DNA of 64,000 nucleotides. Origin: a virus. Its lineage: Duplodnaviria; Caudoviricetes. The stretch spans positions 23,116 through 87,115 of the IMG/VR virus record IMGVR_UViG_3300035424_000154; one strand, written 5' to 3'. Positions 1 through 64,000 of this stretch are shown here, piece after piece. Both the position numbers and the translations under genes were made by a program. Below the pieces are notes generated by a model. That model ran no database searches and was not told the DNA's origin. It saw only the letters and a program-made list of their open reading frames with translations. Position 1 is the stretch's first letter. Each line of letters begins with the position of its first letter.

Positions 1-66
1 CTTATTCAGGAATACTTTCCTTTTGGCCGAGAACAGTGTGGCATTGGTGAAAAAGCGTATAGGTCT

Positions 67-1041
67 TTGCGCAAAATCGAAGAGGCTTTAAGGGCTGGAT
101 TGAATCGGGCTGATACTGCAAAACTGTTAGACCTTCCTAACGGAGTAGATAGTTATACCGCTTGTCAAAATGGAATCAAGCAGTGTCAAATGAATCTGAG
201 CGTAGCTATGCAAAATGACGGATTGGTGGATCTGGTTCAGCTAATGGAGGATATGAAAAAACCGCCATATGGATGGGACGATGATCCTCATGCGGCTTAT
301 TGCCTTGGGTATGCCATATGTGATTATTTGGATAATACATGGATTTGGGACGAGATTTATTGTTTTCAATCTCATAGCGAAACGCTCGTTAGTGTTCTAC
401 GTAATGTTCTCAGAGGAAGTCTGGGACGGAGACATTCTTTTGTGTTGGTGTCAGAGGTCGGTCAGTATCTCTCCAGTCGGTTTGCGTATATGTTTGGAAT
501 TAAGGGAAGTGAGTATTGTCCAAGAGACGCTACAGATGTAAGGATATTGGAACTCTATAAGGATGGGGCGTCTGAACGCAAGATCGCCGCTGAACTTGGT
601 ACAATATCCAATGTTGCAATACACAAACGTATTGTAAAAATGCAGACTTTTTCAAAAGAAGATATGCCGTTTTGCAACATGGCTCTTCAGATTTGTTCAA
701 AAATTGAGAAAACTACACGATGGCCTGTAGCTGTAATTGATGAACATTTGCACGAAGTCTTATGTGGCACCTTTGACTCCGAAAAACATATCTGTATCCC
801 AGTGTTTGGTAGGACTAACGTTTGTGCTGAGCTTTCTTATTTTACAGCAGAAAAATGTAAAGCATTGAAGAAAGTATTGGAGACAATTAACACTTACGTT
901 CCCGCTTTGATACAACAAAAGTATGGCACTGATATAGATATGGCGGAGTTGGAACAGGCTTGTACCACATCAGCTTCTGGATGGTTATGGAGCAGTGAAA
1001 CTTTTTGGGAATGTGTTGAGCACTATATAAAAAAAAGATAG
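67..1041 (+). CDS. Hypothetical protein with internal HTH-like segment
   Basis: 324-aa ORF; ILELYKDGASERKIAAELGTISNVAIHKRI resembles a helix-turn-helix; followed by terminator. Confidence 0.6.
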   Translation: MRKIEEALRAGLNRADTAKLLDLPNGVDSYTACQNGIKQCQMNLSVAMQNDGLVDLVQLMEDMKKPPYGWDDDPHAAYCLGYAICDYLDNTWIWDEIYCFQSHSETLVSVLRNVLRGSLGRRHSFVLVSEVGQYLSSRFAYMFGIKGSEYCPRDATDVRILELYKDGASERKIAAELGTISNVAIHKRIVKMQTFSKEDMPFCNMALQICSKIEKTTRWPVAVIDEHLHEVLCGTFDSEKHICIPVFGRTNVCAELSYFTAEKCKALKKVLETINTYVPALIQQKYGTDIDMAELEQACTTSASGWLWSSETFWECVEHYIKKR

Positions 1042-1085
1042 CTGGTATTGGAAGTCTGAAAAACGTAAAGATGGTTAGCAAATCC

Positions 1086-1122
1086 GCCTCCCCTTCTGTA
1101 ATAAGAAGTGGGAGGCATTTTT
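1086..1122 (+). terminator. Rho-independent terminator
   Basis: GCCTCCC-CTTCT-loop-AGAAG-TGGGAGGC followed by ATTTTT. Confidence 0.7.
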
Positions 1123-1147
1123 GCGTTCGGAAAATCTCCGGTGCATA

Positions 1148-1164
1148 GAGCCGAAAATACATAG
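1148..1164 (+). promoter_or_regulatory. Element-wide intergenic motif, copy 1
   Basis: GAGCCGAAAATACATAG just upstream of RBS of 1180 gene. Confidence 0.7.
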
Positions 1165-1179
1165 CGAGGGTGAGAACGA

Positions 1180-4100
1180 ATGAAGTACATATACCACAAT
1201 GAACCTATTCCGCAGGAAGCTCGCCAAGAGTTGAACGACAAAATCCTTTATCTGGTTGAACAGGATTTAGCCGCTCAGTCTGGGATTACCTGCGAGGATA
1301 TTTATAACGCATACACCGGAGATGGTGGGCTGCATGGCCTGAAGCGTTCCGATTTTGCCAACTACCATGAATATTCGGAAGCTAAGAAGGAGTTTGAAAA
1401 CGGCCAGTTCTTTACCCCGCCCGCTCTCTGCCAGTTTATTATGGAGGCTCTGTCCCCGGAGATGGACGAGACGGTGGCTGACCTCACTTCCGGCATTGCC
1501 ACCTTTGCCAATTTTATGCCGTTGGAAGCCAACTTCTACGGCTGTGAGTTGGACATCAAATCTCATAAGGTGGCGCACTACCTCTACCCCGCTGCCAATC
1601 TGGAACATCGGGACATTCGGTTTTACCAGCCGGATATGCGCTTTGATTACGTGGTCGGCAATCCTCCGTTCAATTTGAAATGGAGTACAGAACAGGGGGA
1701 GATCATCTCCCAGATGTACTACTGTCTTAAAGCGGCGGAACTGTTAAAGCCTATGGGGATTATGGCGATCGTTGTACCGGCGCAATTTCTCTCTGACGAC
1801 TATATGGATAAGCAGAAGATAGCGGAGATGGAGAAACATTTCTCCTTTATGGGACAGATTGAAATTATGGCCGGCGCGTTCAAGTATCTTGGTGTAACCA
1901 ACTATCTGACGAAGGTGATGTTTTGGCAGAAGCGGATGGACGGCGAAGAAATCTCTGGCGAATACCGTTTGGACTGCGACGCTCAAATGCACAGCCTGGA
2001 TAATACCGCTGATTTACTGGCCTACACCAAGGAGAAGATTGTTGCCCCTGCCAGGATGCTGAAGCAACAAAATCGTACCCGTGCCAAACTGCTTGGACGC
2101 AGTGATAGCAATGGCGAGTTTGACTACCAGGTGCGGAAAATGCTGTTTCACATCAAAAAGAACCCCAAATTGGTGGACAAATATGCTAAGTGTCAGGAAT
2201 ATCTGTACAAATTCCAGCACCAGGAGCAGCCCAAGGACATGAAGGCTGAGGAATGGGCGAAAGTTCGCATCACCGAGGCCAAAGTTCTGGCCTATCTGCG
2301 CCGTGTTATTTGTTCCCAAAATAAAAAGCCGAGCCAAGATATAGTGCGGTTGGTCAAACAGGACGGAGGATTGGTTTATAAGGGCTACAGTCAAAAGTCA
2401 CGCAATTCTATCCCAGCTGAACTGAAGCAGCCCATCCCGTTCTATGAACTGGCTTCGGGGCAGGTGGACGCCAAAGGCTATGAACTGTATGGGCGGCTAA
2501 TTCGTCGCAAACAGCGTAACTATGAGCGAGAAACCAAACCGTTCAAAGAAATGGTGGAACAGTCGGATATCGCTCAGTACCTGGACGAGTTTACCGTCTA
2601 CGACAAGGAGAATGAGGAATGGATTTATCTTAACGATACACAAAAGCACGACCTCAACCTTGTTCTTCAGAAGCACTACCACCTGTTGCAATGGGAGCAG
2701 GGCGGCGGTAAGACGCTGGCCGGTATCTCTACGGGCCGATATCGGATGGAACGCCAAGGAGCGCGGAATGTCTGGGTAGTGTCCTCTGCTATCTCCATCA
2801 AGAACAACTGGGATTTGGTGTTCAAGAATTATGGGATGACAAACTATCGGATGATCCGCAGCCTTGCCGATTTGGACGCGGTACAAGATGGAGAGTTTGT
2901 CATAATCACTTTGAATATGCTTTCCAAGTACCGGAAGCAGATTAAACGCCACATTAGGATCAGAGGCAGGAATGTCTGCTTGGTTTTTGATGAGTCGGAT
3001 GAAATGACCAATCCTGATAGCAAGCGCACCAAAGCCGTACTGGATTGCTTCCGTCGTGTGAGGTTCAAGCTGGCAATGACTGGTACTGTTACCCGTAACA
3101 ACATTTCGGAATGTGCGCCTCAGCTGGAACTGTTGTATAACAACTCCTACAATATGCTTTCCTGGGCGGATACATTGTACTACTTTGAGAAGGGCGATGG
3201 TGGTGAAGGGTTCTTGAGCTGCACCAATAATCCGTACTATGGAAAACCCATTCCTGCCTATAAGCCTGGATACACTCTGTTTGCTGAGTCTCATTTGCCG
3301 GAGAAGATCACAGTTTTCGGAGTGGGTAAGAAATCACAGGACATCTTCAACGCGGAGGCGCTGGATAAATTGCTGTCCTATGCGGTCATCACCCGGACGT
3401 TTGCGGAAATCACAGGCAAGGAGATCAGAAGGATTCATCAAATCCCAGTTTCATTCGCCCCTGCGGAGCGTGAGGTGTACAAAAAGGCCGTAGAGGAGTT
3501 CTATTCTATGCGGTCACGGTACTTTGCTTTGACCGGGAATAGCCGTAAGGACAGCATGATGGCGCTGATTCAACAGATTACTTTACTGTTGCGTATTTCT
3601 GCTGCTCCAAACACTGTGGATGAATATGCTGGAGCAGAAGCGCCGGTAAAAATCCAAACGGTTTGTAATATGGTGGAAGAATGGGATAACGAGATCGTAG
3701 TGATTGGTGTGCGCCACAAAGTCGTAGTGGAGTCATATGCCGAGGAGATTCGCAGAAGATTCCCAGATCGGAAACTGTTTGTTGTCACCGGGTCTACTAC
3801 CACCTTGGCTGGACGGCGGAAGTTGAAGCGGACACTGAAGGAGAGCGGGAACGGGATTCTGCTTTGTACGCAACAGTGCCTCCCCTCCTCTGTCAATTTT
3901 GAGTTCGTCAATAAGATCATCATTCCTGAGCTGCACTACAACAATGCCCGGATGAGTCAATTCTATATGCGTTTTGTCCGGTTCACTTCTACGGATTGGA
4001 AGGACATCTACTTTGTCACCTATTCTGGAAGTATTGAGTCAAATCAAATGCAAATGGTGTTAGCAAAAGAGAAATTGAATCTGTTTATGAAGGGGGAGGA

Positions 4101-4227
4101 CGTAGACCTGGACGAGATATACAATCGTTTTGGAGTGGACTATGATCTGATGAGTTTGCTTATGTCTCGTGACCAGGACAAGGACGGAAACTTCTACATC
4201 TCTTGGGGCGAGCAGCAGATCAGCTAA
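1180..4227 (+). CDS. N6-adenine methyltransferase / SNF2-like helicase fusion (DarB-like architecture)
   Basis: GQFFTP, ADLTSGIATF (motif I-like), VGNPPF (motif IV); C-terminal WEQGGGKT Walker A, DESD Walker B, helicase motifs V-VI (SSVNF, SQFYMRFVR). Confidence 0.8.
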   Translation: MKYIYHNEPIPQEARQELNDKILYLVEQDLAAQSGITCEDIYNAYTGDGGLHGLKRSDFANYHEYSEAKKEFENGQFFTPPALCQFIMEALSPEMDETVADLTSGIATFANFMPLEANFYGCELDIKSHKVAHYLYPAANLEHRDIRFYQPDMRFDYVVGNPPFNLKWSTEQGEIISQMYYCLKAAELLKPMGIMAIVVPAQFLSDDYMDKQKIAEMEKHFSFMGQIEIMAGAFKYLGVTNYLTKVMFWQKRMDGEEISGEYRLDCDAQMHSLDNTADLLAYTKEKIVAPARMLKQQNRTRAKLLGRSDSNGEFDYQVRKMLFHIKKNPKLVDKYAKCQEYLYKFQHQEQPKDMKAEEWAKVRITEAKVLAYLRRVICSQNKKPSQDIVRLVKQDGGLVYKGYSQKSRNSIPAELKQPIPFYELASGQVDAKGYELYGRLIRRKQRNYERETKPFKEMVEQSDIAQYLDEFTVYDKENEEWIYLNDTQKHDLNLVLQKHYHLLQWEQGGGKTLAGISTGRYRMERQGARNVWVVSSAISIKNNWDLVFKNYGMTNYRMIRSLADLDAVQDGEFVIITLNMLSKYRKQIKRHIRIRGRNVCLVFDESDEMTNPDSKRTKAVLDCFRRVRFKLAMTGTVTRNNISECAPQLELLYNNSYNMLSWADTLYYFEKGDGGEGFLSCTNNPYYGKPIPAYKPGYTLFAESHLPEKITVFGVGKKSQDIFNAEALDKLLSYAVITRTFAEITGKEIRRIHQIPVSFAPAEREVYKKAVEEFYSMRSRYFALTGNSRKDSMMALIQQITLLLRISAAPNTVDEYAGAEAPVKIQTVCNMVEEWDNEIVVIGVRHKVVVESYAEEIRRRFPDRKLFVVTGSTTTLAGRRKLKRTLKESGNGILLCTQQCLPSSVNFEFVNKIIIPELHYNNARMSQFYMRFVRFTSTDWKDIYFVTYSGSIESNQMQMVLAKEKLNLFMKGEDVDLDEIYNRFGVDYDLMSLLMSRDQDKDGNFYISWGEQQIS

Positions 4228-4237
4228 ACGTAAAGAA

Positions 4238-4264
4238 AAGCCGCCCTCTAAATGGGGGCGGCTT
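4238..4264. terminator. Bidirectional terminator between convergent genes
   Basis: AAGCCGCCCTC-TAAAT-GGGGGCGGCTT with A-run on the left. Confidence 0.8.
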
Positions 4265-4267
4265 AGT

Positions 4268-4657
4268 TCAATCATAGAACCTGAGTGCATCATCGGGGAC
4301 TTGTACTGGATGGTCTGGGTGCTCCTCGTTGTATTCTTGTAGGAAAGAATAGATATCCTCAATGATTCTTCTTGGTGTGTTTTCAGTAAGATAGCTGGAC
4401 AACCGCTCTGGATTGTCTGAGTCCTGATATGCTTCAGATATTTGCATTAAGCAACCTGACATCATATTGACGCTTCTTCTTTTATCGTCTGGATCTGTGG
4501 CGCTCTTAGCTGACCTATAAGCCTCCATAAGAAGGTCTATATGCGATGTAAAATCTTTGTACTGCTGGGATTTGTCAAAAAACGCTTTGGAGGCTATGGA
4601 GACACAAATTAGGACGATCACAGCGGCAAGGCCGACCCATATGCGTTTTTTCATCAC
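4268..4657 (-). CDS. Membrane-anchored hypothetical protein in immunity operon
   Basis: N-terminal KKR plus hydrophobic helix; overlaps stop of immA-like gene. Confidence 0.6.
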   Translation of the reverse strand: MMKKRIWVGLAAVIVLICVSIASKAFFDKSQQYKDFTSHIDLLMEAYRSAKSATDPDDKRRSVNMMSGCLMQISEAYQDSDNPERLSSYLTENTPRRIIEDIYSFLQEYNEEHPDHPVQVPDDALRFYD

Positions 4658-5280
4658 TGCACTCTCCTTGCAACATTTTTCGCTCGGAACGCACGGAGCA
4701 TATCACTTTCCCATGCTGTTTTGATATGGCTTCTGCACCATTTCACATAGCGATCGTATTGAAGTGCTGCCGCTTGAGTGGATAGGCCACACACTGTCTT
4801 CAGTTCGTCAACTGAACGGATTCCCATTTCTCGTAATATTGGCAATGGTGCAAGTAAATTCCACGCAAAATAGTCTGCTTCACTTTCAAGCTGATCGTAA
4901 AATTCGCGTTGTTCTGTATAAGCAATTTCAGCCACCTCCATGGTTTCCAAGTGTCCGATGCAAATATGTCCTATCTCATGCCCCAGCGTCCAACGAACAC
5001 GCCCTGGATTCATAGACCCATTGTATAGAATAAGGTAGCGGTTTAACTCTGGATCATAATGGGTAGCACCAGAATTGCTTTTGCATAGGACAGCAACATC
5101 TTGAACAGAGCAGCCTGCAACCTCTGCCGTCTTTTGATACGACATGATGCGGCAGCTATGAGGAACACACGGCAGGAGTGTTTCGGGCTGGATGGGATAG
5201 GAAATGGTATCCATCCTCTGGTATAGCTCCAAAACCTTGCGTTGTACAAAAACATTTCTTACCATTTCGACCTCCCCCAT
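4654..5280 (-). CDS. immA: ImmA/IrrE-family metallo-endopeptidase (antirepressor)
   Basis: RWTLGHEIGH HExxH motif, ESEADYFAWNLLAP; adjacent to XRE repressor. Confidence 0.85.
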   Translation of the reverse strand: MGEVEMVRNVFVQRKVLELYQRMDTISYPIQPETLLPCVPHSCRIMSYQKTAEVAGCSVQDVAVLCKSNSGATHYDPELNRYLILYNGSMNPGRVRWTLGHEIGHICIGHLETMEVAEIAYTEQREFYDQLESEADYFAWNLLAPLPILREMGIRSVDELKTVCGLSTQAAALQYDRYVKWCRSHIKTAWESDMLRAFRAKNVARRVQ

Positions 5281-5307
5281 TGTTGTGGGATTCTCAATTC
5301 TATCATG

Positions 5308-5691
5308 TTAGGTGTCCGATAATACGGACTTTTTCTGAGGCGGTATATCTTCATCGGAAAACGCATAGTCAAAGCCAATACGGAGAATCCCCATCATGCG
5401 CGTTTTATCCTTATCGGTCATACGCTCTCTGGCCCGCTGGAGGCTTATATAGTCAGGATCGCCCGCCAATGTGTCAGCGGTAGATTTGATATCGGAGACA
5501 CCAACCAAATAGTCGATGGAAACGTTAAAATAACTTGCAATTTTAGCAATTTTGTCGATAGTTGGAGAAACTGAGTGCTTCCACTTTGATATGGAAGAAG
5601 CGCTCATTCCCATTTCGGCCTCTAATTTGTTGAGAGTTATGTTATTTTCTGCACATAGTTCTTTGATTCTGGAGAAAATAATGGAGTCCAT
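5308..5691 (-). CDS. XRE-family HTH repressor (ImmR/cI-like)
   Basis: IKELCAENNITLNKLEAEMGMSASSISKWK...KIASYFNVSIDYLVG. Confidence 0.9.
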   Translation of the reverse strand: MDSIIFSRIKELCAENNITLNKLEAEMGMSASSISKWKHSVSPTIDKIAKIASYFNVSIDYLVGVSDIKSTADTLAGDPDYISLQRARERMTDKDKTRMMGILRIGFDYAFSDEDIPPQKKSVLSDT

Positions 5692-5725
5692 AACTGCACC
5701 TCCTGAAAATTTTCCGGAAAATGTG

Positions 5726-5754
5726 TTGACATCATGAATATATTCTGTTATAGT
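5726..5754 (+). promoter_or_regulatory. Sigma-A promoter, rightward (early)
   Basis: TTGACA(5726-31)-17 bp-TATAGT(5749-54). Confidence 0.8.
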
Positions 5755-5787
5755 AGTCCACGGTCAGAAAATATTCTGGATATAGGC

Positions 5788-5816
5788 ATTATATCATGAA
5801 TAAACGGCAAAGTCAA
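5788..5816 (-). promoter_or_regulatory. Sigma-A promoter, leftward (repressor operon)
   Basis: Minus strand TTGACT(5816-11)-17 bp-TATAAT(5793-88). Confidence 0.8.
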
Positions 5817-5844
5817 TATTCTATAAAGTTGGGAGAGAACAAAA

Positions 5845-6309
5845 ATGCACATTAAAAACAGTATCGTAGCAGACTTCGGCAACTTCAAGCTGGACACTGA
5901 CGCTGTGGGGCTGCGTAGCCTAAGCGATGAGGATATCAAACTCCCTTATACCGGAGTTCTCCCCCAGCAGATGGCCTTAGCGTCCAGTGCCTACATCTAC
6001 TTCAACGTCCAGGTCACGCAGGACGTGAATGTGGTGCTGGTGGTGACTATGAAGAACGGGAAGCAAATGAAGCGTCCTCTGCATACCTCCAATGAGGAGC
6101 TGATTTCCTTGCTGGATGAGTTTTTCGAGCAGGCCCTCGAAAGCACGGGAATGAAGTCCTATTATCTCGGTCTGTGGTGGGCGCACTACATAGACTGGAA
6201 AAAGATCGTGACAAAGCCAGCCCGGTTGCTGAGTGCAATTTCAATGCTCTCTATAAATGACAAAAAAGCGTTGAAAGATGGAATTTCTCGCTGTATATCA
6301 ACTGGATAA
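5845..6309 (+). CDS. Hypothetical protein
   Basis: 154-aa ORF with GGAGAG RBS downstream of rightward promoter. Confidence 0.6.
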   Translation: MHIKNSIVADFGNFKLDTDAVGLRSLSDEDIKLPYTGVLPQQMALASSAYIYFNVQVTQDVNVVLVVTMKNGKQMKRPLHTSNEELISLLDEFFEQALESTGMKSYYLGLWWAHYIDWKKIVTKPARLLSAISMLSINDKKALKDGISRCISTG

Positions 6310-6359
6310 TTTAGAAAACTGGTTTCTTGAAAAAAATTGTTTATTTTTTCATTTCTCTA

Positions 6360-6388
6360 TTGACATCTCTTGTAAGGTGTGGTAATAT
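6360..6388 (+). promoter_or_regulatory. Sigma-A promoter with extended -10
   Basis: TTGACA(6360-65)-17 bp-TG.TAATAT(6383-88). Confidence 0.75.
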
Positions 6389-6424
6389 AAGAATCACAGG
6401 GAACAAGTTGAGCGGATTGGAGAG

Positions 6425-7348
6425 ATGAAAATGATCCGTAATACCTTCTTTGAGGACTCCGTATTCACATCTATGGGTGAAGTACAGCAGCGAGAGCTTC
6501 GTCGGACTTTGAAAAAGGTGGCCGAGTTTGAGGAAAGTACAGGCCAGTCATTGGAGGACGGATTCACCAGAGAACAGTATGTAGCTCTGTTTAACTCGAT
6601 GAAGATTCGTCGCACCTATAATCTTTTTCACTTCAAGAGCCTCCTAACCAAGTATGTACAGTATCTTGTTGCTGACGGTTCGTTGGCGTTGGAACAGTGC
6701 AACATTTTAGATTCTATCTCCCCAGACGACCTCAGTGTGGTTTACTACTTCAAGAACATCAATATGCTGTACGAAGCCGTAAAGGATACTATCGAATCGT
6801 CGGAGTGCTATGATCCAGCGACATTTGATCCACCTGCGGTAGCAATCTTCCTTTCTTGGTATGGGTTGACAAAGGAAGAAATTGCTGATTATCGAAAAGA
6901 GAATGTTCTTGACGATGGGATTATCATAAGAGGTGAGAAGATTACACCTCCATTCCACGTCCTTCAGTTCTTTACGGCAATGCGTGACGCAGAGGGTTAT
7001 TATCAGCAGGCCAAAGGCCGTGTCTTTCACACCTACCCCTATTCTGAGTATCTGATCCGTACAAGATTCAAAGATCACGTTAAGCCGATTGATGTGGTGA
7101 ATCTGGTAGCTCGTGCAAACAAAGTGATGGATGGCGAGTATTCTTTAGAGCTGAACGTGATTCGTCAGTCTGGTATCTTCTTCCGGGCTTATCAACTGGA
7201 ATGTGATAGCGTCAAGTTCGATTTGAGCGATCCGGTATTTGCTTCCAAGGTCTTTTGCGAGGACTTCACCGGTAAGGCCAAAAAGTACAAAGTGGCGCAT
7301 ATGTCCCGTATCCAGGACTTCAAGCTCTACAAGCAACTATTTTACTAA
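6425..7348 (+). CDS. MrpR/YopR-like repressor (tyrosine-recombinase fold, probably catalytically dead)
   Basis: Size about 307 aa; AEFEESTGQSLEDGFTREQY..FNSM, KSLLTKYVQYL, AIFLSWYGL..EEI, and IRQSG replacing the HxLRHS catalytic motif, as in SPbeta MrpR-type proteins. Confidence 0.6.
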   Translation: MKMIRNTFFEDSVFTSMGEVQQRELRRTLKKVAEFEESTGQSLEDGFTREQYVALFNSMKIRRTYNLFHFKSLLTKYVQYLVADGSLALEQCNILDSISPDDLSVVYYFKNINMLYEAVKDTIESSECYDPATFDPPAVAIFLSWYGLTKEEIADYRKENVLDDGIIIRGEKITPPFHVLQFFTAMRDAEGYYQQAKGRVFHTYPYSEYLIRTRFKDHVKPIDVVNLVARANKVMDGEYSLELNVIRQSGIFFRAYQLECDSVKFDLSDPVFASKVFCEDFTGKAKKYKVAHMSRIQDFKLYKQLFY

Positions 7349-7366
7349 ATGGCTTCGGCCATTTAG
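7345..7366 (+). terminator. Perfect hairpin with UUCG loop after mrpR-like gene
   Basis: CTAAATGGC-TTCG-GCCATTTAG; no long U tract. Confidence 0.55.
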
Positions 7367-7377
7367 TTAATAGAATA

Positions 7378-7394
7378 GAGACAAAAATACATAG
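7378..7394 (+). promoter_or_regulatory. Element-wide intergenic motif, copy 2
   Basis: GAGACAAAAATACATAG. Confidence 0.75.
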
Positions 7395-7402
7395 CAAAGG
7401 AG

Positions 7403-7708
7403 ATGAACAGTATGCTATTCAGCAAGCAGTCAGCGCCTACCCCCCCCATCTCGCACGACATTCTCATGGAAAAGCAGAACGAGGTGGCTCGGCTGGCCCG
7501 ACAAGCAAACGAGGCAGTTGACCTCGTGACCCGCACTATCAACGATTTGGAGGGTATCAACCAGCAGATCGACGGTGCATTGTCTGAGATCGACGCCTAC
7601 GCTCAGGAGCTGGCCGCGACTCGTGCGGCTATGTCCAAACAGCGGAGCAACAATACCGCTATCATTTCTAACTTCGCAAAGCTCCTGGATACCAGCAGCG
7701 CGGAGTAG
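7403..7708 (+). CDS. Small coiled-coil protein
   Basis: AAGGAG RBS; heptad-rich 101-aa ORF. Confidence 0.65.
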   Translation: MNSMLFSKQSAPTPPISHDILMEKQNEVARLARQANEAVDLVTRTINDLEGINQQIDGALSEIDAYAQELAATRAAMSKQRSNNTAIISNFAKLLDTSSAE

Positions 7709-7722
7709 TAACCAATGAGATT

Positions 7723-7776
7723 GGGACGCTAACAGCCATTTTACAATATCAATTTTTCTTTGACACAATGCGTCCT
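7723..7776 (+). ncRNA. Stand-alone stem-loop RNA A with ACAGC(C)A module
   Basis: GGGACGC(7723-29)/GCGTCCT(7770-76) terminal helix, TA-ACAGCCA after 5' strand, AAT before 3' strand; matches copy C. Confidence 0.65.
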
Positions 7777-7787
7777 ATGAAGCCCAT

Positions 7788-7878
7788 GGAGGGGTAAGCC
7801 TAATTGGTAAGGCCCCGGTTTGCTAAACCGGCAGTAACCCGAAAGGGCGTATGGGTTCGAGTCCCATCCCCTTCGCCA
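7788..7878 (+). tRNA. tRNA-Ser(GCT), canonical
   Basis: Acceptor GGAGGGG/CCCCTTC, CCGGT-TT GCT AA-ACCGG anticodon arm, long variable arm, GGTTCGAGTCC T-loop, G73 plus CCA. Confidence 0.95.
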
Positions 7879-7930
7879 GGACAGTGCATCCACACAGTCC
7901 ATAACAATGTGGAGAACTTCTGGCACCTCC

Positions 7931-7948
7931 TCTCTCTCTCTCTCTCTC
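7931..7948. repeat. (TC)9 microsatellite
   Basis: tctctctctctctctctc directly visible, upstream of the paired GAAAGA hairpins. Confidence 0.9.
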
Positions 7949-7996
7949 TTTGACGGCGGGAAAGACCGCTGACAGCCTGGAAAGACAGGCGCATAT

Positions 7997-8110
7997 GGGA
8001 AGCGTCTGGTAGGCAGCATTACAGTGTAATAGACGGCGGACACTTACAGCAATTTTACATAAAAAGACTTGAAATCTTTTGCTTGCGGTTCGACTCCGCA
8101 GCTCCCCACA
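7997..8110 (+). ncRNA. tRNA-like RNA B with inserted ACAGCAA module; retains TGA (Ser) anticodon hairpin
   Basis: Acceptor GGGAAGC/GCTCCCC, T-arm TGCGG-TTCGACT-CCGCA, AAAGA-CT TGA AA-TCTTT hairpin; module GACAC-TT-ACAGCAA at 8046-52 lies 5' of the hairpin. Confidence 0.75.
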
Positions 8111-8148
8111 AAGCCGTCATAGCGATTCTCAGAAAGGAGGTTCGTGCC

Positions 8149-8178
8149 GTGAACAGAGTACGCGACCAGACCATTTGA
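8149..8178 (+). CDS. Putative 9-aa micropeptide MNRVRDQTI
   Basis: AAGGAGG at 8134-40, 8 nt before GTG. Confidence 0.35.
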   Translation: MNRVRDQTI

Positions 8179-8288
8179 GCTATCTATGGAAAAATGTATT
8201 CGGCTGAAATGTATGGGGCGGTGCCCCGACAAAATGTGAACCGCTCACAAAAGTGCGGAAAATTGGGACGCAGTTAAGGAGGCTCTGC

Positions 8289-8318
8289 ATGAATAAAGCA
8301 CGAGACAAGCCCTGGTAG
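8289..8318 (+). CDS. Putative 9-aa micropeptide MNKARDKPW
   Basis: AAGGAGG at 8276-82, 6 nt before ATG; resembles 8149 peptide. Confidence 0.35.
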   Translation: MNKARDKPW

Positions 8319-8365
8319 CGGATGAACCAATCGTACATTCGATCTGATGATTTTTGAACAACATA

Positions 8366-8415
8366 TGGACGCTAACAGCAAATCATTCATAAATTTGAAA
8401 AACAAAATGCGTCCA
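8366..8415 (+). ncRNA. Stand-alone stem-loop RNA C with ACAGCAA module
   Basis: TGGACGC/GCGTCCA terminal helix; TA-ACAGCAA at 8375-81; AAT before 3' strand. Confidence 0.7.
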
Positions 8416-8457
8416 CTACACATCTGGCGAACGCCATTCATGGATATAGCGGTTTAT

Positions 8458-8514
8458 AGGGGCTTCCGTTTCCAATGTGTTTCAGATGACACAGACAGCA
8501 ATTAAAAAGCCCCT
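8458..8514 (+). ncRNA. Stem-loop RNA D with internal ACAGCAA module
   Basis: AGGGGCTT/AAGCCCCT closing helix enclosing AAT-GTGT..ACAC-AG-ACAGCAA (8495-8501). Confidence 0.65.
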
Positions 8515-8519
8515 GATAT

Positions 8520-8636
8520 GCGGGGATAGCTCAGTGGATAGAGCGGCGGTATAAGAAATGTGGAACGGGTATTTCACTAACAGCAAAATTCTTGGGGAAC
8601 CGTAAGTCGTAGGTTCGATTCCTACTCCCTGCACCA
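8520..8636 (+). ncRNA. tRNA-like RNA E (Pro-GGG-like) with 48-nt anticodon loop carrying the module
   Basis: GCGGGGA/TCCCTGC acceptor, TAGCTCAG..AGAGC D-arm, GCGGT/ACCGT anticodon stem, GTTCGATTC T-loop, ACCA end; loop ends TT GGG GA. Confidence 0.8.
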
Positions 8637-8720
8637 GCCGTTTGGGAACGGTGCATACAATCAAATCTCCTTTGCATGACGGTGGGAACGACCACTACTG
8701 CCGTGTAAGCGCGGCAATAT

Positions 8721-8840
8721 GCGGGCGTAGCTCAAGTGGTAGAGCAACCGACAATACAAAGTGTGTCATGGTATGACACCAACAGCAATTTCTTTGGAAA
8801 AATCAGTTTGTTGGAGGTTCGAGTCCTCCCGCCCGCATCA
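8721..8840 (+). ncRNA. tRNA-like RNA F (Phe-GAA-like) with 51-nt anticodon loop carrying the module
   Basis: GCGGGCG/CGCCCGC acceptor, canonical D and T arms, ACCGA/TCAGT stem, GTGTCAT/ATGACAC hairpin then ACAGCAA (8782-88); ends ATCA. Confidence 0.8.
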
Positions 8841-8843
8841 TAT

Positions 8844-8918
8844 GCCACTGTAGCTCAGTTGGTAGAGCGCTGCAAGACAATGTTCAGGCCGTCATTGGTT
8901 CGAGTCCAATCAGTGGCA
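8844..8918 (+). ncRNA. tRNA-like RNA G with degenerate anticodon arm, no module
   Basis: GCCACTG/CAGTGGC acceptor, canonical D and T arms, anticodon stem mismatched and loop non-canonical, no encoded CCA. Confidence 0.7.
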
Positions 8919-9099
8919 AGTTAATTTTTCACGAAGATGCAATCGCCAGCGTTGTGTCGGGAGTAAGTGGCTGGAAGTCCTCGAAGTACAAGGGGCCGTC
9001 TAAGGGTGTTCAGCAAAGGACGTAAAATAAGTGTAGTAACCGTGCAAATCGGAACGTCTGGGAAGTGTGCTACTCCCACCTGTGAGAGCCAGGATTATA

Positions 9100-9212
9100 T
9101 GTGTGGTGGCGGAATATGTAGACGCAAGTGGTTCAGGCGTGAGAACCGCCCGGAGTGTGCGCACACAAACGGCAGAAGACGCTTTGCGAGGTGAAAATCC
9201 TCGCCCACACAT
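9100..9212 (+). ncRNA. Leu-type tRNA-like RNA with expanded anticodon/variable region and atypical T-loop
   Basis: TGTGTGG/CCACACA acceptor, GCGGAATATGTAGACGC D-arm, GCGAGG-TGAAAAT-CCTCGC T-arm. Confidence 0.65.
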
Positions 9213-9219
9213 ATGATAA

Positions 9220-9337
9220 GCCAGGGTAGCTCAGTCGGTAGAGCACGTATCAATGCGTATCCAAGGAAACGCTTACAGCAATTTTTAAAAAGGACTTTTT
9301 AATCCCGTGGTCGTGGGTTCGAGTCCCACCCTTGGCA
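9220..9337 (+). ncRNA. tRNA-like RNA H (Lys-TTT-like) with 44-nt module inside the anticodon stem
   Basis: GCCAGGG/CCTTGGC acceptor; CG[9248-9291]GGA pairs with TCCCG; loop CTTTTTAA; ACAGCAA at 9275-81. Confidence 0.8.
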
Positions 9338-9456
9338 CAAAACGCTTTGTTTCTGGTTTCTTGGGCGTATAACCAACTAAACCAGCGGGGGCCAAATTTT
9401 CGGTGCAGACAACGATAAGTGGGAACCGATGACCGCTCGGAAAGACGAGCAATTAT

Positions 9457-9561
9457 GCCGGGATAGCTCAGCGGTAGAGCAGTATCGGACGGTACCGCCG
9501 ACAGAATGTACATTCTGGACATTTAATCTACAGGTGGCAGGTTCGACTCCTGCTCCCGGCG
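9457..9561 (+). ncRNA. tRNA-like RNA I with 33-nt two-hairpin insert inside the anticodon stem
   Basis: GCCGGGA/TCCCGGC acceptor; GTA[9485-9517]GA pairs with TCTAC; loop CA TTT AA; insert has degenerate ACAGAAT. Confidence 0.75.
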
Positions 9562-9566
9562 TTCAT

Positions 9567-9688
9567 GCGGCAGTGGTGAAGTGGTAACACAGCGGTCGTC
9601 GAAATGCGAAGTGCAAAATTTCGCTAACAGCAATTTTCGGACAAAGCCAAACCGCCATGCGCAGGTTCGATTCCTGCCTGCCGCTCCA
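9567..9688 (+). ncRNA. tRNA-like RNA J (Gly-GCC-like) with 54-nt anticodon loop carrying the module
   Basis: GCGGCAG/CTGCCGC acceptor, GCGGT/ACCGC stem, loop ends GCC AA, U73 plus CCA (Gly identity); ACAGCAA at 9627-33. Confidence 0.8.
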
Positions 9689-9690
9689 TT

Positions 9691-9730
9691 CTCTGAACAC
9701 AAACAGCAACAACGACAAACGTGTTCCGGG
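9691..9730 (+). ncRNA. Stem-loop K with ACAGCAA module in the leader of the DUF2828 gene
   Basis: GAACAC/GTGTTC helix, AA-ACAGCAA at 9703-09; about 13 nt before the AGGAGG RBS. Confidence 0.6.
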
Positions 9731-9757
9731 TATCTCAAAATTAGGAGGTAAGAGACA

Positions 9758-11317
9758 ATGAGCAACTTTATGGATGGACTCAAGAGCACTCTCAACGACG
9801 AGCGTTCTGTCACTGAGAACGGCGCGGTCGGGTTCCGCACTACGGGCCGGTCGCTGCTGGATCTGAACTTTGCTGTGGCCTCTCTGCGGAGCGCCAGTGA
9901 GAAGGATATCCAGAATCGCTTCTCCAAGGCATTCTTCGAGGATAAGCTGACGGCAATGAAATGGCTCTTTTATGCGCGTGATGTGCGCGGTGGCCTGGGT
10001 GAGCGGCGCTTGTTCCGCGCCTGCATGGTGCCGATGGCGAAGGAGTTCCCCGAGTACGTCCGGCCCATCGTCAAGCTGATCCCTGAGTATGGACGCTGGG
10101 ACGACCTGTGGTGCCTGCTGGACACGCCGGTGGCCGATGAGGTCATGCACAACGTATCTTTGCAGCTGACTGAGGACAACCACTTCTATGAGCAGAACCA
10201 GCCCATTTCTCTGCTGGCGAAGTGGATGCCGAGATGCAAGTGCCGGAACAAGGACAGGCGGCGTTATGCCACGATGTTGCGGGGATACCTTAACCTGACC
10301 GAGCGTGACTACCAGCACACGCTGTCTGCTCTGTGCCGCCACCTGAAGGTGGTTGAGATGGATATGTCGGCTCAGAACTGGGATGGCATTGACTATCAGC
10401 GTGTCCCCTCCCGTGCCAACCTGCAGTATAACAGTGCGTTCCTGCGGCACGACGAGGATCGGCGGCGGGCGTTCTTGGCGGCGGTTGAGAAGGGCGAAGC
10501 GAAGATCAACGCTTCTGTTCTGTTCCCTCATGATATCGTGCATCAGTATCGTCGTGCTGGCAGCGGCATTGACAGCAATCTGGAAATGCTGTGGAAAAAC
10601 CTGCCTGACATGGTGCAGGGTTGCGGCAATACCATCGTGGTGGCCGATGGTTCCGGCAGTATGAGTGTCAACGTGGGTGGTACCAACGTGTCTGCTCTGG
10701 AGGTCGCAAACGCACTGGCGATCTATTTTGCTGAGCGTTCCTCCGGCCAGTTCAAGGATCAGTATATCACCTTCTCTGAGCGTCCCCAGCTGGTGGATTT
10801 GAGCCACGGGAAGAATCTCCGCGAAAAGCTGAGGATTGCGGCAACTCATAACGAAGTTGCCAACACCAACGTCGAGGCGGTGTTTGACCTGATTCTTACC
10901 ACGGCAATTAACAAGCACATGGAGCAGAGCGAGTTGCCGGCCAATATCCTTATCATTTCTGATATGGAGTTTGACAGCTGCGCCACTACCAACGCTCAGC
11001 CTCGTAGGGGCTACAGCTGGGGGTACAGTAGCTGTGTGGCCCCTACTTCTACCCTGTTTGAGGTGATCGCCAAGCGATATGCTGACGCCGGATACCAGCT
11101 TCCTCGTCTGGTGTTCTGGAATGTCAATTCCCGTACTGGCACCATCCCTGTTAAGGAGAACGATTTGGGGGTCGCCCTGGTTAGTGGCTTTTCTCCCAAT
11201 GTCGCCAAGATGGTTATGAGCGGCAAGCTCGATCCCTATGATTGCCTGTTGGAGGCGATCAATGCTGAGCGGTATCAGCCGGTGGACGATGTTCTGCGGC
11301 CTGTAATTTTCACTTAG
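9758..11317 (+). CDS. DUF2828-family protein (TROVE/Ro60-like helical domain plus C-terminal VWA)
   Basis: TENGA, LFYARDVRGGLGERRLF, YGRWDDLW, LAKWMPR, RVPSRA, LFPHDIV, MIDAS DGSGS, ISDMEFD, FWNV, LVSGFSP; AGGAGG RBS. Confidence 0.85.
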   Translation: MSNFMDGLKSTLNDERSVTENGAVGFRTTGRSLLDLNFAVASLRSASEKDIQNRFSKAFFEDKLTAMKWLFYARDVRGGLGERRLFRACMVPMAKEFPEYVRPIVKLIPEYGRWDDLWCLLDTPVADEVMHNVSLQLTEDNHFYEQNQPISLLAKWMPRCKCRNKDRRRYATMLRGYLNLTERDYQHTLSALCRHLKVVEMDMSAQNWDGIDYQRVPSRANLQYNSAFLRHDEDRRRAFLAAVEKGEAKINASVLFPHDIVHQYRRAGSGIDSNLEMLWKNLPDMVQGCGNTIVVADGSGSMSVNVGGTNVSALEVANALAIYFAERSSGQFKDQYITFSERPQLVDLSHGKNLREKLRIAATHNEVANTNVEAVFDLILTTAINKHMEQSELPANILIISDMEFDSCATTNAQPRRGYSWGYSSCVAPTSTLFEVIAKRYADAGYQLPRLVFWNVNSRTGTIPVKENDLGVALVSGFSPNVAKMVMSGKLDPYDCLLEAINAERYQPVDDVLRPVIFT

Positions 11318-11333
11318 AGCCAAAAATACATAG
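11317..11333 (+). promoter_or_regulatory. Element-wide intergenic motif, copy 3
   Basis: GAGCCAAAAATACATAG. Confidence 0.75.
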
Positions 11334-11337
11334 CGAC

Positions 11338-11392
11338 AAGGAGGTTTGAATAGAGAACATACGCATTGTACCGTTCCTGTTCAAACCTCCTT
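11338..11392. repeat. 13-bp perfect inverted repeat between DUF2828 and iscS-like genes
   Basis: AAGGAGGTTTGAA(11338-50)...TTCAAACCTCCTT(11380-92). Confidence 0.7.
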
Positions 11393-11412
11393 TGCTGTTA
11401 GGAGTGTGTAAA

Positions 11413-12561
11413 ATGATCTATCTGGACAACGCGGCCACAACTCCTACTTTCTCAGAGGTTTTGGAAGCCATGTTGCCATGGTTCCAGCCTGAGCGAGTGG
11501 GCAACCCTGGAAGTATTCATACCCAAGGCGTCAAAGCCCGTAACGCTGTTGAGAAAGCCCGTAAACAAGTGGCGCGGATGATTGGCGCTGAACCTTCTGA
11601 GATTTTTTTCACTTCTGGTGGAACAGAGTCCAACAACACATGGTTGCAATGTGCTAAAGACAGAGTTGTGCAGAGGCCAATTATCTTAACCACTAAGATT
11701 GAGCATCATTCTGTAATCGAGCCGATTGAACACAGTTCCTACCACCGTGCAGAGTATGTCAAGGTTTATCGTGACGGTTCAGTTAATCTTGACGACTTGG
11801 AACGGTTGCTCCAGCTTCATCGTGAAGAAGTTGGCGGCGTCTCCATTATGTGGGTGAATAATGAGCTGGGAACGGTCAACCCCATTAAAGAAATCGGAAC
11901 GCTTTGCAAAAAGTACAATGTGCTGTTCCATACAGATGCGGTACAGGCAGCAGGCCATGTTGCTATGGACGTTCATGATTGCAATGTGGACTTTCTTTCG
12001 CTCTCTGGTCACAAATTCGGCGCTCCTTTGGGTACTGGCGTGCTGTACATCAGTAACTCTATCCGAAAACATCCGTTGATCGTTGGTGGTGGACAAGAAC
12101 GAGAGATGCGAGGCGGCACAGAGAACGTACCCGGAATTGTGGGCATCGGTAGAGCCGCCGAGATCGTAACTGGCCGACTGTTGGTCAATAGGCAGTTGTG
12201 GAGCTACCATCGCTCTGTGTTTTTGACTGAGCTTGGTAAAAATATGTATGGGGAGTTCAAAATCAACGGCGACACAGAGAATTACCCTTCAAATATTATC
12301 AGCATGACGATTCCCGGCGTGAACAGTGAATCACTTTTGTTGCTGTTGGATCAGCAGGATGTTTATATCTCTGCTGGCTCTGCGTGTAGTGCGGCCAGTT
12401 CTGAACCTTCACACGTTTTGCAAGGGGTTGGGATTTCCAATGAAGATGCGGCTTGCACTGTGCGAATCTCTATGGGGTTTGCGCCCAGTTATGTCGATAT
12501 GGTGCAGGCAGCTGAAGTCATTGCAAACACAGTGCATAGGCTGAAATCTATGTATCCGTGA
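11413..12561 (+). CDS. iscS: Cysteine desulfurase (IscS/NifS group I)
   Basis: IYLDNAATT, FTSGGTES, HTDAVQAAG, SGHKF (PLP lysine), SAGSAC (catalytic Cys). Confidence 0.93.
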   Translation: MIYLDNAATTPTFSEVLEAMLPWFQPERVGNPGSIHTQGVKARNAVEKARKQVARMIGAEPSEIFFTSGGTESNNTWLQCAKDRVVQRPIILTTKIEHHSVIEPIEHSSYHRAEYVKVYRDGSVNLDDLERLLQLHREEVGGVSIMWVNNELGTVNPIKEIGTLCKKYNVLFHTDAVQAAGHVAMDVHDCNVDFLSLSGHKFGAPLGTGVLYISNSIRKHPLIVGGGQEREMRGGTENVPGIVGIGRAAEIVTGRLLVNRQLWSYHRSVFLTELGKNMYGEFKINGDTENYPSNIISMTIPGVNSESLLLLLDQQDVYISAGSACSAASSEPSHVLQGVGISNEDAACTVRISMGFAPSYVDMVQAAEVIANTVHRLKSMYP

Positions 12562-12564
12562 TTT

Positions 12565-12580
12565 GAGGCAAAATACATAG
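12565..12580 (+). promoter_or_regulatory. Element-wide intergenic motif, copy 4
   Basis: GAGGCAAAATACATAG (one base shorter). Confidence 0.65.
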
Positions 12581-12600
12581 TTCAAAGGAGGCGGGTTACT

Positions 12601-13017
12601 TTGAGTTACGATATCTCATTGGTTGATCCCGTTACAAAAGAAACTCTCTTACTGGACGCTCCCCATCAGATTAAGGGCGGCACCTATGCCATAGGCGGTA
12701 CTCGTGAGGCGGAGTTAAACATCACCTATAACTACGCCAGATGGTATCGCATGGAAGGTGTTTTCCCGGAGCGAGAGTGGAGCGGTATTCGTTCTATCTA
12801 CGGCATGGCAGGAGCTGAGAGTATCCCGGTGCTCAAAAACGCAATCGCTGTATTGAAAAACTCCGATCAGGAGCTTTCTGATGAGGAGCAGGCCGAATAT
12901 GAGAAGCAGGGTGTGACCGGTTACTGGATGCCAACAAAGGTAAATGCAATGAAACCCCTGCATAGTCTGTTGGCATTTGCGCAAATGCGCCCAGATGGTG
13001 TGTGGAATGGAGACTAA
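12601..13017 (+). CDS. Hypothetical phage protein
   Basis: AAAGGAGG RBS; LNITYNY motif common in small phage proteins. Confidence 0.65.
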   Translation: MSYDISLVDPVTKETLLLDAPHQIKGGTYAIGGTREAELNITYNYARWYRMEGVFPEREWSGIRSIYGMAGAESIPVLKNAIAVLKNSDQELSDEEQAEYEKQGVTGYWMPTKVNAMKPLHSLLAFAQMRPDGVWNGD

Positions 13018-13345
13018 CTTAAATGTTTCTGCCATCCTTGACTTCATTAGCAATTTTAAGGATGCTCAGGACACATTTCTTTACGGTTGCTGTTACTGGT
13101 TCGCCTTTATCCTCAATGAGCGCTTTGGCGGGACGACGATGTATCTTCCAGTGGAAAATCACTTTGTTCAAGCAATAGGCAAGCGTTTATATGATGTATC
13201 TGGTGACGTAACGGCAGAATACCTAACCGCCAGGATTATTCCGTGGGCGGCGATGGAGCAATATGATTCAACCATGTACCGGAGGCTAATCCGGGACTGC
13301 ATCAATAAGGAGAGATTCGACGATGACAGTATTAACTCAGGATGA
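13007..13345 (+). CDS. Hypothetical protein
   Basis: FLYGCCYWFAFIL; overlaps upstream stop. Confidence 0.55.
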   Translation: METNLNVSAILDFISNFKDAQDTFLYGCCYWFAFILNERFGGTTMYLPVENHFVQAIGKRLYDVSGDVTAEYLTARIIPWAAMEQYDSTMYRRLIRDCINKERFDDDSINSG

Positions 13346-14190
13346 GCAGAAGCGCCAGAAGATTATGGCGCGTATGCAGGAACACTTGGTTCCCGTCCTG
13401 GAACATTGTAGGGGGGGGGTGGGTCGGCCTCTTTCTGCAAGGTTCCCAAAACTATAACCTTGATTATGAGGGAAGTGACATTGATACCAAAGCTATCTTG
13501 CTTCCCAGTTTTTCCGACTTTGTTTGGAACAGAAAACCAACCAGTACGACCCACATCATGGAAAATGATGAGCACGTAGATTTCAAGGATATTCGGCTCA
13601 TGTTTGACTGCTTCAAAAAGCAGAATGTCAACTTCGTCGAAATCCTGTTTACTCCCTACTGCATTATCAATCCTATGTATGAGGATCTGCTTCAGCCGGT
13701 GCTAGATGCCCGAGAGGAGATTGCCCGCTACAACAATTATGCTGGTATGAGGTGCATTATGGGTATGGCTTACGAGAAGCAGAAAGCAATGGAGCACCCC
13801 TACCCTGCCACAATCGACAAAATCAAAGTGTATGGATATGATCCGAAGCAACTCCATCATGCTTTGAGGCTGCGGGAGTTTATGACCAGATACATGGCCG
13901 GCGAAAATTATGCTGATTGCTTGGTTAGCAAACAGCGTGATTATTTGAAAGATGTAAAGAAGGGTTGTTACTCCCTGGACGAAGCTCGTGCTTTGATGAA
14001 TGTTACGATCAAATCCATGGCTGAGGATAAGCAGCAGTATATGGAGGCTGTTCCGGCCATTATCAATGAGCACGCCGACGAGGTGCTGAAAACGGCCACG
14101 GTTGAAATTCTCAAAAGGAGCTTCCTGAACGAGATTCAAAGAGGTGATCAAGTTGCAAACGTTTTACATGATGGTTGGCCTGCCCGGTAG
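13323..14190 (+). CDS. Pol-beta superfamily nucleotidyltransferase, frameshifted at G9 (13411-19)
   Basis: GSQNYNLDYEGSDIDTK (GS..DxD); RBS plus ATG 13323 joins the main frame only if the tract is G8. Confidence 0.75.
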
Positions 14191-15070
14191 TGGTAAATCA
14201 CTCACTGCCAGGACTTTCCCCAATACCATCATCCATTCCAGCGATGCAATCCGTGCGGAAATCTTGGGTGACGAGAACCGGCAAGACCAACAAGAGCTGG
14301 TGTTCCAGACGCTTCACGAGCGAGTGCTGAATGATCTGGCAAGCGGCAAGAATGTCGTGTATGACGCCACCAATATCAACTACAAGCGTCGTATGGAGTT
14401 CTTGCAGCAGGTAAACGCGATGAAGCTCCCCAGCCTTAGAACGGTCTGTGTCTTTTTGACCACTCCGTATGAGGAGTGCATAGAGCGCAATGCCAACCGA
14501 GAGCGCTCTGTTCCAAGGTCTGTAATTCGTAGAATGTATGAGAAAATCGACATTCCTATGAAAGCAGAAGGATGGGACGAAATTTGGGTTTTTGGCGACA
14601 TAAAGGATTACTATGGCCGGTTAGAAACCTTTATGAGCCATCTGTCCAAGCTGGAGCATGATAATCCCCACCATACATACACAGTCGGTCAGCATTGTAT
14701 GGCGGCATGGCAATACCTGATCAGCCACTATAAGGACTACGATGCTTGTCTGCTCCGTGCCACTCTCTTGCACGATATCGGCAAGGAAAAAACCAAAGTG
14801 TTCTATGACACTAAAGGCAACCCCACGGATATTGCCCACTACTATCATCATGAGCGTGTGGGCGCTTATGACAGTTTCTGCTACACCAGCGATCTCAGCA
14901 ATGACCAACGCCTGATGGTTGCGCTTTTGATTCGCTGGCATATGTGGCCGTATGTAGTGGAAAAGTCAGATAACCCGAACAAAACCGCTCGTAAAGTGCG
15001 GCGGTTGCTCGGTGAAGATATCTGGAAGCAGGTTGCGGTCTTGAATGACTGTGATCGACACGCACACTAA
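14144..15070 (+). CDS. Polynucleotide-kinase-like P-loop (AAA_33) plus HD domain
   Basis: GLPGSGKS, SSDAIR, YDATN; HHTYTVGQH, LLHDIGK, HHERVGA. Confidence 0.85.
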   Translation: MIKLQTFYMMVGLPGSGKSLTARTFPNTIIHSSDAIRAEILGDENRQDQQELVFQTLHERVLNDLASGKNVVYDATNINYKRRMEFLQQVNAMKLPSLRTVCVFLTTPYEECIERNANRERSVPRSVIRRMYEKIDIPMKAEGWDEIWVFGDIKDYYGRLETFMSHLSKLEHDNPHHTYTVGQHCMAAWQYLISHYKDYDACLLRATLLHDIGKEKTKVFYDTKGNPTDIAHYYHHERVGAYDSFCYTSDLSNDQRLMVALLIRWHMWPYVVEKSDNPNKTARKVRRLLGEDIWKQVAVLNDCDRHAH

Positions 15071-15091
15071 ATGAAATAGGAGGAAACAATC

Positions 15092-15602
15092 ATGAACCCG
15101 AATCAGTATCAGATCTCTATGCGTCCCGCTTTTGAGCCGGAGGCCATCCACGTTGAGCCATTCAATCCGATCAGTGTTCTGCTTGAGGCGTTGGGTGGTA
15201 CCCCCCCCCATCATTGCGCCTAATGGTGAGCGTGACCGTTTCGCTGACGGTTGGAACGCTGCCATGCAGCACATGAGGGACAACCCGCCTGCACCCGCTC
15301 CCCTTCCGCTGCCTACGAATGTGATCTTCAACAACCCGGCCACCATTGTGTACTGGAACGACGGTACCAAGACTGTGGTGAAGTGTCAGCCCGGAGATGT
15401 GTTCAGCGCTGAGGCTGGCCTGACCACTGCTATGCTCAAGAAGTACATGGGTAACGACAACACCTTCAACCGGGTTATCAACGAGTGGTTGAAGCACACT
15501 GGCGAGTATAAGCCGTCTGTTGCTCCTGCTTTGCCGGCAGCTGAGACGCCCGCCGCCCTGCCTGCTCCTACGGATCAGGGAGCGCCTGAAATGGTGGAGT
15601 AA
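15092..15602 (+). CDS. Hypothetical phage protein, frameshifted at C9 (15201-09)
   Basis: AGGAGG plus ATG 15092 joins the VIFNNPATIVYWNDGTKTVVKC frame only with C8. Confidence 0.65.
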
Positions 15603-15666
15603 GCTATGGAGGGCGTTATCATTCCAATCGTGGTGTTGGGGCTGTTGTTCATACTGACAAGATCGA

Positions 15667-16644
15667 ATGATGACGACAATAACGGGAATTGGGGAGGTGG
15701 GTGTTTTGCATAGTCGAGAGCAATTAGAAGAAATGCAGCGCCTACCTCTTTCCCGTAAAATCCAGATCACCACGGCCAGAATTATTGAGTGGTACCAACA
15801 CTACGATGGCAAGGTTTATGTGGCTTTTTCTGGCGGCAAGGACTCAACAGTTCTCCTTGATATTGTACGGCGCATCTATCCTGATGTGCCAGCAGTATTT
15901 TCGGACACTGGATTGGAGTTTCCAGAAGTTAGAGCATTTGCCAGGAGTTGCGAAAATGTCACCATTATCAAACCTGAGATGAATTTCCGGCAGGTCATTG
16001 AGAAGTACGGATACCCTGTTGTTTCTAAACGTGTGGCTGACGCCGTGAAATACGGTCATAAGCCAGGGTCTTTTCGCTGGAAGGAGCTACATGGCGAAAT
16101 TATGCGGAGCAACGGGACTCCTTCAGAGTTCAACTGTGAGAAATGGTGCTATCTGCTCAACGCACCCTTTAAGGTGTCTGCTCGGTGTTGTGCCGTCATG
16201 AAAAAGCGGCCTATGAAGAAATATTCCAAAGAAACCGGGCGAGTGCCTATCATTGCGACAATGGCAGACGAAAGCCGATCCCGTCGTGCTACTTGGTTGC
16301 GTTTGGGGTGTAACGCTTTTGCTGCCAAAAAGCCCAGCTCTCAACCTATGTCATTCTGGACTGAGGACGATGTACTTGAATATCTCTATACCTACAAAAT
16401 TCCCTATGCCTCGGTTTATGGCGAGATCGTCAAGACTGACGGGGGGGGGTGGACAACAACCGGAGAAAAACGTACTGGTTGTGTCTTTTGTGCCTTTGGT
16501 GCTCATTTGGAAAAGGCTCCAAACCGTTTCCAGCGACTAAAGGTTACTCACCCGAAACTCTGGAATTATTGTATGAAGCCATGGGAAGAACATGGCTTGG
16601 GTATGCGGCGAGTGCTTGAGTACATTGGAGTCCCAATAGAATAA
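15667..16644 (+). CDS. PAPS-reductase-family (PP-loop) protein
   Basis: VAFSGGKDSTVL, FSDTGLEFPE, CC pair, RTGCVFC. Confidence 0.85.
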   Translation: MMTTITGIGEVGVLHSREQLEEMQRLPLSRKIQITTARIIEWYQHYDGKVYVAFSGGKDSTVLLDIVRRIYPDVPAVFSDTGLEFPEVRAFARSCENVTIIKPEMNFRQVIEKYGYPVVSKRVADAVKYGHKPGSFRWKELHGEIMRSNGTPSEFNCEKWCYLLNAPFKVSARCCAVMKKRPMKKYSKETGRVPIIATMADESRSRRATWLRLGCNAFAAKKPSSQPMSFWTEDDVLEYLYTYKIPYASVYGEIVKTDGGGWTTTGEKRTGCVFCAFGAHLEKAPNRFQRLKVTHPKLWNYCMKPWEEHGLGMRRVLEYIGVPIE

Positions 16645-16669
16645 GCCTTTAATAAGGAGGAAGAAAAAC

Positions 16670-17224
16670 ATGAATAAATCATCTATCAACTGGAAAGCGA
16701 TTGCCATTGCTGCGGCTGGCGTTATCGCGGTCATCCTGCTTGCTGTGTTTTGTGTACAAGGCGCTCAAAATACGGCCTACTCTCTGGAAGAGCAGGTGAA
16801 TACTGCATCTTCGGATATTAAGGTGCAGGAGAAACGCCGGGTCGATCTGGTTTACAACCTTGCCGATTGTGTAAAGCAGTACGATAAGCATGAAGCCGAC
16901 ACCCTTACGGCTATCGTTGAGGGGCGTGGCTCTGCTGGTGACATCGAGAATGTCACCACGGCCATTGTTGCTGTATCTGAGGCGTATCCTGAACTGAAGT
17001 CAAACGAGAATTATAAGGAGCTGATGAACGAGCTTGCCATCACCGAAAACCTGATTGCTGAGTATCGCTCCAATTATAACAAGCAGGTAAAAGAATACAA
17101 CAGGTATGTTCGCAAGTTCCCGACTCGCTGGTTCCTTGATATCCTTGGTTATGACGTAGCGGATTTTGCCTACCTTGACTACAACGCTCCGGTGGATGCC
17201 CCTCAGAATCTATTTGGTGACTGA
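16670..17224 (+). CDS. lemA: LemA family protein
   Basis: N-terminal TM, KRRVDLVYNL, EAYPELKSNENY, ENLIAEYRSNYN, RKFP. Confidence 0.85.
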   Translation: MNKSSINWKAIAIAAAGVIAVILLAVFCVQGAQNTAYSLEEQVNTASSDIKVQEKRRVDLVYNLADCVKQYDKHEADTLTAIVEGRGSAGDIENVTTAIVAVSEAYPELKSNENYKELMNELAITENLIAEYRSNYNKQVKEYNRYVRKFPTRWFLDILGYDVADFAYLDYNAPVDAPQNLFGD

Positions 17225-17227
17225 TAT

Positions 17228-17998
17228 ATGAGGCGACGCAGACGAGATGGTGTCCTATTCGATTTTGGATGTTTTGAGATAACCAAAAGAGAGGTTATGG
17301 CAAGCATTTCAATCATAGCTGTCATGCTGCTTATCGGTGTTCTGATTGGAGGAAAAGTTTCTGATTATCAGATGGACACGAACGAGAAGTACAATAAGGC
17401 AGTGAAAATTGAAACATCTGAACTTTTCGAGTATGGGATGCGAACGGACATCGGTAACGCATTTGTCTACGGGGATTTATTGGCAGTTGATACTGTCACT
17501 TACCCAGAGATTGGCGGAGCGTATATGTATGTCGAAAAGGTAGAAGAGCATTACAATAAGCACACCAGACAAGTTGCGCATACGCGAACTGTAAATGGAA
17601 AATCCCAGACCTATTACACCACGGAAACCTATTGGACGTGGGATTATGCCAGAAGTGACAGCCTAACTTGTAAAGAGATCTCGTTTTTGGGTGTTGTGTT
17701 TGACACAAATAAAATCAACATCCCAGGCGATCACTACATTGACACAATCAAAGAATCCAGTCGTGTTCGGTATAAGTATTATGGTGTTGAAACATATTTC
17801 ACGGGAACTATTTTCACTGAACTCCGTGGCGGAACAATCTCAGATGATACCCCGTTTTATGAGAATCAGACCATAGATACAGTGGTGAAGCATCTCGAAT
17901 CCGGTGCGCTATTGGTTGTCTTTTGGGTCTTTTGGTTTTTCTTAATCGCCGTCTGTCTTTGTGGATTTTTCTACATGGATAACCGATGGTTGGAGTAA
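17228..17998 (+). CDS. Membrane protein with two TM segments
   Basis: Hydrophobic stretches near both ends; follows lemA. Confidence 0.65.
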   Translation: MRRRRRDGVLFDFGCFEITKREVMASISIIAVMLLIGVLIGGKVSDYQMDTNEKYNKAVKIETSELFEYGMRTDIGNAFVYGDLLAVDTVTYPEIGGAYMYVEKVEEHYNKHTRQVAHTRTVNGKSQTYYTTETYWTWDYARSDSLTCKEISFLGVVFDTNKINIPGDHYIDTIKESSRVRYKYYGVETYFTGTIFTELRGGTISDDTPFYENQTIDTVVKHLESGALLVVFWVFWFFLIAVCLCGFFYMDNRWLE

Positions 17999-18065
17999 CA
18001 GATGATATCTTGGTTAGCAGATCCAAGTTTGCATCTGTATTTATAGCAGAAAGGAGGTGTTGGTA

Positions 18066-18155
18066 ATGAGAGACAAACCCCTGGTCTGCGCGACCCTCAC
18101 CACTATCAGCAAGTATTTCAAAAGCACTCAAACCAATAACAACGAAAGGGGATAA
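18066..18155 (+). CDS. Putative 29-aa peptide MRDKPLVC...
   Basis: AAGGAGG at 18051-57, 8 nt before ATG. Confidence 0.35.
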   Translation: MRDKPLVCATLTTISKYFKSTQTNNNERG

Positions 18156-18273
18156 TACCAATCCTGGTAAACCAGGTTCGTATGAGATTGGTAAGCATAC
18201 GGTAAAGCTGCCTGTTGCAGCGTGAAAGTCTTTGGGCGAGTAGCATGGGAGGATTAGGCAGCTGGCCTCAGCC

Positions 18274-19104
18274 ATGATGGTTGTGGTCGGTATGAAGCAC
18301 ATCGTTTGTTTTTCTGGCGGTCATTCATCTGCGATTGCCGCCGTGGAAGTAGTCAGAAAGTACGGGGCAGAGAACACGATTTTACTCAATCATGATCTTT
18401 GTCCCCGTACCGAAGACAAAGACATCAAGCGTTTCAAAAATGAGGTTGCGGATTATCTGGGCGTTCCTATCACATACGCCAATATGCCCGGATGGGAAAC
18501 CAAAGATCAGTTTGATGTGTGCATGGAGATCAAAGCGTTCAAGTGCGGCGCACAGTCTACCGCTCTCTGCACCAATAGGCTGAAAACTGAGCCATTCCAT
18601 AAATGGCTTGCTGAGCATTATCCCGCAAATCCTCCAGAAATCCGAGACGACATTTCCTTGGTATACGGTTTTGATGCCAATGAGCAGCACCGCATCCGGC
18701 GTAGAGTCGGCATCATGGCTGCTATGGGTTATCAGACTGAGTATCCGTTGACTTGGGAAACGAGAACGATCTATGAGATTGAAGAGGTTGGGATTGATCG
18801 TCCAAAACCTTACAGCATTTTCAACCATGCAAATTGTACCGGTTGCCTAAAAGCTGGTAAACAACACTGGTTTATTGTGTATTGCCTCTACCCTGAGATA
18901 TGGGCAAAGGCAAAGCAAGCTGAGGATGCAATCGGGTACAGTATTCTAAAGCAAGGTTTTCTTTCAGAATTTGAGGCGGAATTTGCCAAGCTCAAAGAAA
19001 AGGCGTTGCCGCCCACTGAAAAAACCAAACCTCAAAAATTCTGGGCAGTCGCACGGAAGCTCATTAAAGATGATGATAACCTACCGTGTGAGTGCTCATT
19101 CTGA
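18274..19104 (+). CDS. Second PP-loop / PAPS-reductase-like protein with Cys cluster
   Basis: CFSGGHSSA, CTNRLK, HANCTGCLKAG, C-terminal PCECSF. Confidence 0.7.
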   Translation: MMVVVGMKHIVCFSGGHSSAIAAVEVVRKYGAENTILLNHDLCPRTEDKDIKRFKNEVADYLGVPITYANMPGWETKDQFDVCMEIKAFKCGAQSTALCTNRLKTEPFHKWLAEHYPANPPEIRDDISLVYGFDANEQHRIRRRVGIMAAMGYQTEYPLTWETRTIYEIEEVGIDRPKPYSIFNHANCTGCLKAGKQHWFIVYCLYPEIWAKAKQAEDAIGYSILKQGFLSEFEAEFAKLKEKALPPTEKTKPQKFWAVARKLIKDDDNLPCECSF

Positions 19105-19117
19105 AGGAGTGATTACG

Positions 19118-19675
19118 ATGAAAGTTCTTGTGATCGTAGATATGCAGAACGATTTCATTGATGGTGCCCTTGGGACGCCGGCAGCACAGGCTATTGTTGA
19201 TAACGTCGTTAAGAAAATCGACCAGTTTGATGGCGACGCAATCTACATTACCAAGGATACGCACCAGCGCAATTATCTGGAGACTCAGGAGGGCAAGTTG
19301 CTCCCTGTTGAGCACTGTATTGAGGAGACGGCGGGATGGAGACTCCACGATGCTGTGGCTACGGCTGTCAGCCATGCGGCTATTGACTTTCACAAAGGTG
19401 TGTCGGTATTCCAGAAGGACACTTTCGCCTCTGTTGATCTGGGCGAGTGCCTGGATACTCTTTCTCAGCGGCAGCGTGTAGATGAGGTGGTTGTGATTGG
19501 CCTCTGCACCGATATCTGTGTTATTTCCAACGCTTTGCTTATCAAAGCGTTTCTGCCAGAGGTGAAGATCACTGTTGATGCTGCCTGCTGTGCTGGTGTA
19601 ACCCCTGAAAGCCATGCCAATGCTTTGGTCGCTATGAAGGTGTGCCAGATCAATGTGGAGAACTGGGAGGGCTGA
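19118..19675 (+). CDS. pncA: Nicotinamidase / isochorismatase family
   Basis: VIVDMQNDFIDGALG, TKDTH, HC, KDTF, GLCTDICV. Confidence 0.85.
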   Translation: MKVLVIVDMQNDFIDGALGTPAAQAIVDNVVKKIDQFDGDAIYITKDTHQRNYLETQEGKLLPVEHCIEETAGWRLHDAVATAVSHAAIDFHKGVSVFQKDTFASVDLGECLDTLSQRQRVDEVVVIGLCTDICVISNALLIKAFLPEVKITVDAACCAGVTPESHANALVAMKVCQINVENWEG

Positions 19676-19676
19676 G

Positions 19677-20471
19677 ATGTTTACGGTAAATGGTGAAAAG
19701 CTCTCCCCTACATCCTTCCCAGACAAAACCTGCTCTTTGCGGCTTTACGCAAGAGACGACGCTTACAAGATTGACTGGAAGTATGATGGCGACCACGAGT
19801 GTATGTTGCTTTGGAACCTTGTTCATCATATCCGGGCCAACAATGGGGAGAATACTCCAATCGGGCTGTATATGCCATATGTGCCCAATGCGCGTATGGA
19901 TCGTGTGAAAAACTGCGATGAGGTTTTCACCCTCAAATGGTTTGCGGAGTTTATCAACAGCCTGCATTTCTCCTATGTCCAAGTATTTGATCCCCATTCT
20001 AATGTCTCTGAGGCTTTGATTAACCATGTCGAGACTATTGCAGCCCATGACTGTATTGAGTCGGTGATCGACGAACTGAACGGCAAGCGCAACATGAATG
20101 TTTTGCTGTGCTACCCCGACGAGGGTGCAGCCAAGCGGTACTCTGCTATGTTCCAGATGGACTATGTGTTCTGTATCAAGCACCGCGATTGGCGTACCGG
20201 CAAAATTGAGCGTTTGGAGCTGACTGACTCATGGAAGGTTGTTGGGCAGAACGTTTTGATCGTAGATGATATTTGCTCTCGTGGCGGTACGTTCACCCAT
20301 ACCGCTAAGGCTTTGAAAGAGGCTGGGGCAAAAGAAATCTTCCTTTATGTCAGCCATTGTGAAAACACCATTTTGCAAGGTGATGTGCTGACAGACGGCA
20401 TGATCTCCCGCGTGTTCACTACCAGTAGTATCCTTCGCGCTTCCCATGAAAAAATCTCCATCATTGACTGA
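19677..20471 (+). CDS. prs: Ribose-phosphate pyrophosphokinase-like (Prs/Adps-like)
   Basis: SFPDKT, MPYVPNARMDR, FDPHS, PDEGAAKRY, IVDDICSRGGTF. Confidence 0.85.
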   Translation: MFTVNGEKLSPTSFPDKTCSLRLYARDDAYKIDWKYDGDHECMLLWNLVHHIRANNGENTPIGLYMPYVPNARMDRVKNCDEVFTLKWFAEFINSLHFSYVQVFDPHSNVSEALINHVETIAAHDCIESVIDELNGKRNMNVLLCYPDEGAAKRYSAMFQMDYVFCIKHRDWRTGKIERLELTDSWKVVGQNVLIVDDICSRGGTFTHTAKALKEAGAKEIFLYVSHCENTILQGDVLTDGMISRVFTTSSILRASHEKISIID

Positions 20472-20487
20472 AAGAGGGTATCAAACA

Positions 20488-21984
20488 ATGATTTCATACA
20501 ATCCTTTGCTGTGCCTGGACTTCTATAAGACAGCGCACGCGGAGCAGTATCCTGAAACGCTGACCAAAATGGTATCCTACTACACGCCCCGTATGACCCG
20601 CCTGCCTGACGTGAATAAGATCACGATGTTTGGTTTGCAGGCGTTTATTCAGGAATACCTGATTGAGGCGTTCAACACCTACTTTTTCAACCGTCCTCTC
20701 GGCGAGGTTATGAAAGAGTACGTTCGGATTCTGGGCTGTACCATTGGCACAGTTGGTGTTGGCTATGGTCGTGTGAAAGCGCTTCACGAGTTGGGCTACC
20801 TGCCCCTTATGATTCGTGCTGTGCCGGAGGGTACTCGCACCGACATCCATGTCCCGCAAATCGAAATCTCGAATACCAACCCCCACTTTGTCTGGTTGGT
20901 CAACAGCATTGAAACTATGCTGTCCTGCTCCATGTGGCACACTCAGATCTCAGCTGAGGTGGGATACCGTTATCGGCAGATTGTCAACGAGTTTGCTGAT
21001 ATCACCTGCGACGACAGCGTGGTGCGGGCAAAGCTCCTGGGCGACTTTTCTATGCGTGGTCAGGAAAGTGTTGAGAGCGCCACCAAGAGTTCTGCTGCAT
21101 TCTGCCTGAGCTTTTTGAATACGGCCACTGTGCCGGCCATCCTCTGGCTGGAAAAGAATTATGCCTGCCGTGTTGAGAATGAGCCTGTGGCTTACGGTGC
21201 TCTGTCCACTGAGCATAGTGTCATGTGTTCCAACTACGCTGTGGACGGTGATGAGGTAACACACATCAAGCGTCTGTTGAAAGAGGTTTATCCGCACCAG
21301 AACTTCTCTATGGTCAGTGACAGCTATGACTACTGGAACCTGGTAGACAATATTCTTCCTCAGATCAAGGACGACGTTCTGGCACATGATGGGTGTCTCG
21401 CCGTTCGTGGAGATAGTGGCGACCCCGTAGAGGTCGTAACTAAGACCGTGTTCAAACTGTGGGATATCTTTGGCGGCACTGTAAACAGCAAGGGCTACAA
21501 AGTTCTTGATCCGCACGTTAAGGCACTCTATGGTGATAGTATTACTCCACAGCGCTGCGAGGCGATCTATCAGATTCTCATGGAGCGTGGGTTCGCTATC
21601 GACAACGTCTCGTTGGGTGTTGGTTCCTTCTCCATGCAGTGTCTGGAGACAACGGACGGTAATAGCAAGGCTTATGCGCCTTATACCCGTGATACCTTTG
21701 GCATCGCTGTCAAGGCTACTTATGCTGAGGATTATAAGGGCAAGCCCATTATGATTTACAAGAATCCCAAGACCGATAGCAGTCATTTTAAGAAGTCCCA
21801 GCGTGGGTGTTGCCGTGTTATATATGACTTCCACAGCGACACCTATCAGTACCAAGATGGTTTGACATGGGCGCAGGCTAATATGCCTGGAAACTGGCTG
21901 GTCCCCGTGTTCAAAAACGGCCAGATGCTCCGTGTTTTTACCTTGGGCGAGGTACGCAAAAATCTCCATGGAGGTGAGTTTTAA
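20488..21984 (+). CDS. Nicotinamide/nicotinate phosphoribosyltransferase (NAMPT/Namat-like)
   Basis: LDFYK..H..QYP, DFSMRG, STEHSVM, SMVSDSYD, RGDSGDP, LYGDSIT, GVGSFS, KKSQRG. Confidence 0.9.
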   Translation: MISYNPLLCLDFYKTAHAEQYPETLTKMVSYYTPRMTRLPDVNKITMFGLQAFIQEYLIEAFNTYFFNRPLGEVMKEYVRILGCTIGTVGVGYGRVKALHELGYLPLMIRAVPEGTRTDIHVPQIEISNTNPHFVWLVNSIETMLSCSMWHTQISAEVGYRYRQIVNEFADITCDDSVVRAKLLGDFSMRGQESVESATKSSAAFCLSFLNTATVPAILWLEKNYACRVENEPVAYGALSTEHSVMCSNYAVDGDEVTHIKRLLKEVYPHQNFSMVSDSYDYWNLVDNILPQIKDDVLAHDGCLAVRGDSGDPVEVVTKTVFKLWDIFGGTVNSKGYKVLDPHVKALYGDSITPQRCEAIYQILMERGFAIDNVSLGVGSFSMQCLETTDGNSKAYAPYTRDTFGIAVKATYAEDYKGKPIMIYKNPKTDSSHFKKSQRGCCRVIYDFHSDTYQYQDGLTWAQANMPGNWLVPVFKNGQMLRVFTLGEVRKNLHGGEF

Positions 21985-22718
21985 TGTTGTCCGATCCGAA
22001 GCGAACCAAGGATGAGATTGTCAAGTGGATTCGTGACTATTTCAATGTGAACGGCCCCAACTGTGACGCTGTGATTGGCATTTCTGGTGGCAAAGATTCG
22101 AGTGTCGTCGCTGCTCTCTGTGTTGAAGCTCTAGGGAAGGAAAGAGTAGTTGGCGTCCTTATGCCGTGTGGGGAGCAGGCTGATATCGAGGACAGTAAAC
22201 GGATCGTGGAGCATCTTGGTATCCGGTCGTATCTGGTAAATATCCAGAGTCCTGTTGACTCCATTTTGTTCAGACTCCGTATTAAAATGGACGTTAGTGA
22301 GCAGACAAAAACGAACCTGCCTGCTCGTATCCGCATGGCTACACTCTATGCTGTTGCTCAGTCTCTTTCTAATGGTGGGCGGGTAGCTAATACCTGTAAT
22401 CGCTCTGAAGACTTTGTGGGGTACTCTACGAAATTTGGTGACAGCGCCGGAGATTTCAGCCCTCTTGCTAATCTTATGGTGCATGAAGTGATCCAAATTG
22501 GCTATGAGCTGGGGATTCCTGTTGACTTGGTGGATAAGGTTCCGTCTGACGGCCTGTGCGGTAAGACAGATGAAGATAACCTTGGCTTTACCTATGCCCA
22601 GCTTGATAATTATATCAGCAAAGGTACGTCCGGTTCTATGGATATCGACAAGAGAATTTCCGACCTACACGCCCACAACCTTCACAAGCTCACTCCTATG
22701 CCTATGTACTGTTTTTGA
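21984..22718 (+). CDS. nadE: NH3-dependent NAD+ synthetase
   Basis: GISGGKDS, NLPARIRM, TCNRSE..VGYSTKFGD, PSDGL, TDEDNLGFTY. Confidence 0.93.
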   Translation: MLSDPKRTKDEIVKWIRDYFNVNGPNCDAVIGISGGKDSSVVAALCVEALGKERVVGVLMPCGEQADIEDSKRIVEHLGIRSYLVNIQSPVDSILFRLRIKMDVSEQTKTNLPARIRMATLYAVAQSLSNGGRVANTCNRSEDFVGYSTKFGDSAGDFSPLANLMVHEVIQIGYELGIPVDLVDKVPSDGLCGKTDEDNLGFTYAQLDNYISKGTSGSMDIDKRISDLHAHNLHKLTPMPMYCF

Positions 22719-22728
22719 GGTAAATTCA

Positions 22729-23499
22729 ATGGTTACACAATCGAATAATTGTATACATGATGACTGTGTACATTGTAAAGATGGTAGTTGTAATTGTTTA
22801 TCAGATGGTACATTCTTCGGAGATAATTGTCCTCTTTATCGAAGGTTTTATTTGAACAAAGTTGAAATCTGTGATGCAATGGAAGCTCTTGATCGGATTA
22901 AAGGAGTCGCGGATCTACTTGTAACAGATCCACCATATAAAACAATTACGGGTGGGGACTCTGATGGTAAAAACTCTGTTCGTCCAAAGGGGATGTTGGG
23001 CGGGAACCGAAAACTGTTTGATTATCAAACAGAATTAAAACCATCTGATTGGATGTCAAAGGTATACGCTGCGTTAAAAGACAACACTCAAGCGTACATA
23101 TTTACTAATGTACTCAATTTGGAGGAGATGCTGGCAGCAGCAAGAAGCGTAGGATTTAAGCTACACAATGTTTTGGTCTGGGAAAAGAATAACTGTACTC
23201 CTTCACAATACTACATGAAGAACTGTGAGTATATTCTCTTCCTTCGTAAAGGTAAAGCAAAATACGTCAATAACATTGGAGCGAGCAAAACAGTTCACCA
23301 ATTTGCGAATGTTCGAGGGAAGCGTCATCCGTGTGAAAAGCCAGTTGATTTATTGCGATTCTATATTGAAAATTCAAGTATCCCTGGTGATATCGTGTTA
23401 GATCCCTTTGCAGGATGTGGAAGCACTATGGAAGCGGCATTATCGTGTGGTCGAGATTTTGTGGGGTTTGAAATCAATCCTCAATGGAGGGCAAATTAA
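22729..23499 (+). CDS. N4/N6 DNA methyltransferase (beta class)
   Basis: TDPPY motif IV, HPCEKP, VLDPFAGCGST motif I. Confidence 0.88.
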   Translation: MVTQSNNCIHDDCVHCKDGSCNCLSDGTFFGDNCPLYRRFYLNKVEICDAMEALDRIKGVADLLVTDPPYKTITGGDSDGKNSVRPKGMLGGNRKLFDYQTELKPSDWMSKVYAALKDNTQAYIFTNVLNLEEMLAAARSVGFKLHNVLVWEKNNCTPSQYYMKNCEYILFLRKGKAKYVNNIGASKTVHQFANVRGKRHPCEKPVDLLRFYIENSSIPGDIVLDPFAGCGSTMEAALSCGRDFVGFEINPQWRAN

Positions 23500-23501
23500 G
23501 T

Positions 23502-23648
23502 ATGGAAGAGGACAAAGTTTGTTTTAACTGTGCCTTTTGTAGTGAAAGCTATCCAAGTTTTGTGGATACTTGCGATGTTGATGATCATGTAGTCCGTGAT
23601 GTATGTCATGAAACTTGTGAGAACTTTCTAAGGTTGGATGAGGAGTGA
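23502..23648 (+). CDS. Small Cys-rich protein (48 aa)
   Basis: GGAGG RBS; CFNCAFC...C..C; translated by hand. Confidence 0.5.
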   Translation: MEEDKVCFNCAFCSESYPSFVDTCDVDDHVVRDVCHETCENFLRLDEE

Positions 23649-23857
23649 TTGGTCAGGGTAATCCAGTCAATGTTGGTTCTGGCTTTTCAGATGAGCAACG
23701 TGTAAAATTTTGGAAACATCGGGACGAGCTGATTGGAGTTCTTTGTGAAGTTAAGTATAAAGAGATTTCCAGTGATAAGAAAACCAAAGCTCATAGCTTA
23801 CGATTTCCAACCTTTGAGACGTTACGAACTGATAAGAAGGATGTCAGCTATGGATAA
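23645..23857 (+). pseudogene. Remnant: OB-fold C-terminus of an ATP-dependent DNA ligase
   Basis: VNVGSGFSDEQR...EVKY...SLRFPTF...RTDK with no adenylation domain (KxDG) upstream. Confidence 0.75.
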
Positions 23858-23886
23858 GGGGTAAGAGCAGAATAAAAAATCACATT

Positions 23887-23903
23887 GAAGCAAAAATACA
23901 TAG
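23887..23903 (+). promoter_or_regulatory. Element-wide intergenic motif, copy 5 (abuts -35)
   Basis: GAAGCAAAAATACATAG immediately followed by TTGACA. Confidence 0.75.
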
Positions 23904-23932
23904 TTGACAGTGTGAAAATAGTGTGATACAAT
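23904..23932 (+). promoter_or_regulatory. Sigma-A promoter with extended -10
   Basis: TTGACA(23904-09)-17 bp-TG.TACAAT(23927-32). Confidence 0.8.
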
Positions 23933-23982
23933 AAAGGGGAAGTGAGGGATGCTCACATTGCTCCCTCACATCTCTCCCCAAA

Positions 23983-23999
23983 GAAACAAAAATACATAG
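23983..23999 (+). promoter_or_regulatory. Element-wide intergenic motif, copy 6
   Basis: GAAACAAAAATACATAG before AGGAGG. Confidence 0.75.
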
Positions 24000-24016
24000 T
24001 TCAGGAGGAGTTACCA

Positions 24017-24703
24017 TTGAATTATCAGACTGCCCTTTTCTGCGAGTTTGATAAGTACGCCGCAGAAAGCTATTGCGCAGTTCATGGCGTTGATCCGAGT
24101 CTTAACATCGGCGATATAACCCAGGCCGATGAGACGGTTGTCCCTGATTTCAACGTTATGTTCGGTGGGAGTCCGTGTCAGGACTTTAGCATAGCGGGCA
24201 AACAGGGGGGGGCTGCATGGAGCTGTAAAGACTGCGGTCATATTTACAACCCCTTAGAGGCTCGCTACGATCAGCGCGATTGCTGTCCCAAGTGTGGTTC
24301 AACCACTATTGAGAAGACCCGATCTTCCCTACTTGTTGAGTGGCTACGTTTTCTCAGAGAAAAGGAACCTCGCTTCGCTATTTACGAGAATGTCAAAAAC
24401 ATCACTGGCTCGCGTTTCCGCTCTACTTTCGACCTCTTTGTCAAAGAGCTGGAGGACTACGGTTACAACGTCTATTGGAAGGTTCTGAACGCGAAAAACT
24501 ATGGTATCCCTCAGAACCGTGAGCGTGTCTATTGTGTCATTATCCGCAAGGACATGGACAACGGGAACTTCAAGTTCCCCGCTCCGATTCCGCTGAAAAA
24601 AGCACTGGTGGATATGCTTGATGACAAGGTTGACGAACGCTACTACCTGTCCGACGATAAGGTAGCTGCCATGATCACCCCCCCCACTCAAACAGATCAG
24701 TAA
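24017..24703 (+). CDS. C5-cytosine methyltransferase, N-module (motifs II-VIII, no motif I)
   Basis: AGGAGG plus TTG; EFDKYA, GDIT, GGSPCQDFS, ENVKN, PQNRERV; Zn-ribbon insert CKDC..CPKC; ends after C8 tract 24678-85. Confidence 0.85.
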   Translation: MNYQTALFCEFDKYAAESYCAVHGVDPSLNIGDITQADETVVPDFNVMFGGSPCQDFSIAGKQGGAAWSCKDCGHIYNPLEARYDQRDCCPKCGSTTIEKTRSSLLVEWLRFLREKEPRFAIYENVKNITGSRFRSTFDLFVKELEDYGYNVYWKVLNAKNYGIPQNRERVYCVIIRKDMDNGNFKFPAPIPLKKALVDMLDDKVDERYYLSDDKVAAMITPPTQTDQ

Positions 24704-24886
24704 CACAGTCCGTACCAGCGGAAGAGGCTCTACAGACCGTCACTGCTGGGACTTGCTCACTTGTCGGCGTGAAGCTGAGCAAGAAAGGCACTCAGTTTGA
24801 AGGATACTGTGATACAGCCTTGACCTTGCTGGCCCGTGATTACAAAGGCTTTGGAAATCAGCAAATGACAGGAGTGGTTGAGAGAA

Positions 24887-25683
24887 ATGTGTAAACATAT
24901 TGTCCCTGCCGCTATTCGTGGAAGATATGCGGGGGGGGGACAAGATAGTTCAGCACTTGGAAGTTCGCCCTGATTTTTGTACCAACACCTTGACGGGAGT
25001 TCAGAAAGATAATGTGCTAATTGAAATATGCGAAAGCGAGGAAACCAATGTGAAAATCGTATGTGAGCAGCGTTGTGACGAAGGTGTACGCTTTTTTAAG
25101 GATGATGTCTGCGGCACCATTCGCACCATTGACGGGGGGGGGCAAAAGAGTAATGGAAATCAGTGAGAAACTTGAAGCGGGTGTCCGTGTTCGGAAACTA
25201 ACCCAGCTGGAAGCGTGGCGGCTGATGGGGTTCTCTGACGAGGACTTCTATAAAGCGCAGATCGCAATGAACCAAAATCTATACGGCGGCAATGACCGTA
25301 GCGGCTCCCAGCTTTACAAACAGGCGGGAAATTCCATCGTGGTGGATGTGCTTTGTGCCATTATGCAGGAGTTGTATGATGCCATGCCATATCTCTTCGA
25401 GGATATGGTGGTTGGCTCCTTCTTCTCCGGTATCGGCGCATTTGAAAAGGCACTTTCCACTTTTGATACCCCTTTTGATAGCGATGCAGAAAACTGTCCA
25501 GTTGAGAGTGATGAGTTAAGGCAACTCGGATATATCAACGACTACAACGGAGATGCCAACCGTGTTTATGACGGATCAACTGTTGCTCGTGCCTTGAAAG
25601 CTGAGGCTGGGGGAGGTGGAGCAAAGACTGGTTGGTACAAAATCCAACGAAGCGACCTACACAAACCGGCATTTGTCGGATAG
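24887..25683 (+). CDS. C5-cytosine methyltransferase, C-module (TRD-like segments, motifs IX, X, then I); two G9 frameshifts
   Basis: AIRGRY, NTLTGVQKDN, RKLTQLEAWRLMGF, YKQAGNSIVV, GSFFSGIGAFEKAL; G9 at 24931-39 and 25134-42; internal ATG at 25153. Confidence 0.75.
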
Positions 25684-25689
25684 AAAGGG

Positions 25690-25986
25690 ATGATTTCTAT
25701 GAACATTGAACTGAAAGATCGCAGGGAGGCATACCAGAGGGTCAAACCGAAGTGCTCTAACCGTAAGGCTATGATTCTGAATGTGCTGACCAGCGGTGAT
25801 CCTGGGGGTATGACCGCCGACGAAATCGGCGATCGGCTGGTGGCTGATGGCATAATCGCCACCAACAGTCCGAACTTCACCAGGCCGCGCCTGACAGAAC
25901 TGAAGGCCGAGGGTGTGGTTGAGGTCGTCGGCAGGCGTCCCGGCAGATCGGGGTGCAACACGGCAGTGTGGAAGGTAAAGCGCTGA
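25690..25986 (+). CDS. Small winged-HTH-like protein
   Basis: GMTADEI...RPRLTELKAEG. Confidence 0.6.
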   Translation: MISMNIELKDRREAYQRVKPKCSNRKAMILNVLTSGDPGGMTADEIGDRLVADGIIATNSPNFTRPRLTELKAEGVVEVVGRRPGRSGCNTAVWKVKR

Positions 25987-26246
25987 TGTATGGCGAGTAC
26001 ACCTGCCTCGATTGCGGCCAGACCTTCGACGAGCCACGACGCTGGGAAGAACGCCATGGGCTGGGCACTCCACCCTATGAGCAGTTTAGTGGTTGTCCCT
26101 ATTGTGGCGGGGTTTATACCCGCACTGTTCTGTGTGATGCCTGCGGACAGCCGATAACCGGCGAGTATGTCAAAATCCAACCGACCGGCGATTGCTTTTG
26201 TGACGAGTGCTTCATGATAAAGTCGCTGGGCGAGGATGATCTGTGA
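25986..26246 (+). CDS. Small zinc-finger protein
   Basis: CxxC pairs CLDC, CPYC, CDAC, CDEC. Confidence 0.6.
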   Translation: MYGEYTCLDCGQTFDEPRRWEERHGLGTPPYEQFSGCPYCGGVYTRTVLCDACGQPITGEYVKIQPTGDCFCDECFMIKSLGEDDL

Positions 26247-26259
26247 GAGGGGTTTCAAG

Positions 26260-27039
26260 ATGAAAAGCTCAGTCAAAATACGCATAAAGAACAACCTGCG
26301 TGGTATGGTGCTGCTGGTCTGCTTTATCGCTATCTGGTATGTGGCTTCGTGTTTTACGACGCCCCTGTTTATTCCTGCTCCTGCTGCTGTGTGGCAAGCA
26401 ATCGTTGGGCTGGCGGAGACGGGTCAATTACAGAAGGGGTTGCTGTACTCCTTCATGAGGATTACCAGTGCGTCAGCTCTTTCTATGCTGGTGGCAATAC
26501 CCCTCTCGTTGCTGATCTATGGTGTGAAACCCCTCAAAGAAACAATCATGCCGGTCGTCTCGTTCCTACGATATGTACCCGTCACCGCGTTCTCCCCGCT
26601 CCTGATCCTCTGGTTTGGCATTGATGAGGAAATGAAGATTTCATTCTTGTTCACTGCTACCTTCGTTTACCTACTGCCGTCAATCCTACTTTGTTTCAAC
26701 GATGTACCACAAGACCTAATGGACACCGGTAAAACGATTGGAATGACCAGCTGGGAGACAATCAAGGAGATTTTGCTTCCTGCCTCGCTCCCCTCCATTT
26801 GTAACACATTCCTTATGATGTATGGCATTGGTTGGACGTACTGCGCTGTGGTAGAAGCCACTAATGCTAAATACGGGCTGGGCTTTATCATCAACGTTAG
26901 CTCTGCCAGGGGGCGAACAGCGGTAGTGTTTGGGGCAATTATCGTCATTATGGTGTTCAGCTTTGTTTTTGACAAGCTCGGAAATATTTTGATTCAGAAA
27001 GTCTTTCGATGGAGGTTCTGCAATGATCAAGTTGAATGA
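26260..27039 (+). CDS. ABC transporter permease (SsuC/TauC-like)
   Basis: FIPAP, RYVPVTAFSPLLILWFGI, EAA-like loop, GLGFII. Confidence 0.88.
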   Translation: MKSSVKIRIKNNLRGMVLLVCFIAIWYVASCFTTPLFIPAPAAVWQAIVGLAETGQLQKGLLYSFMRITSASALSMLVAIPLSLLIYGVKPLKETIMPVVSFLRYVPVTAFSPLLILWFGIDEEMKISFLFTATFVYLLPSILLCFNDVPQDLMDTGKTIGMTSWETIKEILLPASLPSICNTFLMMYGIGWTYCAVVEATNAKYGLGFIINVSSARGRTAVVFGAIIVIMVFSFVFDKLGNILIQKVFRWRFCNDQVE

Positions 27040-27673
27040 CTTATCCATTGGATATGGCGGTGAGGCCATCCTGGAGCATCTGAATATGGATTTTGACGAC
27101 GGCCTGATCTACGGTATCTTGGCAAAATCGGGAGCAGGCAAAACGACACTTTTGAAAACCATTGCCGGTCTGATTCCGCCTGTTAAAGGCCATGTCAGTA
27201 TTGATGGCGTGTATTATCGGACTTCCAGACGCAATCCGGTGTACATGATACATCAGCGATATTGCAATTTCAACTGGCTCACCTGTTTGGAAAATGTGTT
27301 GATTGCTCAGCGCGATAGGCGAGAACGGTACACAACCGAAAGCCGCGACAATGCCTATTCTGCTCTCTGCCAAGTAGAGTTGGGTGACTGCAAAGACAAA
27401 TGGCCGTGTCAGCTCTCTGGTGGTATGCAACAGCGCCTTGCTTTGGCAAGGACGTTGTATGTACAGCCGAAATATCTACTCATGGATGAGCCGCTGTCAG
27501 CCTTAGATGATCGGACACGCGCCGAAATGCAGCGTCTAATTTTAGACGTACATGAAGCAACAGGCAATACAATCATTATGGTAACACACAGCCAGGACGA
27601 AGCGTTCAAAATGTGTGATGAAATAATCAAATTTGAAGCGAAAGGAGTTGTAGACCATGGCAAATCTGCTTGA
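27023..27673 (+). CDS. ABC transporter ATP-binding protein
   Basis: KSGAGKT, LSGGMQQR, LLMDEP, MVTH. Confidence 0.92.
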   Translation: MIKLNDLSIGYGGEAILEHLNMDFDDGLIYGILAKSGAGKTTLLKTIAGLIPPVKGHVSIDGVYYRTSRRNPVYMIHQRYCNFNWLTCLENVLIAQRDRRERYTTESRDNAYSALCQVELGDCKDKWPCQLSGGMQQRLALARTLYVQPKYLLMDEPLSALDDRTRAEMQRLILDVHEATGNTIIMVTHSQDEAFKMCDEIIKFEAKGVVDHGKSA

Positions 27674-28214
27674 ACGCATGGGGCTGGTTCGTGCCGAATA
27701 CGATGGCCCGCCCGTTGCGCCCCCGGTACCCCTGTCAGAGATCCCATACGCGCCGGATGTACCGGAGATTGACGCCTCCCAGGTGTCCTATGAGGATGTC
27801 ATTCCCTCTATTTATCAGCAAGGCGGGGTGAGTGACGACGATTCGATCTTCAAGATCAAGGCTTACATCGACATCCTGCCCCCAGAGATGACCAAGGCAA
27901 AGAAGCAGGCGTCCATTGCTGGTATTCTCACTGTCAACGGGATCAATGTGGGCAACCTCATCAATGATGGCCTGAATCGCGTTCATGTCTTAGAGACTGC
28001 GGAGAGCAGTATCAAGGCTGAAAGCGATAAGCTGATCGCTGAAGCTGAGGCGGACATTGAGCACTTGAAGTCTCTGATTGAAAGTGCTGAGGCAAAAATC
28101 CAGGAGTCGAAACAGAAGAGTGCCGATTCCAGCGCTGCCATCCAAAGGGAAAAGGAAGCTATCACCCAGCTTTTGGAGTTTGCAGACGGCGTTGCCGGCA
28201 AGGAAGGAGAGTAA
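27657..28214 (+). CDS. Hypothetical coiled-coil protein
   Basis: Operonic with ABC and PspA genes. Confidence 0.6.
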   Translation: MANLLERMGLVRAEYDGPPVAPPVPLSEIPYAPDVPEIDASQVSYEDVIPSIYQQGGVSDDDSIFKIKAYIDILPPEMTKAKKQASIAGILTVNGINVGNLINDGLNRVHVLETAESSIKAESDKLIAEAEADIEHLKSLIESAEAKIQESKQKSADSSAAIQREKEAITQLLEFADGVAGKEGE

Positions 28215-28216
28215 CT

Positions 28217-29035
28217 ATGGGAATGGTAATTGGAGCGGCAGCGGTTGTATTTGTGCTTGCCCTGATTGTGTTTCCCGGCGTGCGGCAAAAAATCAGGGTG
28301 CTTGTTGGCGGGTTCCTTAATATTTTTGTTGAGGATGTGGCAAAAACGCCCGAGGGCGCAAAAGCTGTGTTCCAGCAGGCCATTGAGGAAGTACAGAACC
28401 GCTACAATAAGGCTGGTGACACCCTAAATCGGTTTAGGGGTGAGCAAGCCTCTGTGCAAAGAGAGCTAAATAGGCTCCGTTCTGAGCTGCAAGATGTTGA
28501 GAAGAAGTGCGAGTCATTGGTCAGGTCGGGCAATATGGCGGATGCTGCCATCTACTCAAACAGACGCGAAGAAATCTTGTTTGAGATTTCCCAAAAGGAA
28601 GGGTACCTGCGCGAGCTTGATCCGATGATCAGAGAAGCCCAGACTGTTTATGAGGCATATGACAAAAAGCTCCGTGAGCTGAAGAAGCAAAGCCGCATGA
28701 CCGTTGAGGAAATGAAGCTGCGGGGCAATATGAAAGACCTCTTGGGTGATCTGGACGAGTTGCGGCGCGATTCCGCAACCGATAAGCTCTTGGGTGTCGT
28801 TCGGGACGGTGCGGAAGATCTTCGCAAAGAGGTTGACGGGGCGATTCTTGTACACGCCAGCCGCACGTCTACCAAAATGTCAACGGCTGAGAAACACGCG
28901 GCACAAGCTCAGTCTGATGCTTACCTACAGTCCCTTGCCGCAAAGTACGGGGGACAGCCTGCTTTGTCGGCTCCTCGTGCTGGTTTCACACTCAACACTA
29001 CCGCTAAATCTACCGTCAAAGAAGAAAGGAAGTAA
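28217..29035 (+). CDS. PspA/IM30-like coiled-coil protein with N-terminal TM
   Basis: TPEGAKAVFQQAIEE, long heptad region, size and composition of PspA family. Confidence 0.65.
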   Translation: MGMVIGAAAVVFVLALIVFPGVRQKIRVLVGGFLNIFVEDVAKTPEGAKAVFQQAIEEVQNRYNKAGDTLNRFRGEQASVQRELNRLRSELQDVEKKCESLVRSGNMADAAIYSNRREEILFEISQKEGYLRELDPMIREAQTVYEAYDKKLRELKKQSRMTVEEMKLRGNMKDLLGDLDELRRDSATDKLLGVVRDGAEDLRKEVDGAILVHASRTSTKMSTAEKHAAQAQSDAYLQSLAAKYGGQPALSAPRAGFTLNTTAKSTVKEERK

Positions 29036-29041
29036 TCTGTC

Positions 29042-30646
29042 ATGAAGAGAATGAAGTTGACTACTGCTGGCCGTGTGGTGATCTTCGTAATCGTGCTGGC
29101 GCTCCTCGCCGGTATCGGCGGCTTCGGCTACAACTACTACAAGAACAACATCGAACCCAACAAGCCTATTGTGTCTACGCCGAACAGCTCCAGCGCTCCT
29201 GGTAGCAGCGGTAACGGTGTTGGCAATACCCAGAATCCCACGACAACTCCTTCGGCGGGCAAAACCGATACCTCAAGCCCGGTGATCAACCTGTCCTTGG
29301 ATGAATGGGTGGGCTGGAAGCCCATCATTGACGCCAACCAGGGCTTGACCACGCAACCCGGCTCCATTTTTGACAAGTTGGGCATTAAGGTCAACATCAA
29401 TATTATCAACGACGCCACCGCCAGTAGCAATGCGTTGATTACTGGCGAGCTGAACGCGGCAGGCTATACTACTAACCGCACCTCGTTCCTCTCTGGCAAG
29501 TTCCAAGAGGCTGGTCTAAATGTGGTTATGCCGGTGTTTACGAACTACAGCGCTGGCGGCGACGGCATCATTGCCAAGTCCGACATCAATACTGTGGACG
29601 ACTTGATCGGTAAGAAAATCGGCGTCCCTCGTTTCAGCGAAGCCCAGACCCTTGTGGCTTGGTTTGTAAACAAGTCTGATCTGACCGATACCGAGAAGCA
29701 GTCTATCATTGACAATATGATTCTGTTTGAGGATGCGTCTGAGACAGGCGAGGCGTTCTTCGCCGGCCAGCTGGACGTGGCTGCTACTTGGCAACCCTAC
29801 CTGTCCTATGCCACCGAAAACAGCGATGCGCACATTATGTTCTCGACTACGGCATCCAAGAGTCTGATTATGGACGGTATTGTGTTCCGCGCTGATTTTG
29901 CTCAGGCACACCCAGACGTTGTGACGGCTTTTATTGACGGCATCTTCCAGGCTAACGAAATGTATACCACTGAGTTTGATTACATCCGGGCCGTTATGCC
30001 CATGTTTGCCGGTGTATCCGACGAGGAAATTAAGGCTCAGTGCGGCGATGCTGAAATGATGAGCTATGCCGAGAACAAGGAAGTTTTGGATTCCACCGCT
30101 CCCTCCGTCTACTCTGATATGTGCGACATCTGGGAGTCTCTGGGTGAGACAGTAAACCGTAAGGCGGCTATGTCCCTTTTCGATAATCAGTATTTGCTGC
30201 CGCTGGCAAGCAAGTATTCCTCTACTCCTTCCAATACCAATAAGCCTGTTGAACTGACCGAGGAGCAGAAGGAAGAGATTATCAACTATGAGGCACTGCT
30301 GACCAAGAGCGCTACCATTGAGTTTGTGGCGGATATGGCAGCGTTCAGAAATCCCGACGAAGCATATGCCACCTTGGATGAATTTGTGGCTATTGCCAAT
30401 ACCCTGGACGGCGCAATTATTCAGGTGGAGGGCAATATCAACGCCCGTGACTACAGCGATTCTGGTCAGGCGTTGTCTGCTGAGCGTGCCAAGGCTGTCG
30501 CCAAGTATCTTATTGCCTGCGGTATTGATCCCAACCGTATCATTACAGTGGGTAATGGCAACACGAAGATGGTCGCTGATCCCGGCTCTGCTGACGCATA
30601 TCTGAACCGTAGAACCGATGTATTCTTCAAAATTATTGAAGAGTGA
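29042..30646 (+). CDS. ABC substrate-binding (SsuA/NMT1-like) plus C-terminal OmpA-like peptidoglycan-binding domain
   Basis: TM anchor, S/T/P linker, DEWVGW, SAGGDGII, TWQPY; QALSAERAKAVAKYL, GNGN, NRRTDV. Confidence 0.85.
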   Translation: MKRMKLTTAGRVVIFVIVLALLAGIGGFGYNYYKNNIEPNKPIVSTPNSSSAPGSSGNGVGNTQNPTTTPSAGKTDTSSPVINLSLDEWVGWKPIIDANQGLTTQPGSIFDKLGIKVNINIINDATASSNALITGELNAAGYTTNRTSFLSGKFQEAGLNVVMPVFTNYSAGGDGIIAKSDINTVDDLIGKKIGVPRFSEAQTLVAWFVNKSDLTDTEKQSIIDNMILFEDASETGEAFFAGQLDVAATWQPYLSYATENSDAHIMFSTTASKSLIMDGIVFRADFAQAHPDVVTAFIDGIFQANEMYTTEFDYIRAVMPMFAGVSDEEIKAQCGDAEMMSYAENKEVLDSTAPSVYSDMCDIWESLGETVNRKAAMSLFDNQYLLPLASKYSSTPSNTNKPVELTEEQKEEIINYEALLTKSATIEFVADMAAFRNPDEAYATLDEFVAIANTLDGAIIQVEGNINARDYSDSGQALSAERAKAVAKYLIACGIDPNRIITVGNGNTKMVADPGSADAYLNRRTDVFFKIIEE

Positions 30647-30704
30647 TCCTCATATCTGGCGGGAGGGGCAACGCCCCTCCCCTGGGTACCAAATATAGTA
30701 AGGA

Positions 30705-31352
30705 GTGGTAAATTTGGATGACGTAAAGAAGGGCGTAGATTTGGATGCACTGAAACAGCGGTTTATTGAGATCTGTGCCACTATCAATCGTTCGGGCATG
30801 GAGGAGCTGATGGGGTGGCTTGAACGCTCCGATTTCTATACTGCCCCAGCCAGCACTCGATTCCATGGCAGCTATAAGGGCGGTTTGCTGGAACACAGCC
30901 TTAATGTCTATGACAAGCTGTCGGGGTTCGTGTCAAGGTATCCCGAGCTTGGTATCTCCCCTGAAACGGTAGCGGTTACTGCCCTATTCCATGATCTGTG
31001 CAAGGTGAACAATTACATCTCTGACTTCAAAAATGTCAAGGTGTACAGTGAGCATGGTTCAAAGAATGACGCCAAGGGCCGGTTTGACTGGGAGATGCAG
31101 CCCACATTCAAAACAGAAGACCGTCTCCCTCTGGGGCACGGCGAGAAGTCTGTTATTATCCTTCAGAGCTATATCAAGCTCACGCGGGATGAAATTTATG
31201 CCATCCGCTGGCATATGGGCAGTTTTGACAGTGCGGTCAAGGGTGGTGACTACGGTATGGGTAACGCTTTTGAGCTTTGTCCGCTGGCCGTTATGACACA
31301 TTTGGCTGACATGGAAGCTACTTACCTGGTAGAAGGTAAGAGCAAAGAATAG
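30705..31352 (+). CDS. HD-domain hydrolase
   Basis: FHGSYKGGLLEHS, LFHDLCK, LGHGEKS, IRWHMG. Confidence 0.8.
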   Translation: MVNLDDVKKGVDLDALKQRFIEICATINRSGMEELMGWLERSDFYTAPASTRFHGSYKGGLLEHSLNVYDKLSGFVSRYPELGISPETVAVTALFHDLCKVNNYISDFKNVKVYSEHGSKNDAKGRFDWEMQPTFKTEDRLPLGHGEKSVIILQSYIKLTRDEIYAIRWHMGSFDSAVKGGDYGMGNAFELCPLAVMTHLADMEATYLVEGKSKE

Positions 31353-31361
31353 GAGGTAGCT

Positions 31362-31610
31362 ATGAAAAAGATTGGCGCATTTTTGCTGGCCGTTGCCTTG
31401 TGCGCTTCCTTGGCAGCGTGCGGTAATCGGCAAATCCTTGACACAACCTACACCTACGATCGTGCAATTATTTCTTTGCCTAACGGCGAGGTGGTTGATG
31501 GGAAAATTCAGTCGTGGCGTGATTACGAGGATGGCGACCAGATTCAGGTCACAGTCGATGGTAAGACGTATTTGGTGCATAGCACCAATATTGCTCTGAT
31601 CAACGATTGA
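31362..31610 (+). CDS. Small lipoprotein
   Basis: Signal peptide with lipobox LAAC. Confidence 0.7.
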   Translation: MKKIGAFLLAVALCASLAACGNRQILDTTYTYDRAIISLPNGEVVDGKIQSWRDYEDGDQIQVTVDGKTYLVHSTNIALIND

Positions 31611-31625
31611 AAACAAAATACATAG
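31609..31625 (+). promoter_or_regulatory. Element-wide intergenic motif, copy 7
   Basis: GAAAACAAAATACATAG. Confidence 0.65.
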
Positions 31626-31639
31626 TACGGAGGGCAATT

Positions 31640-32347
31640 ATGGCAGACAACGAAAAACTGCAAGCAGAGTTGCAGGTACTGAGGGCCGAAAATGCTCAGC
31701 TCAAAGATGAGCTGCAAAAGCTGACGGCAACCCAGTCTGAAAAAAGTGTGTTCCAGACTCTGAACGAGTACGACATCTCGGAGCACCTAAAGAAAAAGGA
31801 CAAAATTATCTACCTGCCGTGGTCAAAGGCGTGGATGATCCTGAAGACGCTTTACCCCGATTCTCAGGTCGAGGTCATTGAAAATGCTGGTTTTGATAGT
31901 GACGACGTTGTTCGCTATTTCACGGACGGCAAGACTGCATGGGTAAAGGTTGCTATCACAATCAAAGGCCACACCGAAACCGAGAGTCTGGCAATCATGG
32001 ATTTCCGCAACAAGTCTATCCCCGTGGCGAACATCACCTCAGCTGACGTGGAAAAGTCGATCAAGCGTTGCATGGTTAAATGTGCGGCACTGCACGGCCT
32101 CGGGTTGTCTCTCTGGACTGGTGAGGAGCTTTCCAGCGCCGCCCGCGAGAAGAAGGAGAACGACTTGGACGGCGTGAAGCAGGATATCTTGATCATTGTC
32201 AGTGGCAAGCTGGAGGCCGGTGTCCCGAAGGAGCAGATCTACAAGGTCATTGAGTCCATCGCGGGTACTAAAAACCCCAACGCCATTAAGGATATCCCCA
32301 CGGCCCAAAAGGTCGCTGAGCAGATTAAGAAACTGGAGGTAAAGTAA
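31640..32347 (+). CDS. Sak/Rad52-like single-strand annealing protein (DUF1071)
   Basis: YLPWSKAW, YFTDGKTAWVKV, LAIMDFRNKSI, KSIKRCMVKCAALHGLGL. Confidence 0.8.
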   Translation: MADNEKLQAELQVLRAENAQLKDELQKLTATQSEKSVFQTLNEYDISEHLKKKDKIIYLPWSKAWMILKTLYPDSQVEVIENAGFDSDDVVRYFTDGKTAWVKVAITIKGHTETESLAIMDFRNKSIPVANITSADVEKSIKRCMVKCAALHGLGLSLWTGEELSSAAREKKENDLDGVKQDILIIVSGKLEAGVPKEQIYKVIESIAGTKNPNAIKDIPTAQKVAEQIKKLEVK

Positions 32348-32348
32348 G

Positions 32349-32783
32349 ATGCTGAACAAAGCAATCATTATGGGGCGCTTGACCCGCGATCCCGAAATCA
32401 GGCAGACACAGAGCGGTCTTTCGGTGTGTAGCTTCTCTGTTGCTGTTGACCGTGACATCGTGAACAAGAGCACCAACCAGCGCGAGACGGATTTCATCAA
32501 CGTGACTGCGTGGCGTAGCACCGCCGATTTTGTTGGCAAGTACTTCACCAAAGGCAGTTTGATCGTTGTCGAGGGGCGTATTCAGGTGCGCAATTACACC
32601 GACAAGGACAACAACAAGCGTACTGCCACTGAGATCGTTGCCAATAGCGTTTACTTCGGCGGCAGCAAAAAGAAGGATGATGATCCCGCTGATGCACCTT
32701 CCGCGCCTTCCTCTAATGCCTCTGCTTCGCAGAACGATTATGCCGAGATGGGCGCTCCCAACGAAGACGACCTGCCCTTCTGA
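32349..32783 (+). CDS. ssb: Single-stranded DNA-binding protein
   Basis: MLNKAIIMGRLTRDPE, KGSLIVVEGRIQ, acidic tail DDLPF. Confidence 0.95.
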   Translation: MLNKAIIMGRLTRDPEIRQTQSGLSVCSFSVAVDRDIVNKSTNQRETDFINVTAWRSTADFVGKYFTKGSLIVVEGRIQVRNYTDKDNNKRTATEIVANSVYFGGSKKKDDDPADAPSAPSSNASASQNDYAEMGAPNEDDLPF

Positions 32784-32786
32784 TAG

Positions 32787-33542
32787 ATGGACAATTCATT
32801 TCTTCTGGACGCTATGGACTGGTCGTACTCCCGTGTTAGTAGTTTCGATCAATGCCCACATATGTTCGACCTTACATACCTCCAATGCAAAGATCGCATA
32901 GAAAATGCTTTTGCTCAGTGGGGGTCGCTGGGGCACTCGCTTTTTGAGAGATACTTCCGGCAGCAGATCGAATTATGGGATATGTCCCGCCTCTATGAGA
33001 GTGAATATCCTACGGTAATTTCAGAGCGGTTCCCATTTCCACGGTTGGAGGAAAGCTATTACGAGCGTGGTTTTGAGTATTTCAACGACTTCCCTGGGCA
33101 AATTGGGGATGAAGTAGAGATACTTGGAATAGAGGAGCGATATCACTCCACCTTGGGTGGTAGGCCGGTGGTCGGCGTCATCGACCTGATCCCCCGTAAT
33201 AAGTCCGGCTTGATTGTCTGTGACCACAAAAGTCGCGGCAAGTGGAAGTCCAAAGAAGAACGCCGAAAGTACCTCCGTCAGCTGAACATCTACGCTATAC
33301 GGCTGAAAGAGAAGTATGGAGAATGGCCCACCGAATTGTGGTTTAACAAGTTCCGTGAGGGCTGTTTGGACAGGGAACCATTTTCTGAGATTGCCGCACA
33401 GGAAGACAGAGACTGGTTCTTGCGATCCATTGATAACATCTATAAGGCCGAGAGTTTCCCGGCTAAACCAGATCGTTTCTTTTGCGACTATCTGTGCTCT
33501 GTGCGAGAGCACTGTGCGCACTCAGCATCGTTCGTAGAATGA
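32787..33542 (+). CDS. PD-(D/E)XK nuclease (Cas4/RecB-like)
   Basis: WSYSRV..FDQCP, GVIDL, DHKS, QLNIY, C-terminal CDYLC..C. Confidence 0.85.
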   Translation: MDNSFLLDAMDWSYSRVSSFDQCPHMFDLTYLQCKDRIENAFAQWGSLGHSLFERYFRQQIELWDMSRLYESEYPTVISERFPFPRLEESYYERGFEYFNDFPGQIGDEVEILGIEERYHSTLGGRPVVGVIDLIPRNKSGLIVCDHKSRGKWKSKEERRKYLRQLNIYAIRLKEKYGEWPTELWFNKFREGCLDREPFSEIAAQEDRDWFLRSIDNIYKAESFPAKPDRFFCDYLCSVREHCAHSASFVE

Positions 33543-33563
33543 AAGACTGGTTTCATTCAGAAG

Positions 33564-33596
33564 AAGTCCCCGCTCATGAAGAGTGGGCGGGGACTT
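33564..33596 (+). terminator. Terminator-like hairpin
   Basis: AAGTCCCCGC...GCGGGGACTT followed by TCT. Confidence 0.55.
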
Positions 33597-33621
33597 TCTG
33601 AGAATTGAGGTGATTTTATCC

Positions 33622-35586
33622 GTGCAGATTGATAGAGACGCAATCATGCAGGCCAAAGAAAAGCTCGGAGACAAAAACGCACAGATCATTGTTGAAGAGC
33701 TGGGGATCACCGACTTCGACGAGAGGAATATGAAGTGTTGCTGTCCATTCCATCAGGAGGATCATGCTTCCTTTATCTACAATAGAAAGGCGTTCAACTT
33801 CCGCTGTTTTGGGAGCTGTGGCCGCAGCTACGACCTTTTGGATGTACTTGTTCATAAGGGCGCAACCTACGCCGAAGCCTGTAAGAGACTTTTTGAGCTT
33901 GCTGAGATGCCCTATTCCTTCGGGGAGCTGGGTGTAAAAACCAAACGACATTACAGGTATCCCAAAGAGGTCGCTTGTAGTGATAAATCCAAAGTGTACG
34001 CATATTTCGGTACACGCAAAATCAGCCCTGCTACTCTGGATTACGCTGATGTGCGGCAGGATGCCGATGGTAATGCTGTATTCAACTACTACGACACCAA
34101 CGACGTGCTGACGATGGTGAAATACAAACCGTCGCATAAAGTCCAGCATGGTCAAAACAAGTGTTGGTGCCAGCCTGGTTCCGATACTGCGCCACTGCTG
34201 TTCAATATGAACCGGGTGAATGTCAATTCTCCTCTGCTGATCTGCGAAGGGGAGCCTGACTGTCTGTCTGCAATCGAGGCGGGCTTCAAAAACGCCGTAT
34301 CTGTTCCGTTGGGTAGCTCCAATCTTCACTGGATTGACGAGAATCTTGAATGGCTCGATCAGTTTGACAGCATTATCATTTGTGCTGACAACGATGAAGC
34401 GGGCTTGAAAATGCAAAAAGAGTGCGTCCCCAGGTTGGGCAGCTGGCGAACAAAGGTTGTGGATGTGCCTGCTATACCGATTGGAAAAACAGGTCGTGTC
34501 ACAAAAGACCTAAACGAAGTCCTATATGTTGCTGGTAAAGAAAAGGTTTTAGAGCTGATCCTGGACGCTAAGGACTCCCCTGTTCCCTCTGTGGCAGATT
34601 TGTCTGACATTGAACCAACCGAGTATGAGGATGTAGACGGCGTGACATTTGGCCTCAAAGCCATTGATGATGAGCTGATGCGGCTATTCTTTGGTACTCT
34701 TACCATTGTCAGCGGCCAACCCGGAGCAGGCAAGAGCAGCCTTTTGACACAGCTCATGTGTAATTCCCTTGACCACGACATAAAAGCGTGGATATTTAGC
34801 GGTGAGCTTCCAAACGGTGTGGAAAAGAGCTGGTTCAATTACATTTTTGCCGGCCCCCGCAATGTTGAGGATGCTGTTTCGCGTCGGGGAAACCCTTACA
34901 AGAAAATCTCTGGCGCTACCCTGGGAGCAATCAATAAGACCTACAAAGGTCAATGGTTCATCTATCGTGATGATTATGACAACGTGCTTGATAATCTCAT
35001 TACCTCTATGACAGATACGGTGCGAAAATATGGCACTCGTTGTCTTATCCTCGACAACTTTATGTGTATCGACACAGATAGTTCAGACGAGGAATTGCGC
35101 TCCCAGACCCAAACCATCAAGCGCCTTATCAAATTTGCCAAAAAGTATCAGGTAGCTGTGATTTTGGTCTGCCATCCCCGCAAAATGGATGCAGGTTCCA
35201 ATGTTGGTATTTACGATATCGCTGGTACCAGTAACATCGTAAATCTTGCCCACCGGACGATCGGCCTCCGCCGTGTGACTGATGCTGAGCGTGAGAACGC
35301 GGCTAAGTTCTCCGAAAAGCGTCGTTGTCTGCTCAAATACGATGTAATTGTAACCGTTGTCAAAGATCGTATGTTTGGTCGGCAAAACATTGATATCGGC
35401 CTATATTATGACTCAGCGTCCCGCCGCTTCTTTGGTGATATGGATGAGTATGATCGCCGATTTAGTTGGGACACCAAGTCCTATTCTGAACCGCTGCCGT
35501 TACCTCCTCAACTGATTGCTGAGCAGGAAAACAGTGAGGACGAAGCGTTTGGCAAAGTCAATGACAAGCAGGGAGGTGACTCATGA
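33622..35586 (+). CDS. Primase-helicase (Zn finger, TOPRIM, DnaB/Twinkle-like)
   Basis: CPFH, ICEGEPD, DNDEAG, GQPGAGKS, LILDN, LVCHPRK. Confidence 0.9.
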   Translation: MQIDRDAIMQAKEKLGDKNAQIIVEELGITDFDERNMKCCCPFHQEDHASFIYNRKAFNFRCFGSCGRSYDLLDVLVHKGATYAEACKRLFELAEMPYSFGELGVKTKRHYRYPKEVACSDKSKVYAYFGTRKISPATLDYADVRQDADGNAVFNYYDTNDVLTMVKYKPSHKVQHGQNKCWCQPGSDTAPLLFNMNRVNVNSPLLICEGEPDCLSAIEAGFKNAVSVPLGSSNLHWIDENLEWLDQFDSIIICADNDEAGLKMQKECVPRLGSWRTKVVDVPAIPIGKTGRVTKDLNEVLYVAGKEKVLELILDAKDSPVPSVADLSDIEPTEYEDVDGVTFGLKAIDDELMRLFFGTLTIVSGQPGAGKSSLLTQLMCNSLDHDIKAWIFSGELPNGVEKSWFNYIFAGPRNVEDAVSRRGNPYKKISGATLGAINKTYKGQWFIYRDDYDNVLDNLITSMTDTVRKYGTRCLILDNFMCIDTDSSDEELRSQTQTIKRLIKFAKKYQVAVILVCHPRKMDAGSNVGIYDIAGTSNIVNLAHRTIGLRRVTDAERENAAKFSEKRRCLLKYDVIVTVVKDRMFGRQNIDIGLYYDSASRRFFGDMDEYDRRFSWDTKSYSEPLPLPPQLIAEQENSEDEAFGKVNDKQGGDS

Positions 35587-38500
35587 TGGGTGACAACTAT
35601 ACTGTGTATCATCTGCATACTGAGTTATCTTTGCTTGACAGTGCGACCAAATTCCAAGACTACATCGCCCGTGCCGTAGAACTGGGGCAGACGGCCATTG
35701 CTTTTACAGAGCACGGGAATATCTATCAGTGGGTAGAGAAGAAGATGACCTGTGACAAAGCTGGGCTAAAGTATCTGCATGGTTGCGAAGTATACCTGAC
35801 CGAAAAATTGCTTCACACCGATCCGCGCACTGGCGAGCAGAATAAGGTGCGTGACAATTACCACACTATTCTAATCGCTAAGAATTATGCGGGTTTGCAA
35901 GAAATGAATGAGCTTATCAGCCGGTCAAGCCAAGAAGATCATTTCTACTACAAGCCGAGGATTTCTTTTGAAGAATTTCTTGGTCTTTCCAGAAACGTTA
36001 TCAAGATCAGCGCCTGCCTTGCCTCTCCGCTAAACCGCATGAGTATAACTCACCCCATGTATGAACGAATATTGAGGCATTATGACTACTTGGAAATTCA
36101 GCCACACAACTATGTTGATCAGGTTGATTACAACCGGCACCTGGCAGAAATGTCCTTGCAGTATGGTATCCCGCTGATTGCTGGCACTGATACCCATAGC
36201 CTCAATAAGTACAAGGCTGAGTGCCGAACAGTTTTGCAGCTGTCAAAGCACATCGACTTTGCTGATGAAGATACCTTTGACCTCACATATAAATCCTATG
36301 ATGAGCTGGTCGCTATGTTCAAAGCTCAGGATGCGTTACCAGAAAAAATGTATCTGGAGGCAATCGAAAACACTAACCGCATGGCCGAATCTGTTGAGCC
36401 ATTTGAGTTGGATGTCTCCTTCAAATACCCCATCCTATATGGTGAGCGTGATCGTGAGGTGCTACATCAGGTTCTCCATGATAATTTGCACAGCAAAATT
36501 GCAGAGGGAGCAATCACACCAGAACAAGTAGAGTCGTTCAAAGCGGCTATTGCTGAGGAGTGCCGGGTTTTTGACAAAATTGAGATGTCAGGCTTTATGC
36601 TTTTTATGAGCGAGCTGGTGACGTGGTGTAAAGAGAACGGAATCCCCATTGGTTTCAACCGTGGTTCTTGTGGCGGTTCTCGTGTGGCCTATGTATCCAA
36701 TACCACAGACCTCAACCCAGAAACTTGGCATACGGTGTTCAGCCGATTCTGTAATGAGGATCGTAAAGAAATTGGGGATATTGATATCGACGTGTCCCCC
36801 ACTCAGCGCGATCTGGTTTACAACTACATCATCAATCGGTTTGGTCAAGAGAAGACAGCTTTTATTCTTGCCATTGGCACTATTAAGTCTAAGGGCTGCA
36901 TTGATGAAATCTGTCGTGCTCTATCAGTTCGCTGGAATAAGGAACATCAGCACGACGACAAACCGTTCAAACGTCTCTTAGCAGCTTTGAAAGACGATGG
37001 TATCAAGGTGTCGTTTGGTGATGTGCGCACCTGCTTTGGCGCGTATCTTTTTGATGAGAAAGGCAACCTCATTTTTGATTCTCAGTATGAAGGTACACCG
37101 AGAGGTGAGCTAATCAAACATTTCAACCAAGAGTATACCAAGCTGAAAACCGAAAACGAAAAAATCTTTGCCAAAAACCCATGGGTTGGCAAAATCGGAG
37201 CCACCATCAAAAAGGAGTTTGAGGCTGACGAGGAAGCGACTCGAAAAAAATATCCCGAGGTATTCTATTACTATGACGGGTTGCTTGACGTAGCAATCTC
37301 TCAGTCTATGCACCCCGCCGGCATCGTAGCAAGCCCTATTACTCTACGTGATAACTATGGCACATTCATTTCTGACGGCAAAGAGATTTTGCAGATTGAT
37401 ATGGAGTGTGTACATGAGGTTAGCTTGGTCAAGTATGACATCCTGGGGCTGAAAAATATCGAAATCGTAAAGGATGCCTATGAGCTGTTAGGGCAACCTT
37501 ATCCTAAGTCTCACGAAATCAACTGGGCTGATGAAGCAGTATGGCAAGATATGCTCCGCTCTCCTATTGGCATTTTCCAGTTTGAAGGTGACTTTGCGTT
37601 CCAAATGCTCAAACAGTATGAGCCGCACAGTATTTTTGACATGAGCCTTGTGACGGCGGCGCTTCGTCCTTCTGGCGCTTCTTACCGTGATGAGCTTATG
37701 CAGCACAAGCCACATAAGAACCCCTCACCCATTATCGACGAGCTTTTGGCCGATAACAACGGCTATCTGATCTACCAAGAGGATGTTATTAAGTTCCTAC
37801 AGCAAATCTGCGGTTTCTCTGGATCTGACGCCGATAATACACGTCGGGCAATCGCCAGAAAAGATGAAGACCGTTTACAAAAAGCTCTGCCTGAGATTTT
37901 AGAGGGGTATTGCGACAAGTCTCCACAGCCCAGAGAGGTTGCCGAGCAAGAAGCTAAGGAGTTCCTGCAGATCATTCAGGACGCTTCCAGCTATATGTTT
38001 GGCTATAACCATTCTGTTGGTTACTGTATGATCGGCTATCTTTGTGCCTATCTGCGGTACTATCATCCCTACGAGTTCATCACTGCCTACCTCAACAATG
38101 CCAACGGCGAAGAAGATGTGAAAAACGGTAATGAACTGGCTACGCTCTATGGTATCAGGATCATCCCCCCTCGTTTTGGCCTCTCCAAAGACAAATATCT
38201 TTTGAACGCTGAAGAAAAGGTAATTGCCAAAGGGATCTCCTCAGTGAAATATATGAACGCTGACGTTGCCAATGAGCTTTACGAATTGGCTGAAGCAAGC
38301 AAGCCTGAGTCGTTTATGGATTTGCTGATGTTGCTAAACGAAAAAACTCGGTTGGATACCAGGCAGCGAGAAATTTTGGTGAAGATTGACTATTTCGCCG
38401 AATATGGCAATGCCAAAGAGCTGTTACGCATGGTAGACCTCTTCACTTTCTTCAAGAATGGCACAATGAAAAAGATTCCCAAGGATAAGTTGACTCCTGA

Positions 38501-38954
38501 GCTTGAACCTGTGATTGCGCAGTATGCTACCGATATGACCAAAAGTGGCACGGTAGCAAAGAACTATACGTTCACTAATCTTCCGGGCTTACTTCGCCAT
38601 ATCGAGTCTATGGTACGGGATATGCACATTCCCGACTTTGATTTGAAAAGCAAGATGCAGATTCAGCTTGAAAATCTGGGATACATCGACCTTACCACCA
38701 ACAAGAAAGAGGATCAGCGTAAGCTGATTGTCATGGATATCTACCCATTGAAGTCCAAGGCAAGCGACAATATTTGGGCGTATGCGCTGCAAGTAAGATC
38801 TATCGGCACCGGAAAAACAAACCGTTGGACAATTTACTCCGAGCTTTATGACCGCAAACCTCTCAAACGTTTTGACACCATCCAAGTTCCAGCTGATGGT
38901 TGGGGTAGGCGGCGAGGCTATTTGTACCTATATCAATATGACTACGTGATTTAG
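35583..38954 (+). CDS. dnaE: DNA polymerase III alpha-like (PHP plus DnaE core)
   Basis: HLHTELSLLD, FTEHGN, RGSCGGS, DIDID, HPAG, KYDILGL, IYQE, YMFGYNHS. Confidence 0.93.
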   Translation: MMGDNYTVYHLHTELSLLDSATKFQDYIARAVELGQTAIAFTEHGNIYQWVEKKMTCDKAGLKYLHGCEVYLTEKLLHTDPRTGEQNKVRDNYHTILIAKNYAGLQEMNELISRSSQEDHFYYKPRISFEEFLGLSRNVIKISACLASPLNRMSITHPMYERILRHYDYLEIQPHNYVDQVDYNRHLAEMSLQYGIPLIAGTDTHSLNKYKAECRTVLQLSKHIDFADEDTFDLTYKSYDELVAMFKAQDALPEKMYLEAIENTNRMAESVEPFELDVSFKYPILYGERDREVLHQVLHDNLHSKIAEGAITPEQVESFKAAIAEECRVFDKIEMSGFMLFMSELVTWCKENGIPIGFNRGSCGGSRVAYVSNTTDLNPETWHTVFSRFCNEDRKEIGDIDIDVSPTQRDLVYNYIINRFGQEKTAFILAIGTIKSKGCIDEICRALSVRWNKEHQHDDKPFKRLLAALKDDGIKVSFGDVRTCFGAYLFDEKGNLIFDSQYEGTPRGELIKHFNQEYTKLKTENEKIFAKNPWVGKIGATIKKEFEADEEATRKKYPEVFYYYDGLLDVAISQSMHPAGIVASPITLRDNYGTFISDGKEILQIDMECVHEVSLVKYDILGLKNIEIVKDAYELLGQPYPKSHEINWADEAVWQDMLRSPIGIFQFEGDFAFQMLKQYEPHSIFDMSLVTAALRPSGASYRDELMQHKPHKNPSPIIDELLADNNGYLIYQEDVIKFLQQICGFSGSDADNTRRAIARKDEDRLQKALPEILEGYCDKSPQPREVAEQEAKEFLQIIQDASSYMFGYNHSVGYCMIGYLCAYLRYYHPYEFITAYLNNANGEEDVKNGNELATLYGIRIIPPRFGLSKDKYLLNAEEKVIAKGISSVKYMNADVANELYELAEASKPESFMDLLMLLNEKTRLDTRQREILVKIDYFAEYGNAKELLRMVDLFTFFKNGTMKKIPKDKLTPELEPVIAQYATDMTKSGTVAKNYTFTNLPGLLRHIESMVRDMHIPDFDLKSKMQIQLENLGYIDLTTNKKEDQRKLIVMDIYPLKSKASDNIWAYALQVRSIGTGKTNRWTIYSELYDRKPLKRFDTIQVPADGWGRRRGYLYLYQYDYVI

Positions 38955-38966
38955 GAGGCGTTTTCA

Positions 38967-39569
38967 ATGAACGAGACGAAATTTGAACCATTCATAAAAG
39001 GCTTTATGGTGCTGGTGGTGATTTGTGCTGTCATCTATGCCATAGCCTTTGCATCAAAAGAAGAAGCCATACTGAAAGAGGCTATACAAGATTCCACCGT
39101 ATGTGAGACTCTTACATTGTCAGCACCGCCTGAGATAACAAGGGCTGTTGAAACAAGGACTATGGTGCCTGCTACCCCTCCCATTCAATCAGTTCCAGAG
39201 GAAGAAGCCCCAAACCCTTATGCTGAGTTGGTGATCACCGCTGCCGAGAAAGAGTTGTTGGCCTGCATGGTCTATAACGAAGCACGGGGAGAACCTTTTG
39301 AGGGACAGATTGCTGTTGTCCAGGTTGCGCTTAATCGTTATATGCACGAAGCATTTGACGGAAGTATCTCTGATATCCTTTTGGCTCCTAATCAGTTCTC
39401 TGTGGGGAATACCTATGGGGAGGAGCAAATGGAAGCGGTTGAGGCTGCGCTTGCCGGTGAGCCAGTCTTAGAGCTTAACACCGATGTGGTGTTCTTTTCC
39501 ACTGGCAAACTAACCTATGGTAGCTACTACAAGACGATTGGCGGTCACGTCTTTCGTACTTACTTTTAG
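38967..39569 (+). CDS. Cell wall hydrolase (SleB/Hydrolase_2-like) with TM anchor
   Basis: MVYNEARGEPFEGQIAV, NQFS, IGGHVF. Confidence 0.8.
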   Translation: MNETKFEPFIKGFMVLVVICAVIYAIAFASKEEAILKEAIQDSTVCETLTLSAPPEITRAVETRTMVPATPPIQSVPEEEAPNPYAELVITAAEKELLACMVYNEARGEPFEGQIAVVQVALNRYMHEAFDGSISDILLAPNQFSVGNTYGEEQMEAVEAALAGEPVLELNTDVVFFSTGKLTYGSYYKTIGGHVFRTYF

Positions 39570-39571
39570 TA

Positions 39572-39588
39572 GAGACAAAAATACATAG
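39572..39588 (+). promoter_or_regulatory. Element-wide intergenic motif, copy 8
   Basis: GAGACAAAAATACATAG, identical to copy 2. Confidence 0.8.
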
Positions 39589-39604
39589 TCAGGAGGAACG
39601 ACAA

Positions 39605-40234
39605 ATGAGGGTAATCAAAGCCGGGTTTCATATTCTTTCGCCTGTTGACGGACAGAAGATTTTGAAATCCATTGAGGAGGCCGGACGTGTCTGCTACAAG
39701 TCCGAGGAGAAGATCACGGAAGATAGTGCCGAAAAATTCGTGGCAGGTATCATCAAGCGCGGCCATGAAGCGGTGCTGGAGCATGAGGCTATTCGGGTCA
39801 AGTTTATCGTTGATCGCGGTGTATCGCATGAGATTGTGCGGCACCGACTGGCGGCGTATTGCCAGGAGAGCACCCGCTACTGTAACTACAGCAAGGGGAA
39901 GTTCGGTGAGGAGATCACGGTAATTGAGCCGTGCTTCTGGGATAAGGACTCTGATTTGATGAAGGATTGGAGATCGGCCATGCGTATGGCTGAGAACCAT
40001 TATCTTGGGCTGCTGCATCAGGGCGCTTCTCCACAGGAAGCCCGTAGCGTTCTTCCCAACAGCCTCAAAACTGAGGTGGTCATGACGGCCAATCTTCGTG
40101 AGTGGCGGCATTTCTTCAAGCTCAGAACTGCGCCTGCGGCACATCCTCAGATGCGTGAGGTTGCAATCGCCCTTTTGAAAGAGTTCCAGAAGTTGGTTCC
40201 CGTTGTCTTTGATGATATTGAGGTGACGGCATGA
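39605..40234 (+). CDS. thyX: Flavin-dependent thymidylate synthase
   Basis: GHEAVLEH, SHEIVRHR, QESTRY, EARSVLP, NLREWRHF. Confidence 0.95.
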   Translation: MRVIKAGFHILSPVDGQKILKSIEEAGRVCYKSEEKITEDSAEKFVAGIIKRGHEAVLEHEAIRVKFIVDRGVSHEIVRHRLAAYCQESTRYCNYSKGKFGEEITVIEPCFWDKDSDLMKDWRSAMRMAENHYLGLLHQGASPQEARSVLPNSLKTEVVMTANLREWRHFFKLRTAPAAHPQMREVAIALLKEFQKLVPVVFDDIEVTA

Positions 40235-41325
40235 AAGTGATTTGCATTTCTGGCAAAGCCCAGCACGGCAAGGACACCACAGCGGCCATACTGAAAGAGC
40301 TGTTGGAGGCAGACGGCAAAAGCGTCAAGATTGCTCACTTTGCCGATCTTCTCAAATTCATTTGTAAGACCTATTTTGATTGGGATGGGCAGAAGGATGA
40401 ACGTGGCCGACACATCCTCCAGTATGTTGGCACTGATGTGATCCGGGCGAAATCGCCTGACTACTGGGCGGATTTCATTGTCAATTTCCTGTCTATGTTC
40501 CAAGAGGAGTGGGACTATGTGCTCTTGCCCGACTGTCGCTTCCCAAACGAGTATGAGCTGTTTAAGTACAGCGGCATTAACACAGTGCTGTTGCGAGTTG
40601 AACGTCCCGGTTTCGTCTCGCCCTTGACACCTGAGCAGCAAGCGCATAAATCCGAAACCGCTTTGGATGGCTACCGTTACGATTATGTCATCCAAAACGA
40701 TGCAGATTTGGACAAATTGCGGGGCGCTCTTGCCACCTTCGTTGTAGGTCTGGAACCGAAGTTTGTGCCGCTGACTATCCTCTTTGACGCTGATGATGTG
40801 GCCGAAAATCTGCTGAACTGCTGGATTAAGCTCTTGAATGAGCGCTATGGTACATCGGTCGCCTTTGAAGATGTCAATGATTGGGATATGACGTTGGCTT
40901 TCCCAACCCTTACCGAACAGCAGCTCTTTGGAGTCCTGACCGAGGATGAGTTATGGAAGAGCCTTGAACCCATGCCGGGTAGTCAGCGCATCCTTCAGAA
41001 GTGGTATGACCGGGGGCACAAGCTCTATATGGTTACTGCATCTGATTATCGCACCTGCAAAGTCAAGGTGGAGCGGATTCTTGAAATGTTCCCCTTCTTG
41101 GACTGGGAGCATATCATCTTCGCTACGAACAAGCAGATGGTTCGGGGAGATATCCTGATCGACGATGGCGTTCACAACCTGATTGGCGGTGCTTACCATA
41201 AAATCCTGTTTAACCGTCCGCATAATCGTGGCCTGGATGTGGAGAAGTATGGTATCCGTCGTGCTGAGACTTGGGACGAAGTAGACGCTCTGGTTGAGCA
41301 GTATGCAAAGGAGAGATGTGTATGA
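40231..41325 (+). CDS. dNMP-kinase-like P-loop fused to 5'(3')-deoxyribonucleotidase (NT5C/HAD)
   Basis: SGKAQHGKDT, DCRFPNE, HKSETALD; DADDV, LIDDGVHN. Confidence 0.8.
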   Translation: MKVICISGKAQHGKDTTAAILKELLEADGKSVKIAHFADLLKFICKTYFDWDGQKDERGRHILQYVGTDVIRAKSPDYWADFIVNFLSMFQEEWDYVLLPDCRFPNEYELFKYSGINTVLLRVERPGFVSPLTPEQQAHKSETALDGYRYDYVIQNDADLDKLRGALATFVVGLEPKFVPLTILFDADDVAENLLNCWIKLLNERYGTSVAFEDVNDWDMTLAFPTLTEQQLFGVLTEDELWKSLEPMPGSQRILQKWYDRGHKLYMVTASDYRTCKVKVERILEMFPFLDWEHIIFATNKQMVRGDILIDDGVHNLIGGAYHKILFNRPHNRGLDVEKYGIRRAETWDEVDALVEQYAKERCV

Positions 41326-43640
41326 TTGCAATTAAGCGTGACGGGCAAGAGGCCAGCTTCAATAAAAGCAAGATTGCAAATGCCATCATAAAGGCATTTG
41401 AGGAAGTTGAAAAGCTCAGCGCCGTAGGAGACAAAGATGAAATCGCCAAAAAGATTTCTACCCGTTTGTATAACCGTTATAAACAGCGGAACCGCACTAT
41501 CTCTGTTGAGGAGATCCAAGATGATGTAGAAACCGAGCTGATGAGGGAGGGCGAGTACGTTGTTGCCAAAGCGTACATCAAATATCGCTATGAGCATGAG
41601 CTTTTGCGTAATGCCTCCTCTTTGAACAAGAAGATCCTCTCCATCGCTGATGGTACAAATGAAACGGTGATTCAGGAGAACTCCAACAAGAATCCTATCA
41701 TTTTGTCTACTCAGCGAGATTACATTGCCGGCGAGGTCAGTCGTGATATCACTGACCATCTGCTGCTCCCTGAGAAAATTACGAAAGCACATGAGGAAGG
41801 TATCATCCACTTCCATGATAGCGACTATTTTGTGCAGCATATGCACAACTGCTGTCTGGTCAACCTGGAAGATATGCTCCAGAACGGCACTGTTATCTCC
41901 GGCACTCTGATTGAGAAGCCACACAGCTTCTCGACTGCCTGCAACATCGCCACCCAAATCATTGCTCAGGTAGCATCCAATCAGTACGGCGGACAATCCA
42001 TTTCTTTGGCGCACCTTGCTCCATTTGTTGATGTGAGTCGCCAGAAGATCAGAAAGCAGGTTGAGGAGGAGTTCAGGCTTCGCTATCGGATCGCCTGTGG
42101 TGAGGAAATGCAATCTTTCTCTGCCAACGAAGAAGCTGCAATCGCACAGATCACAGAAATGCGAGTTAAGGATGAGGTTAAGAAGGGTGTGCAAACCGTT
42201 CAGTACCAAGTCATTACTCTTATGACTACCAATGGTCAGGCACCGTTCATTACTGTGTTCATGTATCTTAATGAGGTCAGTGATCCGCAAACCAAGCGCG
42301 ACCTTGCCATGATTATTGAGGAGGTCGTAAAACAGCGCATGGAGGGCGTCAAGAACGAAAAAGGCGTATGGATTACGCCGGCATTCCCCAAGCTCATCTA
42401 TGTGCTTGAGGAAGACAATGCTCCGGGGCTTGGTGGGCCGTATGAGTATTTGACCGAGCTGTGCGCCAAATGCTCTACCAAACGGCTGGTGCCTGACTAC
42501 ATTTCTGAGAAGAAGATGCGGGAATACAAGCTATCCAAGGGAGAGTCTGAGGGTGACGGCGACTGCTACACCTGCATGGGGTGTCGTTCCTTCTTGACAC
42601 CCGACCGCTCCGGTAACGGCTGGGACAATATCGCAGGCGCAAAGAATTACGACCCCCATAAGCCGAAGTATTATGGCCGGTTCAATCAAGGAGTCGTGAC
42701 CATTAACCTCCCAGATGTAGCTTTGAGTGCCCTACACATTTGGCAGGTTCTTGAAGACCATGACGATATCCAGGCTCTGTATGATACTTTCTGGGAAATC
42801 TTCGATGAACGTTTGGAGCTGTGCCATGAGGCATTACAGATCCGGCATGAGCGTCTTTCCGGCACCGTGTCTGATGCTTCGCCTATCCACTGGCAGTATG
42901 GCGCTTTGGCCCGACTGAAAAAGGGTGAAACTATCGACAAGTTGCTACACTGCGGGTACTCTACCATCTCTCTGGGCTACGCTGGTCTGTATGAGTGCGT
43001 AAAGGCCATGACCGGCAAGAGCCATACTGATCCTGATGGCGAACCGTTTGCTCTCAAAGTCATGCAGTACATGAATGACAAATGCGCTCAGTGGAAAGTA
43101 GCTGAGGATATCGATTACTCGCTCTACGGTACACCGATTGAATCCACCACCTATAAATTTGCCAAGTGTCTGCAAAAGCGTTTTGGCGTCATCGAGGGCA
43201 TTACAGATAAGGGGTATATAACGAACTCCTATCACGTCCATGTCACCGAGCATATCAACGCCTTTGATAAGCTCCGGTTTGAGTCTCAGTTCCAGCGCCT
43301 GTCTCCGGGCGGAGCAATCAGCTACATTGAAGTGGCGAACCTCTCTGACAACATCCCCGCTGTGCTAACTGTGTTGCGGCATATCTATGAGAATATTATG
43401 TATGCCGAAATCAACACCAAATCCGATTACTGCCAGGTGTGTGGTTGGGATAAGGAAATCGAAATCGTTGAGGATGAGCGCGGAAAGCTGGTCTGGAAAT
43501 GCCCCAACTGTGGTAACACCGACAAGAACAAAATGAATATTGCGCGGCGCACCTGCGGTTACATCGGTCTGAATGACTGGAACCAAGGGCGAACCCAAGA
43601 AATCAAAGAGCGCTATGTCCATTTAGGTGGCGACGAATGA
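41316..43640 (+). CDS. nrdD: Anaerobic ribonucleoside-triphosphate reductase with ATP cone
   Basis: IKRDG ATP cone, HNCCLVN, MGCRS, RFNQGVVTINL, CPNCG, RRTCGYI. Confidence 0.95.
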   Translation: MCMIAIKRDGQEASFNKSKIANAIIKAFEEVEKLSAVGDKDEIAKKISTRLYNRYKQRNRTISVEEIQDDVETELMREGEYVVAKAYIKYRYEHELLRNASSLNKKILSIADGTNETVIQENSNKNPIILSTQRDYIAGEVSRDITDHLLLPEKITKAHEEGIIHFHDSDYFVQHMHNCCLVNLEDMLQNGTVISGTLIEKPHSFSTACNIATQIIAQVASNQYGGQSISLAHLAPFVDVSRQKIRKQVEEEFRLRYRIACGEEMQSFSANEEAAIAQITEMRVKDEVKKGVQTVQYQVITLMTTNGQAPFITVFMYLNEVSDPQTKRDLAMIIEEVVKQRMEGVKNEKGVWITPAFPKLIYVLEEDNAPGLGGPYEYLTELCAKCSTKRLVPDYISEKKMREYKLSKGESEGDGDCYTCMGCRSFLTPDRSGNGWDNIAGAKNYDPHKPKYYGRFNQGVVTINLPDVALSALHIWQVLEDHDDIQALYDTFWEIFDERLELCHEALQIRHERLSGTVSDASPIHWQYGALARLKKGETIDKLLHCGYSTISLGYAGLYECVKAMTGKSHTDPDGEPFALKVMQYMNDKCAQWKVAEDIDYSLYGTPIESTTYKFAKCLQKRFGVIEGITDKGYITNSYHVHVTEHINAFDKLRFESQFQRLSPGGAISYIEVANLSDNIPAVLTVLRHIYENIMYAEINTKSDYCQVCGWDKEIEIVEDERGKLVWKCPNCGNTDKNKMNIARRTCGYIGLNDWNQGRTQEIKERYVHLGGDE

Positions 43641-44161
43641 ACTACGCCACGATCCGTAACTATGACATCGCAAACGGAGAGGGAGTTCGCACCTCCCTCT
43701 TCGTAAGTGGATGTACAAACCATTGTCCTGGTTGCTTTAATCCAGAGGAACAAGATTTCAACTATGGTATACCGTACACAACGGGTACTTTTCTTGAGCT
43801 TTGTAAAATGTTGAAAGATCCAATTATAACTGGCCTTAGCATACTTGGTGGCGATCCTCTTTGTCAACAGTCACACGGCATTGCAAAGCTCATTGAACTG
43901 TGTCAATTTGTCCATCAAAACGGCAAAAACATATGGCTTTGGACGGGATTTGAATGGGACGATGTTTTTTTCAACCGTCATTATAACAATCATGGACTTA
44001 TGAAACAGGAGCTTTTGATGAGCTGTGATGTTGTTGTTGACGGCCCATTCAAGCAAGAACTGGCAGACCGGGCATTAAAGTGGCGAGGATCTGCAAATCA
44101 ACGCATCATCGACGTGCAAAAGACTGTGCAGAACGGGCAAATCACATTATACGAGGAGTGA
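43637..44161 (+). CDS. nrdG: Anaerobic RNR activating protein
   Basis: NGEGVRTSLFVSGCTNHCPGCFN, LGGDP, WRGSANQ. Confidence 0.95.
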   Translation: MNYATIRNYDIANGEGVRTSLFVSGCTNHCPGCFNPEEQDFNYGIPYTTGTFLELCKMLKDPIITGLSILGGDPLCQQSHGIAKLIELCQFVHQNGKNIWLWTGFEWDDVFFNRHYNNHGLMKQELLMSCDVVVDGPFKQELADRALKWRGSANQRIIDVQKTVQNGQITLYEE

Positions 44162-44166
44162 AGCAT

Positions 44167-44490
44167 ATGGACAGAGCAAGAATTTTTACGTGTCCAACTT
44201 GTGGCAAGATCTTGGATGGCATTATTCTGGACTATTCCTGGCAGTGGCCGTGCAGCAAGTGTGTAAAAGACCAGACGGATGTTTTGCACTGTGAACGCGG
44301 CTCCAAAGTAAGAGCGGTAGCCCTTGATGCTGGTTTTGAATGCGATTCCAAGCAGGCTAATGATCTTTTGGTTGAGGGGCAGGTTTATGAGGTCGAGAAA
44401 GTCAATGTTGGTGGTTGGATTTCTGCCATTTGGTTAAAAGAGTTTCCAGGCAAAAAATTTAACACTGTGCATTTCAAACGGTGCGAATAG
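44167..44490 (+). CDS. Small Cys-containing hypothetical protein
   Basis: GGAG RBS; CPTC..CSKC. Confidence 0.5.
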   Translation: MDRARIFTCPTCGKILDGIILDYSWQWPCSKCVKDQTDVLHCERGSKVRAVALDAGFECDSKQANDLLVEGQVYEVEKVNVGGWISAIWLKEFPGKKFNTVHFKRCE

Positions 44491-44500
44491 GAGGATTACC

Positions 44501-44710
44501 ATGGTATCAAGTTCAACGGTATCAAGTTCAACGTGTAACTGCTGCATCCATAAAAATGTGTGCGCATTTTGCGAGAAATACGAAAACACAGTGCAGGCAG
44601 TTAGCAAGACGATGGAAGCGATTGAAAACGATATCGAATCGCTCAAAGATTTCAAAATGAATGTTAAGGTGTCATGCCCGCACTATGTACTACCACCCAA
44701 TATTAGGTAA
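44501..44710 (+). CDS. Small hypothetical protein
   Basis: AGGAGG RBS; contains in-frame 15-bp tandem duplication. Confidence 0.5.
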   Translation: MVSSSTVSSSTCNCCIHKNVCAFCEKYENTVQAVSKTMEAIENDIESLKDFKMNVKVSCPHYVLPPNIR

Positions 44711-44725
44711 GTCAAGGAGGAGCAT

Positions 44726-45508
44726 TTGGTGAGTCAGTATAAAATTGGCATTACAGAAGCAGGCGACGCTGGCTTAGATCTCTCTTGGGGTGAAAGGCTC
44801 AGCATTGTTGATGGTGCTGTATTGGTTACAAAGTGCATCTCTCCGGGCTTCCTCGATTTGGCACTGAAACACAAAGACAAACTCATTATACACACCACAT
44901 TTACCGGTTATGGCCGAACTGTGGTTGAACCATGCGTCCCGCCACCTTATGAGGAATACGACGCAATTATACAGCTGGTCAAAAAGGGATTCCCAAAAGA
45001 GCGCATAGTCATTCGAGTTGATCCTATTATCCCCACTCTCAAAGGGACAAGAACTGCACTAAGCGCCATTGAGACATTTATGGATCAAGGGTTCTCCCGC
45101 TATCGTATCAGTGTGATTGATATGTACCCTCATGTGCGAGAGCGCTTCAAGCTGGCGGGGTTGCCGTTGCCTTATGGCGACGGCTTCTCTCCCAGCCAAG
45201 AGCAACTGGCTCGCGTTGACGAGATGATTAGAATTGCTAAGACATATTGGGCTGAGCAACACGATCTTCCGCTTCGCATTGAAGCGTGTACAGAACCGGG
45301 CTTGACTGAGCCAATCGCCTGTGGCTGCATCTCTGCTTACGATTTAACACTTCTTGGCCTATGTGATGAGCAACCTGACAGTATTGGATATCAGCGCAAG
45401 AATTGTATGTGCTACTCCGGTAAAACAGAGCTTTTGCAATATCGGCAACAATGTCCGCATGGTTGCTTGTATTGCTATTGGAAGCCAAAGAAAGACGGTG
45501 TGCCATGA
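44726..45508 (+). CDS. DUF1848/SplB-like Fe-S protein
   Basis: IRVDPIIP, C-terminal CMC..CPHGCLYCYW. Confidence 0.55.
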   Translation: MVSQYKIGITEAGDAGLDLSWGERLSIVDGAVLVTKCISPGFLDLALKHKDKLIIHTTFTGYGRTVVEPCVPPPYEEYDAIIQLVKKGFPKERIVIRVDPIIPTLKGTRTALSAIETFMDQGFSRYRISVIDMYPHVRERFKLAGLPLPYGDGFSPSQEQLARVDEMIRIAKTYWAEQHDLPLRIEACTEPGLTEPIACGCISAYDLTLLGLCDEQPDSIGYQRKNCMCYSGKTELLQYRQQCPHGCLYCYWKPKKDGVP

Positions 45509-45687
45509 TTCAGGTGGAAGGTTATAAGGCATTTCGGGGCACAATGCAAATCACCCCCAAAAATCCAATGTTCCCTCAGCAAAAGATTCATGGCGATTGG
45601 CTGTATAAGCCGGAACATGACTGTTGGTATGGGCGCGGCCAGAGCTTTATGGCTGAGATTTGTGAGGTTATCACAGATGAAACCTAA
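45505..45687 (+). CDS. Small hypothetical protein
   Basis: ATGA overlap with upstream stop. Confidence 0.45.
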   Translation: MIQVEGYKAFRGTMQITPKNPMFPQQKIHGDWLYKPEHDCWYGRGQSFMAEICEVITDET

Positions 45688-46042
45688 TGATCTACAAAAT
45701 GCCGGGTGCGCAAATTGTCCAGTACAAAAGTGCGACGCTATGTATCGTGGCTCTCGTTGCTCTGCATATAGAGTGCGTGTAGGTGTTGACTTTGATCCGC
45801 AAACCAATTTCGAGATGCTTTTCCGTTTAGATCAAGATGAACTGCGTTCCTTGTTAGTTGATTACTTTTATCAGTGGGCAGGTTGCGAGGATAGCTATAT
45901 TTACGATTTGATGCGAACAAAGGAAGCGTTCGCCATTGGCACAATGACCTTTGATGACTTTGTGCCATGGAGTGAAGAAAGAGTTGCGGAACTTGTTGAT
46001 GACTTTATAGCATGGCTAAAAGAGCCGGCTAACAAAAAGTGA
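45677..46042 (+). CDS. Hypothetical protein
   Basis: GAGG RBS, overlap coupling; YIYDLMRTKEAF. Confidence 0.5.
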   Translation: MKPNDLQNAGCANCPVQKCDAMYRGSRCSAYRVRVGVDFDPQTNFEMLFRLDQDELRSLLVDYFYQWAGCEDSYIYDLMRTKEAFAIGTMTFDDFVPWSEERVAELVDDFIAWLKEPANKK

Positions 46043-46056
46043 AAGGATGATAAACA

Positions 46057-46596
46057 ATGCTTATCGTTAATCTGTATGGTGCTCCTGGTGCGGGCAAATC
46101 TACCGGGGCAGCTTACGTCTTTTCTCAGCTGAAGATGCACGGTATCAATGCTGAGTTGGTAACGGAGTTTGCCAAGGATAAGGTGTGGGAGGAGAGCAAA
46201 GCTGTCTTCCAGAACCAAGCGTACATCTTCGGCAAACAGTATTTCCGCATCAGCCGCGTTCAGGGCAAGGTAGATGTGGTTATCACAGATTCGCCCATTC
46301 TGCTGTCTCCCTTCTATGCCAACGATCCGGTGTTGGGCGAGGAGTTTGACCAGCTGGTTACTAAGGTGGCAAAATCCTTCGACTCTATGAACGTTTTTAT
46401 CAACCGCACAAAGCCCTACAATGGCGCTGGCCGCTTCCAGACCGAGGCCGAGAGCGACGCCCTTTCCCGTGAGCTGCGTGAGTTTTTGATCGCACACAAC
46501 GTTGCCTGCCACAACTATAACGGTGATGTGGAGGGTTACAATGCACTGGTGGCCGATATCCTTAATCGGCTCAATACAAAGAAAGAGGTGGAATGA
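46057..46596 (+). CDS. AAA_28/NadR-like P-loop kinase
   Basis: YGAPGAGKST, EFAKD, ITDSP, GRFQ. Confidence 0.75.
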   Translation: MLIVNLYGAPGAGKSTGAAYVFSQLKMHGINAELVTEFAKDKVWEESKAVFQNQAYIFGKQYFRISRVQGKVDVVITDSPILLSPFYANDPVLGEEFDQLVTKVAKSFDSMNVFINRTKPYNGAGRFQTEAESDALSRELREFLIAHNVACHNYNGDVEGYNALVADILNRLNTKKEVE

Positions 46597-46597
46597 T

Positions 46598-47254
46598 ATG
46601 GCAAGGGTTTATATATGTGATGCTTGTGGAGCAGTCATTGAAAATCCGCACAGTCAGGAGATGAAGGAGTTCTATTTAACCGGAAGCTATGAGATGGGTA
46701 CGGTTTTCAAGAACACCGCCGAGGCAAAAAAGACAGTTCATCTCTGTGAAAGCTGCTATCATGCGCTCTATCGCATTTCCGAGGGTGCAAAAATGCCTGA
46801 TCCGCCCGAGCCGCCCGATAACCAGACAATCAAGATCAAGTATCTGAGTGACGAAATTGACAAGCTGGACTACATCGCTGGCAAGTCTGACTGGGTTGAC
46901 CTGCGGGCAGCTGAAACTGTGGAGCTGAAGAAAGGCGAGTACAAGTTGATTCCGCTGGGGATCGCCATGCAGCTTCCGGCTGGCTATGAGGCGTATATGA
47001 TTCCTCGTAGTTCCACATTCAAAAACTTCGGTGTTATCCAGGCCAACCATGTAGGCATGATTGACGAGAGCTATTGTGGCGACAGCGATCAATGGTACTT
47101 TGCGGCTATTGCCATGCGCGACACCGTGATCCATGTGAATGACCGTATCTGCCAATTCCGCATTATGAAGCACCAGCCCCAGTTGACCTTTGAAGCTACA
47201 GATACTTTGGGCAATATCAGCCGTGGCGGATTTGGCACCACGAGAAAGCAATGA
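46598..47254 (+). CDS. dut: Trimeric dUTPase with N-terminal Zn-ribbon extension
   Basis: WVDLRAA, PRSS, GMIDESYCG, RICQF, RGGFG; CDAC..CESC N-terminus. Confidence 0.88.
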   Translation: MARVYICDACGAVIENPHSQEMKEFYLTGSYEMGTVFKNTAEAKKTVHLCESCYHALYRISEGAKMPDPPEPPDNQTIKIKYLSDEIDKLDYIAGKSDWVDLRAAETVELKKGEYKLIPLGIAMQLPAGYEAYMIPRSSTFKNFGVIQANHVGMIDESYCGDSDQWYFAAIAMRDTVIHVNDRICQFRIMKHQPQLTFEATDTLGNISRGGFGTTRKQ

Positions 47255-47589
47255 GGTGTGCCAGTATGGTCGGAGATAGAAGATATGTGATTGTAAGCAA
47301 TGAACATTCCTCATGGCCTAATGGTGCGCTACTCTTTTGGGGGCGGCGCACCAAGGATGACCAAAAGCGGAGCTTTGGTGGGTATACTACTCGATTCGAC
47401 CAATGTGAACGGTATACCAAAGAGGAAATTGAGGAGTGACGTGGCGGACTAAAAACTCAGTACCCATTCTTTGACGAAATTCAGCTGGCCTCTCTTTCTG
47501 ACTTCCTAAAGCATAATGAAGTGGTTTGTACACTGGAAGATTTGCAAAGCCTTGGTTATTCGCTCTGGAACGTGGTTATGAGAGTCTAA
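47251..47589 (+). pseudogene. Hypothetical ORF interrupted by one in-frame TGA (47437-39)
   Basis: Frame stays open 49 more codons after TGA to TAA 47587-89. Confidence 0.5.
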
Positions 47590-47633
47590 GAAGTGAATGA
47601 AACATACATTTCATAAATACAGGGGGTGATTAA

Positions 47634-47909
47634 ATGGCTGAATATCATGTTGGTTGTGGGGCGTTTGCAATATATGCAGGAACCCTAAACAGCAAAAACA
47701 AGAGCCTTTGGCAGAACAAGACAGAATGTACTGACGAAGCATTGTGTGCAGTTAGAGACTACATGGTTCAAGAGCTGCTTGGAGGTATTGGTTGTCCAAA
47801 GGCAACATCGAGTGGTTATGAGTGGACATTAAAAGATGGCCGCACAGTGGAGCTTCGAGTGACGATAAAAAATCCGCCAGATTGTGATGCTCAGGAAACT
47901 GAAAACTAA
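47634..47909 (+). CDS. Hypothetical phage protein
   Basis: GGGGGTG RBS; MAEYHVGCG..IYAGTL. Confidence 0.6.
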   Translation: MAEYHVGCGAFAIYAGTLNSKNKSLWQNKTECTDEALCAVRDYMVQELLGGIGCPKATSSGYEWTLKDGRTVELRVTIKNPPDCDAQETEN

Positions 47910-47932
47910 AAAGTCCTTGGAACTCTAATAAA

Positions 47933-47958
47933 AACCTGCCCGCTATTGCGGGCAGGTT
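47933..47958. terminator. Bidirectional terminator
   Basis: AACCTGCCCGC-TATT-GCGGGCAGGTT between convergent genes. Confidence 0.8.
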
Positions 47959-47963
47959 AAGAA

Positions 47964-48170
47964 TCACACTTCAATTCCGAGCTTCTTTGCGATTTCCTCT
48001 GGTGTCATTCCAGCTTCTTTAGCTTTTGCCATAACAGTCTTCATGTTGACTGGGTGGAGAAGTTTTTGCTTCTGAGCTTCAAGTGCATTGATCTCAGCCT
48101 GCTTTTTTGCAATCTTTTGGTCAAGCAATGCGACTCTCTCATCGACGGACTTCATGATACGTGCAGCCAT
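47964..48170 (-). CDS. Small coiled-coil protein with terminal HTH-like helix (reverse-strand moron)
   Basis: AAGGAGG RBS on minus strand; AT-rich upstream; own terminator. Confidence 0.7.
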   Translation of the reverse strand: MAARIMKSVDERVALLDQKIAKKQAEINALEAQKQKLLHPVNMKTVMAKAKEAGMTPEEIAKKLGIEV

Positions 48171-48254
48171 ATAGTTGGCCTCCTTAATCTATGATATTAA
48201 AAGTATATCTAAAATTTTGATATAAGTCAATGAAAATTTCTCACGATAGGAAAG

Positions 48255-48569
48255 GTGATAAATATGAAGGGTCTATTTTTGAAACGTGGACGTGGCAAAA
48301 CAACGGCCTCCATTTATACGTCCGCTATGACTGGTTGTCCCATTGTTGTGGCTAATGAAATTAGCAAACACTATATTAAGGAGAAAGCAACAGAACTTGG
48401 CGTTACTATTCCAGATCCGATTTCCATTTATGAGTGCGCTCGTGGAAAGAAATTCCCCAATGGCGTATTGATTGATAACGCTGAAGCGGTAATCAAAGCG
48501 TGGGCGCAAGAGAACTTAAACGCACCCGTTGTCGCTTTTACCATGAGTATTGATGGTGATAGTGTATGA
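48255..48569 (+). CDS. Small P-loop-like protein
   Basis: RGRGKTT, VLIDN. Confidence 0.5.
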   Translation: MINMKGLFLKRGRGKTTASIYTSAMTGCPIVVANEISKHYIKEKATELGVTIPDPISIYECARGKKFPNGVLIDNAEAVIKAWAQENLNAPVVAFTMSIDGDSV

Positions 48570-49423
48570 GTATCCTTCCTAATTCCGTTATCAATGGGAA
48601 TTGTCTGGAGGTAATGAAGGAGATCAACGACGCCAGCATTGATATGATTCTATGTGATTTGCCGTATGGTGCCACACAAAACAAGTGGGATACCGTTATC
48701 TCGCCTACTCTACTATGGGAACAATACGAACGGATCATTAAGCCTAACGGTGCGATTCTTCTTTTCGGCCAAGACAAGTTTACAGCGACCATGATGCTTT
48801 CAAACCCTAAGCTCCACCGATACAATATCATTTGGGACAAGGTTCTCAAAAGTGGTTTTCTTAACGCTAAGAAAATGCCGCTCCGAGAGCATGAAGATAT
48901 CATGGTGTTCTACAAATCACCGCCACCCTACCATCCACAAATGACAATCGGTGAGAAAAATCACACCAAGGGTAAAGCAGTTGGTAAGCAGGCTGAGGAC
49001 GTACACTCCAACCGTAGCTATGGAGATTATACACTGGTGGAGTCTCCTGACACCAATTTGAAGTATCCGGCGTCGATTTGGCGTTTCCCCAAACCTCATC
49101 CATCTGTAGCACTTCATGCAACCGAGAAACCTATTGAATTGCTCCGCTATGCCATCCGTACCTACACTGACGAAGGGGCGGTTGTCTTAGACAACTGTTG
49201 CGGCACTGGCTCTACCTTGATTGCAGCCAAGCTGGAGGGACGAAAATACATAGGAATTGACAACGGTGTATGTGACAAGAAGAAAAGCCCATACTTTGGA
49301 CTGCCTTGGGCACAGGTAGCCCAAATCAGATTGGAGGCGATTAGTCGTGAATCTGCCAATGAACCTAAGAGATCTCAACCTGTGGAACCAGAAAGTCCTG
49401 CGAGGCTTTGCGCTCCCGCATAA
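48566..49423 (+). CDS. N4/N6 DNA methyltransferase (beta class)
   Basis: CDLPYG, HATEKP, VLDNCCGTGST. Confidence 0.88.
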   Translation: MSILPNSVINGNCLEVMKEINDASIDMILCDLPYGATQNKWDTVISPTLLWEQYERIIKPNGAILLFGQDKFTATMMLSNPKLHRYNIIWDKVLKSGFLNAKKMPLREHEDIMVFYKSPPPYHPQMTIGEKNHTKGKAVGKQAEDVHSNRSYGDYTLVESPDTNLKYPASIWRFPKPHPSVALHATEKPIELLRYAIRTYTDEGAVVLDNCCGTGSTLIAAKLEGRKYIGIDNGVCDKKKSPYFGLPWAQVAQIRLEAISRESANEPKRSQPVEPESPARLCAPA

Positions 49424-49886
49424 TGATGGTACCAATTATCATATTGGCGATGCGGTAGGTATCCAAGAACCATTTAGGCGTTTGCTGGTAGTTGAGGATA
49501 CTGCTGATCTGAAGCAACAGAAAGTCACAGCGGGCGTCATTTATCGTTCTGATGGTGAATATGCGTGGGCCAAAGATGCAACCGCCAATTTCCAAGAGGC
49601 AAAACGATGGAGTCCTGCAAGCCAACTTCCAGATTATGCAATTCGCTATAAGGCAACGGTTACAAAATTTGAAGTCAAACCGCTTCAGTCGTTCACTGAT
49701 GAAGATATCCAGCTGCTGTGTCTTGACTATGCGTCTCAGCAAAATCCACAGATTCTGTTGCCAGATTTCGTACCCATTAAGAATTTTGAGCTACTATTCA
49801 GCTGGTGGCAACAGCACTATCGGCGCACACTCAAAGATGGGGACAATCCTACAGCGGTTATCTTTCATCTTGTTTCAACAACATAA
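49347..49886 (+). CDS. Hypothetical phage protein
   Basis: 179-aa ORF; start uncertain. Confidence 0.5.
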   Translation: MNLPMNLRDLNLWNQKVLRGFALPHNDGTNYHIGDAVGIQEPFRRLLVVEDTADLKQQKVTAGVIYRSDGEYAWAKDATANFQEAKRWSPASQLPDYAIRYKATVTKFEVKPLQSFTDEDIQLLCLDYASQQNPQILLPDFVPIKNFELLFSWWQQHYRRTLKDGDNPTAVIFHLVSTT

Positions 49887-49899
49887 AAAATCTTTCATA

Positions 49900-49916
49900 G
49901 AGACACAAAAACATAA
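49900..49916 (+). promoter_or_regulatory. Element-wide intergenic motif, copy 9
   Basis: GAGACACAAAAACATAA upstream of -35. Confidence 0.6.
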
Positions 49917-49926
49917 CACTCCCCTC

Positions 49927-49955
49927 TTGACAAAGGAGGGGAGCTGTGCTATTCT
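49927..49955 (+). promoter_or_regulatory. Sigma-A promoter whose -35 lies in the loop of an inverted repeat
   Basis: TTGACA(49927-32)-17 bp-TG.TATTCT(49950-55); CTCCCCTC..GAGGGGAG flanks the -35. Confidence 0.7.
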
Positions 49956-49965
49956 TAGACTGTAA

Positions 49966-49982
49966 GAGCCACAAATACATAA
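49966..49982 (+). promoter_or_regulatory. Element-wide intergenic motif, copy 10
   Basis: GAGCCACAAATACATAA before AGGAGG. Confidence 0.7.
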
Positions 49983-49998
49983 TTAGGAGGTTTTTGAT

Positions 49999-50454
49999 AT
50001 GACGGCTGTTATGGTAAAACACACTGGGGAGAGCAAGGGCTACTGGTTTGAAGCACCGAATAGCCTTGCCGACAAGATCCAGCCTGGTACACACGTTATC
50101 TGTGATACGGCTATTGGTCAGCAGCGGGGCAAGGTGATCGGTACACTCATCAGCAATGGTGAGGATGAGGCAAAGGAGATCATGACTTCTGCCGGCGCTA
50201 AATTCCCGCTCCGCAAAGTCACTGCAGTGGAGTGCCACGTCCCCATTGAGGAGATTAAGGTTCCCTCATATCTGACCCACAGCACTCCCAGCGAAGACAA
50301 AATCGTGAAGCGCTTTCTGGAGTATTACCACACTGGGCGGTTCAACACCAAAGTGACGGTGGACGATGATGGCGTACTCACAGATGGCTACACTGCCTAC
50401 AAGGTGGCTAAGTTGCTCCACCTCACATACCTTATCGTTGTGATAAAGGGTTAG
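49999..50454 (+). CDS. Hypothetical protein
   Basis: AGGAGG RBS; DGYTAY near C-terminus resembles a ParB-like motif. Confidence 0.55.
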   Translation: MTAVMVKHTGESKGYWFEAPNSLADKIQPGTHVICDTAIGQQRGKVIGTLISNGEDEAKEIMTSAGAKFPLRKVTAVECHVPIEEIKVPSYLTHSTPSEDKIVKRFLEYYHTGRFNTKVTVDDDGVLTDGYTAYKVAKLLHLTYLIVVIKG

Positions 50455-50464
50455 GAGGCGCACA

Positions 50465-51301
50465 ATGGCAAACAAGAAAGACGCTCTGGGCGACCGTATG
50501 AAGGGTTATGAGAATATCACTCGAAATTATCTGACCCGCCGAGTACCAGCCATTATCCGTTTGGACGGCAAAGCATTTCATACTTTCACCAGAGGCATGG
50601 TCAAGCCCTTTGATCCTATCATGACTCAGGCCATGCAGCAAACGATGAAGTCTCTCTGCGAAAACATCCAGGGGTGTGTTTTGGGCTATACACAGTCCGA
50701 CGAAATTACACTGGTGCTGACCGACTATGCAACTATCAAAACGGATGCTTGGTTCGGCTATAACATCCAAAAGGCCGTAAGTGTCGCTGCTTCTATGGCA
50801 ACATTGGCTTTTGACCGTGAGTTTATTATCGCTCATGGTGACTGGTTTGACAAGAGTTTTGATAATGGCGAATCTGATCAGCCTGGTTTCTTACAGTTGG
50901 ACAGCCTCTACACCAGCAGACAGCATTGTGCTATGTTTGACGCTCGTATCTTCTCTATTCCCAAAGAGGAAGTTTGCAACTGCCTGATTTGGCGGCAGCA
51001 AGACGCCACTCGCAACAGTATTGAAGCGGTTGGGCAGGCATTTTTCTCCCAGAAAGAATTGGACAAGAAAAACCAAAGTGATATTCAGGAAATGCTTTGG
51101 TCGAAATTTGGCATCAACTGGAACAACCTTCCTGTTGAAAACAAGCGTGGTTCCTGCTGTATCAAGCAATCCTTCCAGACGCCCATGGACGATCCCCGTA
51201 ATCCCGGCCAGCAAATCACTGTTGCTCGTAGAAGATGGATAGTCGATAACGAAATCCCTATCTTTACTCAGGATAGGGAATACATCGAAAAACTGCTGTG
51301 A
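50465..51301 (+). CDS. Thg1-like protein (tRNA-His guanylyltransferase family, 3'-5' polymerase)
   Basis: IIRLDGKAFHTFT, GYTQSDEI, FDARIF, WRQQDATRNS. Confidence 0.92.
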   Translation: MANKKDALGDRMKGYENITRNYLTRRVPAIIRLDGKAFHTFTRGMVKPFDPIMTQAMQQTMKSLCENIQGCVLGYTQSDEITLVLTDYATIKTDAWFGYNIQKAVSVAASMATLAFDREFIIAHGDWFDKSFDNGESDQPGFLQLDSLYTSRQHCAMFDARIFSIPKEEVCNCLIWRQQDATRNSIEAVGQAFFSQKELDKKNQSDIQEMLWSKFGINWNNLPVENKRGSCCIKQSFQTPMDDPRNPGQQITVARRRWIVDNEIPIFTQDREYIEKLL

Positions 51302-51311
51302 GGTGATTTGA

Positions 51312-51512
51312 ATGGCTGACGAGATTATCAAACTGTTTGAATATTTCAAAAACGATCCCATGATTCAAACAGTGGCTACCGGATACGCAATCTATGCCAT
51401 CATTGTTGTGGTGCTGTGCATCCTCATCTTTGCTGTTGTGGTCTGGAAAATGATCCAGCACACCCGCAACTTCCGCTCATTCACAAAACGCAAAAGGAGG
51501 AACCGTCTGTGA
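51312..51512 (+). CDS. Small single-TM membrane protein
   Basis: Long hydrophobic helix, basic C-terminus. Confidence 0.55.
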   Translation: MADEIIKLFEYFKNDPMIQTVATGYAIYAIIVVVLCILIFAVVVWKMIQHTRNFRSFTKRKRRNRL

Positions 51513-52663
51513 ACTATATTTATCAGGAACCTCTGGCGTTCGATAAAGGCGTCGGAGTCGTACTCGGCTCGTTCTCTCCGCTTCATAAAGGGCATCTTGA
51601 CCTGATTTATCAGGCGAAGAAAGAGTGTATGGGTGGCGCTCTTGTGGTTGTCTGTGGCTACGATAACGATAAGGGCTGGCCTAAAATGACACTGAAAGAA
51701 CGTTACCAGATGGTGCGCCAGTATTTCCGTGATGACCCGCTCGTTGCTGTATATGCTCTTTCTGACGACGAAATGGGTATTGCCGAATACGCTACTCGGC
51801 AGAATGAGTGGCAATGGGGGATTTGGCTCGACCATCTTTTCAGCGACGTAATTGCTACCAATAACCCAAGCACTAAAGAAAATCCGGTGTATAAAGAATT
51901 TGTGGCAAAACAGCTTACCTTCTACACTGGCGAGCAGTCATACAGTGATGATCTCCAAGCGTTGGGCTACAAGACAGCGCTCCTGAATCGGCAGCTCAAC
52001 CTGATTAGTGGCACCATGATCCGCGAAAATCCCATTCGGTATTGGGACGAGATTGCTTGGACATATCACCGGAAGTTCAGTCACAACATTCTAATCACTG
52101 GCACCGCTTCTGAGGGCAAGACAACTCTGGTTGAGGATATTGGGCGATACTTCAATCTGCCGTACTCCTTCGAGTGGGCACGGAGCTACATCGAAAAGCA
52201 CATGATTGGCGACTGGGAGTTTGACGCTCGGGATTTCTTGGCGTTTCTAACCGGACAGTATAACTACAATCGTGACTGCTTAGAAAGCCCACACAACAAT
52301 GGCATCTTTGTTTCTGACACTGATTGTATCGTTACCAAAATGTATGCCAAGTATTACGCCATGGACGAAGACATGGCACTGACCATGGATGAATACCTAA
52401 ACATCATCGAGCCGGTGGCTGATACCTTTATCAAAAAATCTCACTGGGACAAAATCTTCATGGTGTTGCCCAGGGGACAATTTGTTGACGATCACACCCG
52501 CTACATGAAGCATAGCTCTATCAAAGCAAGGGAGGAGCTGGCAAGCATCCTATTGGATGAATTGGACAAAGCTGGTTTACGGGACAAGGTGGAAATCATC
52601 GACAGCGGCTATCAGAGCAATTTCAACCGCGTCAAAAACTACATCAAAGAAATTGGGGGCTGA
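51509..52663 (+). CDS. nadR: NadR-like NMN adenylyltransferase / nicotinamide riboside kinase
   Basis: GSFSPLHKGH (HxGH), ISGTMIREN, ITGTASEGKTT, EWARSY, SDTD. Confidence 0.88.
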   Translation: MNYIYQEPLAFDKGVGVVLGSFSPLHKGHLDLIYQAKKECMGGALVVVCGYDNDKGWPKMTLKERYQMVRQYFRDDPLVAVYALSDDEMGIAEYATRQNEWQWGIWLDHLFSDVIATNNPSTKENPVYKEFVAKQLTFYTGEQSYSDDLQALGYKTALLNRQLNLISGTMIRENPIRYWDEIAWTYHRKFSHNILITGTASEGKTTLVEDIGRYFNLPYSFEWARSYIEKHMIGDWEFDARDFLAFLTGQYNYNRDCLESPHNNGIFVSDTDCIVTKMYAKYYAMDEDMALTMDEYLNIIEPVADTFIKKSHWDKIFMVLPRGQFVDDHTRYMKHSSIKAREELASILLDELDKAGLRDKVEIIDSGYQSNFNRVKNYIKEIGG

Positions 52664-52668
52664 TTCCA

Positions 52669-53400
52669 ATGAACAAAATCAAAACCGTTCTGAAAAACGA
52701 GTTCGTTTCTGGCAAAACATGGTTCGACTGGGCGTTCCTGGCCGTTGGCCTGATTCTTCAGGTCATCGCAATCGTTACCGGCTTCGTGAGCGGCGAGCCT
52801 GAGAGCGTTGGTCTGATCATCTCTGGTTTGGCCGGAGTTGTCTCCGTGGTGCTGTGCAGCCAAGGGAAAATTTCTTTCTACCTGTTCGGCTTTGTGCAGC
52901 TGTTTACTTACGTGTTCTGCTTCTCTATCCCCAATGGTCTGCATGGCGAGACAATCGAAAATGGTATGTACTTCATCACCATGCTTTATGGGATGTACGC
53001 TTGGTGGAAGCGGTACGGGCAGAACACGAAAACAGAATCGCTCGAAATCCATGCTCGTAAGCTCGGTGTGGTAGGGAATATCGTAACTGCTGGCATTTTT
53101 GTGGTGGGTGTTATCGCCTATTACATCTTCTTGAAAAACGTGCCCATGTTCGGTATCCTCGACTCCGATCCCTTTGTCGATTCCCTTACCTCTGTGCCTG
53201 CATACATTGCACAAATCTTCATGGTGCTTGGCTTCAGAGAGCAGTGGATCTATTGGCTGATTCTTGATGTGGGCAGTGTGGTCTTGGCTATTCGTGCCGG
53301 CTCTCTGGTCATGACCGCACAGTTTATCTTCTGGACGCTTAACTGCATTTATGGCTACGTCAACTGGACACAGCTCTCCCGAGGAGGTAATCGGGCATGA
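52669..53400 (+). CDS. pnuC: Nicotinamide riboside transporter
   Basis: Multi-TM; QGK, DSLTS, REQWIYWLILD. Confidence 0.88.
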   Translation: MNKIKTVLKNEFVSGKTWFDWAFLAVGLILQVIAIVTGFVSGEPESVGLIISGLAGVVSVVLCSQGKISFYLFGFVQLFTYVFCFSIPNGLHGETIENGMYFITMLYGMYAWWKRYGQNTKTESLEIHARKLGVVGNIVTAGIFVVGVIAYYIFLKNVPMFGILDSDPFVDSLTSVPAYIAQIFMVLGFREQWIYWLILDVGSVVLAIRAGSLVMTAQFIFWTLNCIYGYVNWTQLSRGGNRA

Positions 53401-53600
53401 GAGATCCGAAACGAATCGACGATTTCTGCAACCGTTTGAAAGCTGTATGGCACACCGTACCTGACTGGCGTTTCGGCCAGCTGATGATCAACCTTCTGGG
53501 TGATATGAAAGCCTCTGGGCGTGATCCGTTCTTCCCCGAGGATGACGAGATGATCAAGTACCTGGAAGATTACTTCAAGCGGAAGGGTGAAAAGAAATGA
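53397..53600 (+). CDS. Hypothetical phage protein
   Basis: MRDPKRID...PDWRFGQL...FFPED; overlap coupling. Confidence 0.65.
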   Translation: MRDPKRIDDFCNRLKAVWHTVPDWRFGQLMINLLGDMKASGRDPFFPEDDEMIKYLEDYFKRKGEKK

Positions 53601-53971
53601 CCAAACAGGACTTTCATGTTGGTCAAACAGTCTATCTATACCATGAGAGAAACCATTGCAAAGGATCGACCATCGAAGAACGCATCATTGAGACTAAGGT
53701 GATATCAGTCGGCAGAAGGTACTTGGCCGTAAATTATTGGGGCCGAATGGAGTTCGATATGACCAACAACTTCCGGCAGAAAACTATTTACTCTCCAGAG
53801 TTTGTGCTTTATCTCTCCAAAGAAGAAATCTACCTCATGATAGAAACAGAGAACCAACGTCATGTTGTCCGTGACGAATTGGACAGATATCTTAACACAC
53901 TCCCTATGGAGGGGTTGCAAGAGATTATGGCAATCCTTAACAAATATGCGGAGGTGAAAGCTAATGAATAA
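53597..53971 (+). CDS. Hypothetical protein
   Basis: ATGA-coupled ORF. Confidence 0.55.
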   Translation: MTKQDFHVGQTVYLYHERNHCKGSTIEERIIETKVISVGRRYLAVNYWGRMEFDMTNNFRQKTIYSPEFVLYLSKEEIYLMIETENQRHVVRDELDRYLNTLPMEGLQEIMAILNKYAEVKANE

Positions 53972-55178
53972 TGCAATCTTCATCCCTCAAAGAATCCGGG
54001 TTGGTTTCCAAGAGCGCCATGACACCTACACCAAAAAGTTGGCTTATGTGATCTACTATGACGAGAAAGGCACACTCCGCAAGGCCGGATCATGGGAGGG
54101 CTGGCGTGACAAAAAGATTGAGCCAGTTGAGTACGAGAACATCCCTATGGAGGGCTTTGTCCTTAATAAGAAAGTAGGTGGCTACGCCGGTGATTGGGGT
54201 AATTTCCGGCAGGCGTATGTTCGCGTGTACGATCCGCGTGGGTTTGAGTTTGAAATCTCGGTACCCAATCTGCTCTATATCTTGGAACATACCAGTTCAA
54301 TCAAAGGCAAAGGGTTAGAGGGCGAATTTGTATATGGCTGGGATGGTACTGAACTTGTATTGATTCCTGCCTGTTCGCCGGATTACATCAACCTGACAAC
54401 ACTAAACGAAAAGCGCTTCGCTCGCAATACAGTAAAAGCAAAAGAGCTAAAGATTGGCGCTGAGTATCTTACTAAAAACAACGAGCGATATATCTATATG
54501 GGGCGTTTTAACGCATATGAAAATATGCACCATTTCGATGGTCATTGGTTTGGATCATATCGCGCTATGGAAAAATACGCCAATGAGCAAGGCAAACCGC
54601 TCTATAAAGAGAACTCGTCGGGTTGGAGGAGCTATTATAACAAAGATTCCCTCTATACATATGATGTCGGATGCGCTGGTCTGCGATACTTCTTTTATGC
54701 TAATGGCACGTTTATTTACCTCAAATCTATCTCCGGCCTCCTAATCGACACAATCACATCTGAACCAGCGACTAACTATGCAGAGTTGTTTGAGCAGCTT
54801 GAATCATGTGTAAATTATTCTCCTCATGATGAAAGTAAAGACGTGTTCCGGCCACTTACCAAAGAAGAGTTCTTGGCACACATCAGCCGTGGTTACAGCT
54901 ATACGCTGGAAACAATGATTGATGGATTCAGGGTGAGATTTGACCTAAACCCCGAAAACTATTGTGATCCAAACACAAAATATACTTGCAGCTGTAACAG
55001 ATATAGCAATGTATTTTCCATGAAAGATTTCTTTGAGCATCAGCCTATGTCCAATATTCCCGCTGGAAGACTTGTAATGATACCTGTTACTCTTGAAGAA
55101 ATCTACGAAAAACTTCATCCATACTGTACCGACCAGTATTTGCAAAACGGAAAATTTTATAGGAGGGTTTATTCATGA
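53964..55178 (+). CDS. Hypothetical phage protein
   Basis: 404-aa ORF; RVYDPRGFEFEISVPNL. Confidence 0.65.
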   Translation: MNNAIFIPQRIRVGFQERHDTYTKKLAYVIYYDEKGTLRKAGSWEGWRDKKIEPVEYENIPMEGFVLNKKVGGYAGDWGNFRQAYVRVYDPRGFEFEISVPNLLYILEHTSSIKGKGLEGEFVYGWDGTELVLIPACSPDYINLTTLNEKRFARNTVKAKELKIGAEYLTKNNERYIYMGRFNAYENMHHFDGHWFGSYRAMEKYANEQGKPLYKENSSGWRSYYNKDSLYTYDVGCAGLRYFFYANGTFIYLKSISGLLIDTITSEPATNYAELFEQLESCVNYSPHDESKDVFRPLTKEEFLAHISRGYSYTLETMIDGFRVRFDLNPENYCDPNTKYTCSCNRYSNVFSMKDFFEHQPMSNIPAGRLVMIPVTLEEIYEKLHPYCTDQYLQNGKFYRRVYS

Positions 55179-55585
55179 GCAAGAATGACGACCAGATCCT
55201 GATGCTGAAACAACGCATCGAGACAAAGAAGAAAGAGATCGGCCAGACACGCCGGTTCTCGCCCCTGACCAGCTGTTCCATTGAGCTGGACGGCACTCGC
55301 TACAATTTGCACTCTGCTGACCGCTCGGCCTTGGTTCTGCTCCTTTGCAAGCTCCACAACCTGGACGCTGCTGCTGAAGATCTGGGCTACTCGGAGCAGT
55401 GCATAATCAGCGGGTTCCCTACCAGCAGCTGGATCTCCGACATTCAGGAGAAGCTGGGGATTATGGCCCAGAAGGGCGAACTGGAAAAGCTGAAGGCCAT
55501 GGAAACCCAGCTGGACAAACTGCTTTCCGATGATAAGAAGACAGAGCTGGAGATCGGCAACATCGCCGCCGCGCTTGGCCTATAA
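55175..55585 (+). CDS. Hypothetical protein
   Basis: ATGA-coupled ORF; LLSDDKKTELEI. Confidence 0.6.
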   Translation: MSKNDDQILMLKQRIETKKKEIGQTRRFSPLTSCSIELDGTRYNLHSADRSALVLLLCKLHNLDAAAEDLGYSEQCIISGFPTSSWISDIQEKLGIMAQKGELEKLKAMETQLDKLLSDDKKTELEIGNIAAALGL

Positions 55586-55605
55586 CAGCTACTAAGAGGT
55601 GAAAT

Positions 55606-56053
55606 ATGAATACAGAGGTTATGTTCTCTTCCAAAGCTATGGACTGGGCGACGCCCCAAGCGTTCTTTGATCTGCTGGATTCGGAGTTTCACTTCACCCT
55701 TGACCCTTGCGCCAACGAGTTCAACCACAAATGTGACCGCTACTTTACGGAAGCAGATAACGGACTAACCAAGTCGTGGGGGGGGGCAGACAGTCTTTTG
55801 CAATCCGCCGTATGGCAGAGCGATCAAAGATTGGGTGAAGAAATGCTCCGAAGAAGCTCAGCAGCCTAACACTACTGTTGTGTTGCTGATTCCGGCCAGA
55901 ACCGATACGGCGTACTTCCACGACTACATCTATCAAAAGCCAAACGTAGAGATTCGCTTTTTGCGTGGCCGGCTCAAATTTGGAGACGGTAAGAACTCCG
56001 CTCCCTTCCCCAGCATGGTTGTTATTTTTCAGCATAGAGCCACAAATACATAA
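55606..56053 (+). CDS. Phage N6-adenine DNA methyltransferase (Dam-like), frameshifted at G9 (55778-86)
   Basis: DWATP, FTLDPCA, then CNPPYG, LIPARTDTAYFHDYI, FLRGRLKF, APFPS in the +1 frame; G8 would join them. Confidence 0.85.
56037..56053 (+). promoter_or_regulatory. Element-wide intergenic motif, copy 11
   Basis: GAGCCACAAATACATAA, identical to copy 10, overlapping stop codon. Confidence 0.65.
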
Positions 56054-56061
56054 CGAGGTGA

Positions 56062-56583
56062 GTGCTCATGTCTTTCCCCTATGTAGTGGAGCTGCTTGAT
56101 ACTTATGGCATTTTACGAATCGGCAGCTCGGTGTTCTGCTTTGACTTAGAGGATCTTCCCGTAATTCAAAGCAGGCGTTGGTATGTTGATAAAAACGGAT
56201 ACTTAACAAGTAGCTACTACTACATGGGGAAGCGGAGAATCGTTCGTTTCCATAGGATTGTTGCTCATGCCCGACCAGGCCAACGTGTAGATCACAAAAA
56301 CAGAAACCGAACCGACAACAGAAAGCAAAATTTAAGATGTTGCAGCCTCGCAGAGAACAATCGAAACAGAGGTCTGTACTCTACCAATACTTCTGGTGTG
56401 GCCGGCGTCTCATTTGATAAACAGCGTAAGCGATGGGTTGCAAGTATCACATACAACGGTAAAAAGAAATTCATTGGCCGTTTCTACAACAAAGAGGATG
56501 CAATTACGGCCCGCCTCAATACTGAAATTCACTTGTTTGGAGAGTTTTCCCCCTCAGCGGGAAAAGTAGGAGGTGCTGTATAA
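56062..56583 (+). CDS. HNH endonuclease with AP2 DNA-binding domain
   Basis: VDHKNRNRTDNRKQNLR, NNRN, SGVAGV, WVASI, IGRF. Confidence 0.9.
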   Translation: MLMSFPYVVELLDTYGILRIGSSVFCFDLEDLPVIQSRRWYVDKNGYLTSSYYYMGKRRIVRFHRIVAHARPGQRVDHKNRNRTDNRKQNLRCCSLAENNRNRGLYSTNTSGVAGVSFDKQRKRWVASITYNGKKKFIGRFYNKEDAITARLNTEIHLFGEFSPSAGKVGGAV

Positions 56584-56772
56584 ATGAACCGTATTAAAGA
56601 ACTTCGAGAAGCAGCTGGCATGACCCAGGCAGAACTCGCAAAAAGAGTTGGTGTGAGTACAACTACAGTCCGAAATTGGGAGCTTGAATACAATTACCCC
56701 AGCACATACGGAATGTGTAAGCTGGCTGATGTTTTCAATACTTCTATTGGATATGTATGGGGCATGATTTAG
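56584..56772 (+). CDS. XRE-family HTH protein
   Basis: IKELREAAGMTQAELAKRVGVSTTTVRNWE. Confidence 0.9.
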   Translation: MNRIKELREAAGMTQAELAKRVGVSTTTVRNWELEYNYPSTYGMCKLADVFNTSIGYVWGMI

Positions 56773-56786
56773 AAAGGGGATTTTTG

Positions 56787-57701
56787 ATGAACGACAATGA
56801 AAGGATGCTTCTTCGTGCAGTAGTTGATAACGATACTAAAAAGGCACGGGCGTATGCCCAAGTCATTTTAACCAACATCACTGCACAACGCGACCAGCAG
56901 TTCAAAGCGGATCTGCTCCGTAGGCTTGAGTCCAAGCCTAACTTTATTGAGCTGCCGTACAACCTCAAAGACCTATTGGTGGCAGAAGATATTACCAACT
57001 ATCCCATTGAAAAGTTTCTTATGCGTGACAGTGATGAGGCCATTGCAAACAAAATTATAAACACCTATCGAGCATCTAATCGTCTCATGGAACTGGGTGT
57101 CTCTTACTTACCAGCAGCAATTTTTTATGGGCAAAGCGGTACAGGGAAAACCGAACTCGCCAGGTATATTGCCTATAAGGTTAATTTGCCGTTTGTGTAT
57201 GTGCGGTTTTCCAGTGTGGTCAATTCCTTGCTTGGCGGTACTCAATCCAATATAAACAAAATATTCTCGTATGCAAAAACTTCTCCCTGTCTCCTTTGCT
57301 TTGACGAGATTGACGCCATCGGTTTGAAACGAGGAGACACACAAGACGTATCTGAGATGAGCCGAGTTACCATCGCACTCATGCAGGAGATGGATTCTTT
57401 ACCCAACAATGTGATTATTATTGGCACTACCAACAGATATGACAGACTTGACCCTGCTCTTGCACGTCGCTTTTCTATCAGCTACCAAGTTAAACCACTT
57501 ACACAGCAAGAGGTCACATCCCTCGCTGGAAAATTCTTTAGGTACACTGGATATGAAATAGAAAACGACAAATTACAATCTTGGTGTAATGAAAACTTCG
57601 AGACTTTGGATCTTACCGAAAATGGTGTTCCTGTGTATGAAGTCATTACAAGATGTACGGACTTTGTTGTTGGACAGATCATGTTGGAAACAAATACCTA
57701 A
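56787..57701 (+). CDS. AAA+ ATPase
   Basis: GQSGTGKT, FDEIDA, IGTTNRYDRLDPALARRF. Confidence 0.9.
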   Translation: MNDNERMLLRAVVDNDTKKARAYAQVILTNITAQRDQQFKADLLRRLESKPNFIELPYNLKDLLVAEDITNYPIEKFLMRDSDEAIANKIINTYRASNRLMELGVSYLPAAIFYGQSGTGKTELARYIAYKVNLPFVYVRFSSVVNSLLGGTQSNINKIFSYAKTSPCLLCFDEIDAIGLKRGDTQDVSEMSRVTIALMQEMDSLPNNVIIIGTTNRYDRLDPALARRFSISYQVKPLTQQEVTSLAGKFFRYTGYEIENDKLQSWCNENFETLDLTENGVPVYEVITRCTDFVVGQIMLETNT

Positions 57702-57725
57702 ATGAGATAAGGTTTTGGTGATACT

Positions 57726-58571
57726 ATGAAAAAAATTATCGACACATCCAAAGTTCAGGTATCCGAAAACGAATATCTGAACGATTTGCGGTCAGATCCC
57801 AACAATATGTCGAAGTGGTTGCCTGCCATCACTCCGGCAGACGGAGAAAAGAGGGAATTACGTATTCCCAAGACAACCATTGTGCAGGTTCCTGACGATA
57901 TCTGCCAGAGCTTCTTCATGGAGCGCCCTGGCGACAGAGAACGAATCGTCCAGTTCTCTAAGGATCAGATAATGCCAAAGGCAAAAGAGGCCGGGATCTA
58001 TCCAAGCATATTTATGAAGAATGGCGGTTTCTCCGACAAGTACCGATTCAATCTTTGCACACCTGGCCCAGACGAAGTGAACATAGCAATGCACCTTATC
58101 AGCATGAACTATGACGCCCTCTGTTTTGATGCAGACGGCATTACAGAAGTCTGTATACGCGAACTGATTCCGCACAACACCAGGACGACCCCTTGTATCT
58201 ACCAAGGGATGCCGCTCAGACCTGAGTTCCGAATCTTTTACGACTTTGACCGGCACCAGCCGCTCTATGTCGTCAACTACTGGGACTGGGATTACTGCCA
58301 TGACGCTATCTGTCGGGACTACACTGACAAGATTGTGTATGAGGCACATTATTCTAAACTGCTTGACCAGTACAACAAGTACAAAAACGATGTTGTGAAA
58401 ATGGTCGCCGCCGACATGAGGTATGTCTTTGACCTTAAAGGCATTTGGTCTATTGACGTTATGCTTTGTGAACCGCAAGAATACCAGAAGGAATACGAAG
58501 GATTCTGGCTCATTGATATGGCTGTTGGTCATCGCTCTGCATACTGGAATCCAGCGGCTGCAAAAGGTTGA
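57726..58571 (+). CDS. Hypothetical protein, possibly ATP-grasp-like
   Basis: FMKNG, EFRIFYD, WSIDVM, WLIDMA pattern. Confidence 0.5.
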   Translation: MKKIIDTSKVQVSENEYLNDLRSDPNNMSKWLPAITPADGEKRELRIPKTTIVQVPDDICQSFFMERPGDRERIVQFSKDQIMPKAKEAGIYPSIFMKNGGFSDKYRFNLCTPGPDEVNIAMHLISMNYDALCFDADGITEVCIRELIPHNTRTTPCIYQGMPLRPEFRIFYDFDRHQPLYVVNYWDWDYCHDAICRDYTDKIVYEAHYSKLLDQYNKYKNDVVKMVAADMRYVFDLKGIWSIDVMLCEPQEYQKEYEGFWLIDMAVGHRSAYWNPAAAKG

Positions 58572-58589
58572 TTGGGTGGTGGTTGTAAC

Positions 58590-59123
58590 ATGAAACTTGT
58601 AAACGCAAAACTATATGAGGAGCAAATTAAGCGCAGGATGTGGGAGATTTGGTATGACGAGAAGTACCAATATTACTTCGGTGGCAGCTGGCGCAATGAT
58701 TTCTCTCTTGCAGACAACAACGGCGACTATCAGAAAAGAGCATTTGCCGTGCTCAACAACAGCGATGAGTTGCTGGGGTACATTAGCTACTCTGTGGACA
58801 ATGAGTTGCGTATAGCACAATGGTTTGGTGCCATCAACTTTTCCAACGACAAACTAACCTTTGGCAAAGCCCTACGGCAAGTCATTGAAGATTGCTTCTT
58901 AAAGTTTGGTCTTGAAGTCGTCGAGTGGTGTGTCATTTGTGGCAATCCCATTGAAAAGAGCTATGACAGAATGTGCGAAAAACTGGGTGGTCATATCATT
59001 GGAGTCCGGCACCGCCGAGCAAGAGATATGGCCGGCAACGTACATGACGACAAATCATACGAGATTCTTCGAGAAGATTTTTTGAAAGCCAGATCTATCC
59101 AGAAAAAGGAGCAGTCCACATGA
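58590..59123 (+). CDS. GNAT acetyltransferase (RimJ/RimL-like)
   Basis: LLGYISY, NPIEKSYDRMCEKLGG, YEILREDF. Confidence 0.65.
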   Translation: MKLVNAKLYEEQIKRRMWEIWYDEKYQYYFGGSWRNDFSLADNNGDYQKRAFAVLNNSDELLGYISYSVDNELRIAQWFGAINFSNDKLTFGKALRQVIEDCFLKFGLEVVEWCVICGNPIEKSYDRMCEKLGGHIIGVRHRRARDMAGNVHDDKSYEILREDFLKARSIQKKEQST

Positions 59124-59554
59124 AAGAATACTACTTCTATTGCCCTAATTGCAATGCTGAATACGTTGCTCGATCACTGCCCACAGGCACTGTACCTAAT
59201 CTCAGAGACGGCTATGGGACGCATATTCATCATTATGAGTGCCCGCGCTGCCACAATCTGGATGCAGGCTATATGCTGTTTGGATTAGGCAAAATGAACG
59301 AGCTTCCTCGCAAAGAACAAGAAAAGTATTTCCAGCACGTCATCGGTATGTACCAAAACATTCGCGGCATTAAACGTCCCAGTTTCGAGGAGCTACTTGC
59401 TCTGGATACAGCCGAACAGATTGAAGCACTAACAGGGATACGTCTTAAATGGTATCAAAAGCTGTATATCAAGTGGTGGATGTCCATGAAAAAATCCAAC
59501 CCACACTTGGCTCCAACTGCCCTGTTTGAAAGTATTTTGAAAGGTCGTTGGTGA
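59120..59554 (+). CDS. Zn-ribbon protein
   Basis: CPNC, CPRC. Confidence 0.55.
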   Translation: MKEYYFYCPNCNAEYVARSLPTGTVPNLRDGYGTHIHHYECPRCHNLDAGYMLFGLGKMNELPRKEQEKYFQHVIGMYQNIRGIKRPSFEELLALDTAEQIEALTGIRLKWYQKLYIKWWMSMKKSNPHLAPTALFESILKGRW

Positions 59555-59560
59555 TCTATC

Positions 59561-60319
59561 ATGGCCCTTGATATCAATAGAAAAGACATCCCGATTGGCA
59601 GTGTAGTCTACTTCGTAGACAAGTACAAATACAAAGTCCCTGGGCGTACTTGGGGCGTATCCTTTGGGATTGTAGAGGAGCATTACACCTCAGAGATTTG
59701 CTTACAGCTTATTGAGCTGAAAGATACACGTCTGATTGATGGGGTGCCTATCTTAGAGTGCCCTCGTGTTGGGCCGTGGCATAAGTTGCCCAAAGGTTGG
59801 ACATACAACACGAAGCTCTTTAAGGAATCCAACTCAGAGTTTTTGGAGCTTCCTGATATAAAAGATCCGCAGGCTATTTTGAACGCTTACCAATCTGGGG
59901 TGCTGGTAAATGTCCAAGACAATCTCCATGCAAGAGTAGAAACCGATATAGACAAACATCACGGTTGGCGAATCGCAATTCGGATGCCTCAATGGACGCC
60001 TGAGCCACGATCTTACGTCAGCCTCCCTTTCCATGAAGTATATCGGACATATGACGAAGCAAAGGAAATCGTTGATGCAGAATATGCCGAATTTAATCGG
60101 CAGGCATCACTGTCTGATTACGATTGGTCTGTTGAACAAATAGACCGCGCCCTTAACCATTGGGCAAAGATGTATGGCATTACCCCTGACGTACAGGAGG
60201 CTTGTAGAAAGCGTCTCCTCTCTTTCGACAACATAGAGGATCTTGAAGTTCGACTTTGTGCTGGGAACATCGAGTGGAAGTACGCCAGAAACAGGAAATG
60301 GGTAACGCTTCAAATCTGA
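59561..60319 (+). CDS. Hypothetical protein
   Basis: 252-aa ORF in operon. Confidence 0.6.
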   Translation: MALDINRKDIPIGSVVYFVDKYKYKVPGRTWGVSFGIVEEHYTSEICLQLIELKDTRLIDGVPILECPRVGPWHKLPKGWTYNTKLFKESNSEFLELPDIKDPQAILNAYQSGVLVNVQDNLHARVETDIDKHHGWRIAIRMPQWTPEPRSYVSLPFHEVYRTYDEAKEIVDAEYAEFNRQASLSDYDWSVEQIDRALNHWAKMYGITPDVQEACRKRLLSFDNIEDLEVRLCAGNIEWKYARNRKWVTLQI

Positions 60320-60337
60320 ATGAAAGAATAGTTTGAT

Positions 60338-60652
60338 ATGAATGAACACATCGTCCAACGTGATGGTTACAAAATGATATATATTGAAACTGAGCAGGAG
60401 TTTGGCCCGATTATATATCTTGACCACATTTGCCTGCAAGACGATTATAAACTCTTTGCGATCAACGCAGATTATCGGCCTCAGAACAAAAGCAATAGTT
60501 GGTACTATGTTGTTGCAAAAAATTCCAAAGCTGCACGAGAAAAGTTCAAAACCCGTATAACGTGGTTAAATGTATATGCGGTTAAAGAGGTGTTAGATCA
60601 TGCTGAGATGAACTCTGTCATTTTGCAGCCATTGAATCACATTATTTTATAA
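60338..60652 (+). CDS. Hypothetical protein
   Basis: 104-aa ORF in operon. Confidence 0.5.
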   Translation: MNEHIVQRDGYKMIYIETEQEFGPIIYLDHICLQDDYKLFAINADYRPQNKSNSWYYVVAKNSKAAREKFKTRITWLNVYAVKEVLDHAEMNSVILQPLNHIIL

Positions 60653-60664
60653 GGAGAATAATCC

Positions 60665-60868
60665 ATGAACGCAACCAAGCAATTCAATGGCGTTGACATT
60701 CAGAACAAAATCGCCATTACAACCAGTGAACTGCAGGCTATGCTCAGCTGCGGGCGATACTCCGCCGTACAGACTGGTGAGCAGGCTGAGGCTCGTATTC
60801 AGATCGGCAAGCGTATCTTCTGGAACGTGAAGAAGATTAAAGACTACATCAACCTGATCTCAGAATAG
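60665..60868 (+). CDS. Excisionase-like small DNA-binding protein
   Basis: AAGGAG RBS; LQAMLSCGRYSA...IGKRIFW. Confidence 0.55.
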   Translation: MNATKQFNGVDIQNKIAITTSELQAMLSCGRYSAVQTGEQAEARIQIGKRIFWNVKKIKDYINLISE

Positions 60869-60877
60869 GAGGCACAT

Positions 60878-61252
60878 ATGGGGCTTCCACAAACATATAT
60901 GCCTGCTCCGTATGAGCTTGCACAAGACCAATATGCCTTTGAACTCTGGAAAAACCAAGGGGATGACAATGACCCGGCTTACCGTTACCTCATGAACGCT
61001 TTCCGTGTGGCCGCTCGTGATGAATTGACGGAGCAACAGCGAACATACATCATGGCGTATTACTATAATCGACTCACCATGGAGGAGATCGCTGAGCAGT
61101 TCGGCGTCAACAAATCAACCGTGTCCCGTACCATCAAGCGGGCTGAACAACGATTGCAACGAGTTTTACGCTACGCTCACCCACGTCTGCTTGATCACCC
61201 TGAAAGAAGTGTGAAAAGAAAGTCAACGTGTAATAAGTCGAAAAGGACGTAA
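60878..61252 (+). CDS. Sigma-70 region 4 HTH protein
   Basis: LTEQQR...TMEEIAEQFGVNKSTVSRTIKRA. Confidence 0.8.
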   Translation: MGLPQTYMPAPYELAQDQYAFELWKNQGDDNDPAYRYLMNAFRVAARDELTEQQRTYIMAYYYNRLTMEEIAEQFGVNKSTVSRTIKRAEQRLQRVLRYAHPRLLDHPERSVKRKSTCNKSKRT

Positions 61253-61265
61253 GGAGGGAAATGTA

Positions 61266-61454
61266 TTGGATCAGCAAGCCAGCCAAAATCCTAACAGTTT
61301 TGTTATTGACCAGGATGGAGCAAAATGCTTTACGTTTGGCAAAACCAAAGTCAAGGTCATCGAATACTTCGCAGAACAAGGAAAGCAGCTAAGCCAACTT
61401 CTGGCTGAGCTGGTCTTCCAAGAGGCGAGGAAATTAGAAGAAAGTCCAATCTAA
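61266..61454 (+). CDS. TnpW-like small transposon-encoded protein
   Basis: FGKTKVKVIEYF..GKQLSQLL; typical position upstream of TnpX-type recombinase. Confidence 0.55.
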   Translation: MDQQASQNPNSFVIDQDGAKCFTFGKTKVKVIEYFAEQGKQLSQLLAELVFQEARKLEESPI

Positions 61455-61457
61455 ACA

Positions 61458-61486
61458 TTGCTGTAGCTCCACATCTATGATACAAT
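61458..61486 (+). promoter_or_regulatory. Recombinase promoter embedded in a 19-bp inverted repeat
   Basis: TTGCTG-17 bp-TG.TACAAT; arms 61465-83 and 61502-20. Confidence 0.65.
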
Positions 61487-61543
61487 CACTATATCAGTAA
61501 GGTATCATAGATGTGGGGCTGTTTTCTTGAGAGGAGGATAATT

Positions 61544-63157
61544 TTGAAACAGCCCATATATAATACCGCTTTGTATTTGAGGCTATCGCGTGACGATGAA
61601 CTCCAAGGTGAAAGTAACTCCATTTCCAATCAGCGACGGATCTGCCAAAAGTACGCACAAGATAACGGTTTCTTTGTTGTCGATGAATACGTTGACGACG
61701 GATTCTCAGGCACCAGTTTTGAGCGTCCTGATTTCAAGCGCATGATTGATGATATTGAAGCCGGAAAAATCAACTGTGTGATAACAAAGGATCTGTCTCG
61801 ACTTGGACGAAACTACTTATTGACAGGCCAATACATCGACATCTACTTTCCTGAGCGTGGCGTCCGATATATTGCAATCGACAACGGTGTTGATACAAAC
61901 GATCAGCAGAGTGGTGAATTTACGCCGTTTTTGAATGTATTCAATGAATGGTACGCCAGAGACATCAGCAGGAAAATAAAAGCTGCGTTCCAAGCCAAAT
62001 ATCAAGCCGGAGATCATGTTTTCACCTATGCGCCCCTTGGATACAGAAAAGACCCCGACAATAAGTGCCATCTGCTTATTGACAACGAAACCCGTTGGAT
62101 TATTGAAAAAATCTTTAACCTTGCTCTGGAAGGTGCAGGAGCTTCAAAGATTCAAAGAATCCTTGTGAAAGAGGAGATCCCCACTCCAGCATGGTGGAAC
62201 TACCAAAGATACGGAACCTTCGCCCATATATTTGAAGGGCAACCCGAAGACAAGCGTTATGATTGGGTGCTCAGCCAAGTCAAAAAGATTTTAAGCGACC
62301 AAACATACCTTGGTCATAGTGTACACTACAGAGACGAAAAGGTGTCCTTCAAAAGCAAAAAGCGCGTCCACCGCCCAAAAGAATCCTGGCTGATTGTAGA
62401 GAATACACACGACTCTATTATCTCTCAGGAAGTATTTCAAAAGGTGCAAGAGTTGATTGATAAACGCCGGCGTCCCCGTAAAAATGGCACCAATCAGATT
62501 TTTGCAGGGCTACTCCAATGTGCGGATTGTGGCTGTTCGATGATCTACAATATCAATCGGCAGAATAAGACACCCTACGAATACTATCGCTGCCGTAAAA
62601 GCGTAGAGCGAGTGGGCCGTTGCACCTCTCATTATACCCGTTATGATGTGCTGTATACTACCGTGCTCTCCTGCCTTCAGCAATGGATTATCGCCGCACA
62701 CACTAATGAGCAAGCAGTAATAGACTATCTTACAAACGCTTTCCGCACCAATCATTCCACATCCAACCAAAGGGTTGCTACTGATTTGCAAGCATCTCAG
62801 CGCCGCTTGAAGAAATTGGACGATATGTTGTCCAAGCTGTATGAGGACAGAATCTCGGGAACGGTCAGTGAGCGAAACTTTGGTATGCTTGCCCAAAAGT
62901 ATCAAGCAGAGCAAGCGGCACTGGAAAAGAAAGTGGATGAGCTAACTGCGAGCTTAAACGGGGTAACGCAAAAGGCTCGAAATGTCGAGCAGTGGGTTGA
63001 GCTGCTAAAACAGGTCACTCAACCCACTGAGCTAACGGCTGAAATTTTGAACAAGCTGATCACGAAAATCGTCATTCACGAAGCTGTGAAGAACGAGAAT
63101 GGTGAACGTGTCCAGAAGTTTGAGATTTATTATCAGTTCATCGGAAAGATCGAATAA
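61544..63157 (+). CDS. Large serine recombinase (TnpX/TndX type)
   Basis: YLRLSRDD (catalytic Ser), SISNQR, DDGFSGTSFERP, KDLSRLGRN, recombinase domain, CADC..C Zn ribbon, coiled coil; AGGAGG plus TTG. Confidence 0.95.
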   Translation: MKQPIYNTALYLRLSRDDELQGESNSISNQRRICQKYAQDNGFFVVDEYVDDGFSGTSFERPDFKRMIDDIEAGKINCVITKDLSRLGRNYLLTGQYIDIYFPERGVRYIAIDNGVDTNDQQSGEFTPFLNVFNEWYARDISRKIKAAFQAKYQAGDHVFTYAPLGYRKDPDNKCHLLIDNETRWIIEKIFNLALEGAGASKIQRILVKEEIPTPAWWNYQRYGTFAHIFEGQPEDKRYDWVLSQVKKILSDQTYLGHSVHYRDEKVSFKSKKRVHRPKESWLIVENTHDSIISQEVFQKVQELIDKRRRPRKNGTNQIFAGLLQCADCGCSMIYNINRQNKTPYEYYRCRKSVERVGRCTSHYTRYDVLYTTVLSCLQQWIIAAHTNEQAVIDYLTNAFRTNHSTSNQRVATDLQASQRRLKKLDDMLSKLYEDRISGTVSERNFGMLAQKYQAEQAALEKKVDELTASLNGVTQKARNVEQWVELLKQVTQPTELTAEILNKLITKIVIHEAVKNENGERVQKFEIYYQFIGKIE

Positions 63158-63186
63158 CCAATATCTTTAGTTATGTGTCCCATCCA
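63158..63186. other. Probable attR junction
   Basis: AT-rich element end joins mid-gene to GC-rich host ...CAG GAC ACC CAC CTC (QDTHL). Confidence 0.7.
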
Positions 63187-63664
63187 GGACACCCACCTCT
63201 TCACCGGCACCATCGCCGACAACATCCGCTACGGCAAGCTGGACGCCACCGATGAGGAGGTCCGGGCGGCGGCGCGGCTGGCAAATGCGGACACCTTTAT
63301 CAGCCACCTGCCCGACGGCTACGACACCTGGATCACCGACGACGGCGGCAGTCTCAGCCAAGGGGAGCGGCAGCTGCTGGCAATCGCCCGGGCCGCCGTG
63401 GCGGACCCGCCGGTGCTGATCCTGGACGAAGCCACCAGCTCCATCGACACCCGGACGGAGAGGCTCATAGAAAAGGGGATGGACCAGCTGATGGCGGACC
63501 GTACCGTGTTTGTGATCGCCCACCGGCTGTCCACCGTCCGCAATGCAAAAGCGATCATGGTGCTGGAGCAGGGGGAGATCATCGAACGCGGCGACCACGA
63601 CGAGCTCATCGCCCAGGGCGGCAAGTACTACCAGCTGTACACCGGTCAGGCGGAGCTGAGCTGA
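63173..63664 (+). pseudogene. 3' part of host ABC exporter gene interrupted by the element
   Basis: QDTHLFTGTIADNIRYG, LSQGERQ, ILDEATS, VIAHRLST; Walker A and TM domain absent. Confidence 0.85.
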
Positions 63665-63810
63665 TGCGGGACATTTTTTGAAAGAAAAAGAATCAAAAAG
63701 AACATTTCGGGTAAAACTCTGTTTTGCCTGGAAGTGATAATTGCAACAGAATATTTGTCCAAAATGTGGTATACTAAAAATATCTGTCAAACAGAAAGGA
63801 GCGATTTCTT

Positions 63811-63966
63811 ATGAAATACGTTTGCGATGTCTGCGGCTACGAGTACGATGAGGCGCTGGGCGATCCCGATCACGGCATCGCCCCCGGCACCAAGTGGGAG
63901 GATATTCCCGCGGATTTCGAGTGCCCCCTGTGCGGCGTGGGTAAGGATCAGTTCTCCGCCGCCTGA
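63811..63966 (+). CDS. rub: Rubredoxin (host)
   Basis: [51 protein letters not shown]; GAAAGGAG RBS. Confidence 0.95.
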
Positions 63967-64000
63967 TTCCCCCGCAGAAGAGGCGTCCCGGCTGAAACCA

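Follow-up and report, generated by a model that had tools for sequence, protein, structure and literature searches.

A likely run-switched, split and permuted C5 cytosine methyltransferase with variable recognition modules in a gut phage

Introduction

Is a phage methyltransferase gene that is broken into several reading frames at long G and C runs a gene in decay, or do the runs act as switches that decide which sequences are methylated? Phage methyltransferases are usually viewed as fixed anti-restriction tools. The locus considered here (positions 24017–25683, plus strand, of a 64,000-nt stretch of phage DNA, hereafter the window) was the subject of an original prediction, made from the sequence alone, that three homopolymer tracts select alternative recognition segments of a C5 methyltransferase and that slippage could thereby switch or add target specificities. 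We examined the architecture of this gene, the lengths of its runs among relatives and across samples, and the selection acting on its modules.

Results

Gene identity and motif order

The region 24017–25683 likely represents a single C5 cytosine DNA methyltransferase gene of a temperate Oscillospiraceae phage (mouse-gut Clostridia). Six C5 motifs (IV PCQ, VI ENV, VIII QxRxR, IX, X GNS and I FxGxG) are all found, though not in one frame. Pfam PF00145 matches both the catalytic part (E 1.3e-47) and the IX–X part (E 1.1e-07), with the closing part aligning to PF00145 positions 273–322. Upstream, a putative sigma-70-type promoter (TTGACA, 17 nt, TG-TACAAT; 23904–23932) agrees with 11 of 12 consensus positions and rests on this consensus match alone. 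A ribosome-binding site (AGGAGG, 24003–24008) and a TTG start codon (24017–24019) are read directly and open the first reading frame, ORF-A, whose start position is the same in relatives.

In its present state ORF-A encodes a 228-aa catalytic half (24017–24703, stop TAA 24701–24703) that carries motifs II (FCEFD), IV (PCQ, 24173–24181), VI (ENV, 24386–24394) and VIII (QNRERV, 24512–24529), together with a zinc ribbon insert (24224–24295) whose four Cys are invariant in 42 relatives. Its N-terminus lacks motif I, which in canonical relatives lies approximately 25 aa upstream of the point at which the ORF-A protein starts. The closing part (frame 1, 25144–25683, stop 25681–25683) carries motif IX (RKLTQLEAWRLMGF, 25192–25233), motif X (GNSIVV, 25327–25344) and motif I (FFSGIGAF, 25420–25443), and this C-terminal position of motif I is invariant in 46 relatives. 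The motif order is circularly permuted, running from II–VIII through the recognition modules to IX, X and finally I.

Two-cistron layout

The gene is split into two overlapping cistrons, and translational coupling between them, which we infer, forms part of the best explanation. ORF-A comprises the catalytic half plus one module, and ORF-B the remaining modules plus the closing half. ORF-B starts at ATG 24886 with the first half of module M2 (MCKHIVPAAIRGRYA.., frame 2, 24886–24930), and its ATG overlaps the ORF-A stop as ATGTGTAA, an overlap that relatives keep as ATGAGTAA or ATGAATGA. The window contains neither one continuous ORF nor complete subunits, as ORF-A ends without a module and ORF-B stops after 28 codons. 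Complete versions are present among relatives: L081, L019 and others have an open ORF-A that comprises the core and M1, as well as an open ORF-B with its modules and IX–X–I.

That the two polypeptides assemble in trans into one methyltransferase fold is inferred, with support from a structure prediction model. Modelled together, the ORF-A core and the IX–X–I part scored 0.92 as a complex, and the best of three controls scored 0.00; 58 of 80 solved complexes and 2 of 110 mismatched pairs reach the mark applied to this score. Prediction runs agreed in at least 98% of contacts, the pLDDT of the partner was at least 93, and the motif I strand was placed against motif IV of ORF-A. The two pieces are halves of a known fold, and a passing score may only mirror their likeness to solved single-chain C5 methyltransferases. 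The function of a split C5 methyltransferase with motif I last is likewise inferred, none having been demonstrated for the family of the window gene.

Homopolymer runs within the gene

Four long runs lie within the gene. T1 (G8, 24205–24212) forms Gly-Gly codons just past motif IV and is in frame, that is, on. T2 (C8, 24678–24685), positioned after motif VIII, reads as a three-position selector: C8 leads to the ORF-A stop only five codons later, while in silico C7 or C10 reads into ..ISNTVRTSGRGSTDRHCWDL.. with a stop at 24798–24800, and C9 reads into ..TLLARDYKGFGNQQMTGVVERNV with a stop at 24892–24894. T3 (G9, 24931–24939) falls within M2 and is off; G8 or G11 would join the two halves of that module. 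T4 (G9, 25134–25142) joins module M3 to the closing part and is also off, G8 being its on state. A fifth, degenerate run (GGGGGAGGTGG, 25609–25619) lies within a later module, M5, where relatives have G7–G10 ('gaaagccgaagc-G7..10-cggagc').

The runs fall on Gly or Pro codons, either within target-recognition modules or between them, and all frame changes along the gene are +1. Predicted products are opened in silico by C7/C10, by C9, and by G8 at T3 together with G8 at T4. Because T1 is on but T2, T3 and T4 are off, the enzyme of the window is most probably silent.

Recognition modules and their reading frames

Frames were called by anchoring on motifs, since a per-base frame track from blastx mis-assigned them where alignments crossed frameshifts. 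M0 (..ISNTVRTSGRGSTDRHCWDLL.., frame 0) spans 24690–24767, with a short tail to the stop at 24798–24800, and is supported by homologues and by own-frame pN/pS. M1 (..KLSKKGTQFEGYCDTALTLLARDYKGFGNQQMTGVVE.., frame 1) spans 24769–24894 (approximately 24769–24891 without its stop, TAA 24892–24894). The second half of M2 (DKIVQHLEVRPDFCTNTLTGVQKDNVLIE) and the whole of M3 (VCEQRCDEGVRFFKDDVCGTIRTID), both in frame 0, occupy 24939–25133, and the module-like M5 (NRVYDGSTVARALKAEAGGGGAKTGWY, 25558–25638) follows motif I.

M0, M1, M2, M3 and M5 each match modules of intact multi-module relatives, which are single chains with 3–7 modules. Homologues of M0 sit directly after motif VIII in five relatives (P0039, P0049, P0010, P0001 and P0100), and six carry homologues of M1 (L041, L043, L045, P0005, P0013 and P0018). 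M2 is uninterrupted in L018 and L021. Homologues of its second half (e.g., P0061, P0126) and of M3 (e.g., P0086, P0078, at approximately 80% identity) occur within intact enzymes, and M5 has a counterpart among the modules of L038 and L054. The specificity of each module is inferred, and the multispecific-type label is justified by the architecture.

Across 24 distinct relatives, pN/pS for M0 was 0.30–0.45 in frame 0 and 0.8–2.1 in the other two frames, and for M1 it was 0.03–0.28 in frame 1 and above 1 elsewhere. Each of the two modules is under purifying selection in the frame assigned to it, and all 24 distinct sequences keep the +1 offset between M0 and M1 despite several 3- and 6-nt indels. 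For the first half of M2, comparison with L003 showed four synonymous changes and one in-frame 3-nt indel. From ORF-A, M1 can be reached only with C9, by way of a 26-codon out-of-frame passage across the M0 DNA, and in at least 16 relatives with C9 an ORF-A of 292–295 aa ends at the M1 stop.

Other ways of reaching the modules were considered and set aside. M1 as an independent mini-gene was rejected for the clade, as its GTG at 24769 is not conserved and relatives have GCG, ATT or GCA. A +1 ribosomal frameshift at the M0/M1 junction was rejected because the junction has neither a run nor a slippery motif nor a conserved stop context. Read-through or recoding of the TAA from ORF-A into ORF-B was rejected because the part of M2 ahead of T3 is conserved as coding sequence in the +1 frame, and read-through would therefore miss M2; the DNA downstream of the TAA lies in the ORF-A frame in L006, L082 and L116. 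We also dropped the stop-free linker ahead of M1 as evidence for the M1 state, given that approximately 70% of synonymous recodings are stop-free by chance.

These results support much of the original prediction and amend its details. The C8 tract at 24678–24685 and the G9 tracts at 24931–24939 and 25134–25142 held, together with their claimed stops and peptides, and so did the assignment to a C5 methyltransferase, although the enzyme is additionally split, circularly permuted and off at three of its four runs. The count of three tracts held only in part, as T1 and the degenerate fifth run must be added. The two peptides following the C run had been read as overlapping frames, which failed: they are the successive modules M0 and M1 in different frames. 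AIRGRY and NTLTGVQKDN, proposed as separate segments, are the halves of one module (M2) cut by the first G9, and the second G9 closes the following module, which ends in TIRTID. The claim that all tracts select alternative segments held in part, since only the C run selects and the G9 runs are on/off gates of the second cistron.

Length variation among relatives

In approximately 40 related prophages and viral contigs, the runs occupy the same sites with lengths of G7–9, C6–11 and G9–10. Close relatives that share the sites but differ in length number 43, at 79–90% amino acid identity; they include prophages of Dysosmobacter segnis, Hominicoprocola fusiformis and strain CCNA10, all of them cultured isolates. 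At T1, relatives have G8 (26), G9 (7) or G7 (2), an on/off ratio of 26/9, and every G7 or G9 truncates ORF-A. T2 ranges over C6, C7, C8, C9, C10 and C11. T4 is on as G10 in eight relatives and off as G9 in 13, for an on/off tally of 8/14. T3 is off in 13/13 relatives of the same architecture (G8 where G9 is needed), and thus in 14/14 copies with the window included, while the equivalent G8 is in frame in L021 and L028. L023 and L082 represent "locked" M1 fusions in which the C run is interrupted or shortened. Copies only 2–4 substitutions apart over 859 nt (at least 99.5% identical) differ at both T1 and T2.

More broadly, a viral collection yielded 298 relatives, and prophages were found in cultured Oscillospiraceae and Lachnospiraceae. 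Among deposited phages, a DNA search returned nothing similar to the methyltransferase region, and a protein search gave a best identity of 41%.

Run lengths of the window phage across samples

The segment 24192–25800 was identical, with zero differences, in contigs of three independent mouse-gut studies, and because these reproduce them, the window lengths are no assembly slip. No minor length forms at T2–T4 were detected in the assembled contigs of the three studies at approximately 15–50x word depth; this search was limited to assembled contigs, and 14 sequencing runs hold all of the sampled words. A lone G9 variant at T1 was attributed to a relative, as its 53-nt contig carries four other differences. 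Contigs from RNA libraries cover 23900–24731 and 25006–25653, but contigs cannot show transcription or slippage. Within-population switching therefore remains inferred, the three studies showing one length set (C8/G9/G9).

The original prediction would have been refuted had tract lengths proved invariant and only one frame conserved. Neither applies among relatives, where lengths vary and M0 and M1 are both under purifying selection, in frames 0 and 1 respectively; for the window phage itself, the contigs of three studies are identical. Its reading as a multispecific methylase is supported by the architecture, every named module having homologues in intact multi-module C5 methyltransferases. 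The notion that slippage switches specificity is supported overall, while actual switching and the specificities remain inferred.

Homopolymer runs across the phage genome

Lengths of G/C runs across the 87-kb phage are bimodal, with 43 runs of 5, one of 6, none of 7, five of 8 and six of 9. The runs exceed chance on account of this bimodality, which argues for selection favoring long runs. Intact genes of a sister clade have GGTGGT at the same Gly-Gly positions, and broken ones have G7–G12; it is codon choice at these sites that builds the runs. The prophage of CCNA10 holds three of the eight G/C runs of at least 9 nt in that 3.6-Mb genome. The phage also encodes a second methyltransferase, Dam, whose reading frame breaks precisely at a G9 run, a further point in favor of run-based switching.

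Discussion

Proposed switching mechanism

We consider the locus likely to encode a run-switched, split and permuted C5 methyltransferase with variable recognition modules. In this view, slipped-strand mispairing during replication would alter a run by one nucleotide in either direction. T1 would toggle the catalytic half on or off. At T2, C8 would leave ORF-A without a module, C7 or C10 would fuse M0, and C9 would fuse M1 by way of a 26-residue linker translated from the M0 DNA in another frame. T3, inside M2, and T4, at the end of M3, would gate ORF-B, from which the enzyme would receive motifs IX, X and I as well as M2 and M3. The ORF-A and ORF-B polypeptides would then build one fold, and the attached set of modules would decide which sequences are methylated. 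A phage population would carry mixed methylation patterns, which may hedge between hosts with methylation-blocked restriction enzymes and hosts with methyl-triggered nucleases.

Switching, modification and expression are inferred here without methylome, protein or raw RNA data. Counting against the proposal, three runs of the window gene are off at once, and full activity would need three independent slips. The off state of T3 in all 14 copies of this architecture, and the lack of any visible length mixture within a sample among the assembled contigs, also weigh against it. A bolder reading, which we regard as slightly less likely than not, takes the C run as a three-position selector (none, M0 or M1) at which a slip swaps specificity and does not merely turn the enzyme on or off. 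It combines this with a split enzyme in an unreported permutation (motif I last) and a Dam gated in the same way, amounting to a phage-wide combinatorial "epigenetic contingency" against host restriction.

Alternative explanations

The locus may be a decaying gene, its runs mere mutational hot spots in a methyltransferase pseudogene without adaptive switching. This is consistent with the window copy, which is off at three of four runs and identical in several mouse studies, with the many relatives that are off at one or more runs, and with ORF-B being off in every copy that has the module order of the window. However, since the frame architecture arose, each module has been under purifying selection in its proper frame. 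Run positions are kept over at least 20% protein divergence, and the modules are free of stops and of frameshifts outside the runs. Fully open versions are known among relatives, runs arise from codon choice at Gly-Gly sites that read GGTGGT in intact relatives, and the bimodal lengths point to selection for long runs. We therefore regard decay as unlikely. Still less plausible is that the lengths are sequencing or assembly miscalls. Homopolymers of 8–10 nt are error-prone on some platforms, and the draft genome of one lysogen has poly-G contig ends typical of two-colour chemistry. Yet three independent assemblies give identical lengths for the window phage, isolates, MAGs and viral contigs of many projects show variation at these sites, and the frame structure flanking the runs is conserved. 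The near-absence of 6–7 nt runs (one and zero) is also not produced by random error.

A further possibility is programmed slippage of RNA polymerase or of the ribosome on the G/C runs, by which a fixed, out-of-frame DNA sequence yields a mix of isoforms in each infected cell. Consistent with this, the window phage shows the same lengths in three independent studies, T3 is out of frame in 14/14 copies of the same architecture (13 by the same −1), and each frame change along the gene is +1. Insect endosymbionts and IS elements provide known cases in which transcriptional slippage rescues a conserved homopolymer frameshift. Against it, T1, T2 and T4 vary freely in length among near-identical relatives, fully in-frame states included, and a fixed slippage site would need no such variation. 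RNA-library contigs spanning T2 and T4 show the DNA lengths, but this evidence is weak, given that minor forms are dropped and DNA carry-over is possible. Efficient slippage is, moreover, documented mainly for A/T runs. Programmed slippage thus appears unlikely to us, and length switching of the DNA itself remains our preferred reading.

Comparison with known systems

The multispecific C5 enzymes of Bacillus phages (M.Phi3TI, M.SPRI, M.Rho11sI and M.H2I) are alike in being phage-borne and in carrying tandem short modules between motifs VIII and IX, and the phi3T record M13488.1 shares 34% identity with the window catalytic half (E 1e-41). Enzymes of the Phi3T/SPR type are single polypeptides in canonical I–X order, whereas the window gene has two cistrons with motif I last, a zinc ribbon insert, and modules split or parted by G/C runs in different frames. 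A second likeness is to simple sequence repeat (SSR) contingency loci, such as the Type III mod phasevarions and the NgoAV hsdS poly-G tract, in which the length of a coding homopolymer alters methyltransferase on/off state or specificity. Two criteria for such loci are met here: the runs are placed so that a change of one nucleotide changes the product, and lengths differ between close genomes with conserved flanks. The known SSR methyltransferase loci are chromosomal, occur in small-genome pathogens, usually have one repeat per gene, and encode N6-adenine enzymes; the NgoAV hsdS run changes specificity by truncation. In contrast, four to seven runs occur in one phage C5 enzyme in the present system, and one run picks between two modules in successive frames.

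Splitting and permutation each have precedents. In M.AquI and in engineered complementing fragments of M.SssI and M.BspRI, two polypeptides divided within the variable region together form the C5 fold (PMC3404938, PMC5944983). ORF-A and ORF-B are likewise cut in the variable region but differ from the M.AquI type in having modules on both pieces, motif I on the second, and a cut that coincides with homopolymer gates. Natural permuted "Type H" enzymes (M.BssHII, M.Alw26I, M2.Eco31I, M.Esp3I and M2.BsaI) have their permutation point in the variable region and place IX–X first (PMC5944983). They share with the window gene a circular permutation relative to the I–X order, but in the window gene the permutation point lies between motifs I and II, so that only motif I is moved and IX–X stay behind the modules. 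A motif-I-last topology is not reported in nature in PMC5944983, and the literature searched contained no account of phage C5 methyltransferases with several modules gated by runs.

Implications for gut phages

The system can be tested in available strains because it is widespread and occurs as prophages in cultured Oscillospiraceae and Lachnospiraceae. If our reading is true, C5 methyltransferases tolerate splitting and a terminal motif I, and these phages offer a natural set of small C5 recognition modules that can be exchanged, both of which would be useful for engineered targeted methylation. It would also mean that gut phages carry mutational switches that reshuffle the sequences they methylate, such that one lysogen or one burst may hold many methylation patterns. 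This would bear on the reading of prophage methylomes in gut isolates, on host range in dense communities, and on the interplay of methylation-blocked and methylation-dependent restriction.

Architecture of the Two-Cistron Methyltransferase Gene

The viral-contig scan found 298 relatives, 80 of which were retrieved, and a genome scan found 66 more. Relatives at 57–65% identity are mostly one open gene of 443–720 aa. All of these single-gene relatives begin at motif II (..NFCEFDKYA..), carry 3–7 short recognition modules past motif VIII, continue with motifs IX and X, and have motif I (..SSFFSGIGAFE..) last. In canonical relatives such as P0039 this motif I segment is N-terminal, which marks the window family as a circular permutation with its break between motifs I and II. 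This natural permutation is visible at 24017-24060 and 25420-25443 and is common to dozens of intact relatives.

The window’s own design, in two cistrons, is shared by 43 loci at 79–90% identity, prophages of cultured Oscillospiraceae among them. ORF-A, the catalytic half, starts at a TTG (24017, + strand) preceded by a promoter close to consensus and by the ribosome-binding site AGGAGG, and runs in a single frame to the TAA at 24701-24703. Its 228-aa product matches Pfam PF00145 (C5 DNA methyltransferase; E 1.3e-47) and contains motifs IV, VI and VIII, with a four-cysteine zinc ribbon (CxxC..CxxC; 24224-24295, + strand) inserted between IV and VI; the cysteines are invariant across 42 relatives. 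In this close clade the ORF-A stop, placed after module M1, overlaps the ATG of the second cistron, ORF-B (ATGTGTAA in the window; ATGAGTAA or ATGAATGA in relatives), which supplies motifs IX, X and I along with additional modules. Both cistrons are completely open in L081, L019 and other loci, which makes it likely that the two-piece design works as such and did not arise by local accident. When the ORF-A core was modelled together with the IX-X-I part, the predicted complex scored 0.92, while the best of three controls scored 0.00; 58 of 80 solved complexes reach this mark, as do 2 of 110 mismatched pairs. Prediction runs agreed in at least 98% of contacts, partner pLDDT was at least 93, and the motif I strand of the model contacts motif IV, just as it does in the normal fold. 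Because the partners are halves of a known fold, this pass may reflect mere likeness to solved enzymes.

Upstream, two copies of the 12-mer AAATACATAGTT, 96 nt apart, bracket the methyltransferase promoter and a GTGAGGGA..TCCCTCAC hairpin. Allowing one mismatch, six copies lie on one strand (12571, 23894, 23990, 31616, 39579 and 49973, +) where 0.29 are expected, and other copies sit about 15–30 nt ahead of start codons. The 12-mer may serve as a leader or promoter element specific to this phage.

Homopolymer Runs and Recognition Modules

The original prediction described three homopolymer tracts selecting target-recognition segments. All three are present, C8 at 24678-85 (T2) and G9 at 24931-39 (T3) and 25134-42 (T4); three-frame translation reproduced the proposed peptides and stops, and the recognition of the segments held as well, every segment of the variable region matching some module of intact methyltransferases. 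A fourth run in the same gene, G8 at 24205-12 (T1), lies in frame directly past motif IV. Across the whole 87,115-bp virus record, G/C homopolymers number 43 at length 5, one at 6 (C6), none at 7, five at 8 and six at 9; A/T runs, unlike these, fall off smoothly with length. Three independent mouse-gut studies yielded contigs identical to the window over 24192-25800 (0 differences), so the C8, G9 and G9 lengths are real for this phage. The gene’s G/C runs are thus very unlikely to be products of chance or of assembly slips.

Further long runs occur elsewhere in the window. C8 7440-47, G9 13411-19 and C9 15201-09 lie close to the starts of ORFs 7403-7708, 13342-14190 and 15132-15602, respectively, and G9 16441-49 is in frame within a PAPS-reductase-domain gene (15667-16644). 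Outside the window are C8 8750-57 and G8 11516-23 (genome coordinates). In the complete genome of CCNA10, a cultured strain with a related prophage, 3 of 8 G/C runs of at least 9 fall inside the prophage.

T2 appears to act as a module selector. M0 (ISNTVRTSGRGSTDRHCWDL, 24690-24767) is in frame 0 and M1 (..TLLARDYKGFGNQ.., about 24769-24891) in frame 1, an offset of +1 that holds in 24/24 distinct relatives despite 3- and 6-nt indels between them. Over 24687-24760 (M0), pN/pS is 0.30–0.45 in the module’s own frame and 0.8–2.1 in the others; over 24763-24885 (M1) it is 0.03–0.28 and above 1. Given the constant offset and low own-frame pN/pS, each module has been translated in its own frame since the architecture arose, which very probably is possible only through differing C-run lengths. 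In silico, ORF-A closes with M0 at a length of 260/261 aa when the run is C7 or C10, and C9 yields a 292-aa product in which M0 DNA encodes a 26-residue linker ahead of M1; C8 leaves the bare 228-aa core. All three states (no module, M0, M1) are found in nature, and L023 and L082 appear to be locked M1 fusions.

T3 sits within M2 (AAIRGRY..QHLEVRP..NTLTGVQKDN), with RGRYA(G)n on one side and KIVQHLEVRP on the other. M2's first half has its own coding frame, in which comparison with L003 reveals four synonymous changes plus an indel of one whole codon; M2 is uninterrupted in L018, and L021 has an equivalent G8 run in frame. T4 links M3 (VCEQRCDEGVRFFK..GTIRTID) to motif IX, and M5 (NRVYD..ARALKAEAGGGG..) lies past motif I. 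As found, the window’s ORF-B stops after 28 codons; G8 at both T3 and T4 opens a 264-aa ORF-B in silico.

Variation and State of the Runs

Run lengths vary among relatives. T1 is G8 in 26, G9 in 7 and G7 in 2, with G8 in frame and G7 or G9 cutting ORF-A short; T2, the selector, ranges over C6, C7, C8, C9, C10 and C11; T4 is G10 (in frame) in 8 and G9 (off) in 13. Near-identical copies (2–4 substitutions per 859 nt) disagree in length at T1 and at T2. The original prediction, which invariant tract lengths or conservation of a single frame would have counted against, thus survives on both points: lengths vary among relatives at T1, T2 and T4, and M0 and M1 are each constrained in their own frame. 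Its proposal that slippage switches specificity is supported as to the selector structure at T2, while switching within a population and the specificities themselves are inferred.

At the equivalent Gly-Gly positions, intact genes of a sister clade carry GGTGGT and interrupted ones G7–G12; since intact genes use GGTGGT, the runs arise by codon choice and not by protein constraint. L049-L066 and L073, viral contigs of a Lachnospiraceae-type sister clade (~60% identity), have their own G6–G12 runs at other module positions, including inside M0 (..TGGRGS..). Their near relatives L071, L074 and L077 are intact and run-free, hinting at repeated gain and loss of runs.

With T1 on and T2, T3 and T4 off, the methyltransferase is probably silent in the window copy, barring an M5-bearing closing fragment from an internal start. 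Several points weigh against fast switching: lengths are identical across the three studies, T3 is off in 14/14 copies with the window’s module order, and full activity would need three slips. Moreover, only assembled contigs and no raw reads stand behind the run lengths, and population heterogeneity is inferred. Because of these points, two alternatives stay open, programmed slippage in place of length switching in DNA, and plain decay of the gene, though we consider both unlikely and favor run-length switching.

Relation to Known Systems

Several elements of this system have precedents. Multispecific C5 methyltransferases are known from Bacillus phages (that of phi3T matches the window core at 34% identity). 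Repeat-driven phase variation of bacterial methyltransferases, a split C5 methyltransferase (M.AquI) and permuted ones (M.BssHII-type) are known as well. The motif-I-last topology is absent from the natural permuted C5 methyltransferases of a 2018 survey (PMC5944983), from which the window family differs in having motif I at its C-terminus; in the natural cases that the survey lists, the break falls in the variable region and motifs IX-X come first. Our literature search found no description of a run-gated, motif-I-last phage C5 methyltransferase. The combination is likely new in its phage setting, its several runs per gene, the choice between two modules by one run and the final position of motif I.

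A second DNA methyltransferase of this phage, of phage Dam type (PF05869; 55606-56053), is interrupted exactly at a G9 run (55778-55786). The part ahead of the run covers profile positions 11–61, and the part past it, in a different frame, covers positions 62–144 and includes NPPYG. This gene looks like another run-gated modification gene, off in the window copy.
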